Below the pieces are notes generated by a model, which had not been told where the DNA came from, made no database searches, and saw nothing but the letters and a program-made list of their open reading frames with translations. DNA of 63,275 nt, counting the filler, from Octopus bimaculoides (Eukaryota): assembly GCF_001194135.2 (NCBI RefSeq). It is 8 parts of 8 records of this genome, joined end to end, with 100 filler letters (N's around TTAATTAATTAA, not from the genome) between each part and the next. Parts side by side here need not be neighbours in the genome. Positions count along the whole stretch, not along the records: positions 37,512 to 48,035 come from NC_069002.1; 7 more parts are not named here. The stretch is one strand, 5' to 3'. This document shows positions 1 through 63,275 of this stretch, piece by piece (the stretch's first letter is position 1; the number at the start of each line of letters is the position of its first letter). The translations under genes and the position numbers were made by a program.

Positions 1-110
1 GGAGCCTGGTGTAACCACCTGGTTCACCAGTCCTCAGTCAAATCGTCCAACCCATGCTAGCATGAAAAGCAGACGTTAAACGATGATGATGATGATATAT
101 ATATATATAT

Positions 111-151
<41 letters not shown>

Positions 152-173
152 ATACATATAGATAGATAGATAA

Positions 174-219
<46 letters not shown>

Positions 220-274
220 TTGTATGCATATGTATGTACGCACATATATATGTATGTATGCATGTTTTTATCTA

Positions 275-500
275 TGTGTGTGTCTCTTTGTATCTGTGTT
301 TGTCCACCACCACTGCTTGACAGCTGCTGTTGGTTTGTTTGCATCTCCATAACTTCATAATTTGGCGAAATAGACTGATAGAATAAGTACCGGGTTTTAA
401 AAAAAAACGTTCTGGGGTCAATTCATTCAACTAAAACCCTTCAAGTGGATGCACCTGTATGGTTGCAGCCCAATGACTGAAGCAAGTGAAAGATAAAAGA
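275..500 (+). mobile_element. 3' half of tRNA-derived SINE family A (degenerate)
   Basis: Diverged match to the reverse complement of 1471-1680 (gatagaataagtac...ctggggtcaatt...aatgactgaagcaagt). Confidence 0.6.
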
Positions 501-514
501 CATTTTACTCATTT

Positions 515-680
515 AAAACAACGACTGATGTCAGACAAGGATGTATTCTTTCACCTAAACCTTTCAATGTCTTTCTGGAACACATAGTTATGACAGACCC
601 TGAGTCTTTTGATGGAAATTTTAAAAGTAGGAGACTGAGTAGTCTGTAATCTCTGGTCAACCGATGATAATGATTCATAA
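515..680 (+). mobile_element. RTE-type non-LTR retrotransposon reverse transcriptase fragment
   Basis: Translates TTDVRQGCILSPKPFNVFLEHIVM, resembling the GVRQGCxLSPxLFN RT motif; degenerates before the ADD motif. Confidence 0.6.
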
Positions 681-1085
681 GAACAATATGAAAAAGGACT
701 TAAGAGATCAGAGGACAAGTTCACATTGAGACTTGCAAATGAAATATCCAGAAAGATACAAATAAGGTTTGATTTAAATATTTGATGAAAGGAAATATGA
801 TTTGATGATTTGTAATTAGTAGAAAGAAGAAAAATGCTGTAATAGTTACAGAGGTTTCAGTAAAATCATTATCTGGTTTGTACTTGTATTCGGTTTGCAA
901 AGTTCTTGATGTGAACTCGTGTGTTAAAACATAGTTTAATGTATCTTGGCAGGGTCGTTATGCCAATAATAAATACATGCACTGGTTGTATTTCACTTTT
1001 TTCGTCATCACCACCACCATCACCTTTATCATCGTCGTCGTCGTCATTTAATGTCTGCCTTCCATGCTAGCAATATTTGTCAACT

Positions 1086-1348
1086 GGTCAACTATTTAAC
1101 CAACTAACTAATCGAACGTTTGATTAATCATTTGGTCAATCAATCAAGCAATCACTTAGATTTGTCAGAGTCCTTACCACGCTAGTCATGATCTCATCAA
1201 CAACATACTCTCTTCACTCTAGGTCTGCAAGTCCTTGATGTGGTTGCAAATAGCAATCAAAGGAGCCTGACAAATTTAATTAACTGATTTTTTTAGCCAA
1301 ACAATTAATCAAATTATCAATTAGTTAATTGGTTAAATGGTCAGCCCT
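1086..1348. mobile_element. Foldback/MITE-like element with ~88-bp imperfect terminal inverted repeats
   Basis: 1086-1173 (atttaaccaactaactaat...tttgattaat...atttgtcag) matches the reverse complement of 1261-1348. No coding capacity. Confidence 0.6.
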
Positions 1349-1470
1349 TTGACAAATAGAAAATAAAGAAGTGAAGTAGAACCAGTGTGTGTGTTAATTA
1401 TCAGCATAACGGACCTCCCGAAATGCAACAAAAATAAAATCTGTTTGGAAAAATAAATAAAAAATACAAA

Positions 1471-1925
1471 TACTCTTTTACTCTTTTACTTGTTTCAGTC
1501 ATTTGACTGTGGCCATGCTGGAGCACCGCCTTTAGTCGAGCAAATTGACCCCAGGACTTATTCTTTGTAAGCCTAGTATTTATTGCACCGGGTTCCTTTG
1601 CCGAACCGCTAGGTTACGGTGATGTAAACACACCAGCATCAGTTGTCAAGTGATGTTGGGGGGACAAACACACACACACAAACATATACACATACATATA
1701 TATATATATACATATATCTGATGGGCTTCTTTCAGTTTTCCGTCTACCAAATCCACTCACAAGGCTTTGGTCGGCCCGAGGCTATAGTAGAAGACACTTG
1801 CCCAAGGTGCCACGNNNNNNNNNNTATAGTAGAAGACACTTGCCCAAGGTGCCACGCAGTGGAAATGAACCCAGAACCATGTGGTTAGTAAGCAAGCTAG
1901 TTACCACACAGCCACTCCTGTGCCT
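1471..1925 (-). mobile_element. Near full-length tRNA-derived SINE, family A
   Basis: On the minus strand: A-box-like TGGCTGTGTGG, B-box-like GGTTCATTTCC, a central CA/TA microsatellite and an (AAAAGAGT)-type tail. Other copies or fragments at 4750, 7865, 11330, 13737, 19985, 21160, 51522, 54440 and 54615. Confidence 0.85.
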
Positions 1926-2109
1926 ATTCTTGTTTTTTAAAGAACAATAGTAATTTCAACTGCATTCAGTGGGTGTAAGTCATGGATATTTTATATTGGA
2001 AGGGAGGGAAAAACAATCATGGCTTTTGAATGTTTCATATTCCATATAGAGAGATCTTTGAGCTAATGAGCATCAGTAATTAAATCATTGTGATGACTTC
2101 AGAGTATGA

Positions 2110-2228
2110 AACTCTTCTGTCAGTTACTACAAGCATGAAAAGGAAGTGGTTTGGTCGTGTTGTCAAGGCAATCTACTTCTAGTGAATATGGTTGTGAGTG
2201 GACAGTACAGCATTCTAGTAAGAGAGGT

Positions 2229-2265
<37 letters not shown>

Positions 2266-2320
2266 ATAATGGAATGGTAAAGGAGGAAGATGATGGAAAA
2301 CAGAACAGGAAAAGATGGAT
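2110..2320 (+). mobile_element. RTE-type LINE C-terminal fragment interrupted by (GA)n
   Basis: Reads LLSVTTSMKRKWFGRVV and later GKQNRKRWME, similar to the KLxWFGHV...GRQRKRWxD tail of RTE ORFs. Confidence 0.45.
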
Positions 2321-2953
2321 GGAGGAAGGAGAGTGCTGCATCCCACGTGTATTTATGACCACCTTAGATCTATCATCCTATGTTATGGGATCTGAGTGAA
2401 TGATAAATCGGTAAAAGAGCCCACAGTGAGAAATAACCATGGAATCTTTCTTGAATCACATCCTATCGCCTTAAAAAAAAAAAAACGGATACATCTGATA
2501 TTAAAGTCCAGGATACACTTTGCCAACATTTCTATTTTTTATATACATTCCTCTGGTTCTGCCAATCCAATTTCGTATTTCCACTTCTGTATTGTTTGTA
2601 ATCCATGTGTTGTTCTTTCTCAGCCCTATATTCTTTGCCAGCATGGGAAGCCTCTCAGTCTTATCATTAATGGTGTGAAACTGAGTTATACCCTCTGGTT
2701 GATAACTGATGAAGAATTAGGGACCTTCTGTGTCTGTCTTCCGTCCGTTTCTGTTCTCAATATATGTTACACATTTTTTTACTTGTTGTTTCTGTATTAG
2801 CATTTTTTCATTTATTAAGTAACAGAATGCAACACATCCTGGCTTTTATTTACATACATACATACATACATAAACACATATATATATATATTCACACATA
2901 CATACATACATATACACATATGTATATATATATACACACATAGATAGATAGAC

Positions 2954-3016
<63 letters not shown>

Positions 3017-3410
3017 GGGAGAGATAGAGAGATACATATATAGATACATACATACATAAATACATTGAACACACACACACACACACATATATAGTGATGA
3101 AACATGGGTATATAACGGATAACAATGATACAGTTGACATGAGGAGGATAGGAGAGAAATGAAGAGCAGTGTTGGGGCTGCAATGGTTGGTGGAGGGAAA
3201 GAGAAAACCATAGTGCATGAAGAAGAGATGTAATTTGGTTCATTGGAGTTAGGTGTTTCATGTTCAGTTCCACTGCATGGCACCTTTGACAAGTATCTTC
3301 TACAATAGTCCTGGGCTGTCGAAAAACATGTGAGTGGATTTGACATGCAGAAACTAAAAGAAGCCTGTTGTGTGTGGGGGGGAGGGTGTATAACTGGCAC
3401 TTGTGCTAGT

Positions 3411-3735
3411 AAAAAGCACCTTTCAAGCGCTGGACCTCATGGAGGCAATGACAAATGACCAAGACATTTGGTGATATGCTGTGCTTGAGAAAAAGACCCA
3501 TGAAGCCAAGTGAAATCATAGTCATGGCAGATATTGGTATCACACAACTGACACCTGTGTCGGTGACACATAAAAAGCACCCATTACACTCTTGGAGTGT
3601 TAGAAAGGGCATCCAGCCATAGAAAACCATGCCAAATAAGACTAGAATCTGTGAAGCCCCTCAGTTTGCCAGCTCTGGTCAAACCATCCAACCCATGCCA
3701 GCACAGACAATGGACGTTAAAGGATGATGATGATG
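3411..3735 (+). mobile_element. Short interspersed repeat family D with (GAT)n tail
   Basis: Contains tagaaagggcatccagcc...ccaacccatgccagca...gacgttaaa(gat)n. The same 3' end occurs at 1-95 (+) and 9690-9860 (-). Confidence 0.65.
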
Positions 3736-3940
3736 ATTATATATATATCATTGATATTCTTTATATACCAACGTTTTATCACTCACTGCATTTCCCCTTT
3801 CTCTCCCATCTCCCCTCTTTTGCTCCTTCACAAACTCTCTGCTCGTGCACCCTTAGCAACCCTCTACCATTCCATTTATATTCACATCCTTGCACCGTGA
3901 GAGTATGCTGTGGCATATTACCACCATCTTTTTTGCTCTC

Positions 3941-4066
3941 TTGTGCTGTACATTCATTAGTGGTTCCTGGGCCAAATGCATCATTGATATCACAAGCTGT
4001 TTCAGCAGCTTTTCGGCCTGGCTTGAACTAGAATAAGAAAATTGTGCGAATCTGATTTTTGTCCAT
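3941..4066 (-). pseudogene. mariner transposase N-terminal (HTH) relic
   Basis: Translates MDKNQIRTIFLF*FKPGRKAAETACDINDAFGPGTTNECTAQ, resembling Hsmar1-type FKLGRKAAETARNINxAFGPGTANERT; contains an in-frame stop. Confidence 0.75.
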
Positions 4067-4434
4067 GTTGTATTCAATGTTCTGGGAAAAAAAAGTACCA
4101 GTGGAGTACTGGAGTCAATATAATTACTTTATCCACTCTCTAAAATTGCAGACCTTGTGCCAAAATTTGAAACCAACATTTATGTCAATATCTATTGTCC
4201 AAAGTATCTGGGATTTTCTTTTTTTTAGTGGTCGATGGGGGTTGTTTTGGGTTGTTTTTTTTTTTTACAAGATGTTAATTTGAAAACGATTTGAATATCT
4301 CGCTATTTCTAGCAGGTTAAGTTGCCATGTAGCAGTTCCATCATTGGTTCATGTCAGCATCTTATATTTTTATTTAATGGAAATATGCCAATAGCAACAA
4401 CAACATGTAAATGATAGTCTTGAGGAATACCAAC

Positions 4435-4547
4435 CTTATTGATTGCCATCCTTTGTTCAGTGGACCATGGTAATTTAACTCCGTAGCACTGTAATTCTTG
4501 TCCTGACTGGACACATGAGCCACGTGGAATGGTATCTTCTGCGGCAT
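4435..4547 (-). CDS. CEP104: First coding exon of centrosomal protein of 104 kDa (partial gene; later exons lie left of the window)
   Basis: Translates MPQKIPFHVAHVSSQDKNYSATELNYHGPLNKGWQSI(R). This aligns without gaps to the recalled human CEP104 N-terminus MPHKIGFVVVSSSGHEDGFSARELMIHAPTVSGWRSPR (17/38 identical). It ends at donor AAG|gttggt after 113 coding nt. A candidate acceptor (ccttttatacaaaacag|, AG at 4615-4614) would add a 66-nt 5' leader. Confidence 0.85.
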
Positions 4548-4749
4548 TGTAGCTGCTCTTATGAGCATAATGATTCAAAGTCTCTCAATAATTTACAGTC
4601 TTTCTTTGGTTTCCTGTTTTGTATAAAAGGTTCAGAAAGCAAAGAAATGCATTAATTAAGAGAAACAATGACAAACATACAAAATGGTTTAAAATGGTTT
4701 GGAAAGTTTCTACCAATATGTGCCACACATAAAGAAGTGAGAAATATAT

Positions 4750-5160
4750 ATTCTTTTACTCTTTTACTTGTTTCAGTCTTTTGACTGCAGCCATGCTGGA
4801 GCACCACCTTTAGTCAAGTAAATAGATCCCAGGACTTATTCTTTGTAAGCCTAGTACTTATTCTATCGGTCTCTTTTGTCGAACCGCTAAGTTACGGGGA
4901 CGTAAACATACCACCATCGGTTGACAAGTGATGGTGGGGGGACAAACACAGACACACAAACACACATACATATATATATATATACATATATATATATGAT
5001 GAGCTTCTTTCAGTTTCTGTCTACCAAATCCACTCACAAGGCTTTGGTCGGTCTGAGGCTATAATAGAAGACACTTGCCCAAGGTGCCATGCAGTGGGAA
5101 TGAACCCGGAACCATGCTGTTGGTAAGCAAGTTACTTACCACACAGCCACTCCTGCACCT
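4750..5160 (-). mobile_element. Near full-length tRNA-derived SINE, family A
   Basis: Colinear, high-identity match to 1471-1925. Confidence 0.85.
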
Positions 5161-5454
5161 ATATATATAGATGAAAAAAAATTAAAACAAAGAACAATAT
5201 GTGTTGTCCCATTTGTTTGTGTTGAATTTTGCCTTTGTTAATATTTTCTTTAGGTTATGTCGTTGTCTTTTGCTTAAGATAAAGGTTTGATTAGTTATTA
5301 TGTTTTTTAAATTTTTCACTTTGTTTTATGATTGGCAAATTTGTTTTGATGTTAAAAATGTTTTAGTGATGTGGATTGTGTGTTACTAGAAATGATATTG
5401 TATTCCTTTGATGAGTTCATCTTTTTCGTGTTGCTCTAAGACATATGGAGGACA

Positions 5455-6790
5455 CATAGAAAAGATATCTCAATGATTGTTTCCTAATTTGGATCAAATC
5501 CCTAGAAAATCTGGAAGAATTCAGCACCCTCCTCAATAATCTACATCCTAGTCTTAAATTCACAAGAGAAATGAGCAATGCACAATTACCACTTCTTGAC
5601 ATAATGGTAATTAAAAACAACACCACAATCACAACTTATATTTATTACAAAAACACAGATACACACCAGTACCTAAATTTCAAATCATTCCACCTAACAC
5701 ACACACAAAACACAACATTCCTTACTGCCTTAGTGTCTATCCAGGAAAATTTGTACTCTAGTTGATGATCCAAACACCAGATGCACACGACTTATAGAAC
5801 TCAAAGGATTTCTGCTCAAGCAAAATTACTCTCTCCTACTTATAGGAAATAGCATAGTACAAGCAAAAGAGATTCCTACAGAATAACTTAAAGACGCACG
5901 AAAAGACGAACCCATCAAAGGAACACAGTACCATTTCTAGTAACACACAATCTGCATCACCAAAACATTTTTTAAATCACCAAAACAAATTTGCCAATCA
6001 TAAAACAAAGTGAAAAATTGAAAAACATAATAACTAATCAAACACTCATCTTAAGCAAAAAGCATCGACATAACCTAAAGAAACTATTAACAAAGAGGAT
6101 AACACATTGACAGTATCCAAGTGTAATGATAACAGATGTGGAACGTGTCAATACATTCATGCGGGTAGATCCATTAGGATAAAAAAATGGACAGATTTTT
6201 GCAAATGAAAATATGAACTGCAAAATGAGAAATTTGATCTACTGCATTAAATGCCCAAGTTGTGAGGAATTATATATAGGCAAGACAGGGAATGCATTAT
6301 TGGAATGCTCACAAGTCCACAGACAACAAATACGGAACACCAATATTCGCCAAATTCCACTGAGCAAACATATAGAGACATGTAGTCAAAAAATATTTCT
6401 AATTTTTGCTTTCTACAAACTACATGACACAAGTGAAGCTGGAAGAAAGATAAAAGGAAAACGGTTTATTAGAATGTTCAAATCTGTTCTGAACGGAAAT
6501 AACAGCAATAATATAACAACCAATTAATGATGTGCATTAATGAATATAAACAAGTTACAGAATATCGGTACACCTGGCAAACCGTGATCTTTAAGAGCAT
6601 GCGGATTCATCAAAAAGATATTCTAAAAATTTAGTTGGTTGGAATGTTCTGGGAGGTACTAAAGTTGTCAAGAACTCAACTGTCAGTTAAAGACATTCGA
6701 AATCTGATGAGTACATTATGTATGAAAGCGCTAATTTTGTTAAAATACCGTAATAATAAACGCTAAACCCAGACTACATTTTAATTTTAT
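5455..6790 (+). mobile_element. Degenerate Penelope-like element: RT C-terminus, Cys-rich linker, GIY-YIG endonuclease and 3' noncoding end
   Basis: RT part: KRYLNDCFLIW...LNNLHPSLKFTRE...LPLLD...YKNTDTHQYL, with YxDD mutated to YLND. Linker: CNDNRCGTC. GIY-YIG: NLIYCIKCPSCEELYIGKTG...HRQQIR. Frameshifts and stops are present. Confidence 0.85.
6698..6739 (+). ncRNA. Minimal type I hammerhead ribozyme in the 3' end of the PLE
   Basis: Stem I CGAAAT(6698-6703)/ATTTTG(6734-6739); core CTGATGA (6704-6710); stem II GTACA/TGTAT (6711-6723); GAAA (6724-6727); palindromic AGCGCT stem III; cleavage site after TA (6732-6733). Confidence 0.8.
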
Positions 6791-6841
6791 CACAACTGAT
6801 ATACTATTCTATACACATTCACACAAATCCAAAACAATATA

Positions 6842-6915
<74 letters not shown>

Positions 6916-6918
<3 letters not shown>

Positions 6919-7042
6919 GGTATCCATAAGGTCTGTGTACATGGAGTAAATAAAATCATAACATAAACAATTAAATATAAGAAATAATAATTTCTTAAAG
7001 TATGTGTTAATCCCCATGTACCCAGACTTTGTGGACACCCTG
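6916..7042. mobile_element. 127-bp Tc1/mariner-type MITE
   Basis: 28-bp TIRs (cagggtatccataaggtctgtgtacatg / catgtacccagactttgtggacaccctg), flanked by TA inside a (TA)n tract. Confidence 0.85.
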
Positions 7043-7076
<34 letters not shown>

Positions 7077-7504
7077 TATATATATATAGGGAAGGAGAAA
7101 CAGACAGACAGAGGAGCAGAGAAAGAAACTGAAAGAAGCTTGTTATACATGCACACAGACACACACACACATACACACACACACATTCACTTACACACAC
7201 ACATTCACTTACACACACACATTCACTTACACACACACATACATGTATATGTGGTTCAAAATTGTGCAAAAAAAAATGAGACAGGGGTAGGTGAGGGAAC
7301 AAGAAACAAGCTGTATTAATTTAACAGTTCAATCAACACACCAATTCAACCACATGTTTACCAACATCCAGGAACTCTCTTAACTCAAAATGTCTTGTCA
7401 TCTTGTTAGTGACTGGCTTGAACTCACTCCAGAAGAACTTTGATAAAACTCAAGGACAAAACAAGCAAACAAACAAACATAAATACATACATACAAACAT
7501 ACAT

Positions 7505-7820
7505 ATGTACATACATTTGATTGATTGATTGTTCCTTGTCGAGCCATGCCTGGCTCATAAGGGTCAGTTTCCCGGTTTCATTGGCGTATAGGTTCCCCAC
7601 CTGGATGGGACACTTGTCCATCGCAGGTGAGCTGCTAGATGAAGGAGGAAAGAGTGAGAGAAAATTGTGGTGAAAGAGTCAGCAGAAGTTTGTCATTACC
7701 TTCTGCCGGAGCTGCTTGGAGCTTAGGTGTTTCGCTCATAAACACACACATCACCTGGGTCTGTGATTGGAACCCATGATTCCTTGACTACGAGTCCACT
7801 GCTCTAACCACTAGGCCATG
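7505..7820 (-). mobile_element. tRNA-derived SINE family C
   Basis: Diverged reverse complement of 61296-61630, with tRNA head, core cagctcacctgcgatggacaagtgtcccatccagg and (AATC)/(AAAC) tail. Confidence 0.8.
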
Positions 7821-8290
7821 TGCTTCCACTATGTACATACATACGTATGTACATGCATACATATATACATACATACACAACAGACTTCTTTCAGATTTTG
7901 TCTATCAAATCCACTCTTGTTTGGCCTAGGGTTATAGCAGAAGGCATATGCCCAAGTTGTCACACAGTGGGACACAAAACCCCAAAACTATGTGGTTGGG
8001 AAGCAAACTTCTTAAACACACAGTGCCACACTTGCACCTACCCATGTCTGTGCTTACTTTCTTCTTTCTTATAAAAATGGTTCAGTGAGAAACCAAAAGA
8101 TTACAAGGTGTTTTCTGTTTGTTTGATCCATTTCAATATAGTTAGAAGAAATTTGATATGATTATATAATCTATTCTTACTTTTGAATGTTAGTTTAGAA
8201 AAAGAAAAAAGAAAAAATTAGAAATCAATATGGCATGGAGAGTTTGTTGGGAATGTATTCTCCAGTCTTCTAGTTACAATCTTTATTTTA

Positions 8291-8900
8291 GATGACATGG
8301 TTGAACAGATAAGGTGTTGGGTTTTGTATTCAGAGATAATGAGTTCAAGTTTCATTGTGGTTGGTAGACATCTCATTGTGGTTTCTAGACAAAAACACTT
8401 TAAAAATATCTCCACTACATTCAGATGGTTATGACCTCTGTAGGTGACATGGTTGGCTGAATGCATAAAGTATTGGATTGAGCACCCAGAGGTAATGAGT
8501 TCAAGTCTCACTGTAGACATTTCATAGTGATTTCTAGACAGAATAAGAAGTTCAAATTTGACCACAGATATGGTGACATCTAGACAGAATGCTATAAACC
8601 TATTCTACATTCTATTAGCTACGACCTCTATAGGTAAAATGGTTACACGGATAAAGTATTAAGTTATGTATGGAGAGACAATGAGTTCAAACTGAACAAC
8701 AGACAGTTCATTGTTGTTTCTAGACAACACTTCATTGTTATCTCTATTGACCTTGGTTTGGATGGGAATAATATAAGAGTAATACAAAGCTTTCATAGTG
8801 ATAAAATTCTTTGATCATGTCTCAAATCCCTTTAAAAATATCTCCACTACATTCAGAATGGTTATGACCTCTGTAGGTGACATGGTTGGCTGAATGGATA
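8291..8900 (+). repeat. Decayed tandem array of about four tRNA-like units
   Basis: Units start near 8291, 8443, 8633 and 8876 (truncated). Pattern: g(g)tgacatggttggctgaatg(c/g)ataaag...aatgagttcaag...tttctagaca. 8399-8465 and 8831-8898 are almost identical. Confidence 0.65.
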
Positions 8901-9002
8901 CTTCACAGTGTTTAAAATAAATGGGTAACCATTGTGTATATATATATGTGCCTGTGTGCATATTTTTATGTTTCAATTGTACTAGGATCAATTTGTTCAA
9001 CA

Positions 9003-9061
<59 letters not shown>

Positions 9062-9365
9062 TTTTGTGTCTGGGGAGGGTCATATTGTCTTAATGCCTTA
9101 CTATCTAACACATTCACCGATTCAATTTCCATTCATGTATGATTTATATTTTCCTTCCAAAATGTTTGTTGCTTTTGCAACTTTATCAATGGATGTTGAC
9201 CCTGTTTGTTATTGGAGCTGCGTTCTTTTTTTGTCTGTTTATGTGCATGTCTGTGCATCAGCGTACATGTGTGCTTCTGTATGCACATATGTAAGCATGT
9301 ATGTAAGCATGTATGTATGTATGTATGTATGTATGTATGTGTGTATGTATGTGTGTGTATATGTC

Positions 9366-9423
<58 letters not shown>

Positions 9424-9879
9424 TACACACACACACAAACACATATACATATACACACACAATGGGGTGCTGAAAAGTTCTTGGCTATTGCAAAAGACCT
9501 GGTTGGAAGCCTAACCTTCCTAGTTTTTTTACAGGACCACTGCAATAAATGTGTGAATCTGAGAGGGAAATATGTCGAATAAAATCATAATTAACTGATC
9601 CTCCTGTATTTTCTTTTACCCAAAGCCAGGAACATTTTGGCACACTTTCATATATATATATATCATCATAATCATCATCATCATCATCATCGTTTAACAT
9701 CTGCCTTCCATGCTGGCATGGGTTAGACAGTTTGACAGGAACCAGCCAGGCAGAAGACTACACCAGACCACTGTGTCTGTTTTGGCATGGTTTTTACAGC
9801 TGTGCCCTTCCAAATGCCAACCACTTCACAGTGTGGACTGGGTAGGGTGTGGGTGTGGTAAATGCCTGGTGAATGAAAT

Positions 9880-10367
9880 GCCCCAGCCTGTATAGTGCCA
9901 ACATTGAAATTCGGCAGTGGTGGGGGTCATGGTATGGTTGTATTTCTCCTGGAGAGGGCTTGACCACTTGATGCTTTACATGAGACTGCCACAGCACAAG
10001 CTTCCACTGACATTTTAACCACCTTCATGTTGCCTACTGTCAAAGACCAGTTTGTGTCTTTCAACATGACCAGGCACCCATCCATACAGCAGGTGTTATA
10101 GGGAAGTGGTCAGATGACAACAACGTCCAGCTAATGGATTGGCCTGTACAGAGTTCTGACTTAAATTCCATCAAACATCTCTGTGATGTTTTGGAACATG
10201 GACTTTGAGCTAGATCACATTGACCCATATCAATACCCTTGCTCATTTCGGCACTCTATGAAGAATGGTCAACCATTCTGCAGGAAACCTTCCACCACCT
10301 GATTGAAAGTATGCCTGGGAGAGTAGAGGCCGTCATTAAGTCTAAGGGTAGTTCAACACAGTACTGA
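9880..10367 (+). pseudogene. Tc1 (DD34E-type) transposase relic, catalytic and C-terminal part
   Basis: Reads IVPTLKFGSGG..VW and FQHDQAPIHTA...WPVQSSDLNSIKHLC...EEWSTI...LIESMPGRVEAVIKSKGSSTQY*, with stops and frameshifts. Confidence 0.85.
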
Positions 10368-10739
10368 CTACCAGTGTTCCCAATGGAAGGTGACCATGGC
10401 TGTTTGTTGACAAATTTTTCTGCTTCGTAAGGGTAATTTACAAAAAAAATATGCGTTTAAAAAAATCACCTTATACACACATACACATATACATATATAA
10501 ATGGGAAGTGACAGACAAGAAGATGGCCAGTAAAGATGGTAGAAGGAGGCACCATCTCCTGCTGCACACCTACACGCTGCCACGGCTTCTCATCCATTGA
10601 TGTATCAACTTAGTAGAATTCAAAGACTGTGAAGTTGTTATGTGCGTACATGTAAATTCCATATCAAAGATTACATAATTTTATTTTACCAAAATAAATT
10701 TATTTTCAGATTCAATAATTTTAGATGCATAAAATTATC

Positions 10740-10961
10740 TTCACAAATTCTGCAAGTTATTGTATCTATTAAAAGCCGAGATCTGTCGATCAACTTCTTT
10801 GCAACCAACGGAACCCACGTTGAAGTGTTTTGATGTTTCTAATAAAACTTTATTTGTTTGTCAGTTTTCCAATAAGTTCTGAGGACTTGTCCTTGTTTTT
10901 CATTTTCTTTTTTCCTTCTTCTGAATCTTTCAAATTGTAAAAATAATTTATGGTCACCCTG
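10740..10961 (+). mobile_element. Probable Tc1/mariner right end
   Basis: Short frame ending NGTHVEVF*, similar to transposase C-termini (NGxHxE), followed by a TIR-like tatggtcaccctg|ta. Confidence 0.4.
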
Positions 10962-11179
10962 TATATGCGTATATTGAGTGAGAGAGAGTGTATGTGTGTG
11001 TGTTTTATTAATAATCAGCAGAAGTTACAGAGTGGTTCAAGGGCCAAGTGCATTGGCACTTATCAAACAATTATTAATAGAAAGCATATATACATAGTCA
11101 TATTTAAGTTCTATATTGACTGACTGCATCACCAAACGTACATGTATATCTGTATGTAAATACGTATGTATGTGTGTGT

Positions 11180-11211
<32 letters not shown>

Positions 11212-11255
11212 NNNNNNNNNNNNNNNNNNNNNNNNNNNNNNNNNNNNNNNNNNNN

Positions 11256-11267
11256 TTAATTAATTAA
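11256..11267. other. Artificial scaffolding spacer TTAATTAATTAA (44 N each side); also at 25251, 37456, 48080, 56411, 58582 and 61190
   Basis: The same palindromic 12-mer, with stops in all six frames, sits at the centre of seven 100-bp N blocks. Confidence 0.95.
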
Positions 11268-11730
11268 NNNNNNNNNNNNNNNNNNNNNNNNNNNNNNNNN
11301 NNNNNNNNNNNTATATATATATATATATATATATGTATCTCCTTGTAACTGTATATGTCTCCACCACCACCACCGCTTGGCCGGTGTTGGTCTGTTTACG
11401 TCTCCATAAAAGCGGTTCGGCAAAACAAAGTGATAGAATAAGTATCAGGCTTAAAATGATAACAAAAAAAATGTCCTGTGGTCGATACGTTCGTCTAAGA
11501 AAAACCTTGAATGTAGTGCCCCAGCCTGGCCGCAATCAGATAAGTAAAAGATAAAAGATAGTTAACACCCATACATGAGCGTGTGTGTATGTGAATGCAT
11601 TTAACGTTGGTTCAGTCCACTCAGCTGACAAAAATGAGTTGAATTTGTATTTCAAAAGGGCCAGCCTTGTTGCATTCTGTGTCATGCAGAATCTCCCTGG
11701 GAAACTACGTTAAGGATACGCGTGTCCGTG

Positions 11731-11896
11731 GAGTACTCGGCAACCTTTCTTCACCTGCGGCACACTTATATTCTTCTCAAAATTCGGCGGCACACAATAT
11801 ATAACAAAAAGTATAGGGAAAAATCATATTCAGGTTACACTGCGGCACAATTAGCATTGTCTCGCGGCACACGTTACTACAGTTTTTAACCCCAGG
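11731..11896. mobile_element. hAT-like MITE (degenerate)
   Basis: Left end gagtactcggcaacct resembles the hAT TIR CAGGGGTCGGCAACCT; four subterminal gcggcaca motifs; right end agtttttaaccccag(g). Confidence 0.45.
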
Positions 11897-25392: not shown

Positions 25393-26240
25393 CAGGCTGC
25401 GATGAGTAAATTGTCCCCATCTTATGTTTTAATTTTCACACATATGTATAGTTAGGTTTTGATTTTCTCGAATATATTTTATAGTAGGGTCAGTTGGGCA
25501 TCCTCTATGAGAAAACAGCACCAAGACGCAATTCATTCTGCCACAAATTTGGAAACGCTATGCTGTACTGCAGGACTCGAGCGTGACTCTCAAATACGGA
25601 TATTTTAGCTTGTTTCTTTGTCAATGTGAGGACAGTTCAAATTGTGCACCTGCTCCGAGAGTGATAAAAATCAGTCATCCGCTCAGAATCATGGTGTTTG
25701 GAGTGGATTTTAGTGATGGCCATGTTATGCGTCCATTCATCTTAGGACACGGCTTCCGGCTCCATACGGAATCCTACATCAAGTGCCTGGAGGTGATAGT
25801 GCTATCCTTGGTCAAGAGTGTGGCTGCTGGAAGACCCTGTCTGAACACAGAACTCTGCACCATGCCACACAAGCAGGAGAAGCCATTCATGGATTTCATT
25901 CAATTTTTTCAACCGCATCACCCCTAACATTTGGCCACCTAACTCCCCAGACCGCAGCCCCTCTGATTATTGTATGTAAGCCGCAGTTGAGCGAGTCACA
26001 ATAAAACTCGTTGTAGCACCAAAGATGAACTGAAGGCAATAATTATGGCCACAGTCATACTCTTAGTCAAGGAGACAGTCCAGATGATTTGCGGAAGATT
26101 CTGAAGTCGTCTGGTGGCTGTGGTTGAAGCCAATTGCAATTCTATAGAGTAAATTCACTCTTTGGTATTTTGAGATATTTTGTTGTAATTTTAATAAATA
26201 TAACTGTTAAAATGAGATGTCAGTCTTATTTTCATTTTTG
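25393..26240 (+). mobile_element. DD37D (maT)-type Tc1/mariner transposon relic
   Basis: Left TIR ta|caggctgcgatgagtaaattgtcccc. Reads HPLRIMVFGV..SDGHVMRPFI..HGFRLHTESYIKCLEVIV...VAAGRP, then TPNIWPPNSPD and RLVAVVEANCNSIE*, frameshifted. Confidence 0.75.
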
Positions 26241-26264
26241 CGTAATTTAGACGACAGTGAATTC

Positions 26265-26320
<56 letters not shown>

Positions 26321-28227
26321 TGATAGCTAGAGATATAGATAAGTATAGATATACATATATGTATGCATTTATAAATATATAGAAATATATATTTATTAAT
26401 GTATTTATGTGTGCATGTTTATATACTTCTGTGTATGAGTTTGCATGTGGGTGCGCGCGCACGTGTGTGGGTGCGCGCGCAGGTGTGTGTGTGCCTATCT
26501 TCTACCTTTAATCAATACTTTGGTATAAGCGAAATATTCATGTCTTCATTGTTTTAATTCAAACGTATTATTATTGTTTAAAGTGTGTGACATTTATTTT
26601 TGAACGTTAATCTTCCCAATATTTTACTCTGATTGATATAATGGAATGATCGACTTTTCATCTCAATTCATATATGCTACAATAAAACACTATTTTGCTG
26701 CCTTTGAAGTAAATAAAGTACTATCTTAAAATCTGTTCAACGTTACATTTCTCACTAATCAAAGCTTTCCGTATCGTAAATATCTTACCAAAATTATCTG
26801 ATTCCATTTTTACTTCATGGTACTTGTAATTTTGTTTGTAGCTTATATGTGATTAGAATTTATTCTACTTTACAGGGTTTTTTTTTTTTTGCTTTTGTCT
26901 TTCTCTCCAAGGAATATGGAGATGGTGATGTAATAATGCTTGTCTAGTCATGTGCATTGTATAATATCATAACACATCCATTCTCCAGATATAATATCCG
27001 CAAGGATGTGTAGCATTCGCATTACAAATATAACAATTAGATTTTGGGAGTTGCTGAATTTCATATTTTTATCTAAATCGGTTTGAAACATGTGAGATAT
27101 AATGTACGCTTTTTGACTTAAAAAGGGATTTTTATCAATGTTAATTTATTTCTTCGATAGTTGTGATAATTTAATACCATTTCATGATTGGGAAACCTTT
27201 GTTCTAAATGAATTTATCATGCGGTATAGGGGATGCCTATGAGATGTCTAAAACTGATTATTCTAAGATAAACCATACACATGCAAGTTAATGTTGGTGA
27301 TGAGTAACCCAAAGTGAAGGCTGACATTACACCTTGACTATCCTGATATCTACCTGTTTTAGGCTATATTATTTCATATATCCTCTACAATTTATTAAGA
27401 GGATTTAGAAAGATGTGTCCTCTATTTTTAGTACGGTTAAAAAAAAACAGAGATGGTTAATCCGATTCCTTTTGTTTATGCATGAAAACCAGAACGCATT
27501 AGGTGTCATGCTCTGATCACATGAGGATGATGCGATCTCAGTGAAACTTGAATTTTTTTTTCTAATATGTAAATCATACAATTTATACGATGCCTCTTTT
27601 TTCCAGGCACTTCAGTTCTTTACTTTGTATATTATATAGATGTAATTCAAGACATATATGGTATATGAATAGCGATTATGTTGTATTCCTTCAGTTTTAT
27701 GTGTTTCATAATGATGTTTCTCTCATAAAGATGACTGTATACTCGCATATTTGATGTAATAACTATTTGAGAAATAAAATGTTATACGTTCCCCACGAAA
27801 CATTTCATGTCTATTTAGATATTCATAAATCCCCGATCTTTCTGCATAAAATTATTTTCTTTATGAACTTGCATCGTATAGCACTATAACAATACATATG
27901 CTATTATGAAGAAATACATATATAGTATTATTTAGAATTTAAGAAAAATAATTAAGAGGTATTTAACAAGCATCACAACGTAGGCATTATGTGCTTTGAA
28001 GGTATGGTAACGTGTACTATTACAATTATTGAAGGAACTTTTCATCACCCTACTTTAAAACATGAGGTATTGAAATCTTCACTTATTCATGTATAATGCA
28101 TTTCTGATAGTATTACGGTTTTGTAATTGCTGCTATCATTTATTAATATATTCCGTTCATCAGATTTACAAATTAGGATTATAAGACATAATTATGATTT
28201 TGTCACGACAAATGCATCATGTATATA

Positions 28228-28272
<45 letters not shown>

Positions 28273-31200
28273 TAGAGAGTAAGAGATACTGAGCGAGAGC
28301 GATAGAGAGTGAGAGAAAGATATACTGAGCGAAAGAGAGAGAGAGAGAGAGAGAAAAAAAAAGATACTGAGCGAGAGCGAATGAGAAAGAGAGAGTGAGT
28401 GCGTGTGTGTGTGTCTGTGTGTGTTTGTGAGTGCGTGTGTATGTGTGCGTGTGTGTGTGTGTGTGTGTGTTTATTGATTATTTATAAGATTGAATGGAAT
28501 CTAGCCGCAACAACTTGTAGGACACCGGAAATAGATAGGTGAAGTAACGTAGAACGGTGAAGTTATCAGATGTTGATAGGCTAATATAGATATGTAAATG
28601 CCAAATCCATTTTAACCCGTATATCCGACTCAAGGTAGTTTGTAATTGTGGCATAGGTGTAATTAAGGACACAAATAAGGTTTAAAATTTACGACAAATG
28701 TTTCTGTAGAATTGTTTTAGTGCATTCCTAGATTATATCATAAGATATAAAAAGTTTCACTAGTGTCGTTTATATTTTGTGGCGGCCTGCGCGTCAGTAT
28801 CTTTGGAAACTTGTGAATACTATACAGGATGCAGACAGATGAAATTGCAACATGTTTTCCGTTTTCTGTGTTATAACCAGAGATATACGGTGTCAATCAC
28901 AACGCGGAATCAAATGGATCCACTCCCCAACACTGCTAATTTAACTGTTCCTTCAACGCTTCAATAGGGTAGGTAGTCACAATGTGTAAGATACATCGTA
29001 ATGTTAAAAATATGTATATCAGCGACAAAGGCAGCATTACTACCTATACTCACTTATGCGTGGATGTTCTGTTAGAAGAAATTATACCGCGGTAGATATC
29101 ATGAGAGATATTCTCATGTTGTCTTTTAATAATTCTGTACCACAAGACAATCTGAGAGAAACTTTCATGCTACCTAAAGCAGTAAACTTTGTTCTAACAT
29201 AGCATCCTTGTCTAAGTGGGTATAAATATCGGTCTTAATCTTAAGTTCTTAATTAGGCGATGAACTAAATGAATCGTTAGCACGTCGTGCAAAATGCTCA
29301 GCGGCATTTCGTCTCTCTTTAATTTCTGACTTTCATCGTCCCGCGGTTGATAAAATAAGCTTCAGTTGAGCATTGGTATCCATGTAATCACCTTGTTCCC
29401 TTTCTCCGTAGTCGCTGGTTTTGCGCCAAATTTTAAAACTAAGGCTAGGGTTTCAATTGCGATAATTAATATGCTTTAATGACAGTGCTTAAGGGATTTT
29501 GTTTTAATATGTGTTTGTGTATATATGGATATGTGTCTGTAGCGATGTATTAGGTAATTTCCATTATCCCATCCCAACATATCATAGCTTTATTTCTACT
29601 GCTATATTATAAGCACATTTTCTCTTCCGGCCTGTAATATTCGTCTTAACTGTAAATCCACATGTGTAATATTGTTCATATATTTAGAGTCGAATTTGTG
29701 TTTCACTCCTCTATCATCTAGCTTGTTACATTACATATACCTCCTCCTCTATTGTACAAGATATACATCAATCTATTCTCACGTACAAAATCATGATGCT
29801 TCAATTCGATCCACCTGACATTTTCTCACTCTTTTCACAAAACCGTTCTTCTTGGAATTTTCCACCACCATAATAACATTTCATATATAACATTTCTATC
29901 TTGATTCGCCAAGAAGAGAAATAGTGATGGAATGTTATATTACAGATTTCTCTTCGAAATAGCATGACTGAACATATTATCAAGTAATTTTCAGCTTCTG
30001 ACATTCCAGCACAGAAAACCGAATTTAGCTTAGTGTAACGTTATATAAAATACAAGACATACTAACAGAAATAATATTTTAGTGAAGAATATTTTCTTGA
30101 TTAATTTGAAATAAATTATACAGAAAAAATGTGATTAACATGATCAAACGGTAGCGAAGCATTAGTTAAAATATTGACAGTCGAGGTAACTTGTTCTTAA
30201 AATTTAAAAGAGCTTAAAAGTTAAGTTCATTGCATTCTGAATTAAAATCGATGCCATTTCACCTGCGGCGTGTCTATTTTGTTTTCTGCACCAAACGATG
30301 TTAAAATAGTATGTCTTTTTCGCTTTATTTTTTTTTTCGAAGCAAAAATGTTAAAATGCACTTGAAGTTCTTTAAAATGACTCCGCATTTAGATCGTGTA
30401 GGCCTTTTTGACTACTGGTGTGGCTTTCAGCGTATCACATGGTGTAGTTTTTGCAGGATTTTAAAGATTTTCGTTGTCATTTCCGTTTGAATATCTCGTG
30501 TATTCTGAGTACTATTTTTAGTGGGGAGAGCCGAGCGATGGTTCAATGCTAGAATGCTTTGATCTGTAATGTTTTAGATGTCTGCATTTTTTGTCAGTGA
30601 AATGTTATATGCGTTAGAATACTTGTATTTGAATTGATTAATTTTTTGTTATTTATAGTTCTTGAAATATACAAAGCTAAATTAACTGGTCACTGCCATC
30701 ATGAAGTATATGATCTAATTCTTGAAGTTCTTTTTGTGTTTTTTTTTTTCAGCGTTCAAAACTCGAAACATTCGAATTTATTCTTTGTCTTATATTCGAC
30801 ATTATGCGTTTGTTATGCATTAGGTGACAAGAAGAAAACTGTATAGTTCACGGTAAAACGGTCTGCCATGGATGCCTTGGATACTTAAGAAAGATTTGTT
30901 AACATTCACTTAAACACTGTTGCAACTTCCTAATTATCGAAACTAATGAGAGACTTAAGGATATGTAAAGCTATGTCAAATTTGTCTCGTCATGAAGTGT
31001 TGTTTAGGTATTTGCTGTTGTTTATTTTTCGTTTTATTTTTGTTTTTGTTCTTTTTTTTTTTGCAGTGAAGTCACTATGGCTATAAGATGTAAAGGCCTG
31101 AAAGTAATTATATGAAAGGGCAGGAAGTTTAAATATGGCATTCTGAATAACATCTTGGCTACAGGTATAAATTAATACTGTGTCAAACCAAGGGAAAATC

Positions 31201-32647
31201 GAATGGGTGTGATTGTTCTCTTAATACAATCTGTTTAGTATTATTATCTGTATGATAATTTGCTTGTTCTTTCATTCGTTATAAATTAGTTGGTTAGAAA
31301 GGCAGAGATGAAGTGAGTGAGCGGTGGAGAGAACGTGAGTAACAAAGAAGGAGAGTGGCAGTTGAAAAGTAGAGAAATACAATCTTAATATTCTATAAAG
31401 GCAAATACGTCATGTAGTTAGTTGGAGAGAGAGCTGAAGAGTGAGAGAAAACGGCGAGAGAAAAGAGGGAGAGAGCAGTGTTAAATGCGTGCTGTAGGAT
31501 TGGGAGGGAAAGATAAAGACAAAGAGATGTGTTTAGTAAACAATATTTAGCTGAGGGTGTTGTTCTGGCAGGTGAGTTTAAACAAAGTCAGCCAGAGAGA
31601 GATAGACAGGAAAAGCAGTTATATTGAGAGAGAGATACAAACGGAAAGAGTCAGAGAGAGAGAGAAAGAGAGGAGAGAGAGAGAGAAAGAGAGGACAGAG
31701 AGAGAAAGAGAAGAGAGAGAAAGAAAGAGAGGAGAGTAAGCGAGAGAGGCGGGCATATAACCATTGTATTTTCAGAGTAGAGATATATCGAAGGCAAAAC
31801 TATATTAATGATGATGATGATGATGTTAGTTGTGGTGGAGATGGTGCATTGATGGTGAAAAAGATTTTGAAAACTAAATTGCTGCTATTCTCCTACCTGT
31901 TCGTTCACACTTTACGCTTTAGTTTTTTTTAGAGAGGAGGTGGATGTGGAGTGAGAGATGGAGAGGGGTTGTGCAAGCGAGGAAGAGGGAATGTAACAGA
32001 AATGAAGAGGGTGTGTGAGAGTCAGTGAGAGTGTAGATAGTCAGCCGATGCAATATGCTGTCATTCATGTGGTGACTGGATGTGAAAGGTGAATAGAAAG
32101 ATAGAAATGTAAAAGATACGAAGGGGGAAATGACATGGTTAAAAAGTTTCTTGAAGAGGTATAGTGAAGAGAAATATAAAGTGCTTAGCAAAGAGGAAAA
32201 GAAAATGGAGACAAGGAAGCAAATAATTATTTATTATTAAGAAGTCATTTTTGCTCCTTACAGCCGTTTCAAATAATACTCAATAATTTAATTACAAATG
32301 TGTACATCAGATCTTCATTTATGTGACCTGAGCATAATTTCATCAGAGAAAAAACAATTAGGTGTACCTTGGCATGTTATATGTGAACCTATCATCAATT
32401 CATTTGAGCAGAAATGATATAAGCTATATGATTAATATATATACCTATTTTTGTAAAGGAATTCCATTCCCTAAAACGACTAGGTATTGAGCCAGTACTT
32501 CCTTGGCTGTAACCATCCCTTCACGATGTTAAACTTATCTTCTAATTAGATGTGTGTGTGTGTGTGTGTGCGTGCCTATGTGTGTGTGTGTGTGCGTGTG
32601 TGTGTGTGTGTGTATGTGTGTGTGTGTGTCTGTGTGTGTGTGTAAAC

Positions 32648-32873
32648 TAAATGATTGACACAGAAAGCGGAGTGTAGCTAGAAGCTTTATTAGCGCAACA
32701 ATCGTTTTGGCTTCATCTACACTGCTCCCTAGTGGGCTTGGACGATGCAATGATATCGCCATTACATCCCCATTACATCGCCCCACGCTTACTAGGGACG
32801 AGGGTAGAATGAAGCCGATAATTGTGCTAATAAAACTTCTAGATAACACTCCGTCTTCTGTACTAATCATTTA
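32648..32873. other. 226-bp imperfect foldback (palindromic MITE-like element or hairpin RNA)
   Basis: Left arm taaatgattgacacagaaagcggagtgtagctagaagctttattagcgca...ggcttcatctac...ccctagt...gacgatgcaatg matches the reverse complement of the right arm almost to the centre. TA at both ends. Confidence 0.7.
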
Positions 32874-33374
32874 AAATAGACCCTACGCGCACGGCGAAAC
32901 TCCGAACGTACAACCAACGACAAACGCACAGGATCATTGATGACGCAAAATGAGCCATAAGGGATAAATGTGCCCTGCAGTAACAGTACCTGGGACTTAC
33001 CCTGAAAGAATGTTTGGATACTCCATTTAACATCACCCTTCTGAACTTAAATCATTTAATTTAAAATTTAATTTGTGTAAATATAAGTGATTGGATGTGT
33101 GTATGTGTGTGAACGTGTGTATATGTACGTATGCATGTGTATGTATGCGCGTGTATATATGTATGCGTGTGTTTGTATGCAAGCCTTTGTATGTATGCGT
33201 ATGTATGCGTGTGTGTGTATGTATGCGTGCGTGTGTATGTATGCGTGCGTATGTATGTACGTGTGTGTATGTATGGGTGTGTATATATGCGCGTGTATGC
33301 ATGCGTGTGTATGCATGCGTGTGTATACATGCGTATGTATGCATGCGCGCGTATGTATGCGTGTGAGTTTGTAT

Positions 33375-33423
<49 letters not shown>

Positions 33424-36098
33424 TGAATACACAAACACATACACATGTACATGTGTTTAAATATGCGTGTAATAGGTAATACGTATGTAATGATATAAAA
33501 AAGAAACACCCCTTTCTCCTACAATAAACACCCAAACTATTTTGAAGAGGTAGTAGATATCTATGAAGGTGCTATTCTCACACGAATAGAGAGGTACATT
33601 GGCACACATATAGGTGTGATGACTGAGACCTACGAGAAAGTAATTATACACACACTGTTAGGTATATTTACTCATAAAACCTCATATAGGCTTATATTAT
33701 ACAACCATACCTTGTTCCTAAATATAGTAAAAGAAAAGCAAATGAAGCGTGGTGCAGCATAAACTAGCAAATTACCAAATTGAAATTCAATATGTTAATG
33801 CAATTTTACGTTTTACCGCTCTATATATGATGTAGAAATTTGTCTAACGAAAGTATCATGAATAGTATTGATAACTGAATTGCAGAACCGTTACGTTAGG
33901 GGAATATAGCCAGGATGAAAGAGGATTAGATGGTTGTGCAACGGTGTGCATAAAATGCTTTCATTTTAGGTGGTAAGGTTGAAAATGGATTTTAGAAATG
34001 TATAAAGAACCTTCGAGAATGTTATGTAATCTACTGTAACGATAGTGTATACAGCTTTTGTAAAATTATAACAATGACAAAAGTTAAGCTGTGCAATGTG
34101 TAGTAGAGTATTTTGACATGAGAACATTCCTGGTTTTATTTCAATGAAAATGCATTGATGAAAATGTATTCTCTTTAAATAAAAAAAAAAAAGTTAGGAA
34201 AGCAATACAATAAAAATGCATTAACTTTAGTTTACATGTAAATATAAACAGCCATTTGCAATGTGTAAGCATTCCATAATCAAATTAGTTCTAATTGGAT
34301 GGAAAGCTAATGTAAAAGGCTAGATTATTTTAATTTCTTAAGCCAGTCTTTGTAATTGTATTACAAAGGAATGAGAACATGGCTAAATACGCTTATGTAA
34401 TCTATTGTTGATCCTAATGCATTGATTTCAAATAGTATCTAGATCGTTTATGATCCATCAACAAAATAGTTTATGATGTTCAAGTTGATTGAACCGATGT
34501 TATATTTATCAGAAGAAGACCTGAATTAAAATATTTTGCTTACGTACATTATGCTATCTGATTGCTTAAAATACACATATTCGTCTGCAATCTGTTGAAA
34601 GAAGTGCGTAATGCCATGTCAAAATTTATATTGTAATTCCATAAGGTAATGCCTTTCGCATCATTTCGAAGTAACGATAGTGTGATCATGTAGTCATGTA
34701 GCGTATTAAATAGCTCGTTTCCTTAATCGCAGAGTATATTTTTGTTTGAATTTATACATACCTATGTGCATACACTGTGCTGATCCATTCAAAGATAATG
34801 CTAGTTAGCCAGAAACGTATTCCATATGTGACCATCCCGATTCTTTGAGACTATTTTATCCAATATGTGTATACATGATTTTAAAAGGATATGTTGCAAT
34901 CTTAAGGTATTTTGATGCACAACTGTTTGCCTTTGTGGTTACTAACTCATGCAATAAAATAGATATTCTCGTTTAACAGAGATAATTGGCACAAATTGAA
35001 ATCAAGATGTCTTGATAAAGAGCAACAGTTTCAACCACACACGGTTGTTTACATAGATGAGTAAAGTTATATAAAATATATACTTTGCATTTTATGTAAT
35101 AAAAAATAATTAAGAATGAATTGTCATTTGCATTAATATGATGTTTGTGACTGTATATGTGGATCTGTTCAAGGTGATGGTACGAATTCATATACATCTT
35201 AACAACATCAAATATGAATTAAAAGCAGAGTTAAATACCATAATGCTGGAATAGAGAATATGACACTATTGAGAGAGTATATATATATTTAAATAAATAG
35301 GCAAGATCAGTAGCCGTATCACAGATAGATTATCATATCTCCTCATATCATTTAATCATTACTTCAAGAGAAACCAAAATATATGGCTTATATATAGTGT
35401 ACGTATACTAGCATTTTCAATCGCCCATTTGTAACTGAAACATTCATATATAATTGACAAAATTATTTGAATTTATTAATCAAAAAGAAGGCAGAGTTTC
35501 TAACAAATATATTAACTTATTCAATTGATTATAAATCTGTATTCGGAAAACTGGCCTTTCGCTTATTGAAGAGGAAATCATATATCGTACGTTTGAAATT
35601 ACTAATACAGTTTTCTAATCTTTACACTTCATGAGATTATGCTATCTTAGTAAATCGTATTTGTGAAAAAAGTTCAAAGGGAAAAGCGATTTCACCGCTG
35701 AATAAAGATAAATTCCAACATATCAATCAATAAAAACCAAAGTCAAAGCTTCAGATAAAAATCGTTATTTTCTCAAACGTAAAGATAAAGACGTTCTTCC
35801 ATTTCTACAGCGGTTATTGCTGCACTGTATTGGCACGCTCCCGGCAAGCGTAATCTATGATAGGAGTTTGAGTTCATGTCCTGCCTGAGGCAAGTTTATT
35901 GTTGTATGGCTGGGTCGATACAGCACGATTCAAATTTATGATGATGCACGGTTACAGGACGTAATTGTCCTTACTTTGTTTATGTAACGACTATCGCCTT
36001 CACTTTCGCTCTCTCTAACTTTCTGTAATATGTATGTGTATCTGTGTGTGTGTGTGTGTATGTGTGTGTGTGTGTGTGTGTTTGCGTGTGTGTGTATA

Positions 36099-36570
36099 CG
36101 TGATCTGACTAAAAGTATCGAGACTGTTGTAGAAACGGAGCTAATATACGCAGAGTGAAACCGCTAGACACAGATTGCTTTTGAATTCTGTCGAGCATGC
36201 ACACTCATTTACAATGTTGTCGCTCATATCCTTTGTTTATACTGTGCGTGGAATTAAATCTTCTAGAGTGTGGGGGTACCACCACATCTCAGAGTTTATG
36301 TCATTCATCATGGCAGAGAAAATATGTGTGCGCGCGCGATTGAGTGTATGTGTTTGTGTTTGCGTGAGCAAGTGATGGCGCGGTAACACAGTTTGAGTGT
36401 TATTACGGGCAAGAATCTTTCCAAAATCAAATCCCACGTGAAACGAACAATATTTCAAGACGTCGAAGAAATCCAAGAGAATGAGACAAGTCAACTGCTC
36501 TCTATGCCAAATGTGGTTCAATTGAAACTACGCAAGATAAAGTATGTGGCTTCATAAGCCGACAAATTCA
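36099..36570 (+). mobile_element. Internally deleted mariner relic
   Basis: TIR-like ta|cgtgatctgactaaaagtatcgagact; C-terminal frame LSKIKSHVKRTIFQDVEEIQENETSQLLSMP resembles mariner FPKLKxxLKGxRFxxxEEI. Confidence 0.6.
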
Positions 36571-37096
36571 AGGTAGATTTCATTGCCGAATTGATATGCG
36601 CTCAATGTTTCGGTTTATTACACCAGACCCCACACTTTTTTATCAACTAATATATTCCTTAGATAATTTTTGCATATTACACGTTCTTGCGTTAGGTTGA
36701 TGTAACATGCACAGACTTATCAAATGCTTAATGCTACAGAATTTGTTTATATCCACAAGAACCTACAGATTATTGAAGTGCAGGAAACACATTCAGCTCA
36801 GCGGAATGAATGTATATGTAGATGTCAGACGTTTCCGCACTTCAGAAAATCCTCCTGCTTCTTAATTAATGTTCTTATAAAAGGAATCGGATCCATAGAG
36901 CCCCGACTTTGCAATTTCCGGTAATATATTTTTTTTTGTCATAGACGTGTGGGTAAGAAATTGGTTTCACAATCACATGATCCGTTTGATTCAAAGGTAG
37001 AGTGCCTAAGTCAAGTGTAATATGCTGTATATGCGACTGGATCTACTAGTTATTCAGTGAAATTGGAGATCTGTTACTCTAAGCTTGCTGTATTAT

Positions 37097-37167
<71 letters not shown>

Positions 37168-37250
37168 CGTATGTATCTATGTACGTACGTATGTAAGCGT
37201 GTACGATTGTATATGTACAGTTTTAGAGAGCTATGTATCTAAAACAACTT

Positions 37251-37322
<72 letters not shown>

Positions 37323-37355
37323 CAGATAGACGGATAGATAGATAGATGGATAGAC

Positions 37356-37386
<31 letters not shown>

Positions 37387-37511
37387 CAGATAGATAGATA
37401 GATAGATAGACNNNNNNNNNNNNNNNNNNNNNNNNNNNNNNNNNNNNNNNNNNNNTTAATTAATTAANNNNNNNNNNNNNNNNNNNNNNNNNNNNNNNNN
37501 NNNNNNNNNNN

Positions 37512-40500
37512 ATACGTACGAACGTACGTTCCTACGTACGTTCGTTCATTCGTTTCTTCGTTCATTCGTACATACGTACGTATGTACGTACGTTCGTTCG
37601 TTAGTTCATTCGTTCGTACATACGTACTTACATACGTACGTTCGTTTGTTCGTACGTACGTTCGTTTGTTCGTACATACGTACTTATGTACGTACATTAG
37701 TTCGTAAGTACGTATGATCCTAAGTACGTACGTACGTGCGTAAGTTCGTTGTTTCTTTCGTTCGTACGTATGAAAGTACGTACGAAAGTACGTTCGGTCG
37801 TAAGTTCGTTCGTACATACGTACGTACGTACGTATATACGTTCGTTCGTTTGAACGTACGTACGTTCTTTCGTGCATTCGCACGTACGTACGTACGTACG
37901 TTCGTTTGTTCATACGTACGAACGTACGTTCCTACGTACGTTCGTTCGTTCGTTCTTTCGTTCGTTCGTTCTTTCGTTTGTTCGTTCATTCGTACATAGG
38001 TATGTATGTACGTACGTTCGTTCGTAACAACGTACGTTCGTACGATCGTAAATACGTAATAACGTAGGTACGTTCTTTCGTTCGTACGTACGTACATACG
38101 TTCCTTCGTTCGTTCGATCGTTCGTTTGTTCTTACGTACGTACGTACGTACTTATAAACGTTCGTTTCCTCGTTCGTTCGTTCGTTCTTTCATTCGTACC
38201 TACGTACATACTTACGTTCGTAAGTTCCTTCATTTGTTCTTTCTTTTGTTTCTTCGATCGTTCGTTCATTGGTTCGTTCGTACGTACGTACTTTCGTTCA
38301 TACTTTCTTACCAACGATCGTTCGATCTTTCGTACGTACGTACTTACAAACTTACATCCGTACGTACGCTTGTTCGCTCGTTCTTTCGTGCCTACTTCCT
38401 GTCGTACGTTCATTTGTTCGTTCGATCGTTCATGAGTATTTACGTAGGTAAGTTCGTTCATTGTTCGTTCGGTCAGTTTATTTGTACCTACGTACGTTCG
38501 TTCTTCGTTCGTTCGATCTTTCGTTAGTTCATTCTTTAGTTTGTTCGTTCGCTCATTCGTTCATACGTACGTTCGTATGTACGTTCGTTAGCTCGTTCGT
38601 ACGTACGTACTTAGGTACCAATTTACATAGTACGTACGTACGTACGTTCGTTCGTTCGTTCGTTCGGTCGTTCGTACGTACGTATGTACGTACGTTCGTT
38701 CTTTCGTTCGTACTTACGTACGTACGTTCGATCGTTCGTTCGTACTTAGGTTCGTACGTACGTTCGTTTGTTCGTTCATTTTTTTCGTTCCTTTTCTCTT
38801 TCGTACGAGCATATGTTCGTATGTTCGTTCGATCGTTCGTTCGTTCTTTCGTTTGTATGTACTTACGTACGAACATAGGTACGTTCCTTCGTTCGTAAGT
38901 TCGTTCGTTCGTTCGTTCATTCGTAAGTACGTAGGTTCCTAAGTACGTACGTCCGTTCGTCGTTTCGTTCGTTCGTTCTTACGTACGTACGTTCGTTTCC
39001 TCGCTCGTTCGTTCGTTCTTTCATTCGTACCTACGTACATACTTACGTTCGTTCGTTCCTTCATTCGTGCTTTCTTTTGTTTCTTCGATCGTTCGTTCGT
39101 TCGTTCTTTCGTACGTACGTACGTACATCCGTACGTTACGTTTGTTCGCTCGTTCTTTCGTGCCTACTTCCTTTCGTACGTTCGTTTGTTCGTTCGTTCG
39201 TTCGATCGTTCATGAGTATTTACGTACGTAAGTTCGTTCATTCGGTCGTTTTTTTCGTACCTACGTACGTTCTTCGTTCGTTCGATCTTTCATTCGTTCG
39301 ATAGTTCGTACGTTCATTTGTACGTACGTACGTACGTTCGTTCATTGGTTCAATCGGTCGTTCGTACGTACGTTAGTTCGTCCGATCGTTCGTTAGTTTT
39401 TTCGTTGGTTCAATCGTTCGTTCGTTCTTTCTTTTGTTCTTTCATTCATTCGTTCTTTCTTTCGTTCGATCGTTCTTTCGTTCGTTCGTACGTACTTACG
39501 TACATACATACATACGTACGTACGTTCGTTCGTTCGATCGGTCTTACATACGTACGTATGTACGTACGTTCGTTCGTTTATTCGTATGTACGTACGTTCA
39601 TAAGTACTTACGGACGTCCATTCGTTCGTTCGTTCATTCGTGCGTACGTACGTACGTACGTTCGTTCTTTCATTCGTACGTACGAAAGTACGTTCGGTCG
39701 TTCGTTCGTTCGTTCGATCGTTCGTTCATACGTACGAACGTACGTTCCTACGTACGTTCGTTCATTCGTTCATTCGTACATACGTACGTATGTACGTACG
39801 TTCGTTCGTTAGTTCATTCGTTCGTACGTACGTACTTACATACGTACGTACAAACGTACGTTCGTTTGTTCGTACATACGTACTTATGTACGTACATTCG
39901 TAAGTACGTATGATCCTAAGTACGTACGTACGTGCGTAAGTTCGTTGTTTCTTTCGTTCGTACGTATGAAAGTACGTACGAAAGTACGTTCGGTCGTTCG
40001 TACAGACGTATGTACGTACGTTCGTTCGTAACAACGTACGTTCGTACGATCGTAAATACATAACGTAGGTACGTTCTTTCGTTCGTTCGTTCGTACGTAC
40101 GTACATACGTTCCTTCGTTCGTTCGATCGTTCGTTCGATCGTTCGTTCGTTCTTACGTACGTAGGTACGTACTTATAAACGTTCGTTTCCTCGTTCGTTC
40201 TTTCATTCGTACCTACGTACATACTTACGTTCGTAAGTTCCTTCATTTGTTCTTTCTTTTGTTTCTTCGATCGTTCGTTCATTGGTTCGTTCGTACGTAC
40301 GTACGTACTTCCGTTCGTTCTTTCTTACCAACGATCGTTCGATCTTTCGTACGTACGTACTTACGAACTTACATCCGTACGTACGTTTGTTCGCTCGTTC
40401 TTTCGTGCCTACTTCCTTTCGTACGTTCATTTGTTCGTTCGATCGTTCATGAGTATTTACGTACGTAAGTTCGTTCATTGTTCGTCCGGTCAGTTTATTT

Positions 40501-43500
40501 GTACCTACGTACGTTCGTTCTTCGTTCGTTCGATCTTTCGTTAGTTCATTCTTTAGTTTGTTCGTTCGATCATTCGTTCGTACGTACGTTCGTATGTACG
40601 TTCGTTAGCTCGTTCGTACGTACGTACTTAGGTACCAATTTACATAGTACGTACGTACGTACATTCGTTCGTTCGCTCGTTCGTTCTTACGCACTTATCT
40701 ACATAAATACGTTCATTCGTTCGCTAGTTCATTCATTCGTTCGTTCGTATGTGCGTACGTACGTAAGATCGTTCGTTCTTACGTACGTACGTACGTACGT
40801 TCGTTCGTCCTTTCGTTCGTTCCTTCGATCGTTCGTTCGTACGTACGTATGTACGTACGTTCGTTCTTTCGTTCGTACTTACGTACGTACGTTCGATCGT
40901 TCTTTCGTCCATTGTGTATTCGTACGTACGTTCGTTTGTTCGTTAGTTTGTTCGTACGTACGAGAGTACGTTAGCTCGTTCGTCCTTTCGTAAGTACGTA
41001 CGTAAGTATGTTTGTTCTTTTGTCCTTTCGTTCGATAGTACTTTCGTTGGTTCATTTTTTAGTGAGTTCGTTCGTTCGCTCGCTCGTTCGTTCATACGCA
41101 CTTATCTACGTACGTACGTTCGTATGTGCGTACGTACATAAGATCCTTCGTTCGTACGTACATACTTACTTACGTTCATCCTTTCGTACGTTCGTACATA
41201 CGTACGTACATACATTCTTTCGTTCGTTGTTTCGTTCGTACGTTTGTTCGTTCATACTTTCGTACGTACGTTCGTTTGTTCGTTTGATCATTCGTTCGTG
41301 CATACGTTCATTCGTTCTTTCATTCCTTCGTCCGTACGTACTTTCGTAATACGTACGTACATACGTTCGTTTGTACGAAAGTACGTACGTTCGTTCTTTC
41401 TTTCAATCGTTTGTTCGTTCGTTCGTACATACGTTCATTCCTTCGTTCGTTCATTCGTCCTTTCTTTCGTTCGATCGTTCCTTCGTACGTCGTTACGTAC
41501 GTATATACATACGTACGTACGTACACACATACGTACGTACGTACATAGGTACGTACGTACGTACGTATGTATGTACGTACGTACGTTCGTTCGGTCGGTC
41601 TCACATACGTACGTTCGTTTTTAAGTTCGTTCGTTCATTCGTAAGTACGGTCGTTCATAAGTACTTACGGACGGACGTTCGTTCTTTCGTTCGTTCGTGC
41701 GTACGTACGTTCGTTCTTTCGTTCGTTCGTTCATTTTATATTCGTACGTACTTACGTACGTTTATTCGTTCGTTCATTTTTTCGCTCGTTCGTACGTTCG
41801 AACATACGTACGTACATACATTCGTTCGTTCGTTGTTTCGTTCGTACGTTCGTTCGTACATTCGTATGTACGTTCGTTTGTTCGTTCGTTCATTCGTTCT
41901 TTCATTCCTTCGTCCGTTTGTTCGTACGTACGTACATTCTTTCGTAATACGTACGTACATACGTCCGTACATACGTTCGTTCGTAAGAAAGTTTGTTCGT
42001 TCGTTCGTACGTACGTACGTTTGTTCGTTCGTTCGTACGTACGTACGTTTGTTCGTACGTACGTACGTACGTTCGTTCTTTCAATCGTTCGTTGTTTTGT
42101 TCTTTCATTCATTCGTTCTTTATTTAGTACGTACGTACATACATTCGTACGTTCGTTCGATCGTTCATTCGAAAGTACGTACGTACGTTCGTGCTTTCAT
42201 TCGTACGTACAAAAGTACGTTCGGTCGTTCGTACGTACGTACGTACGTACGTACGTTCGTTCTTTTGTTCGTTCATTCGTTCGTACATGTTCGTTCGTAC
42301 GTTCGATTGTTCGTTCGTTTATTGTGTATTCGTACGTACGTACGTACGTTTGTTCGCTAGTTCGTTCGTACGTACGTACATTCATTCGTTCGTTCTTTAA
42401 TTTGTTCAATCTTTCGTTCTTTCGTTCGTATGTATTTACGTACGAACATAGGTACGTTCCTTCGTACATACGTACGTATGTACGCACGTTCGTTCGTAAG
42501 TTTATTCGTTCATTCGTAAGTACGTATGTTCGTAAGTACGTACGTACGTACGTTCGTTGGTTCTTTCGTTCGTTCGTTAGATCGTTCGTTCATTCGTACG
42601 TACGTTCGTTCATTAGTACGTACGTTCGTTGGTACGTAAGTACGTTTGTTCATTCGTCCGTTCTTTAGTTAGTTCGTTCCTTTCTTCCTTCGTACGTATT
42701 ATGTACGTTCGTTTGTTCATTCGTACGTACGTACGTACTTAGGTACCAATTTACGTACATACGTACGTACATTCGTTCGTTCATACGCACGTATTTACGT
42801 ACGTACGTTCGTTCGGTAGTTCATTCGTTCGTTCTGTCGTATGTACGTACGTACGTAAGATCGTTCGTTCGTGCGTACATACTTACTTACGCTCGTCCTT
42901 TCGTTCGTTCCTACGTTCGTTCGTTCGTTGTTTCGTTCGTTCGTACATTCGTTCGTGCATATGTTCATTCGTTCCTTCGTCCGTTCGTTCGTAATACGTG
43001 TGTACATACGTCCGTACATACGTTCGTTCGTACGAAAGAACGTACGTTTGTTCGTTCGTACGTACGTTCGTTCTTTCATTCGTTCGTTCTTTCGTTCGTA
43101 CGTTCATTCATTCATTCGTTCTTTCGTTCGATCGTTCCGTCTTACATACGTACGTGTGTACGTACGTTCGTTCTTAAGTTCGTTCATTCATTCGTAAGTA
43201 CGTACGTTCATAAGCACTTACGGACGGACGTTCGTTCGTTCATTCGTACGTACGTTCGTTCTTTCATTCGTACGTACGAACGATCGAACGAACGAAAGCT
43301 TCTACATACGTCCGTACGTACGGACGAACGAATGAATGAGCGAATGAACGAACGTACGAAAGATAGTACGTACTTACAAACGAACGCACGAAGGAACGAA
43401 GTGACTGAACGAGCGAACGTACGAACGGATGAATGTACGAACAAACGAATGGACATACCTATGTTATTACGAACGAACGTACATACGTCTGTACGAACGA

Positions 43501-46500
43501 TCGAAAGAAAGAACGAACGTACGTACATATGTATGAATGAAAGAACCAAACAACGAACAAACGAACGTACGTATGTTCATACGTACGAATGAACGAACGT
43601 ACGTACGTATGTACGAACGATCGAAGGAACGAACGAAAGAACTAAAGTACGTACGTGCGAACGAACGATCGTACGTACGTACGAACGAACGTATGTACGT
43701 AGATAAGTGCGTACGAGCCTACGAACGATCGAAAGAACCAAACAACGAACAAACTAACGTACGTTTGTACGTACGTTCATACGTACGAACGAACGTACGT
43801 ACGTATGTACGAACGAACGAACGATCGAACTAAAGTACGTAAGTACGTACGTGCGAACGAACGATCGTACGTACGTACGTACGTACATACGAACGAACGC
43901 ATGTACGTAGATAAGTGCGTACGATCGAACGAACGAATGTACGTACGTAAATACGTACCTATGTACATACGTACGATTGAACAAACGAACTAACAAAAGA
44001 ATGGACCAACGAAAGAATTAACGAACGAACGTAGGTACGAAAGAACGAACGAACTTACGTACGTAAATACGTATGAACGAGCGAACGAGGAAACGAACGA
44101 ACGAGGAAACGAACGTACCTATGTACGTACGTGCTTACGAATGATCGAACGACCGAAGGAACAAACGAACATATGTACGTACGGACGGACGAACAAACGA
44201 ACGAAAGCATCTACATACGTCCGTACGTACGAATGAACGTACGTACGTATGTACGAACGAAATAACGAATGAACGTACGTACATATGTATGTACGAAAGA
44301 TCGAACGAAAGAACGAACGTACGTACGAATGAAAGAACCCACGAACGAACAAAAGAGCGAATGAACGAAAGAACAAACGTACTTACGAACGAACGCATGT
44401 ATGAACGAACGAAATAACGAACGAACGAACGAACGAACTATGGAACGTACGATCGTACGTATGAACAAACGAAAGTACTTTCGGACGTACAAACGAACTA
44501 ACGTATATACGTACGTATGTATGTAACAACGAATGAACGAACGATCGAACGTACTTTCGTACGTACGAACGAAAGAAAAAACGAAATTACGTACTACGTA
44601 CTTACGAACATACGTATGTACGAACGAACGAAAGTAGGTATGTACGTACGTACGTACGCAAGTACGTACTAACGAACGAACGAAGGCACGATCGTATGTT
44701 CGTACGAACGAATGAACGAACTAAAGAACGAATGAATGAACGTACGAACGAACGATTGAACGAACGTACGTACGAACAAACAAACGTACGTAATTACGTA
44801 CAAACGAACGAACGAACGAACGTATGTACGTACGTATGTACGTACCTATTACGAAAGAACGAACGAATGCACGAATGAATGATCGCACGAACAAACGTAC
44901 GTACGTACGAACGAACGAACGACGAACGAACGAACGAACGAACGACGAACGAATGTACGTACGAAGGAGCGAACGAAAGATCGAAAGAACCAAACAACGA
45001 ACAAACGAACGTACGTTTGTACGACGTTCATACGTACGAATGAAGGAATGAACGAACGAACGAAAGTAAATACGTACGAACGAAAGAACGAACGTACGTA
45101 TGATCGAAAGAACGAACAAACGAACGTACGTTTGTACGTACGTTCATACGTACGAATGAAGGAATAAACGAAAGTATGTACGAACGTACGAACGAACGAC
45201 CGAACGTACGTACATACGAACGAACGTATGTACGTAGATAAGTACGTACGATCGAATGTACGTACGTAAATACGTACCTAAGTACGTACGTACGAAAAAA
45301 CGAACGAACTTACGTACGCAAATACGTATGAACGATCGAACGAACGAGGAAACGAACGTACCTAAGTACGTACGTGCGTACGAAAGAACAAACGAACATA
45401 TGTATGTACGTACGAACGTACGGACGAACAAACGAACGAAAGATAGTACGTACGTACAAACGAACGAACGAACGAAATGAAGGAACGAGTGAACGTATGA
45501 ACGGATGAATGTACGTATGTACGAACGTGCGTACAAACGAATGAACTTACGTATGTACGTACGAATGAAAGAACCCACGAACGGACAAAAGAGCGAACGA
45601 ACGAAAGAACAAACGTACTTACGAACGAACGAACGTACGTACATACGTACGCATGCACGAATGAACGAACGAACGAACGTACGTTCGTACGTATGAACGA
45701 ACGAACCAACCAACAAAAGAACGTACTTACGAATGCACGAAAGAACGAACGTACGTACAAACGTATATACGTACGTATGTATGTACCAACGAATGAACGA
45801 ACGAACGACCGAAGGTACTTTCTTACGTACGAACAAAATAACGAACGAAAGAAAAAACGAAATTACGTACGTACGTACTTACGAACATACGTACTTACGA
45901 ACGAACGAACGAACGAACTTATGAACGTACATACTTACGTATGTACGAACGAACGAACGAACGTACGAACGTATGTTCGTACGAACGAATGAACGAACAA
46001 AACAACGAATGAATGAACGTACGCACGTACGTACGAACGATTGAACGAACGAACAAACGTACGTAATTACGTACAAACGAACGAACGTATGTACGTACGC
46101 ATGTACGTACCTATTACGAAAGAACATACGTACGAAGGAATGAACGTACGCACGAACGAATGATGGCACGAACAAACATACGTACGTACGAAGGAAGGAA
46201 CGAACGAACGACAAAAATAACGAAGGAACGACGAACATACGTACATATGTATGTACGTACACACGTACGTACTAAGGAACGAACGAACGAACGTACAAGT
46301 GAAACAACGAATGAACGAACGAACGTACGTACGTACGTACGGACGAACAACCGGACGATCGAAGGAACGAACGAAAGAACTAAAGTACGTACGTACGTAC
46401 GTACGTACGTAGGTAAGTGCGTACGAACGAACGAACGTACGTACGTACGTAGATAAGTGCGTACGAACGAACGAACGAACGAACGAACGAATGTACTACG

Positions 46501-48035
46501 TAACTACGTACCTAATTACGTACGTACGAATGAACAAACGAATGTACATACGTACGAACGAACGAACTAACAAAAGAATGAACCAACGAAAGGACTAACG
46601 AACGAACGTAGGTACGAAAAAACGAACGAAAGAACGAATGAACTTACGTACGTAAATACGTATGAACGATCGAACGAACGAACGAGGAAACGAACGTCCC
46701 TAAGTACGTACGTGCGTACGGAAGAACGAACGATCGAACGAACGAACGAATATATGTACGTACGTACGTACAGACGAACAAATGCATCTACATACGTCCG
46801 TACGTACGAACGAACGAGCGAATGAACGTACGTACGTATGTACGAACGAAAGACAGTACGTACGTACAAACGAAGGAACTAAAATGAAGGAACGAGCGAA
46901 CGTACGAACGGATGAATGTACTTATGTACGTACGAACGAACGCAAGAACGAACGTAGGAACGTACGTTCTTCACGAACGAAATAACGAATCAACCTACGT
47001 ACATACGTCTGTACGAACGAAAGATCGGACGTACGTACGTATGTACGAATGAAAGAACCCACGAACGAACGAACGAAAGAACAAACGTACTTACGTCCGT
47101 ACTAATGAACGAACGAACGTACGTACATACGTACGCATGCACGAACGAACGAACGTACGTTCGTACGTATGAACGAACGAATGAACTAACAAACGAAGGT
47201 ACGTAAGTACGTACGAATGCAGGAAAGAACGAACGAACGTACGTACGTACGTACAAATGAACGAACGTATATACGTACGTACGTATGTACCAATGAACGA
47301 ACGACCGAACATACTTTCGTACGTACGAACGAAAGAACAAACGAAATTACGTACGTACGTACATACGAACATACGTACTTACGAACGAACGAACGAAAGT
47401 AGCTATGTACGTACGTAAATACATACGAACGAACGATCGAACGAACGCACGAACTTATGTTCGTACGAACGAAAGAAAGTGAACGAATGAACGAACAAAA
47501 GAACGAACGAATGAACGTACGTGCGTACGTACGAATGAACAAACGAACGAATGTACGTACGTACGAACAAACGTACGTAATTAAGTACAAACGAACGAAC
47601 GAACGTACGTTTGTACGTACGCATATACGTACATACGTATTACGAAAGAACGAACGTACGAAACAATGAACGTACGCACGAACGAATGATCACACGAACA
47701 AACGTACGTACGTACGAAGGAACGAACGAACAAACGAAAAATATAACGAAGGAACGACGAACGTACGTACATATGTATGTACGTACACACGTACGTACGA
47801 ACGAACGAACGAACGTAAGTACGTACATGCGAAGGAGCGAAAGAACCAAACAACGAACAAACGAACGTACGTACGTTCATACGTACGAATGAAGGAATGA
47901 ACGAACGAAAGAAAGTAAGTACGTACGAACGAACAAACGTACGATCGTTCGGACGTTCGTTCGTACGTTCGTACATACGTTCGTTCATTCCTTCATTCGT
48001 ACGTATGAACGTACGTACAAACGTACGTTCGTTTA
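37512..48035. repeat. 10.5-kb CpG-rich compound tetranucleotide satellite (TACG/TTCG/CGAA and single-base variants) with higher-order repeats and an internal inversion
   Basis: Mostly preserved 4-nt register. TTCG polarity from 37512 to about 43270, CGAA polarity from about 43277 to 47940, then a short reversal. No N inside; bounded on both sides by artificial spacers. Confidence 0.95.
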
Positions 48036-49329
48036 NNNNNNNNNNNNNNNNNNNNNNNNNNNNNNNNNNNNNNNNNNNNTTAATTAATTAANNNNNNNNN
48101 NNNNNNNNNNNNNNNNNNNNNNNNNNNNNNNNNNNTCTCTCTCTCTCTCTCTCTCTCTCTTTCCATTGTAGTTAGATTAAACTTTGTGTAATAGAAGTAA
48201 TCATTGGCAAAATGAGTTGTTTTTTTTTCTAGGAGACCCCTATTCTGTAGCTTGCGTTTAGGCCAGGTCTCTGGTTTGAAAATAATTTCCTTTCGCCCCT
48301 CATCAGTCTTGGAGACACTGTGTAGTGTAGGTAGGACCCGCCCTAGTTTATCTAATGAACATTTACCCTAAACGCATAAGCACAGAAAAATATTTATTAG
48401 CTACACCTTAGGAGTTTCTTTTAGCTGTACACATAGAATAAAAGAAATTGTATTAGATGGTCCCATACCTGAAACAGAAACAGGTTACTCAGATAAAGAC
48501 AACGCCGCATGTCCACAGCAACTAGAGACCGTTGTCTATGAGGCGGAGGTATTGTTAAAAGACCCAAGCTCAGAGCCGGACGTGTGGAAATATGTGAGTG
48601 CGACAGAAGGTCCAGATTTAACAACCACAAATGGGGCTGCCTGCTGGAGCCTAGTAGCAAGTATTTAAAGGGAAATTTGACAAGACAGTCAGTCGGCCAC
48701 TGACACTCGTTGACGCTGCATCGAAGAGGCCAGGGAACAGAAGAAAGAAGACATGCACTCAACACCAGAGCTGAAGACACCCCCGAAAGGGGGGGCGTCA
48801 CGTCAAAACGGTAGAGGAATAGGGGCCGAAACCGGACGTGGTTCCTCCTGATGATGTCTTGAGCTAACCGGATCCTATAAAGGAGCTGTTGTGGTAGCAG
48901 ACCACGAAACATGGTTGAAATTCCTCCTCACAGCCCTAGCAAAGCACATATGATTATTGACGGAAAACACCTCAGATTACAGCATCAAATGGAGAGATGC
49001 AAATATGACTTTAATAGCTGGAGGAGGTGCAGACTGTACTTGGCAGAGAAAAGAACTATACTAAATAACTCTCTTCACCTGGATATCTGCTTAAAGTTTA
49101 AAAGCAAAATTTTCTGACCCTGCCCTCATGAGTAGAGATATACAATTGGATATTGGCAGACTGCACTATGAATGCAAACGTTAGAATTTCCACGTACACG
49201 TACACACGTGATTTTAAGATTGGCCCTTCTCATTCCTCCTCATTCCTCCTGCACACGCATGAGCCTCATCCCGCCCGCACCCAGCTCCAACCCATTCTGC
49301 AATAATTTAGTTCACACTCCGAGATGTCT

Positions 49330-49780
49330 GATCTTAGATAAGACTTAGATAAAAGATTGGTCCCGGCCATGTCTAACTTAATAGCACCACCTGATAGGAT
49401 TATCTAAATCCTTTTTACAGTCAAGTTTTGTCTATGGTCCATTCAAGTAGTGAGTTCTTATTGAGTGAGTTGTATCCAGGTATGGGTGGTTTGTCTGGTA
49501 TTCTTTGAAGAAACGTGTCTAGGCTCCATTTAAAGCTGATAGGATCCTTTTCCTCTTTTATCTGTTTCGGGACAATGTTAAACAGGGCAGGGCCTGTTGA
49601 GGAAAATAAATTATGCCGCAGTGTACCTATATGTTGTGATCCTGAATTGGGCAGGGGACGTATGTCTCGTGGTCCCAGCCTTGGATGAACCTTGAAACTA
49701 ATGTTCAGGTCGTTTGGACAATGCTGATCTCTATCCAAAAGACGTAACTCTAATGAACATAAGTTCCCTCTCAAAATTTT
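49330..49780 (-). mobile_element. 3' end of a CR1/L2-group LINE (ORF C-terminus and 3' UTR)
   Basis: Reads CPNDLNISFKVHPRLGPR...TLRHNLFSSTGPALFNIVP...FKWSLDTFLQRIPDKPPIPGYNSLNKNSLLEW, the GPxLFNxLP...FKxxLDxxL...PDxP...NSL signature. Second copy at 55531-55985. Confidence 0.75.
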
Positions 49781-50120
49781 ATCATGCCGTTTTTTGTTTG
49801 TTCCCATATTTTACGACATCCACAAACAGGATGCGACGTTCTCTGAACTCCAGTGTCAAGGTGACATTGCCATAGTTTTCCTACCAGCCTTTCAAATGAG
49901 TTCCAAGATTGGTTTACCAAACTCACGAAACCGATTGGTAAAATTGGCTGAAATAGGTCTATGATATTATTTTGTATACTTTGCTGTGTCTCGGGAAGGT
50001 CATTAAGCCAATAATAAAACATGTACTGGTTCAATTTCACTTCTTTCTTCAATGTTGTGTTCTCTCTACTTCAGGTCAGCCTCGTATTTGCCTCACTATA
50101 AACATATATTATATATATAC

Positions 50121-50159
<39 letters not shown>

Positions 50160-51521
50160 GTGTGTGTGCGCGCGCGCGCGTGATGCATGTCTTTGCTAGC
50201 TACGTATTCTTTTATTCTTTTATTGATTTCGGTAATTGGGTATTATTTTCTACTTAACAGTTACCTGTTGTACCAAGCTCAGAAGTATAATAGGCGGAAT
50301 TTAAACTCAGTAAGTAAAGGAACGTAACTAAATATTTCTTGGCATTTTTCCGATCTTCGACTGATTTTGTCATAGTCCTCTATACGTATGACGTATGCTC
50401 TCCTTTGCTTTGAGCTCTGTAGATGGAATTGTGGGGCAGGAAGAACTGTCTTATAGAATATACATATCAAATTTATCGTAGCAAGGTGTTATGCAATTCT
50501 CGTAAAAGAAACAAAATGCTGCAGACAAGCAGTATGACCAGAAGCCGTCCTTTTTTAGATATGACCTTAGCTAGTCTCTTCTATAAAGGAATGGAGAAAT
50601 CAGCTCCAGTTTCTAACTGGTACTTTAAAAATCAACCGTAGATAAATGAAAAGCAAAGCTGAGTTGACCTCGGTGTAATTTGAACTCAAAGGACAAAGAG
50701 CTGGAGTATATACCACAAGACGCTCTGTTCGACACCTCTAATGACTTTCTTAGTTGGTCGTTTTGACATATCAGGACGTATCACCGAAACTGTAAATTAA
50801 ACAAGCGAGACACAAGTCAACATGAACGTACATGCATGTGTGTGGATGTGTCTGCTGGTATCGTAATGTTTTTGCGCATGCGTATGTGAGTATTTCTAGA
50901 GATGTTGCCTGATTTGGTGTCAATGAATGCACATATCAATGTGCAATACAACCACATACATATGCATAAGATGAGTGCATGTCTGTAGTATTTACATGTA
51001 TTTTGCATGTGTTTATGTGTACGTATTCGGATGTCTTCATGGGAGACGTTGCATAATTTAGTGTGAATATACATGTATGTACGTGTGTGTGTTTGTATCG
51101 ATGTTTCTATGCATGTGTATGTTTGCTTACTCAACACATTTACATATAATACATCTGTGTATATATAGATATAGATGTGTGATAGCAGCTAGATACATTC
51201 CACTTCAAAATGTATGTGTTTGTATGTACATCTTGTATGTTTGAGTGCTTGCGTGTAGTCACAATACTCATGTGTACTGCAGTTTATATGTGTGTTTGTA
51301 GGTGTGTACATGTACGTGTATGTGTGTGTAACAGAGTTTTGGAATGGGGATAGCTGTTGGGGTACTGGTGTGTTGTGGCGTTTATGTGCGTCGATGTGTA
51401 TTTGTGTGTGCATGCATGAGTGTGTGGTTGAGCAATACTATTATGGATATATATGTGAGTGTTTGATGTAATGGCAAAAGTAGTGGGCGGCCATGTTGCT
51501 GTAGGGAAATCTATTAGTATA

Positions 51522-52763
51522 TAGGCGTGGCTGTGTGGTAAGAAGCTTGCTTCCCAACCAAATGGTTCCGGGCTCAGTCCCACTTCGTGGCACTTTGGGT
51601 AAATGTTTTTTACTATAGCATTGGGCCGACCAAAGCCTTGTAAATGGATTTGGTAGACAAAAACTGAAAGAAGCTCGTCGTGTGTGTGCNNNNNNNNNNN
51701 NNNNNNNNNNNNNNNNNNNNNNNNNNNNNNNNNNNNNNNNNNNNNNNNNNNNNNNNNNNNNNNNNNNNNNNNNNNNNNNNNNNNNNNNNNNNNNNNNNNN
51801 NNNNNNNNNNNNNNNNNNNNNNNNNNNNNNNNNNNNNNNNNNNNNNNNNNNNNNNNNNNNNNNNNNNNNNNNNNNNNNNNNNNNNNNNNNNNNNNNNNNN
51901 NNNNNNNNNNNNNNNNNNNNNNNNNNNNNNNNNNNNNNNNNNNNNNNNNNNNNNNNNNNNNNNNNNNNNNNNNNNNNNNNNNNNNNNNNNNNNNNNNNNN
52001 NNNNNNNNNNNNNNNNNNNNNNNNNNNNNNNNNNNNNNNNNNNNNNNNNNNNNNNNNNNNNNNNNNNNNNNNNNNNNNNNNNNNNNNNNNNNNNNNNNNN
52101 NNNNNNNNNNNNNNNNNNNNNNNNNNNNNNNNNNNNNNNNNNNNNNNNNNNNNNNNNNNNNNNNNNNNNNNNNNNNNNNNNNNNNNNNNNNNNNNNNNNN
52201 NNNNNNNNNNNNNNNNNNNNNNNNNNNNNNNNNNNNNNNNNNNNNNNNNNNNNNNNNNNNNNNNNNNNNNNNNNNNNNNNNNNNNNNNNNNNNNNNNNNN
52301 NNNNNNNNNNNNNNNNNNNNNNNNNNNNNNNNNNNNNNNNNNNNNNNNNNNNNNNNNNNNNNNNNNNNNNNNNNNNNNNNNNNNNNNNNNNNNNNNNNNN
52401 NNNNNNNNNNNNNNNNNNNNNNNNNNNNNNNNNNNNNNNNNNNNNNNNNNNNNNNNNNNNNNNNNNNNNNNNNNNNNNNNNNNNNNNNNNNNNNNNNNNN
52501 NNNNNNNNNNNCGTATATATGTATATGTATATATATATATATGTGTGTTTGTGTGTCTGTGTTTGTCCCTCAACACAGCTTGACAACCGATGCTGGTGTG
52601 TTTACGTCCCCGTAGCCTAGCGGTTCGGCAAAAGAAACCGATAGAATAAGTACTAGGCTTACAAAGAATAAATCCTGGGGTCAACTTACTCGACTAAAGG
52701 TGGTGCTCCAGCATGGCCGCAGTCAAATGACTGAAACAAGTAAAAGAGTAAAGAGTAAAGAGT
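51522..52763 (+). mobile_element. Full-length SINE family A with an N gap in its central microsatellite
   Basis: Head ggcgtggctgtgtggtaagaagcttgc at 51522; 3' half and (AAAGAGT)n tail at 52512-52763. Confidence 0.8.
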
Positions 52764-52776
52764 ATATAGGCTATAT

Positions 52777-53443
52777 TAAATTTCTGAGTCAGATATAAAC
52801 AGTAGCAATACGGAATCGTAACATATAATTGCCAACCAAGAGTGGCGACCCATACGAGACAGTGCTACTGCAGTTTATAGCCCCAGGAATGCATCTCTTC
52901 CAGCTGGCCAACGAAACACATGCTGTGTCCGATTAGTATTTGTGAGGGGTGGTCATCGCTTCCATCCCTAGCCTTACGTGATACACACGGACTCGAGTTT
53001 CTGGGTGGTTACCCGTCCTCAGCATGTGTTAATCACCAGCTGGAGAGGAAAACTCGCCCCACTCGCAAAATAATATATGCTTGGTCTATAAACGTCAGTA
53101 GCACTGTCCTCTATGAGGCGCCATAATTGGCAATTATATGTTACGATTCCGTATTGCTACTGTTTACATTTCGCTCAGAGATTTAATATAGTTTAGTATT
53201 TTGCGAGTGGCGTGAGTTTTCATCACTAGCTGAAGATTAACACACGCTGAGAAGGGTTAACCACTCAGAAACTCGAGTCCGTGTGTATCACGCATGGCTA
53301 TGGATAGCAGTGATGATCTCCCCTCGCAAATACTAATCGGATACAGAATATGAGTCGTTGACCAGCTGGAAGAGATGTATAGCTGGGGCTATAAATATTA
53401 GTAGCACTGTCCTGTGTTGGACGCCACACTTGGTTGGCAATTA
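52777..53443. repeat. Interleaved inverted-repeat element with block order X-Y-Z / Y'-X' / Z'-Y'
   Basis: About 53085-53185 is the reverse complement of 52777-52880, and about 53197-53443 is the reverse complement of 52827-53071. Arms are visibly diverged. Confidence 0.8.
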
Positions 53444-55399
53444 CCTGATGAAGGGTCGTTCTTTATGCTGTTTGTCTTGTTTTCCATTTGTGTCTTTCGT
53501 TTTTTCGAAAGAATAGTTCATACTCCATGTACTCCTACTTCGTATTTTTTGTTGTACATGTTTCGTGACGTCCTGTGCCCACATTTGCATATATGTANNN
53601 NNNNNNNNNNNNNNNNNNNNNNNNNNNNNNNNNNNNNNNNNNNNNNNNNNNNNNNNNNNNNNNNNNNNNNNNNNNNNNNNNNNNNNNNNNNNNNNNNNNN
53701 NNNNNNNNNNNNNNNNNNNNNNNNNNNNNNNNNNNNNNNNNNNNNNNNNNNNNNNNNNNNNNNNNNNNNNNNNNNNNNNNNNNNNNNNNNNNNNNNNNNN
53801 NNNNNNNNNNNNNNNNNNNNNNNNNNNNNNNNNNNNNNNNNNNNNNNNNNNNNNNNNNNNNNNNNNNNNNNNNNNNNNNNNNNNNNNNNNNNNNNNNNNN
53901 NNNNNNNNNNNNNNNNNNNNNNNNNNNNNNNNNNNNNNNNNNNNNNNNNNNNNNNNNNNNNNNNNNNNNNNTATATATATACGTATAGATGTAAGTATTT
54001 ACATATACGTATGTATATATGCATATATATGTATTATTTATATTATTATATGACTGAACGCCACGCATCCTCTTCTAGGTAAGTTTTATCTTAATAATTC
54101 TGATGCGCACTCTATACGGTCTTTTGACTCTTTCGTTTTTCTCTTTCTCTCTCTTATTGTTTTACCTCCTCTTCTCCCACTATTCTATCCTATTATTCTG
54201 TCACTCTCTCTCCCTCCCTCCTCCTCCCTTTCTCACGTGGCTCCCACATGACCATCGGCCATCTTTCTTTCTTCTCCTAACTTGTGTTTCTTTCCGTTGT
54301 AACTGGAACAAGGAAGACGTGTTCTTGTCTATCTCCTACCCAAGCTTGATTTACACGTTCACCACCACAACCTCGTTTAGGCATAGCAGCCCTTCCTGTT
54401 TGTTTTCATTGTCCTGTTTGTGTTACCAATTTTGACCCTCAGAGGCTATAGTAGAAGACACTTGCACAAGGTGTCACACAGTGAGACTGAACCCGGAGCC
54501 ATGTTATTGGTAAGCAAGGTATTTACTACACAGCCACTCCTATGAACAATGGGCAGAGAAGTTGGAGAGTAGAACTAAATGCATCACTTGCAGTATTTAT
54601 ATATTTTTCTCTTATAATTGTTCAATACATTGGATTGTGGCCATGCTGGGGCACCACTTTGAAGGGTTTAGTCTAACAGACCACCCCCAGTACTTGTTTT
54701 TTTAAAACCTGGTTGTTTATCGGTCTCTGCCGAATCCCTGAGATATGGGGACGTAAACAAACCAACACCGCTGGTCAAGCGGTCCGGTTTGAGACGAGCA
54801 AAAAAATATACACGCACACATTTATATCTATGTATGCGTGTTTGTGAGTGTGTGGTGTTTGTGTTTGTGTGTGAGTGTGTTTGTGTGTGTGCGTATGTGG
54901 AGCCGCGTAATCTACTGGTTAGACTGTTGCAGGCATGATCATAAAATTTTTATGCCGGTTTCGATTCCTGGGCCGCGTGATTCGTTGTGCTTTTCAGAGC
55001 AAAGCACTTTATTTCGTGTTGCTCCAAGTCCATTCAGCTGGCGAAAACGAGTAAGCCTGCAACAGACTGGCGTCCCGTCCAGTGTTGGGCAAATATATAC
55101 GACACTGAATCTAGAAAACCGGCCTTAGGGCTCGGAACGGACCTTTGATCTTTTATATGTGTGCGCGCGTGTGTGTGAGTATGTGTGCGTGCGTGCAGGT
55201 GTGTGCTCCTGAGGTAATACAGCAGGGTGTACAATAGTATATGTGTGTGGCTTAAGTGCATGTGTGTGTGTGTGTGTGTGTGTTGTTGTACTCTGGCATA
55301 AGCGAATGCGTGTATGCATGAGGGTATGTATATTATACTAATGAGCATGTGTGCGTGTGAGTGTATGTCTATATATGTGTGCGTCTGTATGTGTGTGTA

Positions 55400-56086
55400 C
55401 AGTAATCCCTGGCCATATCGCGGTTCATCTATCGCGGTTTATTATTTAAGCTTACGGCGATTCCTCTGTGGTGTTGCTTTGCATTTATAATGAAATAAAT
55501 ATCTACAAATTATGAAAATAATTTTACCGCCAGCATTGCCCAAACGACCTGAACATTAGTTTCAAGGTTCATCCAAGGTTGGGACCACGGGCCATACGTC
55601 CCCTGCCCAATTCAGGATCACAACATATAGGTACNNNNNNNNNNCGGGCCATACGTCCCCTGCCCAATTCAGGATCACAACATATAGGTACATTGCGGTA
55701 TAATTTCTTTTCCTCAACAGGCCCTGCTCTGTTTAACATTGTCCCGAAACAGATTATAGAGGAAAAGGATCCTACCAGCTTTAAACGGAGTCTAGACAGA
55801 TTTCTTCAAGGAATACCAGACAAGCCACCCATACCTGGATACAACTCACGCAACAAGAACTCACTACTTGAATGGACCATAAACAAAACTTGACTGTAAA
55901 AAGGATTTAGATAATCCTATCAGGTGGTTCTATTAAGCTAGACATGGCCTGGACCAATCTTTGGTCGAAACATATCTAAGTTTATATAAGTTTATATGCA
56001 CTACAGTACTGTTTCTACTTCGCGGATTTTCACCTATCGCGGAGTGGTTTTGAAACGTAACACCCGCGATAGTCGAGGGATTACTG
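55400..56086. mobile_element. pogo/Tigger-like MITE interrupted by a LINE fragment
   Basis: TIRs ta|cagtaatccct.g..atatcgcgg and ccgcgatagtcgagggattactg|ta with TA flanks; the CR1-group fragment sits between the two halves. Confidence 0.8.
55531..55985 (+). mobile_element. CR1/L2-group LINE 3' fragment, second copy
   Basis: Close match to the reverse complement of 49330-49727, including the 3' UTR. Confidence 0.8.
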
Positions 56087-57479
56087 TATGTCTATATGTG
56101 TATGTGTGTGTGTTGTGTGTCCATATGTGTGCGTGTGTGTGCGCGCGCGTATGTAGTGGAGCATCGGTGTGTTCGCGGTATATGGGACGTAGTGTGTTGC
56201 ATGATTAAATACCCTGTTTTTTACTCCATATTTGCTTGTCAAAAACGATTCCAATTGAAATAATTGAATGAATAACAAATTACAAACTATTATACAATAA
56301 ACTAAAACGGTGGCGGCGGAGGAGGAGGAGGAAGCGGAGGTGGTGGAAGGAATAGACGGTCGTGGGNNNNNNNNNNNNNNNNNNNNNNNNNNNNNNNNNN
56401 NNNNNNNNNNTTAATTAATTAANNNNNNNNNNNNNNNNNNNNNNNNNNNNNNNNNNNNNNNNNNNNAAAATTATATAAAGAAATTTTACCGCTTTCGATT
56501 AATCTTATCAAATATCAGTAAAAATTTATAAAAATTTGAAGTAAAAACAGTAATAATTCTAGGATGGGATTTATAAATATTTAATACATCGGTACGTACG
56601 TTTCCACAAATCACATGGTTTTGACATCAGATTCGCTTTTCTTGGGATTAGTACAGCATAGTCCGTATTATCCCTGGGCTAATTTTGATTATTCTGTATC
56701 ATCGTGATCATTTATGGACTAACGAGGTAATTGATTCGCGGTCTTTCGACCTGCTAGAAATAGCAACTGAATTACTCCATATCACACTTTGGAACAAGAA
56801 GGGGGAGAATACAGGAGTTAACGTAATACTAGATGCATCATAAGAAGACTGACTGCTTAAGCTTGGAACACCGTTGGTTCAAATCTTTGGTCTGTTCAAT
56901 TATCACCGTGGTTATCCCCCCTCCTCCTCCTCCTCCTCCTCCTCCTCCTTATAATCGTCGTCCTTATCATCATCAACATCGTCATCATTGTCATCATTTT
57001 AACCATCATCGTCATCATCATCTACCATCGCCATTGTCAACATTATCATCAGCTTCACTGTCACCACCACCACCACCACCANNNNNNNNNNNNNNNNNNN
57101 NNNNNNNNNNNNNNNNNNNNNNNNNNNNNNNNNNNNNNNNNNNNNNNNNNNNNNNNNNNNNNNNNNNNNNNNNNNNNNNNNNNNNNNNNNNNNNNNNNNN
57201 NNNNNNNNNNNNNNNNNNNNNNNNNNNNNNNNNNNNNNNNNNNNNNNNNNNNNNNNNNNNNNNNNNNNNNNNNNNNNNNNNNNNNNNNNNNNNNNNNNNN
57301 NNNNNNNNNNNNNNNNNNNNNNNNNNNNNNNNNNNNNNNNNNNNNNNNNNNNNNNNNNNNNNNNNNNNNNNNNNNNNNNNNNNNNNNNNNNNNNNNNNNN
57401 NNNNNNNNNNNNNNNNNNNNNNNNNNNNNNNNNNNCCTCCTCCTCCTCCTCCTCATCATCATCATCTTCCACAACATAA

Positions 57480-58129
57480 GTTGGCGCAGCAATAACGACT
57501 ATAATAACATGAAAAATAACAACAACAACAACGAAAGTAGCAGCAATGACAAATAAGAGCAACAAAAATAACGCTAAAATAAACAATAACAAAAATAACA
57601 ACAAAAACAAGAAACACCAGTAACAATAACAATAGGAAGAGCAACAATGAAAATAACAAAAAGACACAATAACAATAATAAAATTACGCCAACAACAACA
57701 ACAACAACACGAACAGCAATTGTAATAACAACATTAACAACAAATACAACAATGATACAACGACAACCACACTGGAACTGTTACGTATTCACGGATGTGG
57801 TTAGTATTTTTAGTATGATTTACAACGACGAAATAAGCACATATTCCATTGATGGTGATGATGATGGTGATGATGATGATGGTAATGATGATGATGGTGG
57901 TGGTAGTGGAGGAGGTGGTGGTAGTAATGGTGGTAATAGTGACGACGACGACGGCGACGACGATGATGACGATGATGATGATGGTGATGATGGTGATGCT
58001 AATGGTGATTATGATGATGATGATAATGATGATGATGATAATGATGATGATGATGATGGTGTTAATGATTATGATGATGACATTGGTGGTGATGGAGGTG
58101 GTGGTGCTAGTTGTGGTGATAGTGATGAC

Positions 58130-58173
<44 letters not shown>

Positions 58174-58356
58174 CGGTGGTGGAGTGATGGTGGAGGTGGT
58201 GGTGATGCTGCTGACGAAGACGGCGTCGACGGCGACGACGACGATGATGATGATGATTATAGTAGTGGTAGTGGTGACGGTGATGACGATGACGATAATG
58301 ATGATGATGATGATGGCAGAGGAGGTGGTGATGGTGGTGATGACGATTACGATGAC

Positions 58357-58390
<34 letters not shown>

Positions 58391-58537
58391 GTGATGGTGG
58401 TGGTGAAAGTGGTAGTGGTGGTAGAAGTGATGGCGATGGAGGTGGTGGCGGTGATGATGATGATGAAGATGATGATAATGATAAAGAAGACGATGATGAT
58501 GCCAAGTGCGTTGATGGTCGTTCTACTGCTGCTGCTG
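57480..58537. repeat. Compound trinucleotide low-complexity tract (AAC/AAT, then GAT/GGT/GAC)
   Basis: Mosaic of degenerate trinucleotide repeats; the triplet register shifts relative to the ORF frame near 58190. Confidence 0.85.
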
Positions 58538-59577
58538 NNNNNNNNNNNNNNNNNNNNNNNNNNNNNNNNNNNNNNNNNNNNTTAATTAATTAANNNNNNN
58601 NNNNNNNNNNNNNNNNNNNNNNNNNNNNNNNNNNNNNGAATCTGAACTTGTAGTCTGGGTGGAGTATCTGCAAATTTCTCAGTAGCTCGGCGTAGTTGTT
58701 CTCTTTTACTCTAATCTTTGTGTACGTACGTACGTATGTATGTATGTATGTATGTATGTATGTATGTATGTATGTATGTGTCTATGCATGTACGTATGCA
58801 TCTATATATATGTGCGTGTATATGTATGCATGTGCCGCGTGTTTGTGTCTGTGTGTGTGGGTGTGAGTGTACATGTATTTGGTAGCAAATGCTTACGTGT
58901 TTTGTTTGCATGTCTAAGTGTCTGTCTGTGTCTCTCCATTTATGCGTAATTGTATAAGCATTCATATGTTAAGTATATATGTACATGAGCTTTACTATGT
59001 CACCGTGTAACTGCGCGCGCGCGTGTGTAGGCGTGTGTAAGTGTATTTGTTTGTATATACTTCCAATGTGTATGTGTGTGTGTGTGTCTATGACGAAGTT
59101 GATATTTATGTCTGCTCATTAAAATGAGCATTGAGTATGACTTAGTATCAGAATGTCCTTTTCCAGTCATAGACATACTGCAGTCGGTGGGATTTTCTGA
59201 ATGGCATGCCTAACGAAAAATTACCTTGAATTTTTTTTTTAGTAGTGTATTCTGCCTGATGACGAACCATGTCTCATTTGGTTTGCTTCTCGAAAAAGAT
59301 TACCCATATCTGTCCCCTAGGCTTCGATCCTATTTTAGGTTCCTGTGTCATTGCGAGCAAGCAGAGATACTCTCATGGCCCTCACAGCGTTGACCCAGCA
59401 GAACTACAAAGACGTAAAAGTTGGAGAGAGGGGGGGGAGAGGATTGTACTCCAGTTCTTTGGTATTTATTTCATCGAAGGACGAGAAGCCAAACTGATCA
59501 TGAATTCAGAATGTAAGTAACTGGTAAGTAACACCGCAAAGCATTTTGTCAGACGCTCGAGTAATTGCTTTCTACTA

Positions 59578-59778
59578 TAGGCACAAGGCCTGAAATTTGT
59601 GGGGAGGGGCGAGTCGATTAGATCGACCCCAGTACGCAACTGGCACTTAATTTATCGACCCCGAAAGGATGAAAGGCAAAGTCGACCTCGGCAGAATTTG
59701 AACTCAGAACATAAAGACAGACGAAATACCGCCAAGCATTTCGCCCAGCGTGCTAACGATTCTGTCAGCTCGCTGCCT
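59578..59778 (-). mobile_element. SINE family B copy, duplicated at 59838-60000 across a 20-N gap
   Basis: Reverse complement of the family B consensus; about 200 bp are repeated almost exactly on both sides of the gap. Confidence 0.8.
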
Positions 59779-60838
59779 TAGACGCTCGAGTAATTCCGCT
59801 AATTCACCGCTTCAGGTNNNNNNNNNNNNNNNNNNNNAGACCGACCCCAGTACGCAACTGGCACTTAATTTATCGACCCCGAAAGGATGAAAGGCAAAGT
59901 CGACCTCGGCAGAATTTGAACTCAGAACATAAAGACAGACGAAATACCGCCAAGCATTTCGCCCAGCGTGCTAACGATTCTGCCAGCTCGCTGCCTTAGA
60001 CGCTCGAGTAATTCCGCTAATTCACCGCTTCAGGTTGGTACTTTTGTTTTCTCGACACCAGAAGGCGGAAAAGCAGAGACGACCTCGGCGTGGTTTGAAC
60101 TCTGAACATTTTGTCTGACACTTTAACGACTGCGTCGATTCAGAGACTATGTCTGTATATTGATTAAATTGAATGTGCGTGTGAATGTTGATGTATTGGT
60201 GTGTGAATGCTTGTGTTTATGTATAGGGAAATACGCGTGCACACACGTGTGTGTGTGTGTGTATGCGTGCGCGGAGTTTTAAATTTTCTTTTTTGTTTTA
60301 CCCTAAAGTTTTGATACATCAGCTATTTGCGTCTCGTGCATGGAAGTAGTTATGTGGTTATGTATGTGTTTATATGTGTAACAAAATGGTTATCTAGTGT
60401 TTGTGTGCATATGATGTTGTACCGGTTTGAGTATTTGCATCAGTAACTCAAAACTTGTGTTGGTTTATGTGTGTGTGTGTGTGCGTGCAAATCGTTGTAT
60501 ATGCATGTGTGAATGTAACTGTGTATAAGTGTACAGGTAAAGATGTATGATACCCTGTATTTCTGTTTCAATGTGTACATGTATATGCCATTTGTGCGTT
60601 TTGTTTCCTGCGTTCATTAACCTGTCCGTGTTTTGGTTTGTGACATCATAAGGAAATTTCCTGCAGGAACAAGCTTGCAATCCAGTTTCGATTTTTAATG
60701 GTAATTGTTTTAATTATTTAATCTCCTGATTATATAAATAATTCATGTTGCTTTTGAAAAAAGGCATGGCCTTGTCTACTTCCACTCCTTTGCACTTAGT
60801 CAAGTAATTGACTTTTTCTATTACACTAATACTTGATA

Positions 60839-60864
60839 TCTATATGTATAAAAATGAGAATGTG

Positions 60865-60903
<39 letters not shown>

Positions 60904-61145
60904 GTGAATCCCTAAAACTCGAGAACTACGCAACCAATTTCATTCAAATTTTACACATGCCTTACTTAGGGTTCCAGTTGTGTTTTAATCAAAAAAAAGT
61001 TTTAACTTCTTGCAGAGTTCGAGCCCACGGCAACATAATATCTCCTCCACTATTTAAGTATTACGTGTCAAAAGTGAAACAAAAACACTCCTGTCAAATA
61101 CTTTCACTTTAAAAATGAAACTATTCTACTAACTGAAACAATCAC
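60839..61145 (+). mobile_element. Non-autonomous Helitron-like element, 5' part
   Basis: Starts tctatatgtataaaa, then (GTCT)n and aactacgcaaccaatttcattcaaatttt, the layout of short microsatellite-carrying Helitron derivatives. The 3' end is lost in a gap. Confidence 0.5.
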
Positions 61146-61295
61146 NNNNNNNNNNNNNNNNNNNNNNNNNNNNNNNNNNNNNNNNNNNNTTAATTAATTA
61201 ANNNNNNNNNNNNNNNNNNNNNNNNNNNNNNNNNNNNNNNNNNNNGAAAATACAATAACCGAGAGGATCTAGAATAAATAACTATTCGATGCCAT

Positions 61296-61630
61296 GGTGA
61301 AGGCACATGACCTAGTGGTTAGGGAAGCAGACTTGCAGTCGAGGGATCACGGGTTCGAATCTCAGACCGGGCGATGTTGTGTGTGTGTGTGTGTGTGTGT
61401 GTATATTTAGGAGCGAAAAACACCTAAGCTCCACGCGGCACCAGTAGAAAGTAATCGTGAACTTCTGCTGACTTTTTCACCACGACTTTTTTTTCACTCT
61501 TTCCTCCTCCATCCAGCAGCTCACCTGCGACGGATCGGCGTCCCGTCCAGGTGGGGTACCTATGCGCCAATGAAACCGGGAAACCGGCCCTTATGAGCCA
61601 GTCGAGCATGGCTGAGAATGAACAACAGCA
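61296..61630 (+). mobile_element. Full-length tRNA-derived SINE family C
   Basis: tRNA-like head (tgacctagtggttaggg...gggttcgaatctc), (GT)n, core cagctcacctgcgacggatcggcgtcccgtccagg and an AAC-rich tail. Relatives at 7505 (-), 54895 (+) and 62440 (+). Confidence 0.85.
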
Positions 61631-61756
61631 CCATTAATTGAAATATGTAAACATCTGGCTTCTTTTCTTGTTTGTAGAATTAGTAAGACTGTTGAGTTTA
61701 GAGCTCTACGCAGGTTATCATAATCCAGCCTGCTTCCAATATAGTGGTTTAGTAAG

Positions 61757-62069
61757 GCAGCGAGCTGGCAGAAACGTTAGCACGCCGGGCGAAATGCTTA
61801 GCGGCATTCGCCTGCCGAGGTCGACTTTGCCATTCATCCTTTCGGGGTCGATAAATTAAGTATCAGTTACGCACTGGAGTCGATGTAATGGGCTTAATCC
61901 GTTTCTCTGTCCTTGTTTGTCCCCTCTGTGTGTAGCCCCTTGTGGGCAATAAAGAAATAAGAAACATTGGCACGCCGGGCGAAATGCTTAGCGGTATTTC
62001 GTCTGTCTTTACGTTCTCAGTTCAAATTCCGCCGAGGTCGACTTTGCCTTTCATCCTTTCAAGGTCGAT
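61757..62069 (+). mobile_element. SINE family B, two adjacent partial copies
   Basis: gcgagctggcagaaacgttagcacgccgggcgaaatgcttagcgg...gaggtcgactttgcc; the head is repeated near 61965. Confidence 0.75.
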
Positions 62070-63275
62070 NNNNNNNNNNNNNNNNNNNNNNNNNNNNNNN
62101 NNNNNNNNNNNNNNNNNNNNNNNNNNNNNNNNNNNNNNNNNNNNNNNNNNNNNNNNNNNNNNNNNNNNNNNNNNNNNNNNNNNNNNNNNNNNNNNNNNNN
62201 NNNNNNNNNNNNNNNNNNNNNNNNNNNNNNNNNNNNNNNNNNNNNNNNNNNNNNNNNNNNNNNNNNNNNNNNNNNNNNNNNNNNNNNNNNNNNNNNNNNN
62301 NNNNNNNNNNNNNNNNNNNNNNNNNNNNNNNNNNNNNNNNNNNNNNNNNNNNNNNNNNNNNNNNNNNNNNNNNNNNNNNNNNNNNNNNNNNNNNNNNNNN
62401 NNNNNNNNNNNNNNNNNNNNNNNNNNNNNNNNNNNNNNNCAGAAACACCTAAAGCTCCACGAAGCCCCGGCAGGGGATGGTGGTGAACCCTGCTGTACTC
62501 TTCCACCACAACTTTCTCTCACTCTTACTTCCTGTTTCTGTTGTGCCTGTAATTCAAAGGGTCAGCCTTGTCACACTGTGTCACGCTGAATATCCCCGAG
62601 AACTACGTTAAGGGTACACGTGTGTGTGGAGTGCTCAGCCACTTGCACGTTAATTTCACGAGCAGGCTGTTCCGTTGATCGGATCAACTGGAACCCTCGA
62701 CGTCGTAAGCGACGGAGTACCAACAACATTTAGTAGTATTACTGGTTATGATACACAGAGCAAATGTAGGAGAAATTAGGAGAAGCATAAGTTTATATCA
62801 TTCTGCCAAATGTTTTCATTCTTATTTCCTCTCAAAATGCTAACTGATTCTCTCGCCATCTGTTCAACTTTAGATATTTGATCTCTGGAACATGATGCAA
62901 TGAAGTGTTTCCTTGGTGATCCGTTATGGTTAAGCATCCACTTGCACTTGGAACAACCAATGCAGATGTTCCAAACAACCTCAACGGTGGAACATATGTA
63001 GCGAACAAATGATATAAACTTGTGTTTGTCTTAATTTTTTTTCTACACTTGCTCAGATGTAGTTTCACATCTGCAAAAGTTGACAAACATTCTTGTCAAG
63101 ACATGTTTTATTAAAAGAAAATCTATGAGATAATTGATATTAGAAATCAAATACTTCTATTGCCGAAGTTATAATCAGCAGCTATGGGACTATATTTGAG
63201 AATGATAAAGTCAAATCGAATTTTCGGAAGATAAAAAAAAATAAAAAATGATACTGAAAAAAAAAAAAAAAAAAA

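What the first reader, a model, noticed from the sequence alone, without database searches (positions are those of the whole stretch)
37512..48035. 10.5-kb CpG-saturated satellite built from the self-complementary tetramer TACG and the polar tetramer TTCG
Seen: almost every 4-mer is TACG, TTCG/CGAA or a one-base variant, giving a CpG density far above the AT-rich flanks. Established: (TACG)n is its own reverse complement and alternates purine and pyrimidine, so it can form hairpins or cruciforms and is Z-DNA prone. Seen: short TACG seeds sit at junctions of ordinary (TATG)/(TACA) microsatellites elsewhere in the window (about 14238, 37167, 58724). Inference: the array may have been born from such a junction and then amplified, and could be a methylation sink or a structural (centromere- or heterochromatin-like) domain. 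I do not recognise it as a named satellite.
Basis: partly seen in the sequence, partly recalled or inferred. Interest (0 to 1): 0.75.

Follow-up and report, generated by a model that had tools for sequence, protein, structure and literature searches.

The report
Degenerate CpG-rich TACG/TTCG tetranucleotide satellite
This 10.5-kb piece is a real-looking but ordinary kind of non-coding satellite DNA, an old and decayed array of the 4-base units TACG and TTCG that was enlarged by copying kilobase chunks and flipped in orientation once; its only unusual trait is its high CpG content.

Summary
All 10,524 bases are one period-4 array. 55% of 2,606 in-register units are TACG, TTCG or AACG (=CGAA), and 37% more are one base off. 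CpG observed/expected is 3.4.

- Perfect runs are short (at most 6 TACG or 9 TTCG units). The array is a mosaic of 3-4-unit blocks, not a long (TACG)n.
- Polarity flips at a (TACG)2 pivot (43271-43278) and again at 47940-47947. The arms share specific variants in inverted orientation but are not mirror images.
- The array grew by irregular kb-scale duplications (86-93% identity). There is no regular higher-order repeat.

Paralogue indels are mostly multiples of 4, and frameshifts are inherited between copies. This argues for real DNA rather than a base-calling artefact.

Differences at CpG sites are about half transitions and half transversions, so there is no footprint of heavy germline methylation.

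There are no genes or RNAs; ORFs up to 329 aa are mechanical.

The piece has no flanks.

I found no named counterpart. Small compound TACG/CGAA microsatellites (50-400 bp) occur in metagenomes.

Verdict: a new member of a known kind, a microsatellite-derived satellite. Interest is low to moderate.

The parts
37512..43270 (+). Left arm: units T[T/A]CG (TTCG 30%, TACG 25%, the rest mostly one-base variants such as TTCA, TTCT, TACA, TTTG). T-rich on the + strand, AT skew about -0.45.
43271..43278 (.). Pivot 1: the self-complementary pair TACG TACG, where polarity changes from TTCG-type to AACG (=CGAA)-type. The tetramer register is continuous across it (phase segment 42995-43399).
43279..47939 (-). 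Right arm: the same satellite in inverted orientation. Units are [A/T]ACG (AACG 29%, TACG 25%) and AT skew is about +0.45. It shares 337 distinct 20-mers with the left arm in inverted orientation against 9 in the same orientation.
47940..47947 (.). Pivot 2: TACG ATCG (contains the 8-bp palindrome ACGATCGT), where polarity switches back.
47948..48035 (+). Terminal 88 bp back in TTCG polarity, running to the piece's edge. 47946-48034 is an inverted copy of 45118-45206 (96.6% identity).
47852..48033 (.). Terminal fold-back: 88-nt arms 47852-47939 and 47946-48033 are 83% complementary with a 6-nt spacer. They include a perfect 41-bp stem, 47867-47907 with 47978-48018. The single-stranded DNA fold of 47840-48035 is -77.8 kcal/mol, z = -13.
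37512..38666 (+). Copy A of the best-preserved internal duplication. 37512-37801 matches 39728-39997 at 91.7%, and 38004-38666 matches 40008-40683 at 92.9%.
   Evidence: (497-unit lag)
39728..40683 (+). Copy B of that duplication, 2.0-2.2 kb downstream. It carries the same frameshift sites as copy A: 38459/40476, 38475/40492, 38503/40520 and 38629/40643.
44485..47815 (-). Zone of right-arm paralogous segments, with irregular lags of about 1.25-1.5 kb and 2.6-2.8 kb. Examples: 44565-44860 with 45841-46125 (85.5%); 46112-46289 with 47638-47815 (92.1%); 44485-44632 with 47249-47393 (89.9%).
41494..41586 (.). Longest alternating purine/pyrimidine tracts, 54 bp and 38 bp, made of TACG with TACA, TATA and CACA variants. 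These are the most Z-DNA-prone spot.

Best explanation
This is a genuine, non-coding, microsatellite-derived satellite array from a eukaryotic genome. I could not verify the organism.

The building blocks are two tetranucleotides that differ at one base, TACG and TTCG. They sit in short alternating blocks of about 3.5 and 4.3 units, a loose 36-56-bp wavelength.

I infer this history:
1. Replication slippage built and reshaped the short blocks, adding and losing whole 4-bp units.
2. Point mutation, mostly G/C to A/T, degraded about 45% of the units.
3. Unequal exchange or segmental duplication copied chunks ranging from under 100 bp to about 1.2 kb, at lags of about 1.2-2.8 kb. This carried particular variants and rare frameshifts along and enlarged the array to at least 10.5 kb.
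4. At least one inversion, pivoting on self-complementary TACG units, placed part of the array in the opposite orientation.

Shown directly: the anatomy, the register conservation, the inherited variants, the inverted sharing of variants between the arms, and the absence of genes and RNAs.

Inferred: the order and mechanism of events, and that the array has no sequence-specific function beyond being repetitive, probably heterochromatic, DNA.

The high CpG content survives because the CpG sites show no strong methylation-type decay.
For: - Period-4 array over the whole piece.
- 92% of in-register units are canonical or one base off.
- Only 36 phase shifts occur in 10.5 kb. Many are shared by paralogous copies, so they were inherited rather than being random errors.
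- In 15 paralogous pairs, 16 of 21 indels are multiples of 4 bp, the signature of slippage or unit exchange.
- Internal duplications are 86-93% identical, with lags of about 1.2-2.8 kb. There is a 497-unit autocorrelation peak.
- Block alternation: unit-level autocorrelation is negative at lags of 4-7 units and positive at 9-14 units. TRF finds weak 32, 36 and 52-bp consensus periods.
- The arms share 337 distinct 20-mers inverted against 9 direct. The landmark variants GCACTTATCTAC and TTTCCTCG are inverted between arms.
- Inverted high-stringency matches have scattered centres, so the arms are not a mirror-image palindrome.
- Non-coding: no Rfam family, no tRNA and no Pfam domain above threshold.
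- The long ORFs follow from the units: written out, (TACG)n, (TTCG)n and (CGAA)n have no stop codon in any frame.
- Small compound TACG/CGAA/TACA/TATG microsatellites occur in unrelated metagenome contigs, which shows the seed type exists.
Against: - The piece has no unique flanks, and I could examine no reads. Independent confirmation that the sequence exists in a genome is therefore missing.
- The fold-back lies exactly at the piece's 3' edge, where assembly artefacts tend to occur.
- No close relative turned up in 241 million metagenome records, in GTDB genomes or in 5.8 billion predicted proteins. Those collections are poor in animal satellite DNA.
- Function was not tested at all. A structural role is not excluded.
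Confidence: 0.8

Rival explanations
1. The array is a functional structural domain: a centromeric or heterochromatin-organising satellite, or a sink for DNA methylation or methyl-CpG-binding proteins. Its CpG density and hairpin or Z-DNA potential would then matter.
For: - CpG every 6.5 bp.
- Single strands fold better than shuffles, z = -5 to -13.
- 134 alternating purine/pyrimidine tracts of 12 bp or more.
- There are strand-polarity switches. From general knowledge, such switches are common inside centromeric satellite arrays in complete assemblies.
Against: - No chromatin, methylation, copy-number or location data could be obtained.
- The array is old and degenerate, with no regular higher-order repeat and 69% unit-to-unit matches. 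Actively homogenised centromere cores usually look different.
- Differences at CpG sites are not dominated by transitions (38 ts to 31 tv). At the unit level, TG/CA variants make up 17-19% of units and other changes 20-22%. This does not fit long-term heavy germline methylation.
- Perfect palindromes are at most 26 bp.
Confidence: 0.12
2. It is a sequencing or assembly artefact: junk low-complexity base-calls, a chimeric fold-back read, or a mis-joined contig of unrelated microsatellite reads.
For: - The piece is made only of repeat, with no unique flank.
- Both polarity switches lie on self-complementary units, where an assembler could join reads of opposite strand.
- A hairpin-like fold-back sits at the very 3' edge.
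- From memory, the ONT ligation adapter contains TTCG-, TTCA- and TACG-like words. I did not test this.
Against: - A 690-bp segment is repeated 2 kb away at 92.9% identity, with the same odd variants and the same frameshift sites.
- Paralogue indels are mostly multiples of 4 bp rather than the 1-bp errors of noisy reads.
- The register holds for up to 1,195 bp.
- The arms are not mirror images, as a fold-back read would give.
- The terminal 89 bp matches a distant paralogue (96.6%) better than the adjacent arm (83%).
- One paper on nanopore error profiles, read in part, describes repeat-length errors and does not mention invented TACG/TTCG arrays.
Confidence: 0.07
3. It is protein-coding: the 100-329-aa ORFs would encode a repetitive (YVRT/FVRS)n protein.
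For: 26 ORFs of 100 aa or more lie on both strands. Similar low-complexity 'proteins' are present in public databases.
Against: - The ORFs overlap on both strands and in several frames.
- They arise because the three tetramers contain no stop codon in any frame.
- No Pfam domain reaches threshold.
- Database hits are at most 52% identical and are themselves read-throughs of (TTCA)n, (TTCG)n and (TACA)n microsatellites.
- No exact gene call is on record.
Confidence: 0.01

Closest known systems
Compound or imperfect tetranucleotide microsatellites, catalogued generically as simple repeats (TACG)n and (TTCG)n/(CGAA)n
   Same: Same units, the same head-to-tail period-4 structure and the same gain or loss of whole units. 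Metagenome contigs L007, L011, L020 and L035 carry 50-400-bp compound (TACG)n(CGAA)n, (TATG)n(TACG)n and (TACG TTCG)n arrays.
   Different: This array is 25-100 times longer, at least 10.5 kb. It is strongly degenerate, with 45% variant units. It was enlarged by kb-scale duplication and contains inversions. None of the 33 metagenome hits exceeds about 270 bp of array at the detection threshold I used.
Bkm satellite of snakes, interspersed (GATA)n/(GACA)n (recalled from memory, not tested)
   Same: A long satellite built from two tetranucleotides that differ by one base and sit in short interspersed blocks.
   Different: The motifs differ and Bkm has no CpG. Bkm is defined by GATA/GACA and by sex-chromosome enrichment, and neither applies or can be tested here.
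Higher-order-repeat centromeric satellites, such as primate alpha satellite or Arabidopsis CEN180 (general knowledge)
   Same: A kilobase-scale tandem array, strand-polarity switches inside the array, and local duplications.
   Different: The monomer is 4 bp, not about 170 bp. There is no regular higher-order period. Copies are only 86-93% alike at irregular lags. Centromere location is untested.
CpG-containing simple satellites, such as human satellite II/III derived from (ATTCC)n (general knowledge)
   Same: A degenerate array derived from a short simple unit, with CpG-bearing variants and kilobase-to-megabase blocks.
   Different: The unit length and sequence differ. CpG density here is far higher, with 61% of the 4-bp units carrying one.

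Membership tests
Simple tandem repeat (microsatellite-type, unit 1-6 bp) | Head-to-tail copies of a 1-6-bp unit | tested here: met
   TRF finds period 4 and 2,631 copies. Match frequency at lag 4 is 0.70, against 0.12-0.20 at lags 1-3.
Simple tandem repeat (microsatellite-type, unit 1-6 bp) | Short locus (tens to hundreds of bp) of largely perfect copies | tested here: not met
   The array is 10,524 bp. The longest perfect runs are 6 TACG and 9 TTCG units, and 45% of units are variants.
Satellite DNA | Long (kb or more) tandem array of non-coding repeats | tested here: met
   The whole 10.5-kb piece is array and runs to both edges. No genes or RNAs are present.
Satellite DNA | High genomic copy number, with blocks at heterochromatic or centromeric sites | not testable with these tools
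Higher-order-repeat (HOR) satellite | A regular multi-unit period, with HOR copies much more alike than neighbouring units | tested here: not met
   Only weak 32, 36 and 52-bp consensus periods, at 62-63% matches. Unit autocorrelation is at most 0.09 at 9-14 units. Kb-scale paralogues lie at irregular lags of 1.2-2.8 kb with 86-93% identity.
Large palindrome / inverted duplication | Two arms that are mirror-image reverse complements about one centre, at high identity | tested here: not met
   High-stringency inverted matches are 102 bp or shorter and their centres scatter between about 42,400 and 44,200. Arm complementarity next to the switch is at background level, about 71%.
Bkm-type compound tetranucleotide satellite | Two tetranucleotides one base apart, interspersed in short blocks | tested here: met
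   TACG-like blocks average 3.4-3.6 units and TTCG-like blocks 4.3 units.
Bkm-type compound tetranucleotide satellite | GATA/GACA motifs | tested here: not met
   The units are TACG, TTCG and AACG. This is a resemblance in architecture only.
CpG island | CpG observed/expected above 0.6 together with G+C of at least 50% | tested here: not met
   CpG o/e is 3.38, but G+C is 42.6%, and the sequence is a tandem repeat rather than a unique promoter-type region.
Z-DNA- or cruciform-prone tract | Alternating purine/pyrimidine tracts, or perfect inverted repeats, long enough to flip or extrude | tested here: inconclusive
   134 alternating tracts of 12 bp or more, 37 of 20 bp or more, maximum 54 bp. 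Perfect palindromes are at most 26 bp. Formation in vivo is not testable here.
Sequencing or base-calling artefact | Random single-base indels, with no variants inherited between copies | tested here: not met
   Frameshift sites are shared by paralogues. 16 of 21 paralogue indels are multiples of 4. One 690-bp paralogue pair is 92.9% identical.
Sequencing or base-calling artefact | Absence of the sequence from independent reads | not testable with these tools

The most novel reading that the evidence does not exclude
The array is one block of an abundant, lineage-specific, CpG-dense satellite that marks centromeric or pericentromeric chromatin in its host, possibly a cephalopod. It would be held in an unusual epigenetic state: either protected from methylation despite one CpG per 6.5 bp, or serving as a dedicated methyl-CpG platform. 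The strand switches would reflect centromere-type inversion dynamics.
Probability: 0.1. Interest if true: 0.55.

Novelty: new member of a known kind. Interest (0 to 1): 0.25.

Why it matters
CpG-bearing simple repeats are usually the rarest class, because methylated CpG decays. PMC3397955 makes this argument for CG dinucleotide repeats.

A repeat of at least 10.5 kb that keeps a CpG in 61% of its 4-bp units shows little methylation-type decay. It is therefore a convenient natural probe of how its host genome methylates, or fails to methylate, repetitive DNA.

It is also a practical warning:
- Such arrays produce stop-free ORFs of up to 329 aa on both strands.
- Equivalent microsatellite read-throughs already sit in protein databases. 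One carries a transporter name (P0003).

Beyond that, it is an ordinary product of slippage, duplication and inversion.

Tried and rejected
- **Reads.** No reads could be laid, and I did not try to get around this.
- **Identifying the source through ORFs.**
  - The protein search gave only read-throughs of other tetranucleotide microsatellites, at most 52% identical.
  - No exact gene call exists for the 329-aa ORF.
  - The closest mixed-composition hit, P0005, lies on an anonymous 2.5-kb ENA metagenome contig.
- **Pattern scans.** A 20-mer that occurs 10 times in the array hit 33 metagenome contigs and one bacterial MAG. All carry only short arrays.
- **Literature.** Seven searches found no described TACG/TTCG satellite. 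They gave only general context.
- **Mirror-palindrome or fold-back explanation of the two arms.** Rejected.
- **Regular higher-order repeat.** Rejected.
- **Coding or RNA-gene content.** Rejected.
- **Base-caller hallucination resembling an ONT adapter.** I recalled this idea from memory only. I found no literature support, and the inherited variants speak against it.
Full report
**What is in the window.** Only 37512-48035 is sequence. The rest is N and a linker. The piece is repeat from its first base to its last. There are no flanks, and the true size and location of the array are unknown.

**Checking the observation.**
- The piece is 42.6% G+C and has 1,611 CpG. CpG observed/expected is 3.38, while GpC, CpC and GpG are about 0.2.
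- TRF reports one period-4 array, 37513-48032, with 2,631 copies and consensus TACG.
- I tracked the tetramer register with a four-state Viterbi parse. 10,424 of 10,524 bases fall into 2,606 in-frame units, in only 37 phase segments (median 254 bp, longest 1,195 bp).
- 55.0% of units are exactly TACG, TTCG or AACG (the rotation of CGAA), and 37.1% differ at one base. Base composition predicts 1.1% and 10.9%.
- The twelve rotations of the three units make up 54.5% of all overlapping 4-mers. Dinucleotide-preserving shuffles give 30.8% ± 0.4%.
'Saturated' is too strong, since 61% of units keep their CpG.

**Fine structure.**
- Perfect runs are short, at most 6 TACG units and 9 TTCG units.
- I classed units by the variable base. 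TACG-like blocks average 3.4-3.6 units and TTCG-like blocks 4.3 units.
- Unit-level autocorrelation is positive at lags 1-2, negative at lags 4-7 and weakly positive at lags 9-14. This loose 36-56-bp wavelength matches TRF's weak 32, 36 and 52-bp consensus periods at 62-63% matches.
- There is no regular higher-order repeat.

**Polarity.**
- AT skew is about -0.45 up to about 43,280 and about +0.45 after it.
- In register, the sequence reads ...TTCT TTCA TTCG | TACG TACG | AACG ATCG AACG AACG AAAG... The pivot is the self-complementary pair at 43271-43278, and the register does not break.
- A second switch occurs at TACG ATCG (47940-47947). The last 88 bp are TTCG-type again.
- The two arms share 337 distinct 20-mers in inverted orientation and 9 in the same orientation. 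Distinctive variants such as GCACTTATCTAC and TTTCCTCG occur on opposite strands in the two arms.
- The arms are therefore the same satellite family, inverted. They did not arise independently.
- They are not mirror images. High-stringency inverted matches are 102 bp or shorter and their centres are scattered. Complementarity next to the pivot is at the background 71%.

**Growth by duplication.**
- Stringent self-comparison finds paralogous segments:

| Segment 1 | Segment 2 | Identity |
|---|---|---|
| 38004-38666 | 40008-40683 | 92.9% |
| 37512-37801 | 39728-39997 | 91.7% |
| 46112-46289 | 47638-47815 | 92.1% |
| 44565-44860 | 45841-46125 | 85.5% |

- Other pairs exist, with lags of about 1.2-2.8 kb.
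- The left-arm duplication shows as a 497-unit autocorrelation peak.
- I aligned 15 such pairs, 2,789 sites in all. 16 of 21 indels are multiples of 4 bp.
- Of the 36 frameshift sites in the array, many recur at equivalent positions in paralogues. Examples: 38459/40476; 38503/39272/40520; 41348/41946/42994; 44848/46114/47639.
- Errors do not reproduce themselves 2 kb away. These features point to real templates copied by real duplication, and to slippage or unequal exchange in whole units.

**Mutational footprint at CpG.**
- Between paralogues, CpG sites are 7.5% diverged and other sites 4.6%. The CpG differences are 38 transitions and 31 transversions.
- At the unit level, TG or CA replaces CG in 17-19% of units, and other changes at those two positions account for 20-22%.
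- Nearly all common changes are G/C to A/T, transitions and transversions alike.
- From general knowledge, heavy germline 5mC makes CpG transitions outnumber everything else several-fold and pulls CpG below expectation. Neither is seen here.
- I infer, with moderate confidence and small numbers, that the array has not been heavily methylated in the germline over the time these differences accumulated.
- Amplification of pre-existing variants inflates the unit-level counts, so they are descriptive only.

**Structure-forming potential.**

| Region | Position | Fold, kcal/mol | Shuffle mean | z |
|---|---|---|---|---|
| Within the left arm | 41990-42289 | -62.2 | -44.9 | -5.0 |
| Pivot 1 region | 43133-43432 | -81.1 | -57.5 | -6.5 |
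| 3' end | 47840-48035 | -77.8 | -37.8 | -13 |

- All three single-stranded DNA folds are more stable than their dinucleotide shuffles.
- Perfect palindromes reach only 26 bp. The longest alternating purine/pyrimidine tract is 54 bp (41494-41547). Tracts of 20 bp or more cover 9.3% of the array.

**The 3' fold-back.**
- Arms 47852-47939 and 47946-48033 are 83% complementary with a 6-nt spacer. They contain a perfect 41-bp stem.
- This lies at the edge of the piece, where assembly fold-backs occur.
- However, the terminal 89 bp match the inverse of a distant paralogue (45118-45206, 96.6%) better than they match the adjacent arm.
- I read it as the start of another inverted block. Only reads can settle this.

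**Not a gene.**
- 26 ORFs of 100-329 aa lie on both strands. They follow mechanically from the units. Written out, (TACG)n, (TTCG)n and (CGAA)n have no stop codon in any frame.
- No Pfam family reaches its cut-off. There are no Rfam families and no tRNAs.
- The protein search returned 304 low-complexity hits, at most 52% identical among the 120 listed. The seven I read are read-throughs of (TTCA)n, (TTCG)n or (TACA)n microsatellites fused to unrelated sequence. Of the 120, only two mix TACG- and TTCG-derived words.

**Relatives elsewhere.**
- The 20-mer GAACGAACGTACGTACGTAC occurs 10 times in the array. It is found in 33 of 241 million metagenome records and in one GTDB genome contig.
- At the detection threshold I used, none of these carries more than about 270 bp of such repeat.
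- Reading them shows small compound loci:
  - L020: (TATG)n(TACG)n(AACG)2(TACG)n(TATG)n
  - L007: [(CATA)n(CGAA)2(CGTA)3]n
  - L011: (TACG)6(TTCG)9
  - L035: (TACG TTCG)n
- These are small-scale versions of what is amplified here. That specific origin is not shown for this array.

**Literature.**
- Seven full-text searches found no described satellite of these units.
- Context only:
  - A 154-species survey found high microsatellite coverage in its three cephalopods, and explains the rarity of CG dinucleotide repeats by methylation decay (PMC3397955).
  - Tetranucleotides are 21% of microsatellites in the cuttlefish Sepiella japonica (PMC12564688).
- I could not verify that this piece comes from a cephalopod.

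**Verdict.**
- The finding is real as an observation and is most likely real DNA.
- It is a degenerate, CpG-rich, compound tetranucleotide satellite. It has one internal inversion, a second polarity switch at its edge, and irregular kb-scale duplications.
- It belongs to a well-known kind, microsatellite-derived satellite DNA, with an uncommon motif. I found no name for it.
- Any structural or epigenetic role is untested. The only indirect evidence, the substitution pattern, speaks against heavy germline methylation.
- Interest is low to moderate.

Noticed in passing
window 47852-48033: A near-hairpin sits at the very 3' edge of the piece: 88-nt arms, a perfect 41-bp stem (47867-47907 with 47978-48018), DNA fold z = -13. 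It is either the start of another inverted satellite block or a fold-back artefact at a contig end.
   Followed up: partly
window 37512-48035 (36 phase-shift sites, e.g. 38459, 38503, 41348, 44848, 46230): Frameshifts of the tetramer register are biased. 24 of 36 shift the register by 3 mod 4, which could be a 1-bp loss or a 3-bp gain. 9 shift by 1 and 3 shift by 2. Many are inherited between paralogous copies, so independent events are fewer. I have not explained the bias.
   Followed up: partly
P0003: A 324-aa database protein consists largely of (TTCA/TTCG)n read-through (FVRSFIHS...). One source names it 'ABC-type multidrug transport system fused ATPase/permease subunit', which looks like a spurious annotation on a microsatellite ORF.
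   Followed up: no
L007 1660-2047; L020 1623-1740; L011 11329-11738; L035 1180-1500: Metagenome contigs carry small compound microsatellites that mix TACG with CGAA/TTCG, TACA and TATG blocks. One (L007) is a roughly 40-bp compound unit repeated about 10 times. Their source organisms are unknown.
   Followed up: partly
window 40691, 41098 (+) and 43699, 43907, 46449 (-): The landmark variant GCACTTATCTAC recurs 5 times, always in the orientation of its arm. A second landmark, GTACCAATTTAC (38615, 40632, 42743), occurs only in the left arm. GAACCAAACAACGAACAAAC (43543, 43735, 44987, 47843) and CTACATACGTCCGTACG occur only in the right arm. So each arm also amplified its own private variants after the inversion.
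   Followed up: partly
window 43575, 43775, 45026, 45142, 47875 (+); 45684, 47160, 47996 (-): The motif GTTCATACGTACGAA, a short opposite-polarity TTCA unit followed by TACG and CGAA, is embedded repeatedly inside the right arm and also occurs in the left arm (37908, 39724). It forms small local inverted repeats within otherwise uniform polarity.
   Followed up: no
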